A stretch of 62,574 bases of DNA, the filler included, from a bacterium (GTDB lineage Bacteria > UBP15 > UBA6099 > JAJRTR01), in assembly GCA_024278215.1 (NCBI GenBank). It is 5 parts of 5 records of this genome, joined end to end, with 100 filler letters (N's around TTAATTAATTAA, not from the genome) between each part and the next. Parts side by side here need not be neighbours in the genome. Positions count along the whole stretch, not along the records: positions 19,762 to 30,368 come from JAJRTR010000187.1; 4 more parts are not named here. The stretch is one strand, 5' to 3'. The notes under the pieces are model-generated. The model did not search any database. It saw nothing but the letters and a program-made list of their open reading frames with translations, and had not been told where the DNA came from. Numbering within the stretch: the first letter of the stretch is position 1; each line of letters opens with the position of its first letter. Below, in pieces: positions 1-62,574 of the stretch. The translations under genes and the position numbers were made by a program.

Positions 1-10
1 AACTATCGAG

Positions 11-700
11 ATGATACACAGTCCGCATTTCATGGAAGCTGAGGATGCGACGAACTGTGTCCTCTACTCGAACCCGCTGCATCTGGAGTTGCTTGAGATA
101 TGCGGAATGGCCGGTGTGGACTTCATACTTAATGTTGTATTGAACGACGCACGCGACCTTTGCGGTGTGTTTGCCGGACATTACGACAGGGCGCATACGG
201 CGGGTGTAAGTTATGCAAAAAGATATAATGAAATAGAAATAAAAGAAACTGTAGAGGTCGTCATCACAAGCAGTGCAGGCTATCCGCTGGACAAAACATA
301 TTACCAGACAATCAAGGGGATGTGCGGAGCGGAGAAACTGGTAAAAACAGGCGGTACGATAATTATTGTTTCCGAGTGCTCCGAGGGCATGGGCAATAAA
401 AGCTTTGTCAAATGCCTGAAGGACTTCAGAAATATAGACAACATAAATGATTATGTGAAACACCTGAGTCTTCCCGCAAACTTTACGCCCGATCAGTGGC
501 AGGTAGAGAAAATGTTGCAGCCGCTGCGGAAAGCTGAAATCATGCTTGTGACAGACGGCCTGACTAAAGATGAACTCGACATCACCGGTGCCACGGCGAT
601 GCCAACCGTTGAAGCGGCGCTCGCCAAGTGCCGCCGCATATACGGCGACGACATGACAATAGCCGTCATTCCCGAGGGTCCCTACGTTATTCCTGTTTGA
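11..700 (+). CDS. larA: LarA-family nickel-pincer racemase/epimerase, C-terminal part (5' end outside window)
   Basis: Motifs NPLH.E, GYPLDKTYYQTIKG, GG.IIIVSECSEGMG, PDQWQ and C-terminal IAVIPEGPY typical of LarA. Confidence 0.85.
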   Translation: MIHSPHFMEAEDATNCVLYSNPLHLELLEICGMAGVDFILNVVLNDARDLCGVFAGHYDRAHTAGVSYAKRYNEIEIKETVEVVITSSAGYPLDKTYYQTIKGMCGAEKLVKTGGTIIIVSECSEGMGNKSFVKCLKDFRNIDNINDYVKHLSLPANFTPDQWQVEKMLQPLRKAEIMLVTDGLTKDELDITGATAMPTVEAALAKCRRIYGDDMTIAVIPEGPYVIPV

Positions 701-817
701 GCCGTGTGGCAATTTGCGCATATCCCGGTGGGAGACAGGTTTTCAACCAGCCGCTATCTGGAACGCAGGTGTTTATACGCCGCAAATACAATTCAAAGCG
801 ACACGGGAGAGTGAAAA

Positions 818-1657
818 ATGGCATCAAGAATCAAGATCATCACTGACAGCACATCCGATATAACACCTGATTCTGCAAGGCAATCCGGTATATGTGTTGT
901 GCCCCTGAACGTAAACTTCGGTAATAAAACTTTTAAGGACAAGATAGACATCGACAGTGCTGCATTTTGTGAATTACTCGGGAAGTCGGATAATATGCCG
1001 ATGACTTCATTGCCGTCTCCCGGCGATTTTGCACAGGTTTATAAAAAATATGAGTTGGAATATGACGCAATTGTTTCCATACATATATCATCGCGCTTGA
1101 GCGGCACTTATCAGTCCGCGTGTACGGCAGCGGAAGAGATTTCGGGATGCAGAGTTTTTACAATGGATAGTGGACTTGTGTCGTCTGCGCTTCAACTTGT
1201 AGTGTTGCGGGCGGCGCGTGCTGCGGCAGCCGGCTGTGAACTGGATGATCTGTTGAAAAATATCCGTAATGATATTAAAAACACAACAATATATTTCATG
1301 CTCGACACGCTGGAATACCTTAAAAAGGGAGGCCGCATCGGAGCGGCCGGTCGAATGGCAGGCAGTATGCTGAATATAAAACCGATATTGTCTGTTGAGG
1401 ACGGTGTGATCACACCTGTTGCAAAGGTGAGATCGAGAAAACAGGCGGTAAGACGTGTTATGGAGTTGCTGGATTCTCGCCCGGAAGTTCCTCGAATGGC
1501 GGCGGTGGGTCATGCCGTCGAACCGGACGAAGCGCAGAAAGTTATTGATATTCTTGCGGATAAATACCACGGTATCGAGATTATCAAGTCCGAGATAGGC
1601 CCGGTGATAGCGACACATACCGGGCCGGGCGCTGTCGAAGTTTCGATGATTTACTAG
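818..1657 (+). CDS. DegV family fatty-acid-binding protein
   Basis: IITDSTSDI, TSLPSPG, ISSRLSGTYQSA, LKKGGRIG, IGPVIATHTGPG. Confidence 0.95.
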   Translation: MASRIKIITDSTSDITPDSARQSGICVVPLNVNFGNKTFKDKIDIDSAAFCELLGKSDNMPMTSLPSPGDFAQVYKKYELEYDAIVSIHISSRLSGTYQSACTAAEEISGCRVFTMDSGLVSSALQLVVLRAARAAAAGCELDDLLKNIRNDIKNTTIYFMLDTLEYLKKGGRIGAAGRMAGSMLNIKPILSVEDGVITPVAKVRSRKQAVRRVMELLDSRPEVPRMAAVGHAVEPDEAQKVIDILADKYHGIEIIKSEIGPVIATHTGPGAVEVSMIY

Positions 1658-1683
1658 CCCGCATATTTCACCAATACGGGTTG
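1655..1683 (+). repeat. 29-bp palindromic repeat (family D)
   Basis: TAGCCCGCATATTTCACCAATACGGGTTG, begins with the degV stop codon; near-identical to 22264-22292 and 24687-24715. Confidence 0.8.
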
Positions 1684-1883
1684 AAAATAGGGTGAAAGCC
1701 TTATAATGCAAGGCGTGGCAAGTGAGTGGTGCGGGAGCATACTGTTAGTATGTGGCCGGTCCCGAGCCGCTGCCACAACACCGTAGAATGGGCGTTATCA
1801 CGATTTTCCATATTTCTTTGTGAGAAATCCGGGATAGAAGGTGCTTTGCGCATATTACGGCAGGAGCATTTTCCTCCCAGCCA

Positions 1884-2567
1884 CTAAGCAGGAGTATGAG
1901 TATTCGAGGAGGGTGGAAAGAAACGGCGGAGTTCGTCGAGACTGTCGACGAGGGCAACATGTTCAATTTCTCCGAAATCTTCCCTTTTGAATGTAGTAAT
2001 GCGAGCGGCGAATTCGACGCCGCTTCCGGCAGCGAGTTCACCGTCGATAAGCGTATCGCCGACAAAAAGCATTTTGTTTCTCGCTACATCCAGTTCTTCA
2101 GCGATGCGGCCAATATGTTGTTTGCCTTTGAACATGTGTTCTGCGGCTCCCAGTACACAATCGAACATGTCGAAGGCAACAGCGCTGATGTATTCCTCGA
2201 CAAGCGAATGTTCGGTTGAAGATGATATCGCCGTCATGTATCCGTTGGCCCTGATGTATTCTATAAACGGTATTACATCGGGGAAAAAGGGGACATCGTT
2301 TATATAGTCGATATGGCGAGCCTTGAACTCTTCGATGACTCTGTCGTTTCTCGGGTCACCGGGAAATAATTTCCGTATTTCAGTCGCGAAGGGCAGTCCG
2401 GCAGTTTTCATGTACATCTGTTTTGCCTCTTCGGGTGAAATGTCGTTGTGATGAATGCAGATGGATTCGACCGCAATTATTGCGTATCTTTCCATCGTGT
2501 CCACCAGAGTGCCGTCAAGATCGAATATGCAGATTCTATATCCGCCACTGTTATCTGTCTGTACCAC
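1884..2567 (-). CDS. HAD-superfamily hydrolase (phosphoglycolate phosphatase-like)
   Basis: FDLDGTLVD motif I, SS motif II, FVGDT..D motif IV. Confidence 0.9.
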   Translation of the reverse strand: MVQTDNSGGYRICIFDLDGTLVDTMERYAIIAVESICIHHNDISPEEAKQMYMKTAGLPFATEIRKLFPGDPRNDRVIEEFKARHIDYINDVPFFPDVIPFIEYIRANGYMTAISSSTEHSLVEEYISAVAFDMFDCVLGAAEHMFKGKQHIGRIAEELDVARNKMLFVGDTLIDGELAAGSGVEFAARITTFKREDFGEIEHVALVDSLDELRRFFPPSSNTHTPA

Positions 2568-2599
2568 TTTATATGTTGAGCCCTTCTAATTCAAATCTA

Positions 2600-3811
2600 T
2601 CAACCGCAACACGGCGATTGATCGTTTTCTTTTTCGATCAGGACATCCCTGTCCCTTATCGGTTCGTTGCCTGTGGTCCTGTCATAGTAAGCGCGAAGTG
2701 CGTGTGCCGCTTTTGTGAGTGCGTCATTGTATTCGTAGAGCTGGTATCTGTTGTTGCGAATGATATAAGCGAGTTCGTCGAAAGCTTTGCGTACCCAGCC
2801 GGCCTCCAACTCGTCGTCGGGAAGAGCTACTGTGAGGAAATCCATCGCGAGGCCCGTGTACAACACTTCTTCGGCCGGTTCGCCGGTCTTTGGTCCTTTA
2901 TACCATTCGGCAGTGAAGATTCCCTGCTTGTTGCGGTTCTGCTCAAGTGTATCGATAACCCTGTTGACGCGCTCCTGGGCCTGCCCCCATACACCCTGGA
3001 GTTCAAGGCTGTCAATCGTCGGCTTCACAATGTTGATGTCTTCGTTACGTTTTGAAGCCGCCTTGAACTTTGCGAACTCTTCTTTCAACAGATTTTTCTT
3101 GTACTCGCGCAGAGCCACCGCAATACCGTAGTTCTCCATAAGCCCGTTATATGAGCCCCATGAAATCGGTCTTTCCAGTGCGACCTGCATAATGTCTTCG
3201 GACGAAATGATATTTCCTTTGACATTCATCCACGAAGATTTCAGCATGTGTGAATATGCCATCAGCATAAGTGTCCAGCCGAGTTCGTTGCCGTCGGGTC
3301 CGGCGACCGGTTCTTTGTTTTTACGTAGTCTCTCCACATCGAGCATTCGCATCGAGCGACGTATGAAAGTATTGATACCGACCATCTGGCCCTTACCGCT
3401 GAGCAACGATAGACTCGCGTCCGCCCCGGCTTCGGCGAATATCGAGACAAATTCATCCCTGTGCCGTTCGCCTTCCATGTCGCCGGCTTTTGCACTGAAA
3501 AAGCCGCCTTCTTCGTCCTCACGTACCAGTCCCGGAATCCCGTTGCCCGCTATGTAGCTCGCCGCCTGCAATCTTTCCTGCGACACTGCATCCAATATTA
3601 CATAGCGCATTCCGACAGCATAGATTCCGTTCATCATCTTCCAGGGGGCATCGTTTGTCGTCACAGGCATCCTGTATACGATTTCCATCGTGTCTTTCAC
3701 TTTGCCTTTGACTCCGCCGCCTCCGCACGAACTGCATATTATCAACAGAATCACTGCGAATAAAAACGATGTCCCCTTTGCAAAGGTCATCTCTTTTGTC
3801 GAGTATCTCAT
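2600..3811 (-). CDS. Hypothetical lipoprotein, alpha-helical
   Basis: Long ORF, hydrophobic N-terminus with lipobox-like ICSSC; blocks resembling an uncharacterised Planctomycete family. Confidence 0.65.
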   Translation of the reverse strand: MRYSTKEMTFAKGTSFLFAVILLIICSSCGGGGVKGKVKDTMEIVYRMPVTTNDAPWKMMNGIYAVGMRYVILDAVSQERLQAASYIAGNGIPGLVREDEEGGFFSAKAGDMEGERHRDEFVSIFAEAGADASLSLLSGKGQMVGINTFIRRSMRMLDVERLRKNKEPVAGPDGNELGWTLMLMAYSHMLKSSWMNVKGNIISSEDIMQVALERPISWGSYNGLMENYGIAVALREYKKNLLKEEFAKFKAASKRNEDINIVKPTIDSLELQGVWGQAQERVNRVIDTLEQNRNKQGIFTAEWYKGPKTGEPAEEVLYTGLAMDFLTVALPDDELEAGWVRKAFDELAYIIRNNRYQLYEYNDALTKAAHALRAYYDRTTGNEPIRDRDVLIEKENDQSPCCG

Positions 3812-3867
3812 GGATATTATTCTATCATATATTGTTCCGACTTAAAAAACAAAAAACAAATTGTATT

Positions 3868-4045
3868 GAGCCAATTGCAAAATAATGTTCGAAGCGAGAT
3901 CGAACGAAATTATTAAGAAGCAAGGCAGATGTGCAAAATCCCCGCAGGCGTATCGTGGAGTACGTTGCGGAAGATTTTGCGCCGACAACGCGGTTATGGA
4001 TAATTGCAGTCGACCGCAGCAGAATCAGAATTTTGCAATTGGCTC
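3868..4045 (+). mobile_element. 178-bp MITE, family A copy 1
   Basis: Perfect 16-bp terminal inverted repeat GAGCCAATTGCAAAAT/ATTTTGCAATTGGCTC; aligns end to end with 20346-20524, 22869-23046 and 56168-56329. Confidence 0.9.
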
Positions 4046-4251
4046 TAAAAATAATGTGAATATTGCAGCCTGAAGGATATAATATCTTAACTTGTGCGTT
4101 TTTGAAACATGTGCAGAATTTCCTGGGGACACGATCCGGAATTAAAGGGCAAATTCCGATCATGTCCCCGAAATTCTTACGAAATATCTGAATTCGCACA
4201 AGATGCAGTTCAGTATTATTTGAAATCGGGATTTGAGAGATGTAAAAGTCG

Positions 4252-5643
4252 ATGAAGGTTTTTGTTGCGCATTGCGGGCCGAACAAATCCGAATACAAGT
4301 TTCACTCGCCGCCTATAGGGCTGATGTATCTTGCTGCTTATCTCGAGCGCGAGTTTCCCGGCATTACAATCGAACTGATGGATATGAAGGTGTCATCCGG
4401 AGGTCCGGAGGAAGTTGCAGACAGAGCATCGGAGTTCGACCCGGATATTATCGGTCTCGGCGCTATGACTGTACATGCGCCGCAATTGAATAAAACGGCG
4501 GAATGTGTGCGGAAAAGACTGCCGGACCCCCTCATTGTCGCGGGTGGTCCACACGCGACATGCTTCGCGGGTAAGGTGCTCGATCACACAAACGCTTTCG
4601 ATGCCGCTGTGCTGGGCGAGGGCGAAAAAGCTCTTGCCAATATTGTCCGCGCATACTCGAACGGCGGCTCTATTGACGACATCAATGCAGTGGCCACAAG
4701 GAAACATCTCGACTTCTCCGAGCGTGATATTATTGATAATCTCGATGATCTTCCGTTTCCGGCATGGGATAAGATCGATATAACGGAATACTTTAAATAT
4801 CCGAGCTTCACAATACTCGGCAAACGAAAATACATGGCGCTCTTCACGTCGCGCGCATGCCCATACCACTGCATATATTGCCACAACATTTTCGGCAATA
4901 AATTCAGGCCCCGAAGTCCGGACAGCGTTATCGAGGAAATAACGATTCTCGTGGAAAGATACGGTATCAGGGATTTCGATATTCTCGACGATGTTTTTAA
5001 CCTGAATAAAGCACGCGCCGCGCAGATTTGCAACAGGATAATCGAAGCAGGGCTCGACATCCAGTTAGCTTTTCCCAACGGACTCCGTTCGGACCTGCTG
5101 GACGAGGAAATGATAACACTGCTGCGCCGCGCGGGCACGACATACATCAGTTTCGCCATCGAAACAGCCAGTCCGCGGCTCCAGAAACTCATTCGCAAAA
5201 ATCTCAAGCTCGAACGCGCCGCAAACTCGATCCGCATCGCTAACAAACTGGGAATCCTCTGCAACGGTTTTTTCATGCTCGGGTTTCCGACGGAGACGGA
5301 AGACGAATTGAAAATGACCATTGATTTCGCGACAACATCGAAACTGGATGTCGCGCACTTTCTCAAAGTAACGCCCTTCGAGGGAACACAACTTTACGAT
5401 CTCGTGGACGACGAAACAAGGAAGGTTTTCGAGGACCACCCGGAATATCTCAATTACGAGGACAGAACTTTTAATCTCAGTGAAGTGCCGGGACCGAGGT
5501 TCCGCAGAATATTCAGATCAGCACTGATGAAATTTTATCTGAACCCGATACGGATACTCAGGATTTTCGCGCACCATCCCCACTGGACAAACCTTATCCA
5601 GTTTATCCCCACCGCGCTGAAACGTGTTTTCATCAAGGGCTGA
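4252..5643 (+). CDS. Cobalamin-binding radical SAM protein
   Basis: PPIGLMYLAAYL and VAGGPHAT B12 domain; SRACPYHCIYC CxxxCxxC; FFMLGFPTET. Confidence 0.93.
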   Translation: MKVFVAHCGPNKSEYKFHSPPIGLMYLAAYLEREFPGITIELMDMKVSSGGPEEVADRASEFDPDIIGLGAMTVHAPQLNKTAECVRKRLPDPLIVAGGPHATCFAGKVLDHTNAFDAAVLGEGEKALANIVRAYSNGGSIDDINAVATRKHLDFSERDIIDNLDDLPFPAWDKIDITEYFKYPSFTILGKRKYMALFTSRACPYHCIYCHNIFGNKFRPRSPDSVIEEITILVERYGIRDFDILDDVFNLNKARAAQICNRIIEAGLDIQLAFPNGLRSDLLDEEMITLLRRAGTTYISFAIETASPRLQKLIRKNLKLERAANSIRIANKLGILCNGFFMLGFPTETEDELKMTIDFATTSKLDVAHFLKVTPFEGTQLYDLVDDETRKVFEDHPEYLNYEDRTFNLSEVPGPRFRRIFRSALMKFYLNPIRILRIFAHHPHWTNLIQFIPTALKRVFIKG

Positions 5644-5692
5644 ACATTGTTGAAAACAACAGTAATAAAATCAGGAAAGAGAATATCGCACT

Positions 5693-6661
5693 TTGAAAAA
5701 TAATCCACTGCCCAGGCTGGACAAAGACATCCAGCTCAGAAAGAAACTGCTCGAACACTGTCGTCTCGGACCGGGGGAGCTATGGGAGGATGAAGCCGCC
5801 GGCCACAGGGTCGGCTGCCTCGACGCCACGGACCCGGATGCGATAGCCATGCTGATGGACGGCGACCGCGCCACGCTCGCTGTTCACGATCCTCCTTACA
5901 ACCTCATTGCTTTCGACGAAAGAAGTATAGACGCTTACATCGGCTGGTGCAGGTTATGGATAGAAAACACATACGCGGCGCTTGCGGATGATGCTTCCAT
6001 GTATATATGGCTCGGCGCAGACCAGAACGACGGTTTCCAGCCGCTGCCCGACTTCATGATAATGATGCGCGGCTTCGACGCTTTCGCGCCGCGATCATTC
6101 ATCACTGTGCGTAACCAGCGCGGCTACGGCACACAGAAAAACTGGATGGCCGTCAGGCAGGAACTACTGTACTATACAAAAGGGAAACCGCGTTTCAAAG
6201 TACTGTATACAGACATCCCGAAAATATTAAAAGGCTACTATAAAACAGTTGATGGTCGCGTTCAGGAAAACATCGAAAGAAGCAGGTCCGACAACATACG
6301 GCCCGGAAATGTATGGGTGGATATCCAGCAGGTTTTTTACAGGATGGAAGAAAATGTTTCCGGCTGTTACGCCCAGAAACCATTGAAGTCGATAGACCGA
6401 ATAGTCGAATCCGGCAGCGAAAAAGGCGATACGGTGATAGATTTTTTTTCGCACTCGGGAACAACATTGGTGTCGTGCGAAAAACTCGGGCGAAGATGCC
6501 GCACAATAGACAACGATCCGGTATTCTGTGAAGTTACGATCAGGCGGCTCGAACATTTCAGGAAAACCGGCAGAACAGGATGGCAGAACAGCCACCCGTT
6601 CGAGGATGTTATTCCCGATAAAAACAATGCCGAAAACCGCGACGACAAGGGGCGGATGTAA
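5693..6661 (+). CDS. Orphan N4/N6 DNA methyltransferase (beta-class motif order)
   Basis: HDPPYN catalytic motif N-terminal; QKP and DFFSHSGTT SAM-binding motif C-terminal. Confidence 0.85.
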   Translation: MKNNPLPRLDKDIQLRKKLLEHCRLGPGELWEDEAAGHRVGCLDATDPDAIAMLMDGDRATLAVHDPPYNLIAFDERSIDAYIGWCRLWIENTYAALADDASMYIWLGADQNDGFQPLPDFMIMMRGFDAFAPRSFITVRNQRGYGTQKNWMAVRQELLYYTKGKPRFKVLYTDIPKILKGYYKTVDGRVQENIERSRSDNIRPGNVWVDIQQVFYRMEENVSGCYAQKPLKSIDRIVESGSEKGDTVIDFFSHSGTTLVSCEKLGRRCRTIDNDPVFCEVTIRRLEHFRKTGRTGWQNSHPFEDVIPDKNNAENRDDKGRM

Positions 6662-6667
6662 CTGTTT

Positions 6668-6696
6668 TTCCCCGCATTTGTGAGAAATCCGGGTTA
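6668..6696 (-). repeat. 29-bp palindromic repeat (family D)
   Basis: Minus strand TAACCCGGATTTCTCACAAATGCGGGGAA, begins with the stop codon of the DUF3866 gene; lies between convergent genes. Confidence 0.7.
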
Positions 6697-7788
6697 CAGT
6701 TGTGTAATAAAACCATATCCGGTGCGGGCGGCGGCACCGCAGGCGAGGAAGAACGCGGGTTCGTCTTCCACGCCGCGTCCCATGGTTGTCACACGAATGT
6801 CGTATTCGTGCATAGCTTCTATTGCGCAGGAACCGTCTTCTGTGCGCACTTCATGTTTTTTGTCGATGTTGTTGTCCTCAATTTGTTTTTCTATGAACCT
6901 GGTTTCGCGCGGCCCGAGTTTCGGCATCGCGACAACCGCCGGTGCGATCGCCGCGACATTCAACGATGTAATCGTATGCCTGCTTATTCCCCTGTGTCGC
7001 GGTCTTTCATCCTTGAATCCGATGCGCGGCACGATAATCGGTCTGCCGCCGAGTGAATGGACGGCATTTATCCATTCTCCTGTTTCAAGCGCCGTGGTGC
7101 CCAGGTCTGTGCCTGTGCCGACGATGCCTACTCCCATGGAAACGACGGCGACATCCGCGTCCAGCGCGGAGCGTGCGGCAGCGAGCGCGGAGAACTTGTT
7201 TACCGTTTCGATATCTCCTCCGAATGCGTTTCCGCAACTTATAACGGATGTTATGATTTGTCGTTTTTTCAGTGCTTTCAATGTTCTGCTGAAGGCGACC
7301 GGCAGGCAGGCGGCGTCCGTCATTATGTATGCGACATTGAGATCGCTGCCCGAAAGGTGCTGCAATGCCGCGCTCACCGGTGCTGCCATGCTGTGCAGTT
7401 CGGCGATAATCACCGGCATTGCGTCCAGCGACTCGAATGATAGTATCTTGTCGCGCCACGGGCTGCCTTCCTCCTCCGCGCTCTGTACGCTGAATTGCAG
7501 AGGAGTGTAGCGGAGTTTCATGATGTGGCCGGCGTAATGATGATTGCAGCCGCCTTCCGGCCTGTCGAGGTTCGCCATGACGAAGTGGCGCCCCCCGGAG
7601 CCGAGCCCCAGGCCGACTGCGGTGACATTCAGCAACACAGCATCGCCTTCGGCTGCAATGCCTGTAAGTGGCGGATAATTTACAGCACGCGCCTTGCAGC
7701 CGCCGACTTCCACGATCAGTTTCTGGATGTCGTCTTCGCTTTCGACAACTTCAATTACTGTGCCTGTCTTTCGTTCGATAGGGTTCAT
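6694..7788 (-). CDS. DUF3866 family protein
   Basis: LLNVTAVGLGLGSGG, GHIMKLRYTPLQ, AELHS, YIMTD, GNAFGGD, RHRGISRHT. Confidence 0.85.
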   Translation of the reverse strand: MNPIERKTGTVIEVVESEDDIQKLIVEVGGCKARAVNYPPLTGIAAEGDAVLLNVTAVGLGLGSGGRHFVMANLDRPEGGCNHHYAGHIMKLRYTPLQFSVQSAEEEGSPWRDKILSFESLDAMPVIIAELHSMAAPVSAALQHLSGSDLNVAYIMTDAACLPVAFSRTLKALKKRQIITSVISCGNAFGGDIETVNKFSALAAARSALDADVAVVSMGVGIVGTGTDLGTTALETGEWINAVHSLGGRPIIVPRIGFKDERPRHRGISRHTITSLNVAAIAPAVVAMPKLGPRETRFIEKQIEDNNIDKKHEVRTEDGSCAIEAMHEYDIRVTTMGRGVEDEPAFFLACGAAARTGYGFITQL

Positions 7789-9068
7789 AATATTCGGCCA
7801 ACCGGCAACGGAACTGTATTCGCCGCATCCGGTATTATAATCCCGTTGCCGCCGAGTTCCATAATTTCGGACATTGCCTGATCTGCGTTTTCCGCCTTTT
7901 TCGCTCCTGTGAGTTGTACATCCGATTCTGGAAGCGATGTGACGAGTATCACCCGTGCCGCAGCTGTTTTCTCGATGATTCTCATTGCAGTGTGTCCGTG
8001 TACGACATATTTATTTCGGAGCGCGTTTTCGATTACGCCGATGCCGCCCATTCTGAACCAGTCGCTGAAGCAGGGTGGGCCGAGTCCGGCGGTGCATTCC
8101 GCGAAAAGCACAATCGTGCCGCCTTTGCGCACTGCCCTGAAGGCATTGTCGAGTGATTTGTGCGACTGATAGAAGTTGATATCGCAGGGATGACCGCCGC
8201 AGGACGCGACAACCCAGTCGGCACGTTGTGTGATTTTCGCCCTGGCATATTTTCGCATATTTGCGCAGGCTGATTCGTGGGCGCGAAGGGGAGAGCCTGC
8301 ATGAAATTCCGCAGGTGCGCCGCCGGTACCCATAATCACGTTTATTCCGAACGAAACATCGACAAAAGCCAAAGCTTCGATCATGTCGCAGTGTATCGGG
8401 TTTCCTGCGAGTTTCAGTGTCGAGGCCTCATGCCGCGTGCCGCCGCCGGGCGCTAGATTAAGGGCGTGATTGGCGAGAATAGTTTCCCTTGCGGCGATGC
8501 CGGGCATTATGCTTTTGCGGCCACCGCTGAAACCTGCATAGTAATGAGGCATTACAACGCCTGTAATAATAAGGTTTGCCGCATCCGTCGCATGACGGTT
8601 TATGCTTACGCGTGTTCCGAGGGAGGTAGTCCCGACATGAAGCAGATTGTCGCCATCGTCGCAATCATGGTCGATCATTTCGACACGGGCGGCGACATCC
8701 GATCCGACAACAGCGCGTTTCTCGTCTTCCGTATGACCATAGTGGGTCCCGGTGGCGAAAAGTATTTTTATCTTATTGTTCGTCACACCCAGGCGGTTGA
8801 GCCTGTCGAGCAGCCGTGGAAGCCAGGCGCGAACGCCATACTTTCTTGTCTTATCTGAAAGCACAATGCAGGTCGGTCCGCCATTTATTATACAATTGTC
8901 GAAAGGCGCGCCGATGCTGTTCTTGTCGAGGGCATCATCGAACGCCGACAAAATTTCATTCTTATCTGTATAGCCGCATGGTAAATCGGGCTGTATAATC
9001 TGAGCCCTGGATGCAATATTATCGGGGATATTATAAACTTTATTTCCGAGTTTTATTGAAACGCCCAT
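7785..9068 (-). CDS. larA: LarA-family nickel-pincer racemase/epimerase (second paralogue)
   Basis: SDKTR, ATGTH, DHDCD, PHYYAGFSGGRKSIMPG, GNPIHCDM, DINFYQSHK. Confidence 0.9.
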   Translation of the reverse strand: MGVSIKLGNKVYNIPDNIASRAQIIQPDLPCGYTDKNEILSAFDDALDKNSIGAPFDNCIINGGPTCIVLSDKTRKYGVRAWLPRLLDRLNRLGVTNNKIKILFATGTHYGHTEDEKRAVVGSDVAARVEMIDHDCDDGDNLLHVGTTSLGTRVSINRHATDAANLIITGVVMPHYYAGFSGGRKSIMPGIAARETILANHALNLAPGGGTRHEASTLKLAGNPIHCDMIEALAFVDVSFGINVIMGTGGAPAEFHAGSPLRAHESACANMRKYARAKITQRADWVVASCGGHPCDINFYQSHKSLDNAFRAVRKGGTIVLFAECTAGLGPPCFSDWFRMGGIGVIENALRNKYVVHGHTAMRIIEKTAAARVILVTSLPESDVQLTGAKKAENADQAMSEIMELGGNGIIIPDAANTVPLPVGRIL

Positions 9069-9882
9069 TGACCCTGCCTTCACCGCTCAAAAATCTTGTA
9101 AGGCGCACAGTGGAGCCACCATCCAAATATTTTATGCTGTCAACAAGTTTGCTGACAAGGAAGAGACCGCGGCCCCGGTCACGGCAGATACCTTCATCAT
9201 CAGTCGGGTCGGGTATGTTATCGACTTCAAACCCTTCTCCTTCGTCATTTATCTCGAATTCGAGTCTGTCGTCGTAGATATGGCAGAAAATGTTCACAGT
9301 TTTGTCTGGGTCCATCTTGTTGCCGTGTTCGATGGCGTTGATGCCGAGTTCGTGGAGAGCAAGTTTGATTTCCCATATTTCGTCCGGCGCAAGGTCGGTG
9401 CGAAGAAACAATTGCCCGATGAGTTCGTTGACTTTTTCGATGTAACTGAACCTGCTCTCGAAGTGGAAAGAAATCTCGTGTTTGATGCCGAGTTCCTCGT
9501 GGCTGCGCCTGCTTTTCTCGATAGTATTCCGAATTGAAGTCAGCAGATCAGCTATCTCGAATGGTTTGGAGATATAAGAGTCCGCCCCTGTCTTAAGTCC
9601 TGTGATCTTGTCTTCCTCGGTGCTTTTCGCAGACAGCATCAGGATGGGAATGGCATTGTATTCGCGCTGTATTTTAAGCCGCTGGCAAACTTCGTAACCG
9701 TCGATTTTCGGCATCATAATGTCGAGTATGATGAGGTCGTATTTGTTTTCATGCACCTTTTCCAGTGCATCGGCGCCATCGTAAGCACAATGAGGCTCGA
9801 AACCTTTGAAGGTCAGGTATCGTGACAACATGTTACACAAGTCTATGTCGTCGTCAACTATCAGAATTCGTTGTTTAGCCAT
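9040..9882 (-). CDS. Response regulator receiver fused to RsbW/SpoIIAB-like kinase (HATPase) domain
   Basis: ILIVDDD, LDIMMP, YISKPF; then LALHELGINAIEHGN, DEGEGF, GRGLFLV. Confidence 0.9.
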   Translation of the reverse strand: MAKQRILIVDDDIDLCNMLSRYLTFKGFEPHCAYDGADALEKVHENKYDLIILDIMMPKIDGYEVCQRLKIQREYNAIPILMLSAKSTEEDKITGLKTGADSYISKPFEIADLLTSIRNTIEKSRRSHEELGIKHEISFHFESRFSYIEKVNELIGQLFLRTDLAPDEIWEIKLALHELGINAIEHGNKMDPDKTVNIFCHIYDDRLEFEINDEGEGFEVDNIPDPTDDEGICRDRGRGLFLVSKLVDSIKYLDGGSTVRLTRFLSGEGRVNGRFNKTRK

Positions 9883-9890
9883 TGTTTATT

Positions 9891-10640
9891 TCAAATCATT
9901 TCAGTGATGCGTGGAAGCGCGGTTTCCACAGTTTCCCTTAGTACAACATCCGCCATAGAATCAACATAAGTCGGCTGCAAATTTACTACAATAAGTTTCG
10001 CTCCGTAGCTGCGTGCCATGCGCGGAAGCATTGATGCCGGGGCGACGGTAAGTGACGAACCTACTACTATCAGGACGTCGCATTCTTCACAGTCCTGCTG
10101 GGCCTGCATAAGAACTTTGAGCGGAAGTTGTTCTCCGAACAGCACCACATCCGGCTTAATGATTCCTCTGCGTTCGCAGTCGCAACGAGGCACATCGCTG
10201 TTTTCGAGCTTTTCCTTAATATCCCCGGAAGTATACTGTTTTCTGCATTCCATGCAAAAAGCCCGGTCGCCGTTCCCGTGCAATTCGAGCACATTCTTCG
10301 AGCCGGCCTTCCGGTGAAGATTGTCGATGTTCTGGGTGACCACACAGTGAAGGCGGCCTCCGGATTCCCATTCGGCAAGTGCGAAGTGGGCCGGGTTCGG
10401 TTCGGCGGCTGCAACTATTTTGGCGAGTGGACCCATGAACTGATAGAACTTTTCCGGCCTTTTCATGAACGAATCAATTGTTGCCACTTCTATCGGGTCG
10501 ATCTTTTCCCACAACCCCGACCCCGGGCTCCTGAAATCAGGGATCCCCGACGGGGTGCTGATACCGGCACCGGAAAGCGCTACGGTTTTTCGCGAGCCGC
10601 GTAATAGTGCCGCTGCTTTTTTGAAAAGTTTTTCACGCAT
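9891..10640 (-). CDS. cobB: NAD-dependent protein deacylase (Sir2 family)
   Basis: GAGISTPSGIPDFR, TQNIDNLH, ELHG, KPDVVLFGE, GSSL. Confidence 0.95.
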   Translation of the reverse strand: MREKLFKKAAALLRGSRKTVALSGAGISTPSGIPDFRSPGSGLWEKIDPIEVATIDSFMKRPEKFYQFMGPLAKIVAAAEPNPAHFALAEWESGGRLHCVVTQNIDNLHRKAGSKNVLELHGNGDRAFCMECRKQYTSGDIKEKLENSDVPRCDCERRGIIKPDVVLFGEQLPLKVLMQAQQDCEECDVLIVVGSSLTVAPASMLPRMARSYGAKLIVVNLQPTYVDSMADVVLRETVETALPRITEMI

Positions 10641-10691
10641 TATTGTTGTTTGAAATAATAAAATAAATGCTTCAATAACTCAGCCGCCATA

Positions 10692-11471
10692 TTATTTTGC
10701 CGAAGCTTTTTTAACAGACATCCCGGCACCGAGACTTTTGAAATACCTCTTGAAGTCATTATAGCCTGCCGGGTAGCCGGTGCGTTTCCTGATGACGCCG
10801 TTGCCGTCGAGCAGAAGAATCACCGGCACTCCATTAATGAAGTAGTTCTGTGCCATGGAATTCTCGTAATCAATGTTGATGGTGACGACATTGACTTCTC
10901 TGGAAAAATCGTTTTCGAATCTATCTATCTCCGGTCGTGTGCGCTTACAATAGCCGCACCATTTGGCCATAAAGAATAGAAGTTGCGGCATTTCTTTTTT
11001 AATACCTTCAGCGAGTTTCTTCTGGCTTTCGGACGTTTTTGTATTGCTTGTCAGGGCCGCTTCGAGTTGTTTTTCCGTAAAGTCTACAATCCAGACTCCC
11101 GACACGCCACGGTCGGGCCGCACAAGAAAAACAGAGGGGACATACTCGACGCCGTAACTGTAACGCAGTTCGCTGACTTTCATTGCGTCGATGGAAACGA
11201 CTTGCGCGCCATGTTTTTTTGCAAGTTTTTCCACCATGGGTATTTCATCTGCGCTGTCTTCAACAATGTCGGAATAAAAATAAATGAACACAGCCTTGTC
11301 GGCTCTCAGGGCGGTGCCGATTTTCTGTGACGATTCATCGAGTGTCGATGTTGCCGGCTTTTTCTCTACAGCGGGAACTCTTTGCGTCATAACCGTCATG
11401 AAGACAAACAGGAAAACGCATAATGTGAACGTTTTGTGGATTGTATATGTTTTGTTAATCAAGATAGACAT
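10692..11471 (-). CDS. Exported tandem thioredoxin-domain protein
   Basis: N-terminal TM/signal; first Trx fold lacks CxxC, second has WCGYC and GVP; GAAGGAG RBS before ATG 11471. Confidence 0.8.
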   Translation of the reverse strand: MSILINKTYTIHKTFTLCVFLFVFMTVMTQRVPAVEKKPATSTLDESSQKIGTALRADKAVFIYFYSDIVEDSADEIPMVEKLAKKHGAQVVSIDAMKVSELRYSYGVEYVPSVFLVRPDRGVSGVWIVDFTEKQLEAALTSNTKTSESQKKLAEGIKKEMPQLLFFMAKWCGYCKRTRPEIDRFENDFSREVNVVTINIDYENSMAQNYFINGVPVILLLDGNGVIRKRTGYPAGYNDFKRYFKSLGAGMSVKKASAK

Positions 11472-11614
11472 TGCTCCTTCAACACATATTATAGCAATAA
11501 ATTGGAATAGGGCCATATTTTTAAATATCAAATTTCATAACAGGGAACCTGGCAGACAGCATATTTTCTAAATACGTAAAATAGGAACAACCTGTTCAAT
11601 TTCGATGAATTAAG

Positions 11615-11623
11615 TGATATAAT
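11615..11623 (+). promoter_or_regulatory. Extended -10 sigma70 promoter of the acyl-CoA dehydrogenase
   Basis: TGaTATAAT about 100 bp upstream of ATG 11721. Confidence 0.5.
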
Positions 11624-11720
11624 TCCGTGGTTTGAGCTGTATTTCTCATGTGCAGAAATGATATTGTGATAACGTACTGAAATGAAACAAAAAATTTTTA
11701 TCATAATGGAGGACTGAATT

Positions 11721-13601
11721 ATGGCAGACTACAAAGTGGACTTAAGGGACGTGAAATTTGTCCTGAACGAGTATCTTGGATTGGAAAAATTGTGTGAGTT
11801 TTCGAGGTTCAAGGAACTCGATTTCGACGCGGACATGCTGAACGACATGATGCAGCAGGGTCTGAAATTTGCGCAGGAAACACTTGCTCCGATCAACAAG
11901 GAAGGCGACGAAGCCGGCGCAAAAAATGAAAACGGACAGGTGATAGTGCCGAAGTGCTACCACGAACCATACTGGACGTATGTCAATAACGGGTGGGGCG
12001 CGACGACCTCGAATCCGGAGTACGGCGGAATGGGCCTGCCGGAAATTATCAACACATGCGTCGGTGAATTCTTCTCCGGCTCGAACTGCTCGTTCGCTAT
12101 GATGCCGGGGCTGACAAAATCGGCCGCGTATGTTATCGACTCGTGCGGAAGCGATGAGCAGAAAGAGAAGTATCTTGAAAAAATGTACACGGGCGTATGG
12201 GCGGGAACGATGTGTCTTACTGAACCGCAGGCAGGCTCGGACGTGGGCGCCAGCAAGACTATGGCATACCCGATCGAAGGTAAAGAAAACTGCTACAAGA
12301 TTGTCGGCAACAAGCAGTTTATCACTTTCGGCGACAACAATATCACTGAAAATGTCATACATCTTGTGCTCGCTCGCACACCCGGCGCTCCCGCGGGTAC
12401 GAGGGGCATCGGCCTCTTCATCGTTCCCCGAAACAAGATCAACGAAGACGGCTCGTCCGGCGAAAGCAATGATGTGGCATGTCCGAGCATCGAACATAAA
12501 ATGGGCATCCACGGCTCACCGACCTGCGTGCTGAACTTCGGCGACAACGACAACTGCGAAGGCGAACTTATCGGCGACATCTACAGCGGAATGAAATATA
12601 TGTTCATCATGATGAACGAAGAACGACTGATGGTCGGCATGCAGGGCATGGCGATGGCCGGTGCGGCCTATATGGCGGCGCTTAAGTACTCCCAGGAACG
12701 CCAGCAGGGTTGCCACATCACAAAGATGAGAGAACCCGACGCGCCCAAGGTCACCATCGACCAGCACCCGGATGTGCGCAGGATGCTCATGACGATGAAA
12801 GCTTATACGGAAGGTATGCGCGCGCTGCTCTACACTACAGGCCAGTATATTGATTATGGACACTGGAGCGACGACGAGGAAGAGAAGAAAAAATACAGCG
12901 GCTTCGTCGAACTCCTTACCCCGATATGCAAAGCCTACTGCTCGGACACGGCTTTCAGGGTCACCGAGATGGCAATGCAGACACATGGCGGATACGGCTA
13001 CTGCTCCGAGTATCCGGTGGAACAGTATTGTAGCGACACAAAGATCACTTCAATATATGAAGGTACGAACGCTATCCAGGCGCTCGACCTTCTCGGTCGC
13101 AAACTGCCCATGAAGGGCGGCTCGGTGATGATGAGTTTCGTGCAGGAAATAAATGAGAGGCTTGGTAAGCTGAAGGACAATGAAGCAACTGCCGATATGG
13201 CCGCCAGGCTTTCCGATGCTCTGAACAAAACGCAGGCTGTCATCATGAAATTCATGGGGCTGTCCAAGGAAAAGAGCTTGCAGGCATACGTCCCGTTCAT
13301 CAACGCCTGCGACCTGCTGGAGATGCTCGGCGACTTCCTCTGCGGGTTCTTCCTCGCCGAAGAGGCCGCCATAGCCGACGGTAAGTTCAAGGCTATCTGC
13401 GCGGAAAAAGGCGCATCGGACGACGCGGCTGTCGCCGCGCTTCTGAAAGACAGCGAAGAGGCTAAATTCTACTATTCAAAAGTGCAGACAGCGGACTTCT
13501 TCATGAACAATCTTCTGCCGCGCGTGCACTGGAAAGAATCAGCGATAAATAATTTGAACACAGCATGTATGAATGACGTGTTCCCTAACCTCGTCGACTG
13601 A
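11721..13601 (+). CDS. Acyl-CoA dehydrogenase (long, DmdC-like)
   Basis: GTMCLTEPQAGSDVG, EHKMGIHGSPTC, QTHGGYGYCSEYPVEQY, IYEGTNAIQALDL. Confidence 0.95.
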   Translation: MADYKVDLRDVKFVLNEYLGLEKLCEFSRFKELDFDADMLNDMMQQGLKFAQETLAPINKEGDEAGAKNENGQVIVPKCYHEPYWTYVNNGWGATTSNPEYGGMGLPEIINTCVGEFFSGSNCSFAMMPGLTKSAAYVIDSCGSDEQKEKYLEKMYTGVWAGTMCLTEPQAGSDVGASKTMAYPIEGKENCYKIVGNKQFITFGDNNITENVIHLVLARTPGAPAGTRGIGLFIVPRNKINEDGSSGESNDVACPSIEHKMGIHGSPTCVLNFGDNDNCEGELIGDIYSGMKYMFIMMNEERLMVGMQGMAMAGAAYMAALKYSQERQQGCHITKMREPDAPKVTIDQHPDVRRMLMTMKAYTEGMRALLYTTGQYIDYGHWSDDEEEKKKYSGFVELLTPICKAYCSDTAFRVTEMAMQTHGGYGYCSEYPVEQYCSDTKITSIYEGTNAIQALDLLGRKLPMKGGSVMMSFVQEINERLGKLKDNEATADMAARLSDALNKTQAVIMKFMGLSKEKSLQAYVPFINACDLLEMLGDFLCGFFLAEEAAIADGKFKAICAEKGASDDAAVAALLKDSEEAKFYYSKVQTADFFMNNLLPRVHWKESAINNLNTACMNDVFPNLVD

Positions 13602-13626
13602 AATTATTCATGACAAAGCAGATAAT

Positions 13627-13659
13627 AAAAACCCCGGCGCATTCTGGCCGGGGTTTTTT
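13627..13659 (+). terminator. Rho-independent terminator
   Basis: AAAAA-CCCCGGC-gcattctg-GCCGGGG-TTTTTT 25 bp after the stop codon. Confidence 0.85.
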
Positions 13660-13676
13660 GGGGATATAGTCATAGT

Positions 13677-15803
13677 ATGTCGAATGGAATCCTGACAGCG
13701 CTTCTCGCGCCCGTGGAGTACAAGCCCGACCCTTTCGTTCCCGATTTTCGCGAGATAATAATATTTTTATGCGTCGGCCTGGTGGTCGCAACGGTAATCT
13801 TCCTTGCCGGTCGGCATATCGTCAGGTATGGCTTAGCATATCAGGATAAGAACAGAACATCATTTCCTGTTATATATTGGCTTTACCCTTCCATTATCGG
13901 GATCGCGGCTTTTTTCATAATCCATCCGTTTATAAATGTGGAGTCCATACATAACATGGAGGACCTCTATATCGGCTATCCACGCGGGACGGGCCTGCTC
14001 GTACTGCTGTTTCACGATATGATTTACAACCATCTCCCCTTTTTCAGACTCGCCGTCTCCTTGCTGTCACTTTACAGCGACGATATTATTGCGATAAGAA
14101 CAATGAGCCTGATCGTACACTGCGCCACGGTTGTTCCTTTCTACAATCTCGCAAGGTCTTTATATGGCCGGCGCGCCGCATGGCTTTCGGCAATTTTGTT
14201 TACGCTTGCGCCTCTGACTCTGTATTATTCGAAAGTGGCGTTGCCGTACAGTTGGCTGAGATTCTTTTCGACGTTGTTTATCTGGTTGTTTTTTGTTCGC
14301 CTGCGTGACAGCCGTGCAAGCCACTGGCCGTTGATAGCCGCCGGTGTGCTGGGATGCTACGTCCATCAATTCTTTTTCCTGATAGTCGCGGGATCGTTTG
14401 TGACACTCGTGATCACTTCCGACAGCAGGGAAGAAAGAGTGCGGCGCATACGGAATTTCGCGTCGGTGTACGGATACATGATGATATTCGCATCGCCGCT
14501 CGCTGTCATGCAGATTTTGCTAATATCGACAAATATGACTCTTCTGGCATCCGGTGTTACCACGCTGATTGGGTTGGTTCCCTATGCTGTGAATCCTTCC
14601 CTGGCGGCCCTGAGAGACGCCGTGGCGTTTCCCGGTATGTTCTTCGTTCTCAGCTCGGCGAGATCGTCTTTCATTGCGGGAATTGTGGTAATCGTCATTG
14701 CTGCTGTTGCCTTCTCGTTTCGTTCGAACCGCAAGTCGCCGCTTTTCATCATGACCGCCTGCGTGACGGCCTTGTATCTTGTGTTGACGCTTTTCTATCA
14801 CAATGTTGTGTTCAGCGGCGGAATGAAAGGCTGGATACCTATGTGGAGACACGGGTTGGAGATAGCCCCACTGCTTTTTCTTCTCGCGGCGGGTTTGATG
14901 AAGCAGGCATTTTCTTCAGGAAAGGGAAAGTTCGTTTATGTGTTGTTCGGGATGATTTTTCTTGTCCAGAGCGCATCGGCGGCAAGAATTCTTAAAGGGC
15001 CGAATGTGCCAGACGCACGCGGTGCGGCAAAGCATGTAATGTCGCACGTTCGTGACGGAGACGCTGTTATTTCGCTGCCCAGTCCTATCGTTCTGAGTTC
15101 AACTTTTGATTACTACTTTTTTCCACGCGAGACAGATGTCGGTGAATATCCCCGATGGATCGCGCTGAAAGAAAACACCTCGATTCTGGCGGATTGCAGT
15201 GATGAATTCGTGACGTATAAATCACTGTCGCAAGTGCTTTTTATACGCCGGATATGGAAGCTCGAATTTGATTCCAGGTATTTCGGTATATTCCCGGAGT
15301 TCGCCAAAAATAGAATCGGGAACTTCGACACGGCTTTCAATAACTGGCGTGTCGTCGGCGAGAAGAGACTTCCCTTTGTCACGTTGCGCCTTATGGAAGC
15401 GCCGCCGCCCGCTTTTCCGACGGGAGACACCCTGATAATCGAAGCCGGCGTCAACGACCTGAGATTCGTGCGTGGAACTAAAGAAAGTGTATTCATCTCA
15501 AGTGAAAGCAGAACCATAACCGGCGATGGAGAGCTTGTGATACCGACGGCTGTTGACAGAAATATTGAAAAGGTGGAATTGCTTTACGGTAACAGCGTAA
15601 AAAAAACAGTTGACATTTCGCCGAGGAATTCACGAGTATACGCCTCTTTTGAAAAGGGCGGCCTTTATCTGATTTCATTGAAAACCGCCGAGGGAATCGA
15701 ATATGACACGATAAAAGTTTCCTTCGTGCCGGCGAAGCAAACGCTCCGGCAATATCCACGGACCGGTACCTTGCCAATCGCCCTCCCGGCGAATATTCCC
15801 TGA
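13677..15803 (+). CDS. GT-C fold membrane glycosyltransferase (ArnT/PMT-like)
   Basis: Many TM helices; HLPFF, IRTMSL, APLTLYYS..ALPYS; periplasmic C-terminal domain. Confidence 0.7.
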   Translation: MSNGILTALLAPVEYKPDPFVPDFREIIIFLCVGLVVATVIFLAGRHIVRYGLAYQDKNRTSFPVIYWLYPSIIGIAAFFIIHPFINVESIHNMEDLYIGYPRGTGLLVLLFHDMIYNHLPFFRLAVSLLSLYSDDIIAIRTMSLIVHCATVVPFYNLARSLYGRRAAWLSAILFTLAPLTLYYSKVALPYSWLRFFSTLFIWLFFVRLRDSRASHWPLIAAGVLGCYVHQFFFLIVAGSFVTLVITSDSREERVRRIRNFASVYGYMMIFASPLAVMQILLISTNMTLLASGVTTLIGLVPYAVNPSLAALRDAVAFPGMFFVLSSARSSFIAGIVVIVIAAVAFSFRSNRKSPLFIMTACVTALYLVLTLFYHNVVFSGGMKGWIPMWRHGLEIAPLLFLLAAGLMKQAFSSGKGKFVYVLFGMIFLVQSASAARILKGPNVPDARGAAKHVMSHVRDGDAVISLPSPIVLSSTFDYYFFPRETDVGEYPRWIALKENTSILADCSDEFVTYKSLSQVLFIRRIWKLEFDSRYFGIFPEFAKNRIGNFDTAFNNWRVVGEKRLPFVTLRLMEAPPPAFPTGDTLIIEAGVNDLRFVRGTKESVFISSESRTITGDGELVIPTAVDRNIEKVELLYGNSVKKTVDISPRNSRVYASFEKGGLYLISLKTAEGIEYDTIKVSFVPAKQTLRQYPRTGTLPIALPANIP

Positions 15804-15869
15804 CATCATATTTCACGGTAACTGTTCACGGCCCCACGTGGACTCACAAATGACGTCGGTTTCATTGCA

Positions 15870-16778
15870 TCATTCCGTCAGTGCGGCTACAAGGTTGCGC
15901 AGGGTGTTGTTCACAGGAGCGCGCAGGCCGTGTTTTCGCGCGGCGGCGACGACATAGCCGCATATATAGTCGATCTCGGTCTGTCTGCCCGCCGCCACGT
16001 CCTGGTGCATTGAAGAAATATTTTTTGCGGTTCTGCGCGCTACCCCCTCGACAAGTTCGACGGCGTTTAAGTTGCCGGGGTCCACACCTTCCGCGCGTGC
16101 GATTCCCTCTGCTTCCAAAACCGCGGAACAAAGGATGTCGTGTGCCGACTGTCTGTCGAGTATTTCTCCGTTTTTTATTCGCAGAAGCGCTGTAACAGGA
16201 TTGATGCCGACATTTATCAGAAGTTTTTTCCAGAGCAGTCCACGCACATTCCCTGTTGTTGTAGTGTTTATTCCCGCATTGTTCAGCGTGGCCGAGAGTT
16301 CCCGAACCCGCTCCGAGTCCGAACCGTCGAACTCGCCGATGCTTGTCTCCCCGCTGCCCGCATGCCTGATATGACCTTCAGCGAGAAGTGTAGCGCCTTC
16401 GGATGTCGTGCCCGCCAACACCTTTTCCGCACCGAAAATGGCCATAAGAATTTCAGCGTTTCCCATACCATTCTGCATTGTCATCACCCATGCGTCACTA
16501 CGAACACAGTCCGCAAGACGTGTCGCGGCGGCGCGTGTCGAGTATGCTTTCACCATGAATATCACGCCATCGCTGCCACTTACGACCGCCGGGTCCGCGG
16601 ACGTACTGATTGCGTGTGTCTCCCGTTTTTCACCGGTCTCGACGACAACACCCTGTTTTGATAATCGCCCGGCGCGTTCCGCTTTATAGTCGACAAGCGT
16701 AACATCCGTACCGGCGGCGGATAATTTCGCGGCGAACAGGCATCCCATCGAACCCGGTCCGACTATTGATATTTTCAT
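15870..16778 (-). CDS. panE: 2-dehydropantoate 2-reductase
   Basis: GPGSMG, VKAY, QNGMG, WKKLLINVGINP, SSMHQD, TEIDYICG. Confidence 0.95.
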   Translation of the reverse strand: MKISIVGPGSMGCLFAAKLSAAGTDVTLVDYKAERAGRLSKQGVVVETGEKRETHAISTSADPAVVSGSDGVIFMVKAYSTRAAATRLADCVRSDAWVMTMQNGMGNAEILMAIFGAEKVLAGTTSEGATLLAEGHIRHAGSGETSIGEFDGSDSERVRELSATLNNAGINTTTTGNVRGLLWKKLLINVGINPVTALLRIKNGEILDRQSAHDILCSAVLEAEGIARAEGVDPGNLNAVELVEGVARRTAKNISSMHQDVAAGRQTEIDYICGYVVAAARKHGLRAPVNNTLRNLVAALTE

Positions 16779-16788
16779 GGCTGTCCTC

Positions 16789-17907
16789 CTACAAGTCTTT
16801 CACACTCTCAATTATTTTCAATACCCACTCGGAGATCGTCTCCAACTCGGATATTGAAATCTCTTCGTCTGTCGTGTGGCAGTTTCTCATTGCAGTGCCT
16901 ATGGGTATGGTGGGAACACCATGTTCGTTGAAAATATTTGCGTCGCTTCCGCCGCCCGCTGCTTTTATTACAGGGTCTATGCAAAGTTCACTGGCGGCGG
17001 TGCATGTTGCCCGGATAACCGGCGAATCCGCGTCGATTTTGTATTGCCTGTATTCATGCTTGAGTTCAATCTCGAAACGCGCGCCGAATTCCGACGCGGC
17101 TCTTTCCACCGCACTTCGCATATCAGCGATCTGCTTTTCAAGCTTTTGCGGATTGTGGCTTCGCGCCTCGGCATCTATTACGACGGAATCAGGCACAATG
17201 TTTGTTGCGCGTCCACCCTTTATGACACCTACGTTGGAAGTGGTTTCATCGTCAATGCGACCGATATTCATGCGGGCGATCGCGCGGGATGCGACCTGGA
17301 TAGCGTTGATGCCCTTTTCAGGCTCCATGCCCGCGTGTGCCGAACGTCCGAATATTTTCACTATCAGCGTGTCGTGAGCGGGCGCGGCGTTGTAGACGAG
17401 GCCCGCCGGGCCGGGGCAGTCGAGGGAGAGCCCGAAATCTGCCGCGAACAACGCGGGGGCGGCGTTGCGCGCGCCCAGCAGTCCGATCTCTTCGGCCACT
17501 GTGATCGCGAGCAGCAGGTCTCCGTGTGGTATTTGCTTCTCGCCAAGCCGCGTCACCGCCTCGATAATGACCGCAAGTCCTGCTTTGTCGTCGCCGCCGA
17601 GAACCGTCCCGCCAGCCGACCGGATAATATCGTCCTCGATAACCGGCTCGATACATGTGCCCGGTTTTACTGTATCCATGTGCGCGTTCAGCAACAGCGA
17701 CGGCGCGCCCGCCGCGTCGCCTTTTATCCTCACAAACAGGTTGCCGCAGTTGCCGCCGATCTTTTCGCTTGTGTCGTCTTCTGTTATTTCCGACGTGAAA
17801 GGCGCGAACTTTCCCTTGAGATAATCGCATACCGCGCGTTCATTCTTCGATTCACTGTCTATCTTTATAAGCTCCAGAAACGTTTCTATCAGTCTGCTGT
17901 GCCGCAT
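16789..17907 (-). CDS. M20 family peptidase (peptidase T-like)
   Basis: NAHMDTV, LGGDDKAG, EEIGLLGA, AHAG..PEKG, GGGSDAN, HTTDE. Confidence 0.92.
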   Translation of the reverse strand: MRHSRLIETFLELIKIDSESKNERAVCDYLKGKFAPFTSEITEDDTSEKIGGNCGNLFVRIKGDAAGAPSLLLNAHMDTVKPGTCIEPVIEDDIIRSAGGTVLGGDDKAGLAVIIEAVTRLGEKQIPHGDLLLAITVAEEIGLLGARNAAPALFAADFGLSLDCPGPAGLVYNAAPAHDTLIVKIFGRSAHAGMEPEKGINAIQVASRAIARMNIGRIDDETTSNVGVIKGGRATNIVPDSVVIDAEARSHNPQKLEKQIADMRSAVERAASEFGARFEIELKHEYRQYKIDADSPVIRATCTAASELCIDPVIKAAGGGSDANIFNEHGVPTIPIGTAMRNCHTTDEEISISELETISEWVLKIIESVKDL

Positions 17908-17956
17908 AAAAACATGTTCTCCATTTCACAAAAGGCAACAGGGCGAATCCGCCCCG

Positions 17957-18583
17957 TTAATATTTGAATACATAATAAAGCATCTTTACATACTCCAGAA
18001 TTATTGTGATGAAGTCGTCTTCCTTATTCCACCAGCCTTCGAGTGAAATCTGCGCCATATCTTCAGGTACAGGCGCATAAATGAGTTCGGCATTATAGTC
18101 TTTAAATACTTTATTTGCGGTATACCTGATACGTCTCATATGGAACGGCGAACTGACGAGTATGGCCGAATGGAGATCATTCTTTTTCATAAATTCTTTC
18201 AGTCCGACTGTCTCCTCAAAGGTGCTGGTGCCGACGTGAATCTGAGCTGTGTTTTTATAAGGAACACCTCTTTTAACAAGAACGCGCTGGTTAAGCATTT
18301 CGTCGTTGTAATATAGTCCCAGAGCGAGAAGATCATGATTGACCAGTATGCCGCCGGTAACAACCAGAGGTGCGTATCCTTTATTATAAAGTTCGGCGGC
18401 GTAGGCGGAACGTATGATTGTCGATCCCCCGTATACATATATAAGATCGGCCTTTTTCAGTGGCGATTCGATCTTAAGCCAGCGTCCCATTTTATTCGGG
18501 ATGTATCCGCTGACGAATCCGGCGGCAAGGGCAAGCATGATTACGATGAAGGTTATAAATAATATGATCTTTTTCTTTCGCAT
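17957..18583 (-). CDS. YdcF/DUF218 family protein
   Basis: N-terminal TM, ADLIYVYGG, STFEET, LVSSPFHMRR, EYVK. Confidence 0.85.
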   Translation of the reverse strand: MRKKKIILFITFIVIMLALAAGFVSGYIPNKMGRWLKIESPLKKADLIYVYGGSTIIRSAYAAELYNKGYAPLVVTGGILVNHDLLALGLYYNDEMLNQRVLVKRGVPYKNTAQIHVGTSTFEETVGLKEFMKKNDLHSAILVSSPFHMRRIRYTANKVFKDYNAELIYAPVPEDMAQISLEGWWNKEDDFITIILEYVKMLYYVFKY

Positions 18584-18596
18584 AATCAGTCCGGTA

Positions 18597-19301
18597 TTAT
18601 TTCGATCCTTTCGATTCGTAGCGAAAGCCGCGCGCGAGCAATTCTTCGATTGAAATATCAGGGTCGGCAATACGCGGCGCGGCGATTCGCTCGACTTTCT
18701 CGAACTCCTCGAGCGTATCCACAGTTACGCGTTTGCCTTGGAATATTTCAGGGAAGTCATGCCTGAAAAACTGTACGTTGCATTTCGCGGGCGGCTTATA
18801 GAGGTACAGCGTTACGTGTTCGCGCATCGACATGTCTTTGCACTCGCGGTCCGCCATGCGAAGAGATTCCGACTGAACGATCTCACCGAAAATACCGAGC
18901 GGCAGTCCGGACGGCACAGTATAGTCGGCCCCGGTTCGCAGGTGTTCCGCTACAGTCGCGTCGATTATAAAAGGGTCCGTGAGCGGATTATCGCCCGTGA
19001 TCCGCACTACGGTATCTGCGGGCCATCTGTCCAGGCAACCGCAATATCGACCGAGCACATCGTCGACATCGCCGCGGAAAACGTCGAAGCACGCGTCGCG
19101 GCATATCCTCTCGACTTTGTCGTCGTCGTCGCGCGTCGTAGTTGCCACCACAACTTTGTCCATCAATTTCGACCTCGCAACATTTCGCAGCAGGAATTCG
19201 ATCATCGGCATGCCGTTGAAGTCTCTTGCAACTTTGCCTTTAAGCCGCATGGAGTTATATCTCGCCTGAACTATGCCCAGAACATCCGCTTTTTCAGTCA
19301 T
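18597..19301 (-). CDS. SpsF-like cytidylyltransferase
   Basis: IVQARYNSMRLKGKV, FRGDVDDVLGRY, VRITGDNP, REHVT, TVDT. Confidence 0.9.
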   Translation of the reverse strand: MTEKADVLGIVQARYNSMRLKGKVARDFNGMPMIEFLLRNVARSKLMDKVVVATTTRDDDDKVERICRDACFDVFRGDVDDVLGRYCGCLDRWPADTVVRITGDNPLTDPFIIDATVAEHLRTGADYTVPSGLPLGIFGEIVQSESLRMADRECKDMSMREHVTLYLYKPPAKCNVQFFRHDFPEIFQGKRVTVDTLEEFEKVERIAAPRIADPDISIEELLARGFRYESKGSK

Positions 19302-19323
19302 GTTTACACTATTCTTCGCAGTC

Positions 19324-19661
19324 TTATTCAGTATTTCCTTTTTTTGTGTGTCCGCGCCAGAATTCGAGACGCTTCTTTATGTTCTTTTCGTGTCCCTGTT
19401 CCGAGGGGCTGTAATAAACGGTTCCCGCCAGTTCGCCGGGGAAATATTCCTGCCCTACAAAGTGGCCGGGGAAGTCGTGCGGATATTTGTAGGCGTCCTT
19501 CTTGACTTTTTCTTTAGTGAAGTCGTAGTTGCGCAGGTGTAGCGGGACAGGGCCGTGCGCTTTTCCCTGCACATCGGCGAGCGCCTTGTGCATCGCCTTA
19601 TAAGCAGCGTTGCTTTTTGTGCATGTCGCGAGGAAAACGCAACATGAAGATAATGGTATGC
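19324..19661 (-). CDS. rarA: Replication-associated recombination protein A, C-terminal fragment
   Basis: KSNAAY, PVPLHLRN, YKYPHDFPGHFVGQEYFP; truncated by contig end. Confidence 0.85.
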
Positions 19662-19761
19662 NNNNNNNNNNNNNNNNNNNNNNNNNNNNNNNNNNNNNNN
19701 NNNNNTTAATTAATTAANNNNNNNNNNNNNNNNNNNNNNNNNNNNNNNNNNNNNNNNNNNN
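19662..19761. other. Artificial contig spacer
   Basis: N-run with TTAATTAATTAA linker; same at 30369-30468, 36349-36448, 56330-56429. Confidence 0.99.
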
Positions 19762-19772
19762 ATGCGCTCGGG

Positions 19773-20195
19773 TTGCAGTTCCATGATACGGACGATGTGC
19801 AGATACCCGGGAAAACATCGTCGTCCGGAGTGGACAGCGGGTCTTCGGCTACCAGATTGTTCGCGGTGATGACCGGCAAGTACTCGTCGGGCACAGGACA
19901 CCTCGGCCTGTATTACCAGACCGGCGACAGCCTTGACAACACGGACTTCGACGGGGTCGGCCTGATGCTCGGGGTCGAGTATCCGCTAAGAAAGAGCATC
20001 GGAACGGGCGAAGACAACATGAGCGTGTTGTTCGAGTTCGACACCAAACCTTTCTATATCGGAAAAACCGGGGCGGCAAGCCTTGGTCTGCGCTATAGGT
20101 TTATGAACGCCGGGCATGTGACGCTCGCAATTGTCGATGTGACGGACGCCGCAATGCTGACCCTGGAAGGCGCATACGATTTCGGCGCGAAATGA
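19773..20195 (+). CDS. Outer-membrane beta-barrel protein, C-terminal fragment (YjbH-like)
   Basis: Amphipathic strands (GVEY, GLRYRF, GAYDF); 5' end lost at the gap. Confidence 0.55.
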   Translation: MQFHDTDDVQIPGKTSSSGVDSGSSATRLFAVMTGKYSSGTGHLGLYYQTGDSLDNTDFDGVGLMLGVEYPLRKSIGTGEDNMSVLFEFDTKPFYIGKTGAASLGLRYRFMNAGHVTLAIVDVTDAAMLTLEGAYDFGAK

Positions 20196-20265
20196 GAGCA
20201 GGCAGGCGGCGGCAAGGAAGCGCCGGGGGCGGTGCAAGGGCGGCGCGAAAAACTGAATAACACGA

Positions 20266-20313
20266 GAGCCGGTTTCAGCCGGATACGGCAGAACGTGATT
20301 TTATGATCGGCTC
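20266..20313. mobile_element. 48-bp internally deleted family A derivative
   Basis: GAGCCG...CGGCTC ends flanked by a direct repeat ACGA on both sides. Confidence 0.6.
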
Positions 20314-20331
20314 ACGAGACGGGAAACAAAT

Positions 20332-21645
20332 ATGAAAAAACACCTGAGCCAGTTGCAAAATTATGTTCGAAGCGAGGTCGAGCGAAATTGGTCTGAAGCA
20401 AGACGCAGGTGCAATATCCGCGCAGGCGTACTTGTAGAGCACGTCGAGGAAGATTTTGCGCCGACATCACATTTGTTGACAATTGCAGCCGACCACCGCC
20501 GAATCGGAATTTTGCAATTGGCCCAAGTGATAATGCTTTTCTCAATCGTTTTGCTTACCGTTCTATCGGCATCGTCGAACATCGCAGATGCCGCAGACCT
20601 TCTCGAACCGCAGGCTCTGTCGTGGAACGCCGGTAAGGTGACACAGGACGAGGGGCGCGCCGACCTGTATTTCGTTTCTCTCGAACCGGGTTTCAGAATA
20701 GGTAACCTGACGGCGGTTATCGGCATCAATTACTATTTCGATGAAGACCTGAAGGTGCGAGACGGCGGCAACGACCTGATAATGCTTTCCTCGCTCGAAT
20801 ATGAAGACCCCAACAGGATGCGCTTATATTACGGCGAGATCGAAAACCTTACGCTCGGCAGCGGTTTCGTAGTCTCCAACTATCGCACGAATGTGACAGG
20901 CAATGTGCCGATGACACGCATGCAGGGCCTCGAACTGGACCTGTGGGGGCCGCGCTCGGCCGTAACGGTGTTCGGCACACGAACCGACCTGCTGGGGCTT
21001 CGCGCCGTGCGCAATATGGGCCGGGTCACCATCGGCACCACCGCCGTCACCGACGCCGAACCGGACTTCGAGGAGATAGCGCTGGACTTGCAGGGAACGA
21101 TCGTGCCGGAGAAATTCTCACTCTATACCGAGGTCGCCTCCATCCAGGATTACGGCGACGGCTTCGCTCTGGGTGTGCTTGCGACACCGCTTCCTTTCGT
21201 AGAGGTCAAAGCCGAGTTGCGCGATTTCGACTCGGACTTCGTGCCCGGCATCGTCGATGAACACTACGAAGCGCGCCCCGTCGTCGAAAGCATCAAGGCC
21301 AACACGACAGGCCGCCTCATGGGCTTCTACTCGGCTGTCGACTTCTTCCGGGGCCGCCGCGTTTCCGCAACTCTAACCTTTGAAGACTACGAAGACTATA
21401 AATCAAGATATACCATCACGGGCCGGGGCAAAATCAACAACCGGATACACGGCGACCTGTTTTTCGCAAAAGAAGATTTCGTGCCGCAGCTCGGCGGGAG
21501 CAGCGAAGATTCCATCGTGCGCGCACACATCTACGTGAAGACGACTAAAAGACTCGACCTCATCTTTGATTTCTATAACGCCTACGACGACAAACGGAAT
21601 ATGCTCGAGTCTCTGACGGTAAAAACAGAATATCACCTGTGGTGA
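20332..21645 (+). CDS. Putative outer-membrane beta-barrel protein carrying an in-frame MITE in its signal peptide
   Basis: Alternating beta-strands, LTLGSGFVVSNY, C-terminal aromatic residue (YHLW); residues ~6-64 derive from the family A repeat. Confidence 0.75.
   Translation: MKKHLSQLQNYVRSEVERNWSEARRRCNIRAGVLVEHVEEDFAPTSHLLTIAADHRRIGILQLAQVIMLFSIVLLTVLSASSNIADAADLLEPQALSWNAGKVTQDEGRADLYFVSLEPGFRIGNLTAVIGINYYFDEDLKVRDGGNDLIMLSSLEYEDPNRMRLYYGEIENLTLGSGFVVSNYRTNVTGNVPMTRMQGLELDLWGPRSAVTVFGTRTDLLGLRAVRNMGRVTIGTTAVTDAEPDFEEIALDLQGTIVPEKFSLYTEVASIQDYGDGFALGVLATPLPFVEVKAELRDFDSDFVPGIVDEHYEARPVVESIKANTTGRLMGFYSAVDFFRGRRVSATLTFEDYEDYKSRYTITGRGKINNRIHGDLFFAKEDFVPQLGGSSEDSIVRAHIYVKTTKRLDLIFDFYNAYDDKRNMLESLTVKTEYHLW
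20346..20524 (+). mobile_element. 179-bp MITE, family A copy 2 (intragenic, in frame)
   Basis: GAGCCAGTTGCAAAAT...ATTTTGCAATTGGCCC, colinear with the other copies. Confidence 0.9.
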
Positions 21646-21675
21646 GAACTCGATTTTCGCAATTCATGATACATG

Positions 21676-21809
21676 ACCCGGCGTAGCCGGAACCGGAATG
21701 GTTGCTTTTTCGTGCCCAAACAAATGCGGTTTGAGCACGGCACACATGGTTTCTTATCGTTCCGGGGCTCCGACCCGGAACGCAGGGACTGAACGCTCCG
21801 CGTTCACCA
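21676..21809. repeat. Composite REP-like repeat (family B, four hairpin modules)
   Basis: Modules recur at 29697-29750, 49916-50025 and 55000-55091. Confidence 0.85.
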
Positions 21810-21849
21810 ATCTCTTTTCATCATTGCAGTCGTGAGATACCAAACATGT

Positions 21850-21937
21850 GGTGTATGGCATAAAAGTGGGTTTGCGCAAAGACAGATACAGATACCGCCC
21901 AAAAACCGCGTTGCCAGTCCCTGTTTTTCGCGCATTT
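21850..21937 (+). mobile_element. Degenerate partial copy of family C MITE
   Basis: GGTGTATGGCATAAAAGTGGGTTT...GCGTTGCCAGTCCCTGTTTTTCGCGCATT aligns with 41254-41339. Confidence 0.7.
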
Positions 21938-21955
21938 CTTATGCGACTTACTTCT

Positions 21956-21993
21956 GAGCTGATTGTAAGATTCCGATTCTGCTGTGGTCGGCT
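21956..21993 (-). mobile_element. Fragment of family A MITE (right end)
   Basis: GAGCTGATTGTAAGATTCCGATTCTGCTGTGGTCGGCT matches 56168-56205. Confidence 0.7.
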
Positions 21994-22016
21994 TATAATA
22001 TTGACACAAAGAAAAA

Positions 22017-22133
22017 TGGGACTTCATGCGAAACGCCCGGGTGCTAACTGATCGATGCCCATTCATCCGTGATCTTAACCCGGACCTCCGTGTCCGTTTG
22101 ACCAGTTCTCTCGGGAACTCACCTGAAATCCCA
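22017..22133 (-). ncRNA. Candidate structured small RNA (~117 nt)
   Basis: 16-bp closing stem with G-U pairs only on the minus strand, internal stems, 3' U-run, AT-rich upstream region. Confidence 0.4.
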
Positions 22134-22263
22134 CTGGAACTTCTTTTATATAGTTATTTATCGGACGCAGATATAAATACTTTAGCATTTTAGCAAATAA
22201 TTATTTTTGTCTTTTTCGGTGTTTCCCGCTTCCCTTTTCGGTTTCAGCTTTGCCGGGTTGGGA

Positions 22264-22292
22264 TAACCCGCATATTTCACAAATGCGGGATA
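22264..22292 (+). repeat. 29-bp palindromic repeat (family D)
   Basis: TAACCCGCATATTTCACAAATGCGGGATA downstream of moaB. Confidence 0.8.
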
Positions 22293-22330
22293 GCCCGTCC
22301 GGGAGGGGCTCCCTGAGCCGCTTGATGCTT

Positions 22331-22828
22331 TCAGCGCGATGCTTCCCAGACTATATGCGCTATCTCGGGGATTATGATCTTTTCCATCGCAAGTGTCACG
22401 GCACCGCTGGAGCCGGGTATGGAGACGACGACTGTGCCGCCCGCGATGCCCGCCACGGCACGGCTCATCATCGCTGCCGGGCCGATGTCTTCGTAGCTTA
22501 GCATCCTGAAAATTTCTCCGAACCCCGGCAGCGTTTTGTCGAGTCTCGCTTCGAGCGCGTCATAAGTCGTGTCGCGGCGTGATATCCCTGTGCCGCCGTT
22601 GAAGATTACAGCCTGGACAGTTTCGGGCATTGTGTCGAGCAAATTGTTTATTTCGGATGTTTCATCTTTTATTATTCTATGGCCTGCGACAATGTGGCCG
22701 GCGGCCTCGAGTTTATCCCGGATTATTGCGCCGCTTGCGTCGGTATCGATCGTTCGCGTGTCGCTGACGGTAACGATAAAAACTTTTACCTGACCGCCGG
22801 CTTTTTCGTGGTGTTCCCTGTGTCCCAT
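22331..22828 (-). CDS. moaB: Molybdenum cofactor biosynthesis protein B (MoaB/Mog)
   Basis: TVSDTR, GGTGISRRDTT, PGFGEIFR, SRAVAG, PGS; GGGGGA RBS before ATG 22828. Confidence 0.92.
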   Translation of the reverse strand: MGHREHHEKAGGQVKVFIVTVSDTRTIDTDASGAIIRDKLEAAGHIVAGHRIIKDETSEINNLLDTMPETVQAVIFNGGTGISRRDTTYDALEARLDKTLPGFGEIFRMLSYEDIGPAAMMSRAVAGIAGGTVVVSIPGSSGAVTLAMEKIIIPEIAHIVWEASR

Positions 22829-22868
22829 GTTTGTTCCCCCGGTGTACGCTGTGATATTACGTATACTT

Positions 22869-23046
22869 GAGCCAATTGCAAAATTCTGATTCTGCTGCGG
22901 TCGGCTGCTATTGTCCATAGCTGCGTGGTCGGCATAAAATCGTCCTCGATGTACTTTACATGTACGCCTGCGAGGATTTTACACCTCCGCCTTGCTCTGA
23001 ACAATTTCGCTCGACCTCGCTACGAACATAATTTTGCAATCGGCTC
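22869..23046 (-). mobile_element. 178-bp MITE, family A copy 3
   Basis: Both TIRs present; starts immediately after the znuB TAA stop, between znuB and moaB. Confidence 0.9.
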
Positions 23047-23913
23047 TTATGAAGATATATCAGACCTCTTGATTTTGCGCCTTCGCAACAGTCTCGAAGC
23101 GGCTGTTACAACGAGGTAACATGCGCCGGCGACAACGATTATCGTCGCGCCCGCGGGCAGATTCGGACTGTAGCTGACCGCGAGTCCCGCCGTAGTGAAC
23201 AACATGCTCAGGAGCACGGACAGGCCCATGATTTTCCATAGTGTGCCGGAGAAATGTCCCGCGACGGCAACGGGCAGGGTGAGTAGTGCTATGACCATTA
23301 TCACGCCGACGACGGAAACTGTCAGAACGACCGTCAACGCTGTAAGGCAGAGCAGCAACAGGTAGTAGAACTCGACATTTATGCCCCGAACACGCGCGAA
23401 TTCTTCGTCGAAGCATATTCCCATAAACTGGTTGTAGAGCAGCAATCCCGCGCCGGCGACAACGACGTCAAGCGTCGCTATCAGCAGGATGTCGCTCGTT
23501 TTTACCATGAGAATATTCCCGAACAGGTAGCTCATCAGGTCTTCATTGTAGCCGGGTGTGCGCGATATGAACAGAACGCCGACCGCCATACCCAGCGCCC
23601 AGAGAGCGCCGATGACCGTGTCCTCGCGCTCTTTGGCGCGGATGCTGACGAAACCGATGATAAATGCTGCCAGAAGCGCTGCCGCCACTGCCCCGTAAAG
23701 GGGATCGAGAAATGACCAGCCGCAGACTTTATTGAGGTAGTTGGCGGCGCCGAGCCCGCCCAGCACACAGTGCGCGATGCCGCCCGCGATGTAGCTTATC
23801 CGCCGCATTATTACATAGGTGCCGATTATGCCGCATGAGACGCTGACAAGCAACCCCGTGATCAGCGCGTATTGCAGGAACGTGTAGTGGCCGACGGCCC
23901 TGATGAATTCCAT
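23047..23913 (-). CDS. znuB: Zn/Mn ABC transporter permease
   Basis: GIAHCVLGG, YLFGNIL, FDEEFAR.RG, PAGATI. Confidence 0.92.
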   Translation of the reverse strand: MEFIRAVGHYTFLQYALITGLLVSVSCGIIGTYVIMRRISYIAGGIAHCVLGGLGAANYLNKVCGWSFLDPLYGAVAAALLAAFIIGFVSIRAKEREDTVIGALWALGMAVGVLFISRTPGYNEDLMSYLFGNILMVKTSDILLIATLDVVVAGAGLLLYNQFMGICFDEEFARVRGINVEFYYLLLLCLTALTVVLTVSVVGVIMVIALLTLPVAVAGHFSGTLWKIMGLSVLLSMLFTTAGLAVSYSPNLPAGATIIVVAGACYLVVTAASRLLRRRKIKRSDISS

Positions 23914-24674
23914 TATCGGCAGTCCTCTCCCGTGCAGTCGTGGTCGTGGCGCACGATCTTGAAATTGCCGCCGTATACTTCGTCCAGCAGGTCGCTGGTT
24001 ATCTCCTCTGTCGGGTGCACCGCTACAGTTCCTTTGACGCAGATGACATTCTTTGTGAAGCGTGTGACGAAGCCGAGATTGTGAGAGACGAGCAGTATGG
24101 TCATGCGGCTGCTGAGGCGACCGAGGAGTTCATTCATGCGTACTTCCGACTTCATGTCCAGACCGGCGGTGGGTTCGTCGAGCAGGAGCAACTCGGGTGC
24201 CGGTGCGATGGCGCGAGCGAGGAGAGCACGGCGCTGCTGGCCGCCGGATAGTGTGGAGAACTGGCGGTTCCTGATATCCGATAGTTGGACTTCGTCGAGC
24301 GCCGCACGCGCGGCCTCTTTATCCGCTCTCGTGTAGGGACCGAAGTTCCTGGCGATGCACAGTCTCCCCATAAGCACAAGGTCCGTGACGCTGACAGGGA
24401 AAAATGGGTCGGATGTCAGGTTCTGGGGCATGTAGCCGATTCGTTTTCCGGCTCGACGTGGCAGCCCGCCCAGTACACTGATGCGACCGCTGTCGGGAGT
24501 GAGGAGCCCCAGGATGAGTTTGAGCAGAGTGCTCTTGCCGCCGCCGTTCGGGCCGACAATGCTGGTGAACGTACCCCGGGCAAGAGCGAAACTGATGTTT
24601 TCCAGCACGGGCGGCCCACCATACGTGAAGCTGACATCATCAAATTCTATTACCGGTTTTTCGGGCAAATGCAA
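23913..24674 (-). CDS. znuC: Zn/Mn ABC transporter ATPase
   Basis: GPNGGGKST, LSGGQQRR, LLLLDEP, VSH, His-containing C-terminus; TTG start inferred from AAGGAAGGA RBS. Confidence 0.92.
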   Translation of the reverse strand: MHLPEKPVIEFDDVSFTYGGPPVLENISFALARGTFTSIVGPNGGGKSTLLKLILGLLTPDSGRISVLGGLPRRAGKRIGYMPQNLTSDPFFPVSVTDLVLMGRLCIARNFGPYTRADKEAARAALDEVQLSDIRNRQFSTLSGGQQRRALLARAIAPAPELLLLDEPTAGLDMKSEVRMNELLGRLSSRMTILLVSHNLGFVTRFTKNVICVKGTVAVHPTEEITSDLLDEVYGGNFKIVRHDHDCTGEDCR

Positions 24675-24686
24675 ATGTCCTTCCTT

Positions 24687-24715
24687 TAACCCGCATATTT
24701 CACCAATGCGGGTTA
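24687..24715 (+). repeat. 29-bp palindromic repeat (family D)
   Basis: TAACCCGCAT-atttcacca-ATGCGGGTTA, perfect 10-bp arms, between znuA and znuC. Confidence 0.8.
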
Positions 24716-24722
24716 AAAACAT

Positions 24723-25643
24723 TCAGGGCTGCCGCGCGAGCGCCGACTTTATTTCCACGGCAATATTTCTTAGATTCTTTATGTAATCATAAGCGAGAGG
24801 GTCGATAGGAACCACCGCGCCGCCGATGGCCCCGGCGATGGCCTCCGCGCTCTTCTTCGAGAACTGCGGCTGCACGAATATCACCCTGACATCTTCGGAC
24901 TTCGCCTTGTTTATCAGACTCGCGATATGCTTCGCGCCGGGTTCTTTGCCGCCTGTTTCCACCGCCATCTGCTGCAATCCATAGGCCCTGGCGAAGTAGC
25001 CGAACGCAGGGTGGAACACATAAATCTTCTTACCTCTGACCGGTTCGAGGGCGGCGCTGATCTCTCTGTTTAACTTGTCGAGGTCCGCGACAACAACCGA
25101 GAGGTTGTAGTCGATTTCATCGGCGTGTTCCGGTACGATTTTCTTAAGATTCGCGGCAATAAGCACCGCCTGTTTTTTTGCCAGCGCGGGGTCGAGCCAC
25201 GTGTGGGGATCGAGTTCCCCGGCCTTGTGCCCGTGTTCTTCATGCTCGTTTTCGCGCGTGTGTGTGTCGAGCATTATTTTATCAATGCCGCTGCTTGTGT
25301 CCACTATGTTGAGATTCTTCAACCTGCCGCTTATATTCTCCAGCAGGTGTTTCTCGAATGGCACACCGATAAGGAATAAGGTTTCGGCGTTGTCCAGTGC
25401 CGCGATCTGGCCTGGTGTGGGGTCATAGGTGGCGGGCGATTGGCCGGGCATCACAAGGACTTTCACGTCGAAATACTTTCCGCCGATACGGTCGACGAAA
25501 TATTTTTGCGGCAGTATGCTGACGTACACCAGCGGCTTGACTCCGCCCTCTTTTTCCGTGCCGGTGCGGGTGCAGGAAGTAAAAAGCAGGCAACATGCGA
25601 AAAAAAGGGAAACACAGGAAGCGGTTTTAAATACATTTGTCAT
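24723..25643 (-). CDS. znuA: Zn/Mn ABC transporter substrate-binding lipoprotein
   Basis: Lipobox FTSC, VSILPQ, His-rich loop, DPHTWL, VFHPAFGYF. Confidence 0.92.
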   Translation of the reverse strand: MTNVFKTASCVSLFFACCLLFTSCTRTGTEKEGGVKPLVYVSILPQKYFVDRIGGKYFDVKVLVMPGQSPATYDPTPGQIAALDNAETLFLIGVPFEKHLLENISGRLKNLNIVDTSSGIDKIMLDTHTRENEHEEHGHKAGELDPHTWLDPALAKKQAVLIAANLKKIVPEHADEIDYNLSVVVADLDKLNREISAALEPVRGKKIYVFHPAFGYFARAYGLQQMAVETGGKEPGAKHIASLINKAKSEDVRVIFVQPQFSKKSAEAIAGAIGGAVVPIDPLAYDYIKNLRNIAVEIKSALARQP

Positions 25644-25808
25644 TTCTCTCGAATCCATTCTGCACAACAACAGTGTTTAAGCAAACATTACAAGGTCGCG
25701 AAACCGCACTAAAAGCCTTACAAGATAATAATGGAGTTGCCCCGCAATATAAATGATAACCGGGAAAATATTGATGTGTGTAACTGGAGGGATGAAAGGG
25801 CCGGCGGG

Positions 25809-26342
25809 TCAGAGTTCCCGCCAGCGCCTGATCTGGATATAGCGGTAGTCATTTATAGCGAAGCCGCTCCATATACGACGCACCTGGGCGCGAACGCGCC
25901 GTGTGTAGGCGTCTGTTGTGCCTGTGGATATTATGTCGATGTAATGATAGAAACGCACGTTCGCGTTGGTATCGGCCTTGTATGTCGACATGGAAACCTG
26001 GTATTTCCAGCCGGTTGTCACGGGCGCGCCGCTTGTGCAGGCGGCCTGCGGGAACGTGTTTGAATATCTGGCATTGAACCTTGGCGGAAAGAAAAGCGGG
26101 AAGGCTCTTATGCGCCAAATATTGTATTCGAGTCCCGATTCGGCGCAGTAGTAAGCCTCCATATCCTCGATCTGGTTCGATATTATTTCGAGATCGGAGA
26201 GGCGCATCATCTCGAGAGTGATCATGAGAGCGCCCGCGAAAAAAATGATGAATACGGCCATGAGGATAACCGAGCCGCGCTCGCCGGAGTTGTCGTTCAA
26301 CGGCTGTTTGCCGCCGGAGTTCTCTTTCATACTTGCTGTCAT
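25809..26342 (-). CDS. PilX-like minor pilin
   Basis: RG|SVILM N-terminus lacking Glu+5, AYYCAESGLE, C-terminal WREL. Confidence 0.75.
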   Translation of the reverse strand: MTASMKENSGGKQPLNDNSGERGSVILMAVFIIFFAGALMITLEMMRLSDLEIISNQIEDMEAYYCAESGLEYNIWRIRAFPLFFPPRFNARYSNTFPQAACTSGAPVTTGWKYQVSMSTYKADTNANVRFYHYIDIISTGTTDAYTRRVRAQVRRIWSGFAINDYRYIQIRRWREL

Positions 26343-27235
26343 GGGTCGATTTTCACCGCCTCCGCATACTGGCAGTTTTCTGTAAACACATCTGAAACGG
26401 TAACTTGCAGGCGATGGCTCGGATTGATGAATCCGAGGCCGGAGCGCACATTGGACGCGACCATATCAATGCAGCCGGCCCAGTAGTCGCCAGGGTTGGT
26501 GTAGGTCAGGTTCCAGGTCCACGAGTTGGGAAAACCGGGGCAGAAGAAGCAGGTCATAGTAACCTGCGCGGTTGACACATATTCCCGGTTGACCCTGTCG
26601 CAGAATGCTTTGACGCACAATTTGCCGGGATTCCCCGCGTTGCCGATGTTGTAATAATAAGTTTCGGACGCGAAAGCAGTTGTGCGTGAAAGCATGTAGC
26701 CGTCGCGGCTTGTGCGCATCTGCACATGGGTCATGAACTGCATCGGGTTCAGGTATGTTGTGCCGGGCAGTATCTGGCGCGCGTCGGAAACCTCGAATCT
26801 GAAACGGAATGAATTGACGATGCGGTGTCGGGTGACGCCCGTAGCCATGCGCCTCGAATAGGCTGTGTATGAAAATGAATCGATGGGCGCCGCCAGCGAG
26901 TCGTTGACGAAGACGGGGCTCTGTGTGCCGAACTCGATGTTGGCTGCGCCATCGTAGTTGAAGCGGTATATGGTGCTGGAGGACCAGTCGGGGTAGAAAT
27001 CGATATATGTCGGATCTGTGCATGATCTGAGGTCGTAGGCTTTGCGGATCTCGCGCCCGAGTTTGCTCATGCCGACCCTGCCGATCTCGAGTGTCTCGAC
27101 ACGCCGGTCCGCTATGCGCCAGGAATTATATGTAGACTCTATCAGCGGAAAAAGTCCGAGCGCGAGCACGGCGACAATAAAAATAACTATTATCACCTCG
27201 ACCAGCGTTATCCCGCGTGTTCTGCTTTCGTCCAT
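26339..27235 (-). CDS. PilW-like minor pilin
   Basis: RG|ITLVE prepilin site, hydrophobic helix, REIRKA. Confidence 0.8.
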   Translation of the reverse strand: MDESRTRGITLVEVIIVIFIVAVLALGLFPLIESTYNSWRIADRRVETLEIGRVGMSKLGREIRKAYDLRSCTDPTYIDFYPDWSSSTIYRFNYDGAANIEFGTQSPVFVNDSLAAPIDSFSYTAYSRRMATGVTRHRIVNSFRFRFEVSDARQILPGTTYLNPMQFMTHVQMRTSRDGYMLSRTTAFASETYYYNIGNAGNPGKLCVKAFCDRVNREYVSTAQVTMTCFFCPGFPNSWTWNLTYTNPGDYWAGCIDMVASNVRSGLGFINPSHRLQVTVSDVFTENCQYAEAVKIDP

Positions 27236-27241
27236 AGTTTG

Positions 27242-27772
27242 CTACCAGTCGGGCGGTCTCTTCGCTATCTGTGTCTCGAGAAAAACGTCCGGGTCCTTGG
27301 GGTCCAGCGTACCGTTGCTGTCCTTATCGTACCATACACGGACCTGGATGTATCCCAGCGCGTCGTTCGTCCCCGGCACCAGTCCTGTGTCCACCGTGCA
27401 TTCATATTTCTGGAAAGGGTAGGGAAAAGAACAGGCGGCGGCGTTTTCCGTAAGGGTGGGCGCGGCAGCCGGGTTCAGGCGTCCGAAGTCCGATGTAGTG
27501 CCGCTCATGGGGCAGCCGTTGACGGGCGCGGCCCCGTAGTCTGTGTAACATGACGCCCGCGAACGCACTTCCTCGATTTTCAACTGTGCGAGAAAAGCGG
27601 CGTGAGTGAGATATTCCTCGTCGTTACTCTCCTCGAGTGCGGAAGCCATCACCCGCATAATAGGATATATCACTATCGTCATCACAATGATTGTGACGAC
27701 GATCTCGACAAGTGTAAACCCGCCGGAGCCGGCGACTTTTTCTCCTCTTAAATATTTCATAGCGAATTTCAT
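27242..27772 (-). CDS. PilV-like minor pilin
   Basis: GG|FTLVE prepilin site, LAQLKIEE, IQVRVWY. Confidence 0.8.
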   Translation of the reverse strand: MKFAMKYLRGEKVAGSGGFTLVEIVVTIIVMTIVIYPIMRVMASALEESNDEEYLTHAAFLAQLKIEEVRSRASCYTDYGAAPVNGCPMSGTTSDFGRLNPAAAPTLTENAAACSFPYPFQKYECTVDTGLVPGTNDALGYIQVRVWYDKDSNGTLDPKDPDVFLETQIAKRPPDW

Positions 27773-27782
27773 TTGTTTATTG

Positions 27783-28304
27783 TCACAACTCGTAAAGTTC
27801 GATCTTGCCCGTGCCCCGTACGACACTGACACGCCACCGGTAGAGGCTGTTGACATCCTCGACCAGGATCGTGCCGCCCGTATAGGGGTGCGGCCCGCCG
27901 CGGGAGTCGAAATAAAAAGCGTTTGTCGCCGTGTTCGAAAGCCGCAGGCCTTCCTCGATAGTCACCGTTTTTATCGGTGCCGCGCTGCTCCCGTAGGTGC
28001 TGTATATCCGCCAGCTGTCGGTGGCGGTGCCGACAGTGTACAACTCGAGCCGGAAGGCCGGTTCCTGAGAAAGGCTTGTTGCGGTGTTGCCGTTGAGCCC
28101 GCCGCCCATCGCCAGCCGTCTCGAGTAGCGAAGGTCGGCGGCAAGGTCGTGCGCCGTCGAATACACATGATGTTTTATGATCGCCAGCTTCGTGTAGCGC
28201 GGCACGAACATCTTATAGAGTATCGCGACAAGGACAAGAATAAGCAGCAACTCGACAATGGTAAACCCTTTCTGCGATTTTATCCTGTCCACAGTTATGC
28301 GCAA
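27783..28304 (-). CDS. FimT/GspH-like minor pilin
   Basis: KG|FTIVE prepilin site, LAADLRYSR.LA, FDSRG, TGKI. Confidence 0.8.
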   Translation of the reverse strand: MRITVDRIKSQKGFTIVELLLILVLVAILYKMFVPRYTKLAIIKHHVYSTAHDLAADLRYSRRLAMGGGLNGNTATSLSQEPAFRLELYTVGTATDSWRIYSTYGSSAAPIKTVTIEEGLRLSNTATNAFYFDSRGGPHPYTGGTILVEDVNSLYRWRVSVVRGTGKIELYEL

Positions 28305-28373
28305 TGCCTCCGGGCACTATTACCCATCATGGATGAAATACTACAATTAGATTATACCACAGGAAAAAGTTAG

Positions 28374-29198
28374 TCAAACTTCCAGAATCATTCCCTCGCG
28401 GGCGGAAATCGTGTTTTTGAAGAGTTTCTTCGCTTTTCTTTCGATGCTGCGGAGCGTTTTATCGTCATGGGTAGGTTCGTGATGAAACAGAACCAGCTTC
28501 TTCACGCCCGCTCTTCCGGCTATCCCCACAGCGGCCTCGTATGTGCTGTGGCCCCATCCGATACGTCCATGATCGTACTGCTCAGGTGTATACTGCGCGT
28601 CATACAACAGTATGTCGGCGTCCCTGATGTTTTCAATGTATGTGTCGATGTCTTCTCCGAATTCATGCTCGGTATCGCTGGAGTAGCATACCGCCCTGCT
28701 GCCTTCCTGAACCCTGAAACCCATCACTTCCTGGGGATGCACCAGCCAGAATGGCGTTATGAGGCAGTCGCCGACTTCCACACCGCCTTCTTTCATTGTG
28801 TGAAAGTGTTTTTCCGACTGTGTCTGGTTGAAATCGAGAGGGAAGTAGGGCGCTTTCATCTGCGCGGCGAGGTGTTTCCTCATATTCTTATTGCCGTAAA
28901 AATGAATCGTGAAATCGCTCAGAAGAAGCGGGATGAAGAAAGGCATACCCTGAATGTGGTCCCAGTGGACGTGTGAAATAAACAGGTGAATAGTTCGGGT
29001 GCTATTCTTGCGCTTGATATAGTCGAGCCCGAACTCGCGAATGCCCGTACCCGCGTCCAGAATGATTATATTCCCGTCCGCAGCCTCCACCTCGACGCAA
29101 CTCGTGTTCCCGCCGAACTCGACCGTTTTCTCACCGGGCGTTGGAATGCTGCCCCTGACTCCCCAGAACCTTACTCTCATATCCTCCGGCCTTTTCAC
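28374..29198 (-). CDS. MBL-fold metallo-hydrolase
   Basis: FWGVRGSIP, GGNTSC, DAGTG, SHVHWDHIQG, GWGHS, FHHEP. Confidence 0.92.
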   Translation of the reverse strand: MKRPEDMRVRFWGVRGSIPTPGEKTVEFGGNTSCVEVEAADGNIIILDAGTGIREFGLDYIKRKNSTRTIHLFISHVHWDHIQGMPFFIPLLLSDFTIHFYGNKNMRKHLAAQMKAPYFPLDFNQTQSEKHFHTMKEGGVEVGDCLITPFWLVHPQEVMGFRVQEGSRAVCYSSDTEHEFGEDIDTYIENIRDADILLYDAQYTPEQYDHGRIGWGHSTYEAAVGIAGRAGVKKLVLFHHEPTHDDKTLRSIERKAKKLFKNTISAREGMILEV

Positions 29199-29696
29199 TC
29201 ACTATACATTTTTGTGCTGAACATTATTAATCAGATTATTTAACCAAACATGTTATCAGAGACCCGACGAAATGTTCAAGAATAATCTGAAAATAATCAA
29301 TTTTGGAAAAACACGGGTCTCTACTCCGGACATGACCTGTGTCTGTGCAAACAGTTTTCGGGTAATATACGCTTGGGCGGGATCCGGTGATCCCGTCCTT
29401 GATTCATGTGTAACAAGTGGTCTCCAGCCATTTCCCGAATCTGTTGAAAAGCTGCTGTTTTCTTTGATGCGCTCCGCTGTGCGAGTTCGGTAGTGAAGAA
29501 ACAAAAGCCTCTTCGCTATTTGGTGTGGGTAGAGAAATGTAGTGTGCCGGAGGATAACCAAATGTTTGCAAAGACCTATGTAGAGTTTTCCACAAATCCA
29601 CCGTCCGGCAATCCTGTGGAATTGCCGGGAAACGGTGAGTATTGTGGTAAACTCGGCTCGATAGCTATGAGTTTTCCGTGCACACCGAAGTTTTTA

Positions 29697-29750
29697 TGGT
29701 GAACGCGGAGTGTTCAGTCCCTGCGTTCCGGGACAGCACCGCGGAACGCA
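29697..29750. repeat. Family B modules (inverted)
   Basis: TGGTGAACGCGGAGTGTTCAGTCCCTGCGTTCCGGG is the reverse complement of 21774-21809 with one mismatch. Confidence 0.8.
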
Positions 29751-29892
29751 GAGGGGAAATGCACATCGCAGTCGGCTCGATGTGAAGGAATCGGATTGCG
29801 ATAGTACAAAGCCACTCGCCTGCTTGCTTTGAGAACATCCGTGCAGTAAGATACTCGGGATAAATTATGACAAAAAGTGCTGGGAGAATATC

Positions 29893-30368
29893 ATGCGAGT
29901 TGTAGTGACAGGCGGTGCGGGATTTCTCGGTTCGCATCTTTGCGAAAGACTTCTCAAAGACGGCCACGAAGTAATCTGCATGGACAATTTCATTACCGGT
30001 TCGAGCGATAATATCAGCCATCTGCTCGGCGAGAAATTCACATTTATACAGTATGATGTAACTAATTACCTTGCGGTGGAGGGTGGGGTCGACCTGGTAA
30101 TGCATTTCGCCAGTCCGGCAAGCCCGATAGATTATCTCGAACTTCCTATCGAAACGATGAAAGTCGGTTCGCTCGGCACACACAAAGCCCTTGGGCTGGC
30201 GAAGGCCAAGGGCGCGACCTTCCTGATCGCATCGACATCCGAGACTTACGGCGACCCGCTCGAACACCCGCAGAAGGAAACTTGCTGCGGGAATGTCAAC
30301 CCCATCGGTCCCTGCGGTGTGTACGACGAGGCAAAGCGCTTCTCGGCAGCCATGACTATAGCCTATCA
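29893..30368 (+). CDS. UDP-glucuronate decarboxylase-like SDR, N-terminal fragment
   Basis: [36 protein letters not shown]; truncated at contig end. Confidence 0.92.
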
Positions 30369-31240
30369 NNNNNNNNNNNNNNNNNNNNNNNNNNNNNNNN
30401 NNNNNNNNNNNNTTAATTAATTAANNNNNNNNNNNNNNNNNNNNNNNNNNNNNNNNNNNNNNNNNNNNAGGGAACCTTGAAGATCGACCCCGGCTATCGC
30501 GCCGTAAGGTTTATACGGTATCGCGGTGCTGCCCGGTTCCTTGCTCTGGAGATGATACGGTGTTTCCCATCAGCCGAATGGATAGAAGTTGTAGTATTAT
30601 TGTTCACTGTAAACTTTTTCATTATCCCCTCGCTTTTCGTTTCCGTCCGGCATTCTTTATTTTGCTTCTACTATAGTTATCGCCTGTTTTTATAGTTGCT
30701 AAACGTGATTTCGTGTAACATCGCTCACACTCGCCGAGTGATGTTTGTCACTCTTGCACTTCAGACCGGTTATCACGAGAATGTCCGTTCCCGGGATTAT
30801 CAAGCACTCACGCACCCTGATTTCTTTCTTTCTTGATTCGTCATTTTTTCTCGTCGTTTCCATGTTGTACTCCCCTTTTCACTTTTTTGTTTTCTCGAGT
30901 GAAGGTTCGCTTGTTTTGTCGTCCTCGTCCCTTCAATCGCCATGACTACGCGGCTGCATAGCGTTTTATTGTGCCGGGTGACGTACATCACAGAATTTTT
31001 GTTTTTCGCGTGAGCTGCATCACGGAAAAGCAATTGTTATGTGACCTGCGTCACGGATGTCCCGGTCATAAACCGCCTTCACCCGCAAACCTGACATTTC
31101 TGCAACATTTCACAATTCCTTGTGTGAAATATGGTACTATTTCCATTAATGTATACAATATAATGGATGTATAATGAGAAGAATAGCGGATTTTAGCAAC
31201 TTTGAGCGCGAATAAAGCACAATACACAACAACTACACCA

Positions 31241-32425
31241 ATGAAACCTCCGGACAAACCTCGCAGGGTCGTTGTCCTTGGCTCGACGGGAACGCTGGGT
31301 GTGAAAGCGCTAGACATTATTTGCAATTTCCCCGACCGGTTTGAGTTGCTCGGTATTTCCGCCAACAGAAATATTACCCTCGTGAAAAAACAGATAAGGA
31401 AATATAAACCGCGACTGGTATGCGTGGGCGGCGCAGGGGCGGCGGCGTCACTGGAGAAGTGGATGGACGGAAGCGGCGTCTGTGTATGCAGCGGCGCGGC
31501 CGGCCTCGCCCGGCTCGCCGCCGACAATGACGCGGACGCTGTCTTCAACGGGGTTTCCGGCATCAGCGGTCTCGCTCCGACACTCGCGGCGCTTGAAAAC
31601 GGTACGCAGGTGCTCACAGCCAATAAGGAAAGCCTCGTCGCGGGTGGTGATCTTATTCAGAAAACCGCGCGGAAAAGCGGTGCGAAGATCATCCCTGTAG
31701 ACAGCGAGCATTCCGCTGTGTTCCAGTGTCTCCAGGGCCGGCGAAAGGACGAAGTGAGCAGGATCGTACTCACTGCTTCAGGCGGTCCGTTCCTGCACAG
31801 AAAGAATCTCAAGAACATAACACCCGCGAAGGCGCTTGTGCATCCGAACTGGAGCATGGGCGCAAAGGTGACTATCGACTCGGCGACGATGATGAACAAA
31901 GGACTCGAACTCCTGGAAGCGGCTTGTCTCTTTGCCGTACCCGGCGAACGCCTGGGTGTCGTTGTGCACCCTGAAAGCATAGTTCACGCTATTGTCGAGC
32001 TTGTGGACGGCAACGCCGTTTCCCTGATGGGAGAGCCCGACATGCGGCTGCCTATTATGTATGCGCTTTCCTATCCGTGCAGGTTGCCCGCGGGAGCGGG
32101 CCGCGAGTTCCGGTCGGAATCGATCGGTTCTCTGACGTTCCTGGAGCCGGATACAGTGAAGTTCCCATGCCTTGCACTGGCGCGGGCGGCGATGCGGATG
32201 GGCGGCGACGCGGGGGCGGTGCTCAGTGCGGCGGATGAAGTGGCTGTGGATGCTTTCATTAAAGAGAAGATCGGTTTTTCCGACATCTACACGGTGGTGG
32301 AGACAGCGCTTGAAAACGCGGCGGACAAGTCGGGCAAACTCGACTCGCTCGACGAAATCATGGACGCCGATGCACGCGGTCGCCGCGCCGCGCAGACTGC
32401 TGTGAAAGAAATAGCAACGAAATAA
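31241..32425 (+). CDS. dxr: 1-deoxy-D-xylulose 5-phosphate reductoisomerase
   Basis: LGSTG, ANKESLV, PVDSEHSA, LTASGGPF, HPNWSMGAKVTIDSATMMNKGLE. Confidence 0.97.
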   Translation: MKPPDKPRRVVVLGSTGTLGVKALDIICNFPDRFELLGISANRNITLVKKQIRKYKPRLVCVGGAGAAASLEKWMDGSGVCVCSGAAGLARLAADNDADAVFNGVSGISGLAPTLAALENGTQVLTANKESLVAGGDLIQKTARKSGAKIIPVDSEHSAVFQCLQGRRKDEVSRIVLTASGGPFLHRKNLKNITPAKALVHPNWSMGAKVTIDSATMMNKGLELLEAACLFAVPGERLGVVVHPESIVHAIVELVDGNAVSLMGEPDMRLPIMYALSYPCRLPAGAGREFRSESIGSLTFLEPDTVKFPCLALARAAMRMGGDAGAVLSAADEVAVDAFIKEKIGFSDIYTVVETALENAADKSGKLDSLDEIMDADARGRRAAQTAVKEIATK

Positions 32426-33687
32426 TGAAAAGAAAACAACAGAATATAAACAACATGAATACCAAGTCGAAAATCTTTATGACGTCAGTCATTATGTGTT
32501 TCGTGCTGACTGCCGCAGTGCTGCTGCTCGGCCGGTCATACCTGAAAAACATGAAGGCGGCACGGCAGGCACAGGCGCTCAGGCAACATGCCGGGCAACT
32601 CCATAAGGCGGTGTTCGGAAAAGATAAAAAGACCGGCAGAATCACGGGCGTCGCGGGCGATATTAGATTCGGGCTGACACTCGATGCCGAACTTCAGCGC
32701 ATCGCCGAAGACATGCTGAAAGCCTACAATCCAGTAAAGGCTTCCTTTATACTGCTGGACGCCGAAACGGGCGAAATAATGGTAATGGCGGCATTCTCGC
32801 GCAAGCGCGTGGAGTTGCCGATGTCGGGCAGATATAAAACATTCCTGGACCCGATACACCGAAGTTCGGCGCACCCCATGGCGTCGATTGCAAAGCTGGT
32901 GACCGCCTCGGCAGCCATCGAAAAAAAGATTTTCGGACCAGGCGACACTTTTCATTGCAGCGGGAAATTCTCGATCAAGGGCAAAGGCTCGATCTCCGAC
33001 CCGAAAGGCGTCGCCCACGGCGATATCACAATGGGACGCGCGCTCGCGTCGTCGTGCAATCCTGTTTATGCGCAAATAGCTGTGAAGGTCGGTCGTGCGG
33101 CGCTTGTCGAGTACTTCGACCGGTTCGCGTTCAACAGGCCGATCCCGTTCGACCTGCCGCTCGAGGAGAGCATGGCGTCTGTCGGCAACGACGATTACCG
33201 GCTGGCGCGTGCCGGGTCGGGGTTCGAAGGCGCGTGGATTTCGCCGGTTCACGCCGCGGCGATAGCAGGCGCTTTCCGTAACGGCGGGAGGATGATGAAA
33301 CCGTATTTTATTCAGTCGATAAGCGGGCCCGGCGGGAAACTTTACGGTGCAAAGAAGTCGATAATCGCCACACCCGTTTCCGCACGCACGGCGAAGACAC
33401 TGGGGCGGATGATGTCCGGCACGGTGAACGGACCGGGCGGCACGGCATACAAAGGTTTCTATAAGAATGGCGAGTCGATTACCGGCCATGTTCGATTCGT
33501 CGGCAAAACAGGCTCGCTCAGCGGCGATGCGCCCCAGTTACATTACGCGTGGTTCATCGGTCACGTGGAAAAAGGAGGCCGTCCCCTGGCCTTTTCGTCT
33601 CTTGTTGTCAACGATGGAACATGGAAGATAAAAGCGGCCTCTTTTGCCGGTCAATACTTCAAGGCTGTTGTGGATGATATTAGATAA
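32425..33687 (+). CDS. Penicillin-binding protein, transpeptidase domain only
   Basis: TM anchor; SIAK (SxxK), SCN (SxN), KTG. Confidence 0.85.
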   Translation: MKRKQQNINNMNTKSKIFMTSVIMCFVLTAAVLLLGRSYLKNMKAARQAQALRQHAGQLHKAVFGKDKKTGRITGVAGDIRFGLTLDAELQRIAEDMLKAYNPVKASFILLDAETGEIMVMAAFSRKRVELPMSGRYKTFLDPIHRSSAHPMASIAKLVTASAAIEKKIFGPGDTFHCSGKFSIKGKGSISDPKGVAHGDITMGRALASSCNPVYAQIAVKVGRAALVEYFDRFAFNRPIPFDLPLEESMASVGNDDYRLARAGSGFEGAWISPVHAAAIAGAFRNGGRMMKPYFIQSISGPGGKLYGAKKSIIATPVSARTAKTLGRMMSGTVNGPGGTAYKGFYKNGESITGHVRFVGKTGSLSGDAPQLHYAWFIGHVEKGGRPLAFSSLVVNDGTWKIKAASFAGQYFKAVVDDIR

Positions 33688-33688
33688 T

Positions 33689-36079
33689 ATGACACTGAGA
33701 ACAAAGATAATATTCACAGTCGGATTCCTCGTGGCGGTAATGATAGGGGTAGCCGTGTGGTGGACCGGTTCGGACGGCCGGGGCGGCGGGCGCGACGCGG
33801 CGGCGGCGTGGGAAAACGGTTGTTTCAGCCGCAGTGTCGAACTCATCGAAAACGGCGAGACGGAACTCGGCGAAGAATCTCTCGAACTCTGCCGACGCAG
33901 CCTGGCGCTCCAGGGACAGAAGCTCGGCACATTCGACTGGGAAAACGAGCGCATACGATTTGATGGTATCGTGAAAGACTGGACGCCCGTGTGGCCCGGT
34001 GACGACGAAAACCAGACAAACGGCAACGGCGGCAAGGCGCAGCCGATGTCGAAGTCGGAGATCGAAAGCCGCATAAAAAAAATCGACACCTTTATTCTGA
34101 ACTCGCCGCAAAGTTATTTTGTAAGCCCGGCGATAATCCTCAAGGGTATGCTGCTGTACCAGGAGGGTAGTTACAGCGAATGTGTCGAGTGGCTGATGCA
34201 GAACAACGGACACCGCGGTTTCGAGGTGCTGCCCACATACTCGCGCAACCTGATAGCACGCGCGGCGGTGAAGGCCGGGCTGCTCGAACTCGCCACCGAG
34301 CAGATCAACCGGCTCGAAGTCGAGTTTCCCGGCACGGAGATGACGGGTAAGGCACTGCTGCTCAAAGCGGAGATACTCGCGGAACAGGGCCGGCTCAGGT
34401 CCGCTATGAATGTATTGTGGCGCGTGGCGCGTGGCAACTTCCCGCCGATTGTGCGCGGACAGGCGTTGCTCGAAGCCGCGAAGATATACAATGAATCGGA
34501 TCAACCCGAGTACGCTGTAACGGCACTGACGGAAATCGCGCGTCTCTATCCAAAAGCCAACGTCAAAGACCATCTGCTCGACTACATCGACGTCGAAAAC
34601 GGCTCTCTTACAATGAAAGACCGTATACTGCTGGCCGACTATTATAAAAAGGTTGAAAAAGGATACCCGATACAGAGACTGCTCTCGCCTGTGAAAAACA
34701 AACTGCCGCCCGAGGGGAAGCTGCTTCTCGCGAACGGGTACTTTCTGGCAGGGAAATACGGCAGCACTCGAACGGTGTTGCGCGGACTCGGCCCGGACGC
34801 GCCGCGCGATGTTCTCGCGCAGGCATGTATGCTCAGGGGCGAGTCGATAATCAAGCAAAAAAACTGGTCCGGCGCGGCCGGGCACCTGGAGGCCTGCCTG
34901 AAGAAGTTTCCGTCGATGGCAAAAGAATACACCGAGCGTCTCGTGACACTGTATGGCATAACCGGCGACGACAGGCGGCGAGCGGAACTGCTCATCGCGC
35001 TGAGCGAGGCCGAACCCGGCCACGAAAAAGAAGACGAGCACTACCTCAACGCTGCACGCTGGTTCCTGACCTCCGGGGATCACGCGCGTGCCGAAGAAAT
35101 ATACAACGTGCTCATATCACGCTACCCCCGCCGCTATTCCGCCGCGGAAGCGCTGTTCTGGCTCGGCAAACTGCGCATGTACCGTGATGATATGCCCGGC
35201 GCGATCGAGAAGTTCACACAACTGCGCGAGCGGTTCCCTTATTCCTATTTCTATTACAGGGCAGGCCGGATCCTCGTGCAGAACGGATACGCTATGGCCG
35301 CGCACAATTCGCACCTGCGCCCCGACTCGAATTACTCGATCTTCCCCGGCACGAGCCAGCGTCTGCGCGACGGCAACGCTCTGCGCCACATGCACCTCTA
35401 TGACGACGCGCTCTATGAATTCGAGAACGCGCTCGAACTATATCCGCGTGAGGCCACCGTCGGCATATCACGTGTATACCGCGCTCTAAATAATATGCCG
35501 TCTTCAGTGAAAAGACTCGAAGAAATGATAAAAGTCGATCCGAAGTTCTATGCCGCCGTCATGGGCAGCGACGAACTCACCGAATTGCTTTTTCCCACCA
35601 TGTTTCTCGATGCCGGACGCCGGGAAGCCGCGCGTTACGGCATGAATCCCGCGTGGCCCTTCTCCATCATCAGGCAGGAAAGCCGCTTCAAACCCGACGC
35701 CACCTCCTGGTCGAACGCTAAGGGCCTCATGCAGATAATTCCATCCACAGGCCGCTGGATAGCACAAAAACTGAATGTGCGGCCTTTCTACACGAACTCA
35801 CTGTATAAGCCGCAGCAGAACATCCCCTTCGGCACATGGTATTTCTCACACCTTCTGGAGACTTTCGATGGCAACGCCGAATACGCTGTCGGCGCATACA
35901 ACGGCGGCCCCGGCAACATGCGGAAATGGATCGCAAAGTATGACACGAGCGACATCGACATGTTCATCGAGAGCATTCCGCGCGACGAATCCCGCGGATA
36001 CATCAAAAAAGTCATGCTCAACTACTATATATACAGCGCACTTCTCCAGGAAAAACAGCTCGCCGAACGCCGCGATTGA
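33689..36079 (+). CDS. Slt70-like lytic transglycosylase with TPR repeats
   Basis: TPR helices; IRQESRF, AKGLMQI, AYNGGPG, ESRGYIKKV. Confidence 0.92.
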   Translation: MTLRTKIIFTVGFLVAVMIGVAVWWTGSDGRGGGRDAAAAWENGCFSRSVELIENGETELGEESLELCRRSLALQGQKLGTFDWENERIRFDGIVKDWTPVWPGDDENQTNGNGGKAQPMSKSEIESRIKKIDTFILNSPQSYFVSPAIILKGMLLYQEGSYSECVEWLMQNNGHRGFEVLPTYSRNLIARAAVKAGLLELATEQINRLEVEFPGTEMTGKALLLKAEILAEQGRLRSAMNVLWRVARGNFPPIVRGQALLEAAKIYNESDQPEYAVTALTEIARLYPKANVKDHLLDYIDVENGSLTMKDRILLADYYKKVEKGYPIQRLLSPVKNKLPPEGKLLLANGYFLAGKYGSTRTVLRGLGPDAPRDVLAQACMLRGESIIKQKNWSGAAGHLEACLKKFPSMAKEYTERLVTLYGITGDDRRRAELLIALSEAEPGHEKEDEHYLNAARWFLTSGDHARAEEIYNVLISRYPRRYSAAEALFWLGKLRMYRDDMPGAIEKFTQLRERFPYSYFYYRAGRILVQNGYAMAAHNSHLRPDSNYSIFPGTSQRLRDGNALRHMHLYDDALYEFENALELYPREATVGISRVYRALNNMPSSVKRLEEMIKVDPKFYAAVMGSDELTELLFPTMFLDAGRREAARYGMNPAWPFSIIRQESRFKPDATSWSNAKGLMQIIPSTGRWIAQKLNVRPFYTNSLYKPQQNIPFGTWYFSHLLETFDGNAEYAVGAYNGGPGNMRKWIAKYDTSDIDMFIESIPRDESRGYIKKVMLNYYIYSALLQEKQLAERRD

Positions 36080-36570
36080 CATGTGACATGCCTGCTATTT
36101 CATTTCATAACCCGCGCGGTCCGGAAGTGCCGTTCCCCGGATTCTTTGTGAAAAACCCTGAGCATATATTCAGGACTCCTGACCTGGGAGAAGGGTAGAA
36201 AAGAGGGCATGGCGAGAGTGGCACACAAAAAAGCGTATGAATAAAGGAAAAATGTCGAGTGGAGAGAAAGATAACAAAATATGACGGGACGCTACAAAGG
36301 GAAAAAAGAAATGATAAAATATAGGGAACACATACATCAGTGAGTGGGNNNNNNNNNNNNNNNNNNNNNNNNNNNNNNNNNNNNNNNNNNNNTTAATTAA
36401 TTAANNNNNNNNNNNNNNNNNNNNNNNNNNNNNNNNNNNNNNNNNNNNAGACCACTACAAAATTGCTATCTACTTCCACTGCGGCGGTCTCAATCTTTAT
36501 CCGGAAATAGCTCAATGAAAGGAATTATCATGCGCTCGGACTTGCACCACAACATCTTGTGGCTACCCAC

Positions 36571-37215
36571 TCAAAACCCGGAAGCGCGAAACATGTAATG
36601 CAAGATGATTTTCTTTTTCATTTTTTCATCTGAGAAGGTTTCGTATGATTTGCCGACATAATCCCGAACGGTTCCGACTCTTTGCGACAAGTAATAGACC
36701 GGTGTATCGAGATACTGACGTTCACTTACAGTATTTATATTGATAATACTGAAGGCGAATAGCGCCTGGGTAAACTTCCTGAAAATGAAGCTGTCGTATT
36801 TGAGGATCGCCTTTTGTTTTTCGAATTGCCAGTTGAATCTCATATCCCATTGCGGCGACATCGATCTGAGATTTACGGGAATGATAATCACTTCCGGCTT
36901 GTTCTTATTGCCGGCTGCATATTTCACAAAAGAATCGTATATGTCTGTGTTGTAGGCTCCATGAACAATCACGCCGATGGGCACTCCATCGAGTTTCTCC
37001 TGCAGGATCGTTGATATTCTTCTTGTGTCTGTATCGTTGCTGCTTGTCGAGTAATCTACGCTGTCGTTGAAGTACAGTATTTTTATTCCTTTTGCCAGAT
37101 ATGTGTCCAGATTTGATTTTTCTTTAAATATAACGGGCATAAATTCCGGTGTGGCCACGACCAGAATGAAGATGACAATGAGCAAAAGTATTGATTTTTT
37201 CACAAGCGCAATCAT
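36571..37215 (-). CDS. Hypothetical MBOAT-associated exported protein (DltD/SGNH-like), probably incomplete
   Basis: Follows the MBOAT gene, signal/TM, ILYFNDSV block; close to contig end. Confidence 0.5.
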   Translation of the reverse strand: MIALVKKSILLLIVIFILVVATPEFMPVIFKEKSNLDTYLAKGIKILYFNDSVDYSTSSNDTDTRRISTILQEKLDGVPIGVIVHGAYNTDIYDSFVKYAAGNKNKPEVIIIPVNLRSMSPQWDMRFNWQFEKQKAILKYDSFIFRKFTQALFAFSIININTVSERQYLDTPVYYLSQRVGTVRDYVGKSYETFSDEKMKKKIILHYMFRASGF

Positions 37216-37224
37216 CTTTGAACC

Positions 37225-38655
37225 TCAAAACTGAGAGTATATGAACTTGACTTCGTTGTACGCGCCGCATTTCAGCAGGAGAAAGGAAACAATAATGTAA
37301 AAGAGCCACCTCGACGCTGTGGGCAACCCGGACAGCCAGTCGGGAAGGTCGCGGAATCCTTTTCGGATGCCGACAAACTCGGCGATGGAGACAGCAACGA
37401 AAATCAGGGCGATATTCCGGGGTCCCATTTCCGCCATGATAAAATTGATATTGAGCGCCGGAACCGTAATTTTTTGGAATATTCCCAGTGCGGTGGTCAT
37501 GTTCGGGGCGCGGAAAAACACCCATGCAAAAGCAGTGATGTTAAAAGTTACGAAAACGCGGGCCGCATGTGAAAAGAAATGTGACATATCCACATGCCCA
37601 TTATATTTCTGCGGTTTGAAACCGAGGAAATGGAATATGACGAAAAAAACGCCGTGCACCGCTCCCCATGCTATGAAAGTCCAGTTGGCTCCATGCCACA
37701 AACCACTTAAAACGAAAACCAGCATGATGTTAAAGGTCCAGAACAGTTTTCCGGTTTTGTTACCGCCGAGAGGAATGTACAAATAATCCCTGAACCAGGT
37801 GGAAAGAGAAATATGCCACCGTCGCCAGAATTCCTGCGGGCAATCCGCATAATAAGGATTCCTGAAGTTCTCCATAAGATCGAAGCCGAGCAACTTCGCG
37901 CTTCCCCTTGCGATATCGGTGTATCCTGAAAAATCGCAATATATCTGATATGTGAAGCAGTACGTTGCCAGAAGGAGTGCGCCGCTGCCGAGTTCGGCAT
38001 AGCTGCCGAAGGCCGAAGCTACATAAACAGCCAGTCTGTCGGCAATCACCATCTTCTTGAAAAGGCCCCACAATATGAGTACGAGCCCTCGCCATATCCT
38101 GTCACTGTCAAAGCCGCCGGGCTCGGAAAACTGTGGTATAAGCTTTCCCGCTCTTTCGATGGGGCCTGCGACAAGCTTGGGGAAAAAAGCCATGTAGAGT
38201 GCAAACGAGACAGGATCTTTTTCGGGGGTGATTCGGCCTTTGTATACATCCACACAATAACTGATTCCCTGGAGAGTGAAAAAAGATATCCCGGCCGGAA
38301 GGAGAAAGTTGAACACCGGAATATCGATATTCACGCCCGACCGCAATAACATACGGCCTATCGAGTCTGCAAGGAAGTTGTAGTATTTGAAAAAGACAAA
38401 CTGCATGAGCAGCAGAGTTATGCAGGCGGATAGAATGCTTTTTTTATGTTTTCTTATATCTCCGATCATTATGCCCACTGTGTAGCAAACTATCGTCACA
38501 TCGAGCAGCAACAGCGCATAGGCAGGACCGAGAGACATGTAAAAGAAATAGCTTGCCGCAAGCAGGAACATGTTCCTGTGTGCAGGCCGCAACAGAGAAC
38601 AGATTGCTGCTGCCGCAACCAGAAACAGAAGGTAATGAATGCTGTTAAAAACCAT
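37225..38655 (-). CDS. MBOAT family O-acyltransferase (AlgI/DltB-like)
   Basis: PAGISFFT, FFPKLVAGPIER, YCDFSGY, FWRRWHISLSTWFRDYLYIPLGG, SGLWHGA. Confidence 0.95.
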   Translation of the reverse strand: MVFNSIHYLLFLVAAAAICSLLRPAHRNMFLLAASYFFYMSLGPAYALLLLDVTIVCYTVGIMIGDIRKHKKSILSACITLLLMQFVFFKYYNFLADSIGRMLLRSGVNIDIPVFNFLLPAGISFFTLQGISYCVDVYKGRITPEKDPVSFALYMAFFPKLVAGPIERAGKLIPQFSEPGGFDSDRIWRGLVLILWGLFKKMVIADRLAVYVASAFGSYAELGSGALLLATYCFTYQIYCDFSGYTDIARGSAKLLGFDLMENFRNPYYADCPQEFWRRWHISLSTWFRDYLYIPLGGNKTGKLFWTFNIMLVFVLSGLWHGANWTFIAWGAVHGVFFVIFHFLGFKPQKYNGHVDMSHFFSHAARVFVTFNITAFAWVFFRAPNMTTALGIFQKITVPALNINFIMAEMGPRNIALIFVAVSIAEFVGIRKGFRDLPDWLSGLPTASRWLFYIIVSFLLLKCGAYNEVKFIYSQF

Positions 38656-38813
38656 ATTTATCCGTTATAAGGACCGTCCGGCAATAATGTGAACATCACA
38701 AGGTACAAATGTACTTGATCTGAATTGATCCGTGCAATTCGTGTCAAAAACAGAGTTTTCAACAATTCGCGACGGCATTGCATCGAATCGCTTCAGGCGC
38801 ACGAAATAGAGGC

Positions 38814-39743
38814 CTACTGCAGCGAGTAGAAGCCTTTAAGGCTCATATTCATAAGCATGTGCATGGGTTTGGATTTGGACTTGCCCTTCAAGGGAATGTT
38901 CATGGTGGCGGATATGTCCTGGTCCATGATGAATTCGACGGCGACGGTGACGCCTGCTTCGGGTGCGAAATAGATGTCGCCGGTGAAAATAATGTTCATA
39001 TAATCGATGTCGGGCACAGAGCCGGGTGTTGCGCTGCCGAGCATTTTGCCTGCTATGCTGCTGAGGTCGCCCTGAAATTTCACGTGCAGTTTGGCGCACC
39101 TGATGCCCTTGATTTCTTCGTAGCCGATAAACTCGAAGTGTGTGACGAGTTGCGCTGCGCCCGCGCCCTCGAGTTCGCCCGCCCCGAGGTTTGTTTTCTG
39201 TGTCCATTTATCGCCCACGTCAACTGGTTGTTCAGGCAGCGGCATCTGCATCCGGCTAAGGAGATTTTTGATATCGAAGTCAGGCGACATTCCGACTGTT
39301 TTCTCCAGGCCTTTCACGTCGCTGATGATGCCGCGGGGGTCCATCTTCATCGTGAGCGGTACGAGCATGTCCGCCATGCCGGGCAGTGCGGCGCTGTCGA
39401 CATCATTTTTTTTCGAAGCGTCGTAGTCGACGACGGCATTGCCGTCTTTGGACAGATTATATTTTTCTATAGTGGAAACGATAGTGGCCACGCCGTCTTT
39501 GTCGACTTCTTTGACATCGAAGCGCCACGTCATAGCTGTTGTCATATCGAGAGGAACTTCCTGTTTTGTTTCAGACTTGCCGGGCGAGCCGATGGTGGTT
39601 GTGAGAGAGCCGGATGTATCGGCTTGCATGCCGTAGTACATCTCGTCGCCTTCGGTGAAACGGTATCTGAGCAGCACGGGTTCGGCAACTGCCGCAGTGC
39701 AGATAAAGGCGGCGAGCAGAATGAATAATATTGTTTTTTTCAT
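38814..39743 (-). CDS. Secreted hypothetical protein (DUF6263-like)
   Basis: Signal peptide, LLRYRF..G, LPEQPVDVGDKW. Confidence 0.65.
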   Translation of the reverse strand: MKKTILFILLAAFICTAAVAEPVLLRYRFTEGDEMYYGMQADTSGSLTTTIGSPGKSETKQEVPLDMTTAMTWRFDVKEVDKDGVATIVSTIEKYNLSKDGNAVVDYDASKKNDVDSAALPGMADMLVPLTMKMDPRGIISDVKGLEKTVGMSPDFDIKNLLSRMQMPLPEQPVDVGDKWTQKTNLGAGELEGAGAAQLVTHFEFIGYEEIKGIRCAKLHVKFQGDLSSIAGKMLGSATPGSVPDIDYMNIIFTGDIYFAPEAGVTVAVEFIMDQDISATMNIPLKGKSKSKPMHMLMNMSLKGFYSLQ

Positions 39744-39823
39744 TTTTGTCTCCAGGTTTGTGCCGATTGCAGACAGACGAAACAAGTAATAATTCCTTGA
39801 CATTCATCCGGCATTCGGCGTAT

Positions 39824-41173
39824 TCAATTAAGGGTGACAATATCGCCGGCGGCAATATCGGCCAGCGGAAGTTCTTTAGTGACAGCCTGCGAATATGTTT
39901 CCTTCGCCTCGACGACTTCGATAGAGCCGATGCGGTCGCGTATGCGGTCGATCTCCTGGCCCGTTACGGGGTCGATGAGCATGTCGCCGATGCGGTAGAC
40001 ATTCAGGACATCGCCGTTCTTAAGTCCGTCGGCCCTTGTGAGATTCACATATATCCTGTCGCCCGAGACCTTCAGGATGTAGCCTTCGAGAGGGAATGCG
40101 ATTCGGATTTTATCTTCGATTTTGGTGACTATCGCCTGGAAGGCCCTGGCCGCGAGTGCATCGGGGTTGTTCAGATTGTTGCTGTCGACAACCTCAGCGG
40201 GTGTGTCGGTCGACTTCAGCGAGAAGTTGTTTTCGGAAAGCTGGACGGGGATTTTTTCGTAGAACGACCATCTTCCGTTGCGCGCGTCGAGCACTCTGAG
40301 ATCAACCTCGATATTGAAAGACATCTCGAGGAATCCGGTTTCGGCAATGCCGTGTTTTTTTGTGATGGATTCATATTTCGTAATTGCGCCGACTACGACG
40401 CCGTCTATGCCTTTGAGCTTCATTATTTTTGTGATGTCGGCATTCCATATATCGTCGAAAGACTTGTCGTTTTTGTCCAGCATCTCTTCGGCGGCATCAC
40501 CGGAAATAAAGGAAAACCTGTGGTCGCGCTGGAAACGGCTCACGATTTCGCCTGTCATGAGTGGCCCGATGTCGGCGTCGCCGAACTCGGTAAAATTGAG
40601 GAAGTCCGGAATTACTATTTCATAAGGTTTTGTCAATTCGTCGGGTGAGCGGCCTGCGATGCGGTCGGCGAGTTCCGCCCTGACATTATTGTCGAGTTCG
40701 CCGCCGGCGGCGAAGCTGTTGTCGGCATCGGCAAATTTGCTGCCTGTAAGGCGCGCGAGCATCTCCTTGTAGCCGCCGGGCCCCTCGACAAGCAGCTGGA
40801 GCGTGACAATGACACTGTTGCCGCTTTCATTTTTCTTGTGCATGATGAGCTTTGCGGAGTTGATAAAGTTAGAGAATATGCGAGTCTTGCCGGGGTTGTC
40901 GTCGAGAAATTCCGCGATAGTGCGTGTGTCGATGGAGGCCGGATCGACAGGCTGGCGCTCCAGCACTTTGCGTATCTCGCTCTTCGCCTTCTCGACCGCC
41001 ACGCCGCGCGCCGACTGGTACGAATCCACACGCTGCATCTCCGCCTCACCGCGCCCGATGATGATCCCACTCTTCATATCTATGTAGGCATCAAGCGCAT
41101 ATGAAGCGGTTGCACTGAAAAGAAAACATAAAACAATAACGGTCAAAAAAAATAAACTTCTCTTTTTATCCAT
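39824..41173 (-). CDS. Exported CsgG/FlgT-C-domain protein
   Basis: Signal peptide; TolB-N/CsgG-like middle (VVGAITKY, VDLRVLD); FlgT-like C-terminus (LEGYILKV, IYVNL, IDPVTG). Confidence 0.7.
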   Translation of the reverse strand: MDKKRSLFFLTVIVLCFLFSATASYALDAYIDMKSGIIIGRGEAEMQRVDSYQSARGVAVEKAKSEIRKVLERQPVDPASIDTRTIAEFLDDNPGKTRIFSNFINSAKLIMHKKNESGNSVIVTLQLLVEGPGGYKEMLARLTGSKFADADNSFAAGGELDNNVRAELADRIAGRSPDELTKPYEIVIPDFLNFTEFGDADIGPLMTGEIVSRFQRDHRFSFISGDAAEEMLDKNDKSFDDIWNADITKIMKLKGIDGVVVGAITKYESITKKHGIAETGFLEMSFNIEVDLRVLDARNGRWSFYEKIPVQLSENNFSLKSTDTPAEVVDSNNLNNPDALAARAFQAIVTKIEDKIRIAFPLEGYILKVSGDRIYVNLTRADGLKNGDVLNVYRIGDMLIDPVTGQEIDRIRDRIGSIEVVEAKETYSQAVTKELPLADIAAGDIVTLN

Positions 41174-41252
41174 ATCGTTTTTGCCTCCGATGTTGTCTAA
41201 TGGATAATTTTAGTCTAATCTAACACTACTTACAAAGCAAGCAGGTAATAAG

Positions 41253-41381
41253 GGGTGTGCGACACAAAAGTGGGTTTTTACGGAAAGCGGGACAGGTACC
41301 GCAAAAAACAGCGTTACCAGTCCCTGTCTTTCGCACATTAAAAATGTGGTTGGTTTTAACCCACTTTTATGTCGCACACCC
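41253..41381. mobile_element. 129-bp MITE, family C
   Basis: 24-bp TIR GGGTGTGCGACAYAAAAGTGGGTT with one mismatch. Confidence 0.85.
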
Positions 41382-41489
41382 GGCACTAAGGTGCATTTAT
41401 TACTGGAATGCGATGTATCTAGTCGAAAAGAATTCCCCGGTACCTACGTCGGGGAGCTTCATTCTTTAAAATCAGCGAGGTGCATATCT

Positions 41490-42548
41490 ATGGACAGTGC
41501 GCACGAAAAAAATTATAAACTATTCAGCAATCTCATCAAGCCCGCATTCGACATCACTATCGACAGCAGCATATCGAACCCGCAATATATTCCGGACGAA
41601 GGCTCCGGCATACTGATATCAAACCACCGCAGCGACCTGGACCCATTTCTCATCATGGTCAACTCCTACAGGCCGGTGAACTGGATCGGCGCGCGCTATC
41701 TCTGGAACATTCCGTTTCTCAACCTGCTTTTCGACGGCATCGGCGCCATCCCGATATCCAAAAGGAAAAAAGACATACACGAAGCCATCGACAAGGCCAT
41801 CGAATGTCTCGAAGACGGCCAGCTCGTCGGCATCTTCCCCGAGGGCTGGGACTATATCGCCCAGAACCAGTTCGACTGGAGCGTCGGCAAATTCCAGACC
41901 GGATTCGCACGCATGGCATTCCAGACCGGCGCGCCCATCGTGCCCATAGCGATGCTCGGACTCAAGGAGCAGCGCGGCATACAGGCGTTTTCGCCCCGAA
42001 TCAGGAAATTTTTCGATTACCCCATCGAACTCCAGTACATCAAAGGACGTGTCGTCTACAAAAAGATTCACATCAACGTCGGTAAACCCATTCCCTGTCC
42101 CACCGATGCAGACCCCGACAATTACAAATCCGTCAAAGAATTCGCGCAACACGTAAATGAAGTCGTCAGGCAATTGTACGAGGATATTCCTGAGAATGTT
42201 GTCGGATTCGACAGGTTCGAGCCGATCACAGCCGAAGAGGGCGTCGGCAAACCAATGCCGGAAGACGAATTCGCCGACGACATCCTGGAAGCTGTCGTTA
42301 TGGTACGCCGCAAGACAAAAGATGCCGGCCTCGAGTACGACGAAGAACTTCTCGAACGCCTGGAAAACCACCATGCGCAGCTCGAAATATTGAGATCTTC
42401 TGAAGACAAAAATGTCCGACGCATGGCGGCGTTCTACATCGAGTGGCTCTCGAAGATCGACAACGCGATAGAAAACGGTGCCAACATTAACGAATGGTTC
42501 CAGCAATATCTTCGTAAACCATCAAGAGGCCCAAAACAATTCAGGTAG
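41490..42548 (+). CDS. plsC: 1-acyl-sn-glycerol-3-phosphate acyltransferase with C-terminal extension
   Basis: SNHRSDLD (HxxxxD), IFPEG, APIVPI; GAGGT RBS before ATG 41490. Confidence 0.85.
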   Translation: MDSAHEKNYKLFSNLIKPAFDITIDSSISNPQYIPDEGSGILISNHRSDLDPFLIMVNSYRPVNWIGARYLWNIPFLNLLFDGIGAIPISKRKKDIHEAIDKAIECLEDGQLVGIFPEGWDYIAQNQFDWSVGKFQTGFARMAFQTGAPIVPIAMLGLKEQRGIQAFSPRIRKFFDYPIELQYIKGRVVYKKIHINVGKPIPCPTDADPDNYKSVKEFAQHVNEVVRQLYEDIPENVVGFDRFEPITAEEGVGKPMPEDEFADDILEAVVMVRRKTKDAGLEYDEELLERLENHHAQLEILRSSEDKNVRRMAAFYIEWLSKIDNAIENGANINEWFQQYLRKPSRGPKQFR

Positions 42549-43029
42549 TTTTCAATGTAATACAATAACAAACAGGTAGTCTCTTTGTTCGCCATGATCG
42601 ACAACGCTTAAAAAAGAATAGCGCTTTAACCGCATGTCACATGCAGCCGGGAATAGACCAATTTCACATACAATTTACTTTCCATGTCCATTTGACATCA
42701 TCCATAATTGCATCAACTCTTTACTCCATTACATCCACACACACAACAAAAAACGCAACACTCTTTTGTACATATAGCTTGTCGTCGTAATACCAATCCA
42801 TCCTGATTATTCTATTTCGTAATTACATAACTATTGCTTTCATGTCTCCTGCTTTTTATCACTATATATTTTCAGGCGGCACAACATCCTCATAGTTCAC
42901 ATTTCATACATTTAAACACAACATCTCATCTTTCACATCTCCGATTATATAAAACATGATCTATCGAGATATTGGTTTCACGTAGTGATTTGACACAAAA
43001 TATTTCACACAAAAGCAATGTTTTTAAGC

Positions 43030-43360
43030 TGTATAAGTTTATTCAAAAATCTTCAAAAAAGATGTACATTACGATTTTTCCACAATTTACAGTATGTCTT
43101 CTGTGGATAAGTTAAATAAATGTGGAAAAAACAGTGCGGAACCTAATATTTCCACCTTATTTTCGTGTATTTCACTTTATATTAAGCTATTCAGATGGAT
43201 TTTTCACATTACTTTTATGTCTTCACCATACTATCGGCAATTCTTTACCCTCTTCCAAAATATCATTGCGTCAGCTTTCCACCTGTTATGAAATACGTGT
43301 TTTTTCTCCGGAAAATACATCATTAATCCGATATTCCGCCCGCTTTACACAGAAAACGAT
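43030..43360. promoter_or_regulatory. DnaA-box cluster (candidate oriC component)
   Basis: TGTGGATAA 43102-43110 (perfect), TTTTCCACA 43076-43084, TGTGGAAAA 43121-43129 plus weaker boxes in a 1.1-kb AT-rich gene-free stretch. Confidence 0.65.
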
Positions 43361-43704
43361 ATAGTACATAGCGTTTTACCGGACAATAAAATATAAACGG
43401 ACTGTGTGTCGTCATGGTGAAAATATGTGTGTATTTGATTATCATGATACTCGTGACAGCAGTATGATATTGATAACGGATACAATATATGCACATTGAA
43501 AATACCCTGGCTGTGGTCAATTCTTGGATTATATATTTTGTATAGATTATGATTTATCACTTACTGCTCAGGGCGATAGTACACAAACGTACAATACTAA
43601 CACATGACCATAAACGCATGTATTCTATGAAAGCATGAGATAAGTCAGCGCATGTATGTCCATAGAAATGTACATGGCAGAAGTATAAATGTTTATCATG
43701 AACA

Positions 43705-44565
43705 TTATTTATTTTGAATTGTATAAGTCAGGTAGACACTGTCGTCGATCCGGGTATTCGCTCCATCTTGAGTCATAAGGTAGGTAATGCCGATTGAATT
43801 ATCATCTCCGGTTCTGAAATCGATGCCCCCGCCGACCCGGAACCTTTCTTCGCTTATTTCATCGAACGGGACAGTGCCGCCGCCGCCGAGTGCTGTCATG
43901 CTAAGGTCATTGCCGCTTATCTGGTCTGTATAGCGGACGATGCCGCGAATAAGAAGTTTATCAAATACGCGGCCGGCTTCGAAATCAATTTCATATTCAT
44001 CTTCAGGCCTTCCGACCCTTACCCTGTAGAGCACATCGGCGCTCCAATACATGGTTCTTGCCTGATAATATTCACCGAAAGCAACGCCTGCCTCGAAATC
44101 AAAGGTGGCGTCTCCGGGGGAATTAAGATATTGCTCATCATAAGTGCCGGGAATAGAAATGCCGGCAACCAGGGCTATTGCAGTGTGTCCGCCGTGGAGT
44201 TGTTTCCTGTATCGAAGCCTGGAATCTGTTAAACCCTGTATCGACTTTTTCGAGACACCGTCTATTACGGTATCAGCCTGGGAGCGCACAAACCCGACGA
44301 GCAGGCTGAGGTCCTGATTATTTTCGAGGCCCCAGTTGTAATAATAGAAAAACTCATACTGGTCGTAATCGTCATTCAGGCTTATTTCCCTGCCTGCGCC
44401 GTCGTAGTAATTGTCATAGAAAGAGTAAGCGACAGTAAGCGCGGTCTGCACACGGCCCTGCTCCTGAACCCATGGATTTGCAAATGCGATTGCCGGTGCT
44501 ATCAAAGCGAATAGTACAACGGATACAATGGGTACAAAATGATTTTTTGCAATTTTTTTTCTCAC
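43705..44565 (-). CDS. Putative outer-membrane beta-barrel protein
   Basis: Signal peptide AFA|NPWVQ, Tyr/Asp-rich alternating strands, GLTDSRLRYR, C-terminal VYLTY. Confidence 0.7.
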   Translation of the reverse strand: MRKKIAKNHFVPIVSVVLFALIAPAIAFANPWVQEQGRVQTALTVAYSFYDNYYDGAGREISLNDDYDQYEFFYYYNWGLENNQDLSLLVGFVRSQADTVIDGVSKKSIQGLTDSRLRYRKQLHGGHTAIALVAGISIPGTYDEQYLNSPGDATFDFEAGVAFGEYYQARTMYWSADVLYRVRVGRPEDEYEIDFEAGRVFDKLLIRGIVRYTDQISGNDLSMTALGGGGTVPFDEISEERFRVGGGIDFRTGDDNSIGITYLMTQDGANTRIDDSVYLTYTIQNK

Positions 44566-44693
44566 GGTTGTTCTCCTCTAAATGCAAATACAATGAACCC
44601 GGAGTAAACTCCAAGGAATTCTTTTCGATTAAATGCAGATTATAGCAGATTTCCTGATATTTTTGCTGCTTGAAATTTTATATTTTTTTTCCA

Positions 44694-44722
44694 TTGAAAA
44701 CATCGTGCGTATTTGATAGTAT
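44694..44722 (+). promoter_or_regulatory. Putative dnaA sigma70 promoter
   Basis: TTGAAA-17 bp-TAGTAT. Confidence 0.45.
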
Positions 44723-44975
44723 AAGCAAGCACGTGGTCGTCCCGGGGAACCACATACTACTAAGAAGATAGAGAAGCGAGCAAAACGAGTTCTCCTTATA
44801 AGATATCGACGATCAGTTAGATTCTGACAAAGTACATTCTGAGAATATGTCTCTCATGGTGTATCTCACTCACAAAGGAAGGAACTTTGTGTATGTTATA
44901 TATTATTGGAGTCTGTCATAAGATGTATTTGTATAGAATTCATCCATAAATACGATACCTGCGGGTGAGATAAAC

Positions 44976-46358
44976 ATGTCTGTAAATGAAATATGGAAGC
45001 AAATTCTTGTTTCTCTTGAGAACAGGGTGAGTCGGCCTGTTTACGAGATGCTTATCAAGAAGATCGAACCAGTGGAAATCGACGGGGACACATTCAAGGT
45101 GATAGTCAGAGGTTCGATGGCAAGTGAGATAAATAATTACAGCGGTATTATAAAAGAAGAGTTATTTAATGTGATGGGGCGGGAAATGGGTCTGGAATCG
45201 GAAATCGACGAAAGTGATGTTGAGATTCCGATACGCACTTTGCCGCCTGTGAAAAGAAAAACCGTTGTGCAGGAGACAACAAGACATGAACAGAGACCGC
45301 CGCTGAGGCAGGAAAGCCGCATTTCAAGGCCATCGCTCAATAGTATGTATACGTTCGATACGTTTGTGGTCGGATCGAACAATCAGTTCTGTCACAACGC
45401 ATCGCGGGCGGTGGCGGAAAAACCGGGTCAGACTTATAATCCGCTTTTTATATACGGAGGCGTGGGGCTCGGCAAAACCCATTTGATGCACGCTATAGGC
45501 CAGTATGTAATGTCGGTCCGGCCCGACCTCAATGTCGCTTATGTACATGCTGATGGTTTTATTCACGACTACACGGAACACATACTGCAGAATAATGTAG
45601 TGGGCTTTAGAAACTATTATCTGCGTTCGGACCTTCTGCTGATCGACGATATTCACAAGCTCGAGGGGAAAGAAGGAACACAAAACGAATTTTTTCAACT
45701 TTTCAATACATTTTATGAGAACCACAAGCAGATAGTAATAACGTGCGACCGAATACCGCGCGAACTGACGACGCTCGAGGAAAGGCTCGTGTCGCGGCTG
45801 GGATGGGGCTTGATCGCGGATATAAAACCACCCGACTATGAGACGAGATTCGCAATTTTAAAGAGAAAATTGAAAAGTGATAATATAGATAAGAGACTGC
45901 ATGTTCCGGACGAGGTACTTGACTATATTGCAAAGACCATAAAGCAGAACATACGTGATCTCGAAGGTGTACTGAATATCATCTGTGCAAGAAGCGAATA
46001 CAACAACCAGGATATTACGATTGGTCTTGCAGAAGATATTATAAGCAATATCGCCCCACGCATGGACGAGGGAGAAGTGACGCTGGACCTGATAATAAAT
46101 GCTGTAGCAGCTCATTTCGGTGTAGATAAGGAGAAGATAACAGGAAAAAGCCGCAAGAAGGAAATAGTTGTTCCGCGACGTGTAGCCATGTTTATGATGA
46201 GAGAGATTAAGAATCTACCATACAACTCCATCGGCGAATATTTCGGTAAAGACCATACAACTGTGATGTATTCATGCGACACGCTTATAAAGGAAATGGA
46301 ACATGACAGCAGACTTCAAAAAGCAGTAGAGAAAATAAAAGAAAAAATCACAGGTTAA
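44976..46358 (+). CDS. dnaA: Chromosomal replication initiator
   Basis: YTFDTFVVG, YNPLFIYGGVGLGKTHL, LLIDDI, RLVSRLGWGL, KDHTTV. Confidence 0.99.
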   Translation: MSVNEIWKQILVSLENRVSRPVYEMLIKKIEPVEIDGDTFKVIVRGSMASEINNYSGIIKEELFNVMGREMGLESEIDESDVEIPIRTLPPVKRKTVVQETTRHEQRPPLRQESRISRPSLNSMYTFDTFVVGSNNQFCHNASRAVAEKPGQTYNPLFIYGGVGLGKTHLMHAIGQYVMSVRPDLNVAYVHADGFIHDYTEHILQNNVVGFRNYYLRSDLLLIDDIHKLEGKEGTQNEFFQLFNTFYENHKQIVITCDRIPRELTTLEERLVSRLGWGLIADIKPPDYETRFAILKRKLKSDNIDKRLHVPDEVLDYIAKTIKQNIRDLEGVLNIICARSEYNNQDITIGLAEDIISNIAPRMDEGEVTLDLIINAVAAHFGVDKEKITGKSRKKEIVVPRRVAMFMMREIKNLPYNSIGEYFGKDHTTVMYSCDTLIKEMEHDSRLQKAVEKIKEKITG

Positions 46359-46579
46359 AAATCGGTGGAAATATGTTAAAATGTATATCACTTTTACACA
46401 CACGGAAAAACAGATGTGGAAAAAGCCGAGTTGTCCAGAAGTTATCAGATGGTTATACACACTATCGAAACTGGAAGAAACAGTGTTGTAAGATGTTTTT
46501 TTGATGCTTTGCACTTTTCAACACGGCCTATATTGTTTTATATAAAAGAGATTAAATAAAGTATGATAAAGATAGAGGA
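46359..46579. promoter_or_regulatory. Probable oriC unwinding region (dnaA-dnaN intergenic)
   Basis: Boxes TTTTACACA 46392, TGTGGAAAA 46415, TTATACACA 46453, TTTTCAACA 46515 followed by CGGCC and an AT-rich stretch. Confidence 0.75.
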
Positions 46580-46588
46580 GTGAAAAAC

Positions 46589-47689
46589 ATGAAATTCTCA
46601 TGTGGCAGGGAAACACTAATAAGAAAACTGCAGATGGCGCAAAGGGCCACAGATTCTAAAAGCAATATAGCAGTACTCAGAAATGTATTGTTTATGCTGG
46701 AAGGCGATAAACTCGACCTGACTGGATTTGATCACAGGATAGGGATCAAAACAAGTCTGGAATGTGCGATGGAAGAACCTGGAGAAATCACAATGCCGTG
46801 TTCGTTGTTGCTGGAGATACTCGGAGTAATGAAAGGTGATTCGGTATATTTTCAACTTGACGGATTTGTTATGAATATCGAATGCGGCAGGCAGAGGTAT
46901 AGTGTCAATTGCATGTCGGCGGAAGATTTCCCGCCGTTTCCTGATATCAAAGAGAGTAAGTCTTTCGATTTCGCCGCGGAAATGTTGGAGAAGGGTATCA
47001 GGCAGACGTATTTTGCGACGAATCCCGATGACCCGCGCGCATTTATGGGTGGTGTGCTGATGAGTTCTAAGGGCGGCAGATTGCTATATGTAGGCACGGA
47101 CGGACACAGGCTGGCATTCAGAGAATTCGAGCCGGGCGGTTCAATGCCGGAGTTTGATGTCGTTATTCCCACGAGGACTCTGGGAGAAATTCTGAGAATG
47201 ATCTCTGAAACGGATGCCGAAAAAGTTGAGATCACTACCGGAGATAAAACGATATCTTTCGTGGTCGGAGATGTGTTTATGGTTTCCAGGCTTATAGAAG
47301 TTAAATTCCCCAACTTTACAAAAGTTATACCGGAAAACACGGAAGGGTCATGTCGTGTCAGCAGGCAGAATTTTGCCGATGCCGTTCGCGGCGCGTCCAT
47401 CATGGCACGCGCTAAAGAAAACAAGGATATGATCGAGATAAATATCACCGACGAAAGCATCAAGCTGTTCGCGAGTACAATGGATATGGGAAGTGCAACG
47501 GAAGAGATAGAAGTTGTTAAAAAGGGAAACGATGTAAGGGTCGCGTTCAACTCGAAGTATATAATTGATTTTCTAAGCGTTGTCGATGAAGAGGAAGTCA
47601 TAATCGACTACACCGATGAGCTTAAACCCGGTCTTTTCCGCACTGATGAGCCAGGCTACAAGTATGTTCTGATGCCTATTCAGGTGTGA
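46589..47689 (+). CDS. dnaN: DNA polymerase III beta sliding clamp
   Basis: Follows dnaA; EDFPPFP, GTDGHRLA, SRLIE.KFP, FNSKY, YVLMP. Confidence 0.98.
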   Translation: MKFSCGRETLIRKLQMAQRATDSKSNIAVLRNVLFMLEGDKLDLTGFDHRIGIKTSLECAMEEPGEITMPCSLLLEILGVMKGDSVYFQLDGFVMNIECGRQRYSVNCMSAEDFPPFPDIKESKSFDFAAEMLEKGIRQTYFATNPDDPRAFMGGVLMSSKGGRLLYVGTDGHRLAFREFEPGGSMPEFDVVIPTRTLGEILRMISETDAEKVEITTGDKTISFVVGDVFMVSRLIEVKFPNFTKVIPENTEGSCRVSRQNFADAVRGASIMARAKENKDMIEINITDESIKLFASTMDMGSATEEIEVVKKGNDVRVAFNSKYIIDFLSVVDEEEVIIDYTDELKPGLFRTDEPGYKYVLMPIQV

Positions 47690-47817
47690 AATGATAACGT
47701 GATGAGCCAATTGCGCATATTCATGTTCTGCTGTGTCCGGTTGCAATTGGCTCTGATGTAAAGAATGTGTAGTCGCGGGAAAAAGATCGGAAACAACTGA
47801 CGACCGGGATTCCCGAT

Positions 47818-48114
47818 ATGAAAAAAAGAAAAGATATAAAGCCCATATCAGGAATACTTGATACTCTTCGCAGTGAACTGAGGGTCGATGAGAATATAGA
47901 GCTTCACGCGTCGGTGCGTGATTGGGAAAGTATTGTCGGCCCACGGCTCAGCGCACACACGAAACCACTCCACATAAAGAATCGAATCCTGTTTGTAAAT
48001 GCGGAAGGCGCAGTATGGCAGCAGGAAATACTATTTGCCAAAAGGCAGATAATAATGAGAGTGAACGACCGGCTTGGTCGCAATCATGTAAGAGAAGTGA
48101 GGTTTTCCAATTGA
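47818..48114 (+). CDS. dciA: DUF721/DciA family helicase-loading protein
   Basis: WESIVG..LSAHT.P, LFVN, WQQE pattern; position after dnaN. Confidence 0.8.
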   Translation: MKKRKDIKPISGILDTLRSELRVDENIELHASVRDWESIVGPRLSAHTKPLHIKNRILFVNAEGAVWQQEILFAKRQIIMRVNDRLGRNHVREVRFSN

Positions 48115-48275
48115 AGGTGTCGGCTGTCCGCAGGTTTGAAAAATCCGTGTCTTAAGGAAACCCCGGCATTATTTCAGACAATCCCGCCCATTATATGTAC
48201 CCATAAACCGTGAAAAAAAAGAATGAAGAAGACAGGTGAAGCATTAAAAGAATATTAACAATTTTCAGAATACTT

Positions 48276-48683
48276 GTGTTGCAGAAAAGGATCGGGCGTG
48301 ACGGAGGGAGCGCGTCTCTGTTGATCCCAGATTGCGCTGTGTCGAAAAAAACGGATATGAGCGCGGAAGAAATCGAGAAACTTGTAAACAGGACACTGAA
48401 AGCCGGTAGTCTTCTCGGAGGTTTGAACACATGTCTTACAAGGTCTGTTATACGATGCCGGCTTATGAGGGAAAACGGAATAGACGCACGAGTAATGCTG
48501 GGTCTGAACAAGGGCGATGAAGAACTTGCCGGTCATAGCTGGGTGGTGTGGCCCGGCGGACCGGACCACCCGCCGAATCCTGCCGATTATGACGACATAC
48601 AGATGATTCCAACGCTTGAAAAACAACCAGGCTGGTCACCGGAATTTTCACAAAGAAACTCAAGGAAACAAGATAAAAAATAA
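48276..48683 (+). CDS. Lasso peptide B2-like transglutaminase-fold protease
   Basis: TCLTRS...MRENG....VMLG......AGHSWV; start codon uncertain. Confidence 0.75.
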   Translation: MLQKRIGRDGGSASLLIPDCAVSKKTDMSAEEIEKLVNRTLKAGSLLGGLNTCLTRSVIRCRLMRENGIDARVMLGLNKGDEELAGHSWVVWPGGPDHPPNPADYDDIQMIPTLEKQPGWSPEFSQRNSRKQDKK

Positions 48684-48689
48684 TACAAC

Positions 48690-48737
48690 GAGCCGGTTGA
48701 AAGCCTATTTTTGAAATCAGAATTTTGCAATTGGCTC
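48690..48737 (+). mobile_element. 48-bp internally deleted family A derivative
   Basis: GAGCCGGTTGAAA...AATCAGAATTTTGCAATTGGCTC flanked by CAAC direct repeats. Confidence 0.8.
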
Positions 48738-48744
48738 CAACGTA

Positions 48745-49896
48745 TTATTTCCATACACCGGGTATGCTGTTGCCACATGAGGCGCAACGGCCGTCTTTGA
48801 GGTTATTTTTTGTGATCCTGTAGCCATATCTGCCGATGACGACATTGCCGCATTTCGGGCAGTATGTGCTCTCGGCCGGGTGGCCGGGCACGTTGCCGAT
48901 ATAAACATAATTCATGCCGTGTTCCATGCAGATATTCCGTGCTGTTTCGAGCATGCTAAGAGGTGTGGGCTGGAGGTTTTTCAACTTGTATGTGGGGTGG
49001 AAGCGGCTGAAGTGAAGGGGCACATCGGGCCCGACATTTTCCATCAGCCAGTCGGCCATTTCCCTGATCTCGCCGGGTTCGCCGTTGAGTGTCGGCACAA
49101 GCAGGTATACGAGTTCGAACCATATTCCCACATCTTTGAGCAATATAAGAGTATTCTTCACCGGTTCGAGGTGTCCGAGGCATGTTTTTGCATAATATTC
49201 TTCCGTGTGGGCCTTGTAATCGATCTTCACGGCATCGAGCACTTTGCACAGAGCGCGCATTGGCTCCGGATTGATGTAGCCGTTGGAGATCATCACGCTG
49301 CGCACGCCCTCGCGTCTGCCCGCCACGGCGCAATCGTACATATATTTGTAGAATACCACCGGTTCGCCGTAAGTGTAGGCGATAGATTCGCTGCCGCTGC
49401 GGACAGCGTAGCCGGCGAGGGCGTCGGGTGTGAGATCGTAGCCACGGACCTGTTCGGGTCTGACCTGAGAAATCTGCCAGTTCTGGCAGAACTTGCAGTC
49501 GAAGTTGCAGCCGGCCTCGGAGATCGAGAGCGCTTTCGTGCCGGGCAGGTAGTGGAACAGAGGTTTCTTCTCGATAGGGTCGACATTTGCCGAGCAGGGA
49601 TGACCGTATGCGAGAGTGTAGTAGGTGCCGCCGTGGTTTTCCTTATTGCCGCAGAAACCGCGCTCGGTGTCGCCGACACGGCACTTTTTCGGGCAGATTT
49701 TACATTGGATCATTTTGTTGTCGAGTTTATCGTAGTAGGGCACTTCCACAAGGGCTGTGTCGGAGCTGTCCGCCTGACGAGCCTGTGCGACCGGGGAAAA
49801 AACAGATGCGGCGAGCGAGCCCGCGCAGGCTGCAAACGGGAGCGCGGCACCTGCCTTGATGCCGCCACTGATGATGGCTCTTCTGCTGAACTTCAT
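48745..49896 (-). CDS. amrS: AmmeMemoRadiSam-type radical SAM enzyme with Tat-like leader
   Basis: CKICPKKC, DPIEKKPLFH, GCNFDCKFCQNWQISQ, PLHFSRFHP, YVYIGN; N-terminal SRRAII. Confidence 0.92.
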   Translation of the reverse strand: MKFSRRAIISGGIKAGAALPFAACAGSLAASVFSPVAQARQADSSDTALVEVPYYDKLDNKMIQCKICPKKCRVGDTERGFCGNKENHGGTYYTLAYGHPCSANVDPIEKKPLFHYLPGTKALSISEAGCNFDCKFCQNWQISQVRPEQVRGYDLTPDALAGYAVRSGSESIAYTYGEPVVFYKYMYDCAVAGRREGVRSVMISNGYINPEPMRALCKVLDAVKIDYKAHTEEYYAKTCLGHLEPVKNTLILLKDVGIWFELVYLLVPTLNGEPGEIREMADWLMENVGPDVPLHFSRFHPTYKLKNLQPTPLSMLETARNICMEHGMNYVYIGNVPGHPAESTYCPKCGNVVIGRYGYRITKNNLKDGRCASCGNSIPGVWK

Positions 49897-49915
49897 ATTG
49901 ATCCACTTCTTCCTA

Positions 49916-50025
49916 ACCCGGCAAAGCCGGAACCAAACAGGCCGCATTTTCGTGCCCAAACAAATGCGGTTTGAGCACGGCACACGCACGGTCTACGGTT
50001 TGAGTACGGCACACAGAGTTTCATC
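49916..50025. repeat. Composite REP-like repeat (family B)
   Basis: ACCCGGCAAAGCCGGAACC plus a 39-bp core identical to 21707-21745 plus a partial tandem duplication. Confidence 0.85.
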
Positions 50026-50294
50026 TTTCCAAAGGTCTACCTTAGGAACGCCTGTAACTGGAAGCTCCAGTTTTCACCGATCTCTTTTCAGCATTTCTTT
50101 ACCATCCTGCATAGCATTTCAGTCGTAAGATACTTTAGTGGCTGAACGAAAATCTGCTTTTCAAGATACTATTTCGAAGAGCAAGGTCATTTTACTATTT
50201 GAAAGCCACCGACAAGGTCGGTGGATGGAACGAGCCGAAGGATCGTCTGACATTACTGCCGTATTTCGTATTCGTGCGATTATTCCTGCTTTCT

Positions 50295-51362
50295 TTATAT
50301 TTCGATCAGCTCGATACTGTCCCAGTCATTAGTGCCGAGTGCCCTTGAGGGGTCGGCGGCCGAAGCGATATAGCGGGGTGGGCGGCCTTCTTCTTCGAGA
50401 GTCGGCAAACCGGCACCGGCTCTTTTTTCTTCGATTATACGCCATGCGACAGTGTCCAGCGCCACGGGGTCGGTCCCCACGATTATTCCCGAGAATTTCC
50501 AGGCATAAGCGGGTTTGTAGCCGGGTCCGGCGTGATATTGCGCCAGTGTTCCATCGCACACGATGAGCCTTGTTTTGTCTCTGAAGACAGGCATCGTGTT
50601 CAGGTCGGCCACATAGGGATCGCAGCCGTTTTCGTGAAGTTTGTTCGGGTTGTTAATGGCACCGAAGTAGTTCTTGAGAGCGCCGGAGACGCCTACAAGA
50701 TCGTGATCTTTCAACACGGGCACATTTACGATTGCATCGCTGAACACAGAAGCGATACGCGCCACGCGGGAGCCGACTTCGCCCGCGATAGTCAGGTTGT
50801 AGTCGTAGTCGAAGAAGTTCATACGCTGCTGCGCAGCGGTGTCGGTGCCGAGATACCGGATACCCGAAGCGTCGCGGCCTGCCGGGAAGCCCGCCCTGCG
50901 AAGTTCCCTGTTTGTGCGGTCCCAGCCGATGATGTTGCCGGGTTTTACACCGGCGGCCACAGCGCCTGCCGCGATTGCGCCTGCCAGTGCGGGAGTAGAT
51001 GAAAGTTTTTTACCGGCGATGCAGTTGAGTTTCATGGATACTCTTTCGCCGGGGCTGAAGAAAAGCGACCATGCCGCGTGGTCGTCGTCTTTTCCCGTGA
51101 ACTTGCGGACAGCGCGGAAAAGCAACTTTTTAACTTTATCGAGGTCGAGCTGCGCGCCGCTCCATATACCGGCGTCGCGTGCGACGACAATACGGGAAAT
51201 GCCTTTCGACGGGCTGTCGACTGAAGGGGAGGGGCGTGATTTGTACATCTTGGGCGCGCTTTCTGCGCATGAAGGGCCGAGCGCGGATAAACCCGCGAGA
51301 CCCGCCGCTGCGCCTGCCGCCTTGCGGAAGAAATCACGTCTGCTGTTCTTGTTGTCTTTCAT
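50295..51362 (-). CDS. DUF362 domain protein with Tat signal
   Basis: SRRDFF leader; MKLN, VNVPVLKDH..GVSGALKNYFG, DPVALD. Confidence 0.88.
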   Translation of the reverse strand: MKDNKNSRRDFFRKAAGAAAGLAGLSALGPSCAESAPKMYKSRPSPSVDSPSKGISRIVVARDAGIWSGAQLDLDKVKKLLFRAVRKFTGKDDDHAAWSLFFSPGERVSMKLNCIAGKKLSSTPALAGAIAAGAVAAGVKPGNIIGWDRTNRELRRAGFPAGRDASGIRYLGTDTAAQQRMNFFDYDYNLTIAGEVGSRVARIASVFSDAIVNVPVLKDHDLVGVSGALKNYFGAINNPNKLHENGCDPYVADLNTMPVFRDKTRLIVCDGTLAQYHAGPGYKPAYAWKFSGIIVGTDPVALDTVAWRIIEEKRAGAGLPTLEEEGRPPRYIASAADPSRALGTNDWDSIELIEI

Positions 51363-51475
51363 AGCTGTTTATGAGATATGTGCCGAAAAAGTTACACTTT
51401 CACGCTGGTTGCACAATTCTGGTTCCGCTGTGGTTCTTGTTGTTATAGCAGAACAAGAGTCTGCCGGACAGCCGA

Positions 51476-53191
51476 TTATTTCAGGTCAGATTCACCCAGG
51501 ATTTTTTTCAATTTTTGAAAAATATCAGGCGGAATCGTCAGTGAGATTTGCTTCTTTCTTGCCTCTTTTCTGAGATAACGGGCCATATCAGCGAGGTTTG
51601 CATTATCCGGTTCAATAATCATGGCACGCAAAATGGCGTTGTAAGCTTCCTGGAACATTTCCTCACTTTGATAGATAGCAGCGAGATTCATCAGAGGAGA
51701 AATGCTGTCAGGATTGCTTTTCACCGCCTTTTCCAGAGTGTCGACAGCCGCCCGGGTTTTTCCGAGGTGTTTGTACTGTGCGCCTGCAAGATTCATGAGA
51801 GCGTGGAGGTTGCCGGGGTCTACGGCAATCGCTTTATTGAAATAAGAAACGGAGGTTTCGTAATCGCCCTGTTCGTAGTAGGCAAAGCCGAGGTTGCTGA
51901 GTGATGTGGGATTGTCGGGTTCCTCCGCGACGGCCGCCTGCCAGAGAGAGAAGTTGCTGTGCCAGTCCGCCACCCGTCGCACCGTCCTGTATCCAAGCAG
52001 CGAAAGTGCGATGAAAAAAAGAATACAGACAGCAACGACACCACGCCTGCCCGCTTTCAGTGCCGTGCGCGCGAGCAGCACGGCGACGAAACCGAAGAGA
52101 CCGACTGAGGACAGATAGAAATATCTGTCGGCGATAAGCTTCTGAGCCGGGATAATATTCATCACGGGCAGCAGGTTTATAATGAACCATGCGGCGAACC
52201 AGCACAAAAGTTTGTCTTTTTCAGCCAGCCTTGCCAACAGCCATACAAGACCTGTCCAGAACACGATTGACAGCAGAACGATGGGGCTGAACAGTGAGTG
52301 TTCGATATGTGTCAGATAGTCCGCAGTGAGATGCGCGGGAAAGAAAGCTTTAGCGAGATAGAGAAGCGGAATTTTCGAGATGGTGAGAATGTGAGAAAAA
52401 AGCGAACCGCCGAACAGGCCGTTTATTATGTTGTGTTGTTTGGAAAGAAGCAGGTCGACGGCGGTAACGAGTGCACCGACAATGAAGAATGGAAGCACCC
52501 GTTCGAGCCTCTTTTTCGCGGTTCCCTGGCCGGGGCCCGGTTCGAGCAGCCACTCGGAAGCGAGAATCAGCAGAGGAAACGCCACTACCGACGCCTTTGA
52601 CAGAGCCGCCGCCAGAAAGAGCAGGAGCGAAGCGAGCAATGTAAAATCCGAGCCCTTGCGGGCAGGGTGCGAATAGCTCTTGAAGTAGCACAGAAAAGAA
52701 GACAGGGCGAAAAACACCGCCAGAAGGTCTTTGCGCCCGGCTATCCATGCTACCGACTCGACTTGCAGCGGATGCACTCCGAACAGAAGCGATGCCGCTC
52801 CCGCGCTGAAAGCCGCGGTGACGCTGTCTGCTCCGTTTCGCCGCGCCATACGGTGTACGAGCAAAGCGACAAGAAATACACTGAGAAGATGAATAATAAG
52901 GTTTGTCAGGTGGAAGCCGAAAGGATTCAGCCCCCAGATTGAATAATCGATGGAATAGGAAATGAATCTTACCGGCAGATAGTTGCTGTAGCCGTCGAAA
53001 GAGATGATCCTTAAAAAATGCGAAAGCGTCATCCTGGAAACGAGCGGGTGGTTGAGGACAAGCAGGCTGTCGTCGTAGACAAACCCGCCTGCGAGAGCAC
53101 CCGCGAAAACCGCCGCGGTCACAAGCGCCACCCCTGCGCCGACAAGATACGCTGTTCGTGTCGATTTCATATTTTCCCGGTTTGTATTCAT
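51476..53191 (-). CDS. TMTC-like GT-C glycosyltransferase with C-terminal TPRs
   Basis: FVYDD, YLPV, GFHLTNL.IH, HPLQVESVAWIAGRKD, LSKAS, ADRYFYL, TPRs. Confidence 0.85.
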   Translation of the reverse strand: MNTNRENMKSTRTAYLVGAGVALVTAAVFAGALAGGFVYDDSLLVLNHPLVSRMTLSHFLRIISFDGYSNYLPVRFISYSIDYSIWGLNPFGFHLTNLIIHLLSVFLVALLVHRMARRNGADSVTAAFSAGAASLLFGVHPLQVESVAWIAGRKDLLAVFFALSSFLCYFKSYSHPARKGSDFTLLASLLLFLAAALSKASVVAFPLLILASEWLLEPGPGQGTAKKRLERVLPFFIVGALVTAVDLLLSKQHNIINGLFGGSLFSHILTISKIPLLYLAKAFFPAHLTADYLTHIEHSLFSPIVLLSIVFWTGLVWLLARLAEKDKLLCWFAAWFIINLLPVMNIIPAQKLIADRYFYLSSVGLFGFVAVLLARTALKAGRRGVVAVCILFFIALSLLGYRTVRRVADWHSNFSLWQAAVAEEPDNPTSLSNLGFAYYEQGDYETSVSYFNKAIAVDPGNLHALMNLAGAQYKHLGKTRAAVDTLEKAVKSNPDSISPLMNLAAIYQSEEMFQEAYNAILRAMIIEPDNANLADMARYLRKEARKKQISLTIPPDIFQKLKKILGESDLK

Positions 53192-53295
53192 TTATCTAAA
53201 TTATACTTCCCAAATTCTGAAAATCCAATTGTGTGAAAGATGAAAAAAAATGCTTTTCATGCAAAGTTGCCGCATACCCTTTACCCGTTTCGTGT

Positions 53296-53325
53296 TTGAC
53301 AGTCAATAAACACCTGTCGTATAAT
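53296..53325 (+). promoter_or_regulatory. Consensus sigma70 promoter of the pilin gene
   Basis: TTGACA-18 bp-TATAAT; -35 overlapped by palindrome TTGAC-A-GTCAA. Confidence 0.7.
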
Positions 53326-53506
53326 GTATATGTGGAAATATCACTTCATACAAGCAGAATAATCATCATCAGTCCGGACAGCAGAATCATCATTAGTTAT
53401 AGTTTGTAATTGAGCGAATCAGGGAAAGTAATTGTAAAAAGCCCGTGGTACTTCAGGCACTTCAGGACCAGATGAAACATAACAGATCTGCTAATTGGAG
53501 AAAACG

Positions 53507-54316
53507 ATGAAATCAATAAAGAAACAGAGCGGACTTACTCTGATCGAGATGCTTATAGTTCTTGCAATAATCGCTTTATTGGCCAGTCTGGCCACCCCCA
53601 ATTATTTCAGATTCCGGGCACGGCAGAGGGTGCGCGGCGCCATACGAACGGTGATCGAGATGAAGAAGGCCCTCAATGACATGTCTGCTGAATGCAAGGG
53701 CATGCCTGTACGGGGCGATGTTACCGATGAGAATAACTTTTTGCAGATGATAGATAAGCAGGAATGCAACGCGGGCGTGGGCGCCAACGATTCCTATATG
53801 TATATATGGAAGTCGAATACGGGAACGGCAAAGAAACCGTGTGTGGGAACTTCTATGGGCAAACAGTTGGGTGTAGAAAGCACAGGCGGCGTGAACGCAT
53901 TCTGCCAGCCGGCGTGTGTGTATGGATCGTCAGGTTGCGGCGCGTCTATTGGAATGATGAGCTATGAATTATTCACGGAAGTGCCCGGAGACCCATGTAC
54001 ACCTAATTATCCCTCTTTTGGCGGAGGCTCACCCGGCTGGAACTATAACTTGCTAACAGGCGCACCGACCGAAAAACCCGTTGGTGTTCTGTGCGCAATT
54101 TCAGCAGGTTATAGAACACCTGTAAAGATCATTATCAACACGGGTGGTTATTATAACGGCACAGCTGTCAGAGAGGGATCGGGCGTCTACGACATAAACG
54201 GTTCCATCCTGCCGAATCAGTGTCCTTGTGGACCATGGTGTGAGAATATGGCAACAGGCGAAAAGGGATGCTGCACCTCTTGCTGGGATGAGCCCGGAAT
54301 AGGTTACAGATATTGA
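53507..54316 (+). CDS. Cys-rich type IV pilin
   Basis: SG|LTLIEMLIVLAIIALLASLATPNY prepilin N-terminus; 14 Cys. Confidence 0.88.
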   Translation: MKSIKKQSGLTLIEMLIVLAIIALLASLATPNYFRFRARQRVRGAIRTVIEMKKALNDMSAECKGMPVRGDVTDENNFLQMIDKQECNAGVGANDSYMYIWKSNTGTAKKPCVGTSMGKQLGVESTGGVNAFCQPACVYGSSGCGASIGMMSYELFTEVPGDPCTPNYPSFGGGSPGWNYNLLTGAPTEKPVGVLCAISAGYRTPVKIIINTGGYYNGTAVREGSGVYDINGSILPNQCPCGPWCENMATGEKGCCTSCWDEPGIGYRY

Positions 54317-54505
54317 TTCTACACGGGCAAGCCGTTGATTCCTGCATCAGACGCTGTCGATAAACTACGGGCATTCTTCCGGTTTTCCGAATTTCTCACA
54401 AAAAAAATCCGGGTTTGATGGTTGCAACGAGAAGAATAGAGTGTTGAGAACGACAGTGTATTCGCTCTTTGCATTCCGTGTCGGATGGGAACGAACAAGA
54501 ACTTC

Positions 54506-54892
54506 CTACGATACAGGGGGTGGATACGGTTTATCCCACAACATGATGAATTTTTTTCCGTTTCTGAGTTCCCCTCTGAGTTTCTCCATGTGACGAAGAG
54601 TGGCAATAGCATTTTCAAGTTCATGGCGACATAACCCTGTCATCGACGCCAGCTCTTCCTGCCCGACCCCGCCTGTCTTTTCGAGAATCTCAATGATTTT
54701 GGCTTGACTGTCTGTCAATTCCACTTCATCGCGGCTGTTGTTGACAAAGGATTTTGCTGTATATACAGCCCAGGGATCGCACGCCCGGGCCGGCGCCACT
54801 GCGTCCAGATAGCAGTCTTCACACAAAACCCTGCCGTGATGATTCATTTCCTCGTCTTCCTCAATATCGACACCACAGCTTTCGCATTTCAT
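54506..54892 (-). CDS. Zinc-finger plus winged-HTH hypothetical protein
   Basis: CESC...LCEDCY, CDPWAVY, ATLRHMEK; GGAGG RBS. Confidence 0.75.
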   Translation of the reverse strand: MKCESCGVDIEEDEEMNHHGRVLCEDCYLDAVAPARACDPWAVYTAKSFVNNSRDEVELTDSQAKIIEILEKTGGVGQEELASMTGLCRHELENAIATLRHMEKLRGELRNGKKFIMLWDKPYPPPVS

Positions 54893-54999
54893 GTCGGTGA
54901 ACCTCCCTCATACATACAGTATAACCACCTCCGACCACCCTTCAAATCGTCCGGAACGGCTGATTCTCTGTATCCACCCCGGGAACCTGATTTTTTTAT

Positions 55000-55091
55000 C
55001 GTTCCGGGGCTACGACCCGGAACGTATGTAAACAGGCCACTTTTTCGTGCCCAAACAAAAGCGGTTTGAGCACGGCACACAGAGTTTTATC
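55000..55091. repeat. Composite REP-like repeat (family B, modules in swapped order)
   Basis: CGTTCCGGGGCTACGACCCGGAACG followed by the 39-bp core at 55042-55080. Confidence 0.85.
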
Positions 55092-55180
55092 TGCTGAACC
55101 CCAATACTGTTTACTTAAGGTCATGCCCAGCCACAGGCGTCTCGCCTGTGAAAATCGAAAGATGCGTTGTAGTGTTAGGT

Positions 55181-56146
55181 CTAATCTTCGATCTCGAAAA
55201 TCGTATCCAGTTTTGTGGTTTTGAATATGTCTCTGACATGGGGATTCATCCTGGAGAGCTTGAAAGTCCTTTTTTTCGATTTAAGCTTTTTCCTGATGTT
55301 GTTGAGGACGCCGAGCGCGAACGAGTCGATAAAATCGCACTGGGCGAGGTCCAGTTCGAGAGGATCGGTGGAGGTGGAGATAACGCCTTCGACATAGCCG
55401 CGAAAAATCTGGCTGTTCTCGGAATTGAGTTCTCCCTTTACGTGAATGACGATCCTGCCAAGAGGCGCGGAGGTAGTGAGGCCGATGTCGGAAAGTTTTC
55501 TCGAATGTGGCGAACGCGGTTGAAGCGCGGGCACGGGCCTGGCCGGTGCGCTGGGGTCGGTTTCGCGTTTTGTTTCGGCTCTTTTAATGTTCTCGATGGC
55601 AACATTTGCCGCCCACTTTATGTCCGGATCTGAATTGTTCATGACTTCGAGCAGCGGTTCGACAGCTCTCGGATCGCCTATGTTGCCCAGTGTGTGGATA
55701 GCGCGCCATTTCATTTCCCAGTCGTCCATTTTCAGCACGGTGATGAGAGGTTCCACAGCGCGCGGCGACCGAATCTTCTGCAGAGAGCGTATCACTTCGA
55801 TGAGGACATCCTTGTCTGTCTCGTCGAACATGAGCAGGCGGATAAGGCGGTCAGTGACATCCGAACCGCCCAGCTCACCGAGCGCCTGGATAATGTTGCG
55901 CCGCAGGTACCTGTCGGCGGTGTCGAGCCTGTTGATGAGGATGCGGACAGCGTCGTCGCCGAATTTCGCAACGGCTTTGATCGCATTCCAGCGTACTATG
56001 GCATCGGCGTCGCTGAGCGTGTCGATAATGGGGCGCAGGCCGCGGCGGTCGCCGGTCGAGCCGAGCTCATCGACCACACTCGCCTTGATGATTCCACGGT
56101 CGGTCGAGTTCAGTTTTTTTATTAGTACTTCAACTCTGTCGGACAT
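55181..56146 (-). CDS. HEAT-repeat protein with C-terminal STAS (anti-sigma antagonist) domain
   Basis: HEAT/PBS repeats (VRWNAIKA, RAVEPL); VKGELN, LDLAQCDFIDSFALG. Confidence 0.85.
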   Translation of the reverse strand: MSDRVEVLIKKLNSTDRGIIKASVVDELGSTGDRRGLRPIIDTLSDADAIVRWNAIKAVAKFGDDAVRILINRLDTADRYLRRNIIQALGELGGSDVTDRLIRLLMFDETDKDVLIEVIRSLQKIRSPRAVEPLITVLKMDDWEMKWRAIHTLGNIGDPRAVEPLLEVMNNSDPDIKWAANVAIENIKRAETKRETDPSAPARPVPALQPRSPHSRKLSDIGLTTSAPLGRIVIHVKGELNSENSQIFRGYVEGVISTSTDPLELDLAQCDFIDSFALGVLNNIRKKLKSKKRTFKLSRMNPHVRDIFKTTKLDTIFEIED

Positions 56147-56167
56147 CTTTATTGTGCCTTTCTATAA

Positions 56168-56329
56168 GAGCCGATTACAAGATTCTGATTCTGCTGCGGT
56201 CGGCTGCTATTGTCCATAGCTGCGTTGTCAGCGCAAAATCATCCTCGACGTACTCTGCAAGTACGCCTGCGAGGATTTTACACCTTCGCCTTGCTCTGAA
56301 CAATTTCGCTCGACCTCGCTACGAACATA
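56168..56329 (-). mobile_element. Family A MITE copy 4, truncated by contig end
   Basis: Highly similar to 22869-23030; the assembly breaks inside the repeat. Confidence 0.9.
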
Positions 56330-56524
56330 NNNNNNNNNNNNNNNNNNNNNNNNNNNNNNNNNNNNNNNNNNNNTTAATTAATTAANNNNNNNNNNNNNNN
56401 NNNNNNNNNNNNNNNNNNNNNNNNNNNNNTAGTTTTCTCCGCGTCGGCGAGCAACGTATCCTACGGCGGATACAGCGCTGGAGCTCTGGAGACATCGGGA
56501 ACGTATGGCGACGGCCTTCTCGAA

Positions 56525-59500
56525 TTGAACACAATAGAGTTGAAAAGCGGCGGCGGCTCGGCAAGGGGGCTGGGAAAAGTCATCATAGGCACCGGCGGTT
56601 TCGAGAGATACGAGTTTGCCGGAGAACTCGATAGATTTTCAGCAGCCGACATCATAGAAATGGCGGGTCTTGAAAATACGCAGGGGATCGACGGAGCGGT
56701 GTCCGGCTATATTTCAGTATTCACGGGTGAGGACGGGTCGCCGACAGTTGTAGGCTCGCTGCGGGCGGTCGATATCGAAGGAACGGCGCTGGACGGTTGC
56801 AGCGCTATCGCCGGTTTCAATTACACGGGCAACACCCTGAATATCGAGAATTTCGTAATGAGCGGCACGAATAAAGATGTGGTAGCACGCGGCACAATCG
56901 ACGAAGGAGGCCGGATGGACATAGCAATCGACGGCGGCCTCGCTCCTGTGAAAACCCTGCTCACGCTCGCCGGCAGAAGCGATCTGGAGGCTTCGGGCAC
57001 TATCCGCTTCAACGGCGAGATTTCAGGCAAAGTTTCCGACCCCGTTCTTACGGCAACTTTCGAAAGTGACGCCGTGCAGGTAAGTTCATTTGCGGCGGAC
57101 CGTGTGGCGGGTGAACTCTCCTACGCGTCGAACAGGCTGACGCTCGAGGACATCTCGCTGTTCAACGGCAGCGACCGCCACGAACTCGCGGGCAATATCG
57201 ATTTTGAAAAGCGGACACTCGCCATGTCCGTCAACATGGACGACTCTTCCATCAAAAACATGTCGCAGCTTGTGTGTGACGCATTGCGGCTCGATGTCGA
57301 GCTGCCCGAAGACCTCGACGGCCGGTTCGACGCGCAATTGCTTGTCACAGGTTCTTTTGACAAGCCGCTCGCCGCTCTTTCGCTCGAAGCCCGCGACATT
57401 ACCGCCTTCGGCGAGAATATCGATTCCGTTTCGGCGTTCATAGATTATTCCGATATCGTAAGCATACGTGAAGGAACAGTGATAAAGGCCGCGAGCACAA
57501 CTATCGCCGTGTCGGGAAGCGCAGGTCCCGACGGGCTCGATATCCGGATAAATGCGCCGGGCATCAGAATGGAAAACATCAGGCGCCTCGAACCTTACCG
57601 GCTTGCCGGTTTGCTGGATGTGAACATATTAATAAGTGGAACACCCGATTCGCCGGAGATAGACGCCGGGGCGTCATCGGGGCGGTTGACGTTTCGCGAC
57701 ACAGCCTTCGTCCTCGAGGAAACCCGCGTCAATTATAAAGAAGAGTTCCTGACGGCGAAAAGAATACCGATAACCCGCGGCGACGAAAAATATATATTAA
57801 GATTCGTATACGACATGGCGGCCTCGAGTGTCGACATAGCGGGACAACTCGAACACGCCGCGATGAAAACATTCGCCGGTTTTCTCCCGTATAAAATCCC
57901 CGAGGGCACAGGCGGCGTTCTTGACGGCAGGTTCAGACTCTACTACATTGCCGACGAGATGTCGGGCGCGGTGATAATGAACGGAAAAGACCTTTCCATA
58001 GGTACATACCCGGTCAGCAAGCTCGCCCTGGACGGTTCGTTCAACGGCAACATTCTGACGATAAACAACTTCGAGGCTCTGAACGATGTGTCAACAGTCA
58101 CGGCGGACGGAACCCTGGACCTGCGCGAGAAATCCGCGGTGAAGATGAATATAAACGCAAGCGGCATTGAGCTGTCGAGGCTGAGCGAGATGGGGCTGGT
58201 CGGGGCGCAGATTGATGGTTTCGCCGACATTGTCATCGAGATGATCACGGAGAACGGCGAGCAGCTGACACTCGGCTCTTTCGATGCCTACGACCCCACT
58301 TTCGCAGGTATCGCTTTCGACCGCGGCAGGGGACGCTTCGAATATAACGGCAACATATTAAAACTCATCGATCTTCAGTTCCTGTCCGGCGGAGACCGTA
58401 TTTCAGTATCGGCGGACATACCCGTAACGGACGATGCCAAAGATAGTTTCCGGATCGTGCCGTCCGGGAAAAATGTCGATGTTTCGATCATCAATCCGCT
58501 GCTGGACAGGATCGGCCTGGAGCTTACCGGCAAAGTCGACCTGGACAATATAGTTATCGGCGGCAGCTTCGACCGGCCCCGATTCAGCGGGGAAATCAGC
58601 CTCAGCAACGGGACGGCCGTATACGAGAAACTCGAGCAGCCTGTCAAGCAGTTGAGCGGAAAAGCAGTGTTCGACGGCGACAGGCTGCTGCTCGACAACC
58701 TGTCGGGAACAGTGTCCGGCAAAAAAGCGGATGTCGCAGGCGAGATCATACTTGACGGTTTCGTGGTCGATTCCTTCAATTTCCAGCTCTCGGATATTGA
58801 TAATGTACAACTCACTTACGGAGGCATGTTCGACGGAAGGATCGACTTCAAGAACGTCGGCATAAAGGGAACAGGCAGCAGCGTCAGCTTCTACAACCCC
58901 GCGACAGGGGCGATATCCGTCAACTTCCACAACGGCACATTTACAATCCCGCAGTTAACAGACGAGCCGGAAGAAAAAAAAGCTGAATCCGCCGGCGGGC
59001 CGCCCGTGTTGCTGTTCGGCGACAAAGGAATCATTGCCAGGGTCGGCGACGGGCTCACCGTCCGCACCGGCACAAACAACCTGAGTCTCTCGCCACACGG
59101 AGAGTTGCAACTCACCGGTAGCCTCGCCGCACCGCAGGTCAGCGGCTGGCTGGTCAGCACACGGGGCTATGTCCGCGCGTTCGCAAATACTTTCAAGATG
59201 ATCGACGACACATACATCGGTTTCTATACACTGCCCGATGTCGGCGTGATCCCGATTTTCTATGCGATAGCACGCACACGCGCAGGCGGCTCGGAAATCA
59301 CAATGGAAATCTCCGGCCCGATGGTAGACCTCAATCTTGTGCCGGCATATCGCGAAATATGCGGCGACTCGAGCGAACTCGGCGGCGCGACCGGTATCGG
59401 CGTGCCCACAATGGCGCTCGGTCCGGCAGGCGAAATGACTGTTCCGATATGCCCGCGTGTGAATTTCACCGCCTACGCGGAAAACGACCCGGCCGCCACT

Positions 59501-59872
59501 CCGCTCTCCGAACAGGAGATCATGCAGAAACTCACGCACACCGACGCACTCATCGAACGCAACCGGGAAATAAGCAGATCGCTGGGCACCGAAGCGCTCG
59601 ACATCTTCTCACCTTATGTCGGAAATATCGTGGAAACAAAAGCTGATCTGGAAAATTTTGCAATAAACCTTGACCCCAACAAGGATTTACTGGTAGAATT
59701 GGAAAAGCGGGTATTTGATAAATTTTATATCAAATACAATAGAAGATTCTCGCAGAAGGTCGAAGAAGACCTCGAAGTGAGATACAAGTTTCAAAACAGA
59801 AGCTTCTTAAAATGGGGGATAGATCAGGATAGCCAGTCTGACTATCAGGTGGAATACAGGCTCCGGTTCTAA
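56525..59872 (+). CDS. tamB: Translocation and assembly module TamB-like protein (5' truncated)
   Basis: Repetitive beta-rich motifs (GSFDKP, GTPDSP, GSLAAPQVSG), LSEQEI, C-terminal EYRLRF. Confidence 0.85.
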   Translation: MNTIELKSGGGSARGLGKVIIGTGGFERYEFAGELDRFSAADIIEMAGLENTQGIDGAVSGYISVFTGEDGSPTVVGSLRAVDIEGTALDGCSAIAGFNYTGNTLNIENFVMSGTNKDVVARGTIDEGGRMDIAIDGGLAPVKTLLTLAGRSDLEASGTIRFNGEISGKVSDPVLTATFESDAVQVSSFAADRVAGELSYASNRLTLEDISLFNGSDRHELAGNIDFEKRTLAMSVNMDDSSIKNMSQLVCDALRLDVELPEDLDGRFDAQLLVTGSFDKPLAALSLEARDITAFGENIDSVSAFIDYSDIVSIREGTVIKAASTTIAVSGSAGPDGLDIRINAPGIRMENIRRLEPYRLAGLLDVNILISGTPDSPEIDAGASSGRLTFRDTAFVLEETRVNYKEEFLTAKRIPITRGDEKYILRFVYDMAASSVDIAGQLEHAAMKTFAGFLPYKIPEGTGGVLDGRFRLYYIADEMSGAVIMNGKDLSIGTYPVSKLALDGSFNGNILTINNFEALNDVSTVTADGTLDLREKSAVKMNINASGIELSRLSEMGLVGAQIDGFADIVIEMITENGEQLTLGSFDAYDPTFAGIAFDRGRGRFEYNGNILKLIDLQFLSGGDRISVSADIPVTDDAKDSFRIVPSGKNVDVSIINPLLDRIGLELTGKVDLDNIVIGGSFDRPRFSGEISLSNGTAVYEKLEQPVKQLSGKAVFDGDRLLLDNLSGTVSGKKADVAGEIILDGFVVDSFNFQLSDIDNVQLTYGGMFDGRIDFKNVGIKGTGSSVSFYNPATGAISVNFHNGTFTIPQLTDEPEEKKAESAGGPPVLLFGDKGIIARVGDGLTVRTGTNNLSLSPHGELQLTGSLAAPQVSGWLVSTRGYVRAFANTFKMIDDTYIGFYTLPDVGVIPIFYAIARTRAGGSEITMEISGPMVDLNLVPAYREICGDSSELGGATGIGVPTMALGPAGEMTVPICPRVNFTAYAENDPAATPLSEQEIMQKLTHTDALIERNREISRSLGTEALDIFSPYVGNIVETKADLENFAINLDPNKDLLVELEKRVFDKFYIKYNRRFSQKVEEDLEVRYKFQNRSFLKWGIDQDSQSDYQVEYRLRF

Positions 59873-59882
59873 CCGGACAAAT

Positions 59883-60533
59883 ATGATAGAAGCTTACATG
59901 AACGAACTCTCCAAGGTTCGGGTCTTTACACCAGATGAAGAGGCCGAGTGTTGGAGGCGGTACAAGTACGACGATGATGTCGAGGCGCGTGCGCGCGTCA
60001 TCGAAGCATATCAACCCCTCGTATACAAAATCGTCAAGAACATCAAAGCCGGTAATGAGGTTATGCTTGACCTTATTCAGGAGGGCACTGTCGGACTTAT
60101 TGAAGCTGTCGAGCGTTTCGACCCCGGCAAAAACATCAAGTTCACGACTTATGCTCCCTTCCGCATCAGGGGCCGCATCATCAACTATCTCGAGCGCAAC
60201 AGAAAGAACCCGAGCATCACCATGGACCACAGCACACAGGCGATGCAGGATATTCTCGGCATGGCCAGTCTGTTCGACGATCCTACCGACACAAAGAAAA
60301 ACGTCGAGAAAATCGCCGAAGACGACATGCTCCTCGGCATTGTGCTCAAAAGCATGTCGCGCCTGTCCGATAAAGAACGCGCTGTCGTAACGGGAATCTA
60401 CATCCACGACAAAAAAGCGACAGACCTCGCTAAAGAACTCGGCATCAGCAACTCATACCTCAGCAGGCTCCAGAAAAAAGGCGTGCGACGCCTGCGAGGT
60501 ATGCTATCGAGACTCATGAAGGAAATGAAATAA
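59883..60533 (+). CDS. Alternative sigma-70 family sigma factor
   Basis: YQPLV, DLIQEGTVGLIEAVERFDP, FTTYA..RIRG, LSDKER, region 4 HTH. Confidence 0.92.
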   Translation: MIEAYMNELSKVRVFTPDEEAECWRRYKYDDDVEARARVIEAYQPLVYKIVKNIKAGNEVMLDLIQEGTVGLIEAVERFDPGKNIKFTTYAPFRIRGRIINYLERNRKNPSITMDHSTQAMQDILGMASLFDDPTDTKKNVEKIAEDDMLLGIVLKSMSRLSDKERAVVTGIYIHDKKATDLAKELGISNSYLSRLQKKGVRRLRGMLSRLMKEMK

Positions 60534-60853
60534 GCAGCAATAAAAGGACTTTTTTATCAATTCACATAAAGGAGAAACACGCATAAAAATACTATACTCG
60601 AATAACAGGAATATGATGTTTCAAGAACCTGTTCCTTAAAACCTCATCTGCCGGATATTTCGAAGAAAAATTTCGTAACAGGCGGAAAAACGCAGATAAT
60701 CGCAGGTTTCGCAGTATATTATAAGGAGAATATGTATTTTATCCCGTATTATCAGTATACATTTCATTTTTCAACGGGATAATATCTATAAAGCAGTAAC
60801 TACTATTATTAGAGTCGACTAGAAAGCAATTCTTTTCAGCGGCGGGGGATGAC

Positions 60854-61720
60854 ATGAAGGACCACCACGTAGACGCAGATCAAGTCTGCAAGCACATCAA
60901 GTACACCGAACACTGGCTCGAAAAGGCCAACAGGGATTTCGAGGAAAAGAACTTTGCCAATGGCGGCATAGTACTGAACATCGCCAGGGCGGAACTCACT
61001 GCTGCCTGGGAAGAGGCAATGCAATTGAAGGCCCAGGTCTTCACAGCGCTGCCCCGCAAAGCCAGGGCAAACTGGAAACCACTCACATCCGTGGGTGCGC
61101 TTGCCAGCGGTTTTCTCATCGCTTTCGTGATGATGAAAGTCATGCCGGGCACTATTCCGGGCAACAACACGCAACCGGCAATGGAAACGACCCGTGTGGT
61201 CGCGCCCGCGCCGGCCGACCTCGAACAGGCTCGCTCAGCCACAATAGAAGAATCTGCGGCAGCAGTAGTGGCGGACCAGAAAGTAGAAAAAGAAGTTCAG
61301 GTGAAGACTTCAGAAACAGCCGGGGAAACCGCACAGCCGGTAGCCCCGACAGCCGTTGAAAAAGCAATAGAAACGGCGGCTGTGGCGCCGGTTGTTGTCA
61401 AGCAACCGGCCCCTGCCGTACGCCGTTCCGACCCCCAACCCCGCACAGCCCAGGCCCCGGCAGCGAAGAAACACATCGCCGCCTTTGCCGCCCCCACGCA
61501 ACAGACCGAACATGCCGAAACGGAAACGCAAGCGAAACAGCAAGCCGTTTCCGTCATGCCGGTTGTCAAACGTGCGCCTCTGCCCTATTCGCCCATCGCG
61601 GGGCAGTCCACCGCATTCAGGACACACAATCAGACCGCGGAGAAAAAAGAGAACAAAGAACTCGGCCAGGCCGAAGTAATCGACCTCTACCGCACTGCCG
61701 CCCAGGCCCTCGAAATGTAA
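60854..61720 (+). CDS. Membrane-anchored hypothetical protein, candidate anti-sigma factor
   Basis: N-terminal helical domain (HWLEKA...LNIARAEL), single TM, Ala/Pro-rich C-terminus; downstream of the sigma factor. Confidence 0.6.
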   Translation: MKDHHVDADQVCKHIKYTEHWLEKANRDFEEKNFANGGIVLNIARAELTAAWEEAMQLKAQVFTALPRKARANWKPLTSVGALASGFLIAFVMMKVMPGTIPGNNTQPAMETTRVVAPAPADLEQARSATIEESAAAVVADQKVEKEVQVKTSETAGETAQPVAPTAVEKAIETAAVAPVVVKQPAPAVRRSDPQPRTAQAPAAKKHIAAFAAPTQQTEHAETETQAKQQAVSVMPVVKRAPLPYSPIAGQSTAFRTHNQTAEKKENKELGQAEVIDLYRTAAQALEM

Positions 61721-61814
61721 CCATTCAAAAGCGCCGCTTCAGCATTTTAAAAGAGTTTCTCTTTGTTTCCATTTTTCTGATTCCTCTGTAGTGTCGTGTC
61801 AACAAAGAAAAGAC

Positions 61815-62046
61815 GTAACTGTTCACGGGGGAGCATTGAAAATAATACTTTAAACACCTGTAGATACTTCGCTTCGCTCAGAATGACAAACCACGGATTT
61901 TGAGTATAACGGCGATAACAGAAAATCCTGGAATGCAAAAACGTCAGTTTTGCGAAATGCGACTTCTTCACAGTTGCAACGACACAGTCGTTGCATTCCA
62001 GGAATTTCAGATGTACTGTTGCGAACAGTTACTTGTGAACGGATAC
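61815..62046. mobile_element. 232-bp MITE-like element with 8-bp target duplication
   Basis: Ends GTAACTGTTCAC/GTGAACGGATAC; GAAAAGAC at 61807-61814 and 62047-62054. Confidence 0.65.
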
Positions 62047-62065
62047 GAAAAGACGTAAGATGGTT

Positions 62066-62207
62066 GATTCGCGTGTAATAAGTCGAAGATGACAAATGTC
62101 AACCAACAATGATCGACTATAACGAACGTGTGTTCAGCATTTCAAAGCATCTTGACCGACTTTGACAAAAAACGTTGTTTTTGAAAATGACTTATTACAC
62201 ACGAATC
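62066..62207. mobile_element. 142-bp MITE with target duplication
   Basis: 19-bp TIR GATTCGYGTGTAATAAGTC (one mismatch), flanked by ATGGTT direct repeats. Confidence 0.8.
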
Positions 62208-62574
62208 ATGGTTAGCATAACAACGATAACAGGGGCGGGGTCACCGCGGCCCGCCTGAACTTGTGTTTTTGTTCTGCACCGAAATAACCCGAATGTCTTG
62301 CATGAAAAAAGCCCCTTGTTATGACGCTGTTGATAAAATCTGCTTATCGGCCTTTGCTCAAATTTTCATTTTGAAATTTTTTGAGTTTTTCAGACGTCCA
62401 TCGAGTATTTGTCGAAATGTTTCGCGTTCTCTTCTTTTTCTGTCGTGTTTTTCCATTTTTTTGTTCCTTTCACTACTCCCCCTTTGCTAACTTTGCGCTA
62501 CTTTTGCGCACTTCCCGTTTTTAGACGCATTTGTGCCCTGTTCGTGGTATCGAAGTTTCACCCATCGTTTGAGA

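Follow-up and report, generated by a model that had tools for sequence, protein, structure and literature searches.

In a bacterium of the UBP15 lineage (assembly GCA_024278215.1), a MITE has very probably inserted in frame into the ancestral coding sequence of a gene predicted to encode a porin-like outer-membrane protein, and has thereby separated the charged from the hydrophobic part of its Sec signal peptide. The gene is located in the window, i.e. the whole 62,574-nt stretch of DNA that was analysed, filler included. The overall best explanation, in which we have about even confidence, is that the in-frame insertion has been tolerated and that the element is read through from ATG 20332.

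The first base of the MITE copy concerned (copy 2, Table 1) lies 14 nt past the A of ATG 20332. Its sense frame 1 is open and corresponds to residues 6–64 of the 437-aa ORF at 20332–21645, and its stop-free translation in the frame of the porin-like gene is SQLQNYVRSEVERNWSEARRRCNIRAGVLVEHVEEDFAPTSHLLTIAADHRRIGILQLA. Together with a 4-bp target-site duplication, the 179 nt of the element add 183 nt, which equals 61 codons. A preliminary description of this DNA had reported the same length, distance from the ATG, lack of in-frame stops and codon gain, as well as an imperfect match of the flanks, and both direct reading and the ORF list agree with it, ACCT and AAGT being identical at two of four positions. 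Copy 2 has 21 mismatches to the consensus of the 179-nt subfamily, the median of which is 12, and because of these mismatches and the decay of the duplication to 2/4 the copy is regarded as old. The predicted fold of copy 2 is a long hairpin of −74.0 kcal/mol (element and 5-nt flanks), and the folding z value of the region 20320–20560 is −3.5 against shuffles. A promoter consensus scan gave no plus-strand promoter-like site within copy 2, and no terminator. The sole site of the scan is on the minus strand within the element and was given no weight. A search for sequencing runs over 20150–20750 found none.

Table 1 Features of the porin-like gene, its neighbourhood and the MITE copies in the window
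Feature	Position	Strand	Remarks
Full MITE copy, 178-nt class	3868..4045	+	same family
Upstream neighbour gene	19773..20195	+	cut by contig start; syntenic in relatives
Ancestral start codon ATG of the porin-like gene	20332..20334	+	orthologue n-regions of M-K/R-K/R type
Left target-site duplication ACCT	20342..20345	+	decayed; exact 4-bp duplication in 124/204 copies of the family
MITE copy 2	20346..20524	+	179 nt; 179-nt subfamily
Left TIR of copy 2	20346..20361	+
Right TIR of copy 2	20509..20524	+
Right target-site duplication AAGT	20525..20528	+	direct reading of the sequence
Alternative in-frame starts GTG 20527 and ATG 20533	20527..20535	+	downstream of the element
Original h- and c-regions IMLFSIVLLTVLSASSNIADA	20530..20592	+	by-eye comparison with orthologue leaders, no multiple alignment
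Mature part, predicted porin-like beta-barrel	20593..21645	+	unnamed family; ends ...EYHLW
Full MITE copy 3, 178-nt class	22869..23046	−	intergenic
Partial MITE copy	56164..56329	−	truncated by contig end

ATG 20332 is followed by AAA AAA, so that the original signal peptide has MKK as its n-region; the insert separates this from IMLFSIVLLTVL-SASSNIADA, whereas all 25 orthologue leaders are contiguous by inspection. The closest homologue, P0002 (77 % identity), begins with MKRILVMFLAALGLIAVACAGARA followed by ADLLEPQALSW, and its leader matches MKK plus two residues plus IMLFSIVLLTVLSASSNIADA, again followed by ADLLEPQALSW. Ordinary leaders of about 20–30 residues without the insert were found in 12 of 12 orthologous loci of relatives and in 13 of 13 database homologues. 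These short, uninterrupted leaders and the ADLLEPQALSW junction indicate that the element split an ancestral MKK..IMLFSIVLL...ADA leader, and comparison with the orthologues for the empty state (25/25 without insert) supports, as far as inspection goes, the earlier claim that the element lies within a Sec-type leader. The A-x-A rule for signal-peptidase cleavage sites, together with the conserved ADLLEP at the mature start, leads to a predicted cut after ADA and before ADLLEP. When the empty site of relatives was sought in metagenome_contigs with the mature protein, 104 pattern matches were obtained of which none was confirmed, and an exact 32-nt pattern from just past the element had no match in the same contigs; no closer relative with the same insertion was found.

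A Pfam search with the porin-like protein returned no family. The AF2 model (mean pLDDT 73.1, pTM 0.64) has about 20 strands (DSSP, at least 3 residues), and Foldseek gave 210 PDB matches at E ≤ 0.001 with porins leading, the top ones being DcaP, Rh. blastica porin, MOMP and OmpM1 (E about 1e-6, with low TM values of 0.3–0.4). The C-terminal residue is W or F in all seven sequences inspected. The modelled fold and the C-terminal aromatic residue both point to an outer-membrane beta-barrel of the porin-like type. The gene has 372 codons without a stop or frameshift, and its product keeps 50 of the 50 invariant columns of a 14-sequence alignment. In 10 of the 11 loci from relatives, tblastn placed a homologue of the upstream gene directly before the orthologue. 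One relative, G008, contains a second, paralogue-like match.

The element belongs to a large family. In the draft genome of 4,548,219 bases (207 contigs) there are 405 blastn matches to it, of which 224 are near full length; the other 181 are partial, and 69 of these touch contig ends. The family has sharp boundaries (GAGCCAATTGCAAAAT ... ATTTTGCAATTGGCTC), formed by 16-nt TIRs, GAGCCAATTGCAAAAT and ATTTTGCAATTGGCTC, with a conservation of about 90 % or more per column; allowing up to two mismatches, 352 left and 348 right TIR ends occur genome-wide. Among the 204 copies with both ends locatable, 173 are 178–179 nt long and 124 have identical 4-bp flanks, compared to about 4 expected from shuffled pairing, and apart from a 5-bp tail only a duplication length of 4 bp gives a signal. 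Perfect target duplications are 79 % A+T, which fits a target such as ATGAAAAAAC, and the copies are concentrated at gene ends and in A+T-rich spacers. Short length, TIRs, a duplication of fixed length and many dispersed copies identify the family as a MITE.

With regard to an autonomous partner, the seven TIR pairs 300–4000 nt apart in G000 (95 %-complete draft) enclose ordinary genes and no transposases, and six solo-TIR sites in two Nitrospirota genomes again proved to be MITEs of about 198 nt with no full insertion sequence. Two remnants of DDE_Tnp_1_6 (PF13751) scored 23.8 and 21.4 bits, under the cut-off of 25.1, and the PF05598 profile was not found. An Rfam search of 19762–30368 matched no family, a 24-nt degenerate pattern of the element had no exact match in genome_contigs and a search of plasmids gave no match. 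Among the 12 further genomes of the order, 11 lack the element, and the twelfth, G011, has one marginal match (E = 5.6e-4). As to copy 3, the open-frame peptide that the preliminary description had seen is present (ORF 22786..23004, minus strand); the copy itself is intergenic and begins directly past the TAA stop of an ABC-permease-like gene (23047–23913). Copy 3 was also the sole positive in an in-silico excision screen, as a mid-gene insertion, and was rejected as an artefact that abuts the TAA stop and has flanks which are not an exact duplication.

The preliminary description had further proposed a new element family that parasitises coding sequence in the manner of Rickettsia palindromic elements (RPEs). 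The part which concerns copy 2 stands, in that a MITE lies in frame and stop-free within the ancestral coding region of a signal peptide. The coding-parasitic family does not, as none of the 405 blastn matches is in frame between coding-like flanks, defined as an open frame through the copy and at least 40 coding-like codons on each side. The tblastn search with the 59-aa peptide, proposed as a means of counting further in-frame copies, gave 465 matches and not one that blastn had missed. A specialisation for coding sequence, with a conserved encoded peptide, would agree with the fact that each length class consensus has one open frame only, kept by 48/68 copies in the 179-nt class and by 92/105 in the 178-nt class, and with a modest excess of retention in the 179-nt class (47/63 observed, 34.7 expected by simulation). 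In the 178-nt class, however, there was no excess (86/98 observed, 82.1 expected), and the simulation ignores the shared ancestry of the copies, which inflates the observed retention. Overall, retention of the open frame seems to lie near the level that neutral, random substitution would give. Where other copies are read through into a long ORF, they are 5'-UTR copies that precede the true start, and the family has the preference for gene ends and A+T-rich spacers noted above. A family specialised for coding sequence is already largely refuted in the analysed genome, and we consider it very improbable; instead of RPE-like recurrent insertion in many conserved genes, there is one N-terminal case, copy 2.

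For copy 2 itself, the probability that the frame stays open after 21 random substitutions on the consensus is 0.37, and among its 19 codons that differ from the consensus, 7 do so synonymously. As tests of selection on one copy, neither stop avoidance nor the share of synonymous changes has any power. In 179-nt copies an average of 1.4 of the 6 frames is open (96/68), so that a random insertion by this subfamily would have a chance of about 24 % of being read through. Copies of 178 nt would, with the duplication, add 182 nt and therefore shift the frame. The insertion is best regarded as a single, tolerated accident of a type already known, and neither as an adaptation nor as a sign of a new class of element.

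As the start codon, ATG 20332 is favoured, although with confidence that is no better than even: it has kept the native upstream region with GGGA 8–11 nt upstream (−11 to −8), whereas the 15 nt before each downstream start are without such a core and lie in a predicted hairpin stem. In this genome G is enriched at −12 to −7 of proxy starts, and the Shine-Dalgarno signal, a 4-mer core within −18 to −3, occurs in 28.2 % of 3133 proxy starts compared to 7.9 % of 2821 internal ATGs. We give the long form from ATG 20332 an equal chance of being or not being the main product. It is possible, but rather unlikely, that the element serves as a 5' leader and that translation starts at ATG 20533 (MLFSIVLLTVLSASSNIADA...) or GTG 20527, in which case the signal peptide would be short and devoid of a charged n-region, and ATG 20332 would be irrelevant or give a minor long form. 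The database gene call P0001 (370 aa) does begin at ATG 20533, a complete hydrophobic core and cleavage region follow this codon, and the open frame through the element can be explained without selection (P = 0.37, as above). Predicted RNA accessibility gives no clean separation of the candidates: in the predicted ensemble ATG 20533 is mostly unpaired (0.87), compared to 0.33 for ATG 20332 and 0.02 for the paired GTG 20527, while the mean unpaired probability over −15 to −4 is 0.18, 0.31 and 0.08, respectively. What argues against the downstream starts is that the 15 nt before them contain no Shine-Dalgarno-like core and that −15 to −4 lies in the hairpin stem, that the consensus scan placed no plus-strand promoter inside the element, and that at least one K or R precedes the hydrophobic core in 18 of 18 distinct orthologue leaders (judged by eye, and drawn from 11 relatives' loci and 6 homologues, sets overlapping in part), whereas the 370-aa form has none. 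The long form has difficulties of its own, as export could be slowed, or cleavage by signal peptidase blocked, by the 66 residues before the core and by the lengthening of the core to about 21 residues, and a predicted hairpin of −74 kcal/mol situated 14 nt past the ATG may depress initiation.

Under the favoured reading, a tolerated insertion with read-through from ATG 20332, a non-autonomous MITE of the 179-nt subfamily landed among the AT-rich initial codons of the porin-like gene, where it separates the hydrophobic core of the Sec signal peptide from its MKK n-region. As 183 nt were added and the one open frame of the subfamily was in phase, the ORF from ATG 20332 is intact. Translation, we infer, would proceed mainly from this codon and yield a pre-protein with an 87-residue leader, in which the element-encoded tail (...DHRRIGILQLA) would add positive charges and extend the hydrophobic core. 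The pre-protein would then be exported and cut by signal peptidase after ADA, which would leave the mature barrel as it was.

The insertion could also have crippled expression or export and left the gene silent or decaying, as an early pseudogene. A strong hairpin is predicted beside the start codon, the leader is interrupted by the insert, and the second match in G008 suggests that such porin-like genes may be dispensable. However, the copy is old, and yet the 372-codon part is free of stops and frameshifts and all 50 invariant positions are kept, and we find this outcome unlikely. An assembly chimera, in which a 400-copy repeat joined unrelated loci in a draft metagenome-type assembly, is extremely improbable: the 69 partial copies at contig ends indicate that the repeat does disturb the assembly, but the two flanks of the element combine into one signal peptide matching the orthologues, and the gene upstream is the conserved neighbour in 10/11 relatives' loci, a synteny which argues that the junction is not chimeric. 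There is, finally, a small chance that the 179-nt subfamily is pre-adapted to export signals and that the insertion is a domesticated valve of expression and export and not a neutral scar. The sole open frame of this subfamily closes with a basic patch and, after it, a hydrophobic run (consensus ...DRSRIRILQLA), so that an insertion between n- and h-regions may rebuild a working, extended Sec leader, and the hairpin of −74 kcal/mol 14 nt past the start may throttle or condition translation of the porin.

Bacterial MITEs fused in frame to ORFs have been described for ERIC/IRU, the short Correia form, the Yersinia 168-bp repeat (YPAL/RU-2) and the Coxiella QMITEs (PMC2229807, PMC10969869, PMC5896051), and the review PMC10969869 calls in-frame fusions upon integration 'not unusual'. 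YPO1552 of Y. pestis is a putative exported protein, the signal peptide of which is partly MITE-formed (Delihas, PMC2229807). In-frame MITE fusions are thus already known, one of them in a signal peptide, and the present case is not a new class. As far as these sources describe them, the known cases share with copy 2 the short length, inverted-repeat ends, hairpin, contiguous open frame and occasional in-frame gene fusion. The present case differs in that the host is a conserved, syntenic outer-membrane barrel (as predicted) with a known ancestral leader, and in that this leader is split between its n- and h-regions, unlike a new repeat-built ORF. A sequence relationship to the ERIC, Correia, YPAL or QMITE families appears to be absent, as judged by the lack of an Rfam match.

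RPEs (Ogata et al. 2000, 2002, as summarised in PMC10969869 and PMC2229807) comprise dozens of in-frame cases in conserved genes. Going by these summaries, RPEs and the present element are both palindromic repeats of about 150–180 bp which can be translated within a host protein without destroying it. In contrast to the recurrent gene insertions of RPEs, the present family, with its clean TIRs and 4-bp target duplication, has one case in 405 matches and is otherwise intergenic. Autotransporters and two-partner-secretion proteins have extended signal peptides, with conserved extension domains typical of the family (PMC2805444). These resemble the leader considered here in having a long N-terminal extension before an ordinary n-h-c Sec leader, but here the extension stems from the remnant of a transposon, is specific to the lineage and shows no sign of selection.

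At this locus 61 foreign residues set apart the charged and the hydrophobic segment of a Sec signal peptide while the gene has stayed intact, and the state before the insertion is known from 25 orthologues, which makes the locus a clean natural example. It is thus a ready construct for asking how much additional N-terminal sequence the signal peptides of bacteria can tolerate. For genome annotation, the roughly 400 copies of the family break the assembly, artificially lengthen adjoining ORFs and shift start-codon calls.

Re-reading of the sequence bore out the preliminary description of the open reading frame, of the repeat and its position within it, and of its stop-free frame and bordering tetranucleotides. 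The porin-like gene forms a 437-aa ORF, and copy 2 of the MITE (179 nt) begins 14 nt past the A of its ATG, contains no stops in the frame of the gene and is bordered by ACCT and AAGT. With a 4-bp target duplication the insertion amounts to 183 nt, so that the frame downstream of it is kept. The product reads MKK-HL, 59 element residues, QV and IMLFSIVLLTVLSASSNIADA, then ADLLEPQALSW, and the closest database homologue, P0002 (77 % identity), has MKRILVMFLAALGLIAVACAGARA at its N-terminus, likewise followed by ADLLEPQALSW. When the 183 nt were excised in silico, MKK, two residues and IMLFSIVLL... remained, i.e. a 26-residue leader colinear with that of P0002, in agreement with the earlier claim that the element lies inside the signal-peptide coding region. 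Orthologues of the mature part are present in each of the 12 further genomes searched from the order (39–50 % identity over full-length matches), and databases contained 13 homologues. The comparison for an empty site, proposed earlier as a check, showed a contiguous, ordinary leader of ~20–30 residues in every one of them. An assembly chimera across the high-copy repeat was ruled out, since the gene upstream of copy 2 is a conserved neighbour of the porin-like gene in 10 of 11 relatives' loci. Judged from these comparisons, copy 2 very probably lies truly within the coding sequence of the porin-like gene.

No Pfam family matched the porin-like protein. An AlphaFold2 model from a 14-sequence alignment (mean pLDDT 73.1, pTM 0.64) predicted an all-beta barrel of ~20 strands, and porins headed the PDB matches of the model in Foldseek, namely DcaP, the Rhodopseudomonas blastica porin, Campylobacter MOMP and Veillonella OmpM1 (E ~1e-6, with low TM-scores of 0.3–0.4). 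The C-terminal residue was W or F in all seven family sequences inspected. Because of the predicted barrel, the porin matches and the terminal W or F, "outer-membrane protein", as the product had been called, is a fair description.

A blastn search of the source genome with copy 2 gave 405 hits, 224 near full length and 181 partial. As 69 of the partial hits touch contig ends, the MITE is a major cause of the fragmentation of the draft (4,548,219 bases, 95 % complete) into 207 contigs. Across 211 copies aligned together with their flanks, conservation of ~90 % or more gives way to background precisely at GAGCCAATTGCAAAAT ... ATTTTGCAATTGGCTC. Both ends could be placed in 204 copies, 124 of which have identical 4-bp flanks (~4 expected with shuffled pairing), and the perfect duplications are 79 % A+T. 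The family is a textbook MITE, for which Rfam gave no match. There are two length classes, of 178 nt (n = 105) and 179 nt (n = 68), and in each class consensus exactly one of six frames is open: antisense frame 2 in the former (open in 92/105 copies) and sense frame 1, the one used in the porin-like gene, in the latter (48/68). Only the 179-nt class gives a multiple of three with its duplication. The predicted hairpin has −77.9 kcal/mol for 20320–20560 (z = −3.5) and −74.0 kcal/mol for copy 2 with 5-nt flanks.

Coordinates of the features (window positions unless a contig of the source genome, C, is named)
Feature	Position	Strand	Remark
Contig joiners	19662-19761; 30369-30468; 36349-36448; 56330-56429		N-runs
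Upstream gene	19773-20195		conserved neighbour
Porin-like gene	20332-21645	+	on C165 (19762-30368)
MITE copy 2	20346-20524		179 nt
70-nt direct repeats	21676-21745; 49916-49985; 55011-55080		second repeat family
52-nt inverted pair	21758-21809; 29697-29748
MoCF/MogA-like gene	22331-22918	-	mechanical ORF
MITE copy 3	22869-23046	-	adjoins TAA stop of permease-like gene
ABC-permease-like gene	23047-23913
MITE copies at gene 3′ ends	C191:10291-10468; C179:2943-3120; C108:4920-5097; C160:69600-69777		in last codons of coding-like ORFs or over stop codons
Transposase-like remnants	C188:8625-8795; C62:33079-33195		short, C-terminal DDE_Tnp_1_6-type resemblance

Translation of the porin-like gene may start at the ancestral ATG 20332 and read through the element, for which we see about an even chance. 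This ATG keeps its native upstream region, including GGGA at −11 to −8, and the genome does carry a Shine-Dalgarno signal: a 4-mer core occurs at 28.2 % of 3133 proxy starts compared to 7.9 % of 2821 internal ATGs, and at −12 to −7 of the proxy starts G is enriched. Upstream of the candidate starts beyond the element, GTG 20527 and ATG 20533, there is no Shine-Dalgarno-like core and the region lies within the hairpin stem; the unpaired probability over −15 to −4 is 0.08 and 0.18, respectively, compared to 0.31 for ATG 20332, and the GTG codon itself is paired (unpaired 0.02). The element tail, ...DHRRIGILQLA, places two arginines right before the lengthened hydrophobic run, and on paper the long form would still be signal-like, with an A-D-A cleavage motif. 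However, the hairpin sets in 14 nt past ATG 20332, the ATG 20533 codon is accessible (unpaired 0.87) and the stored gene call (P0001) begins there. A downstream start, at GTG 20527 or ATG 20533, is a possibility, if a rather unlikely one. A 66-residue N-terminal extension with a ~21-residue hydrophobic core might impair export or cleavage. Outright silencing of the gene is in our judgement very improbable. As 372 codons are without a stop and all 50 invariant family positions are kept, the gene as a whole appears to be alive, although the insertion is old, judged from the decayed target duplication and a divergence above the subfamily median. Searches turned up neither sequencing runs for this locus nor, in metagenome contigs, DNA of a close relative.

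The preliminary description had also proposed a family that parasitises coding sequence. Every one of the 405 hits was screened for a frame open through the hit and at least 40 codons beyond it in both directions. This left 18 frame/hit combinations, and in each of them at least one side lacked a coding-like codon score (1412 ORFs of at least 400 codons served as training set, and in-frame 60-codon pieces scored 0.01, 0.29 and 0.52 at the 5th, 50th and 95th percentiles). The tblastn search of the genome with the 59-aa peptide, suggested for finding further in-frame insertions, yielded 465 hits, every one of which overlapped a blastn hit, so there were no older, protein-only copies. The other copies reading into long ORFs (on C139, C144, C129, C64, C6, C44 and others) have a recognisable gene start 20–70 codons downstream of the element, e.g. 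MKNIKITVSILLF..., lipoprotein-like MKRIAAIMLIMFAVAAVAGC... and MKKGKEKIALVTGANKG..., and thus sit in 5′ leaders. With not one of the 405 hits in frame between coding-like flanks, specialisation for life in coding sequence was rejected; the in-frame insertion is real, and the broad interpretation is without support.

An in-silico excision screen gave a single apparent mid-gene site, copy 3, which proved to be an artefact, as this copy directly follows the stop of the permease-like gene and the next gene has its likely start at ATG 22828. This next gene, MoCF/MogA-like, is artificially lengthened by copy 3 in the mechanical ORF, where the Pfam match begins at residue 48. Gene 3′ ends are a favoured surviving location of the MITE: 23 coding-like ORFs of at least 80 codons run up to a copy, 13 of them stopping at most 2 nt before the element and five reading 18 nt into it before they stop. 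The pattern is that of an A+T-seeking MITE with survivors crowded at gene boundaries, and copy 2 is the 5′ counterpart. Several copies, including those in the table, lie in the last codons of coding-like ORFs or over stop codons, where the element provides a new stop 18–24 nt in.

Random-substitution trials, synonymous share and family-wide retention gave no evidence of selection on the open frame of copy 2. Relative to the 179-nt consensus it carries 21 differences (subfamily median 12); 21 random substitutions left the consensus frame open in 37 % of 20,000 trials, and seven of the 19 altered codons are synonymous. The frame is kept open in 47 of 63 usable 179-nt copies (34.7 expected) and 86 of 98 usable 178-nt copies (82.1 expected), an apparent excess that is inflated because the simulation treats copies as independent; five and seven copies, respectively, with indels out of register were left out. 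As a 179-nt copy has on average 1.4 of six frames open (96/68), about one in four random insertions would read through, and one survivor among ~400 insertions is unremarkable.

According to a 2024 review on MITEs of prokaryotes, it is "not unusual" for the ORF of a MITE to be fused in frame with a genomic ORF, and Rickettsia RPEs are the extreme case (PMC10969869). Fusions have been catalogued for ERIC, the short Correia form and the Yersinia 168-bp repeat by Delihas (PMC2229807), who also describes YPO1552, a putative exported protein with a partly MITE-formed signal peptide, and Coxiella QMITEs show in-frame insertions and C-terminal extensions (PMC5896051). The porin leader insertion belongs with such known fusions. 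In open-access text, YPO1552 was the closest precedent found for a conserved exported protein whose leader is split by a MITE or palindromic element. The copy 2 insertion is chiefly of use as a natural construct for testing signal-peptide tolerance, and it is a warning for the annotation of this repeat-ridden genome.

Of the order's 12 other genomes, 11 gave no match to the MITE and G011 a single marginal one (E = 5.6e-4); plasmids gave none. A gapped two-TIR pattern matched 10 loci (L021–L030) in genomes of magnetotactic Nitrospirota and in one of the Verrucomicrobiae. These MITEs, 174–199 nt long, share the 16-nt terminal repeats but have unrelated interiors, and alignment is limited to the ends. 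Independent MITE families in different phyla thus stem from one type of transposase end. No autonomous element was found: seven wider TIR pairs in the source genome enclose ordinary genes, and in two Nitrospirota genomes six solo ends turned out to belong to further MITEs, of ~198 nt. The sole transposase trace found that might be tied to the missing autonomous partner consists of two C-terminal remnants resembling PF13751 (DDE_Tnp_1_6), both sub-threshold (23.8 and 21.4 bits; cut-off 25.1). The remnant on C188 directly adjoins a MITE copy at 8828–9005.

The window consists of contigs C162, C165, C166, C171 and C181, end to end, with artificial joiners, each with TTAATTAATTAA at its centre, and features across joiners are therefore not true neighbours. 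The second repeat family is unrelated to the MITE, and one of its members begins ~30 nt past the stop of the porin-like gene.
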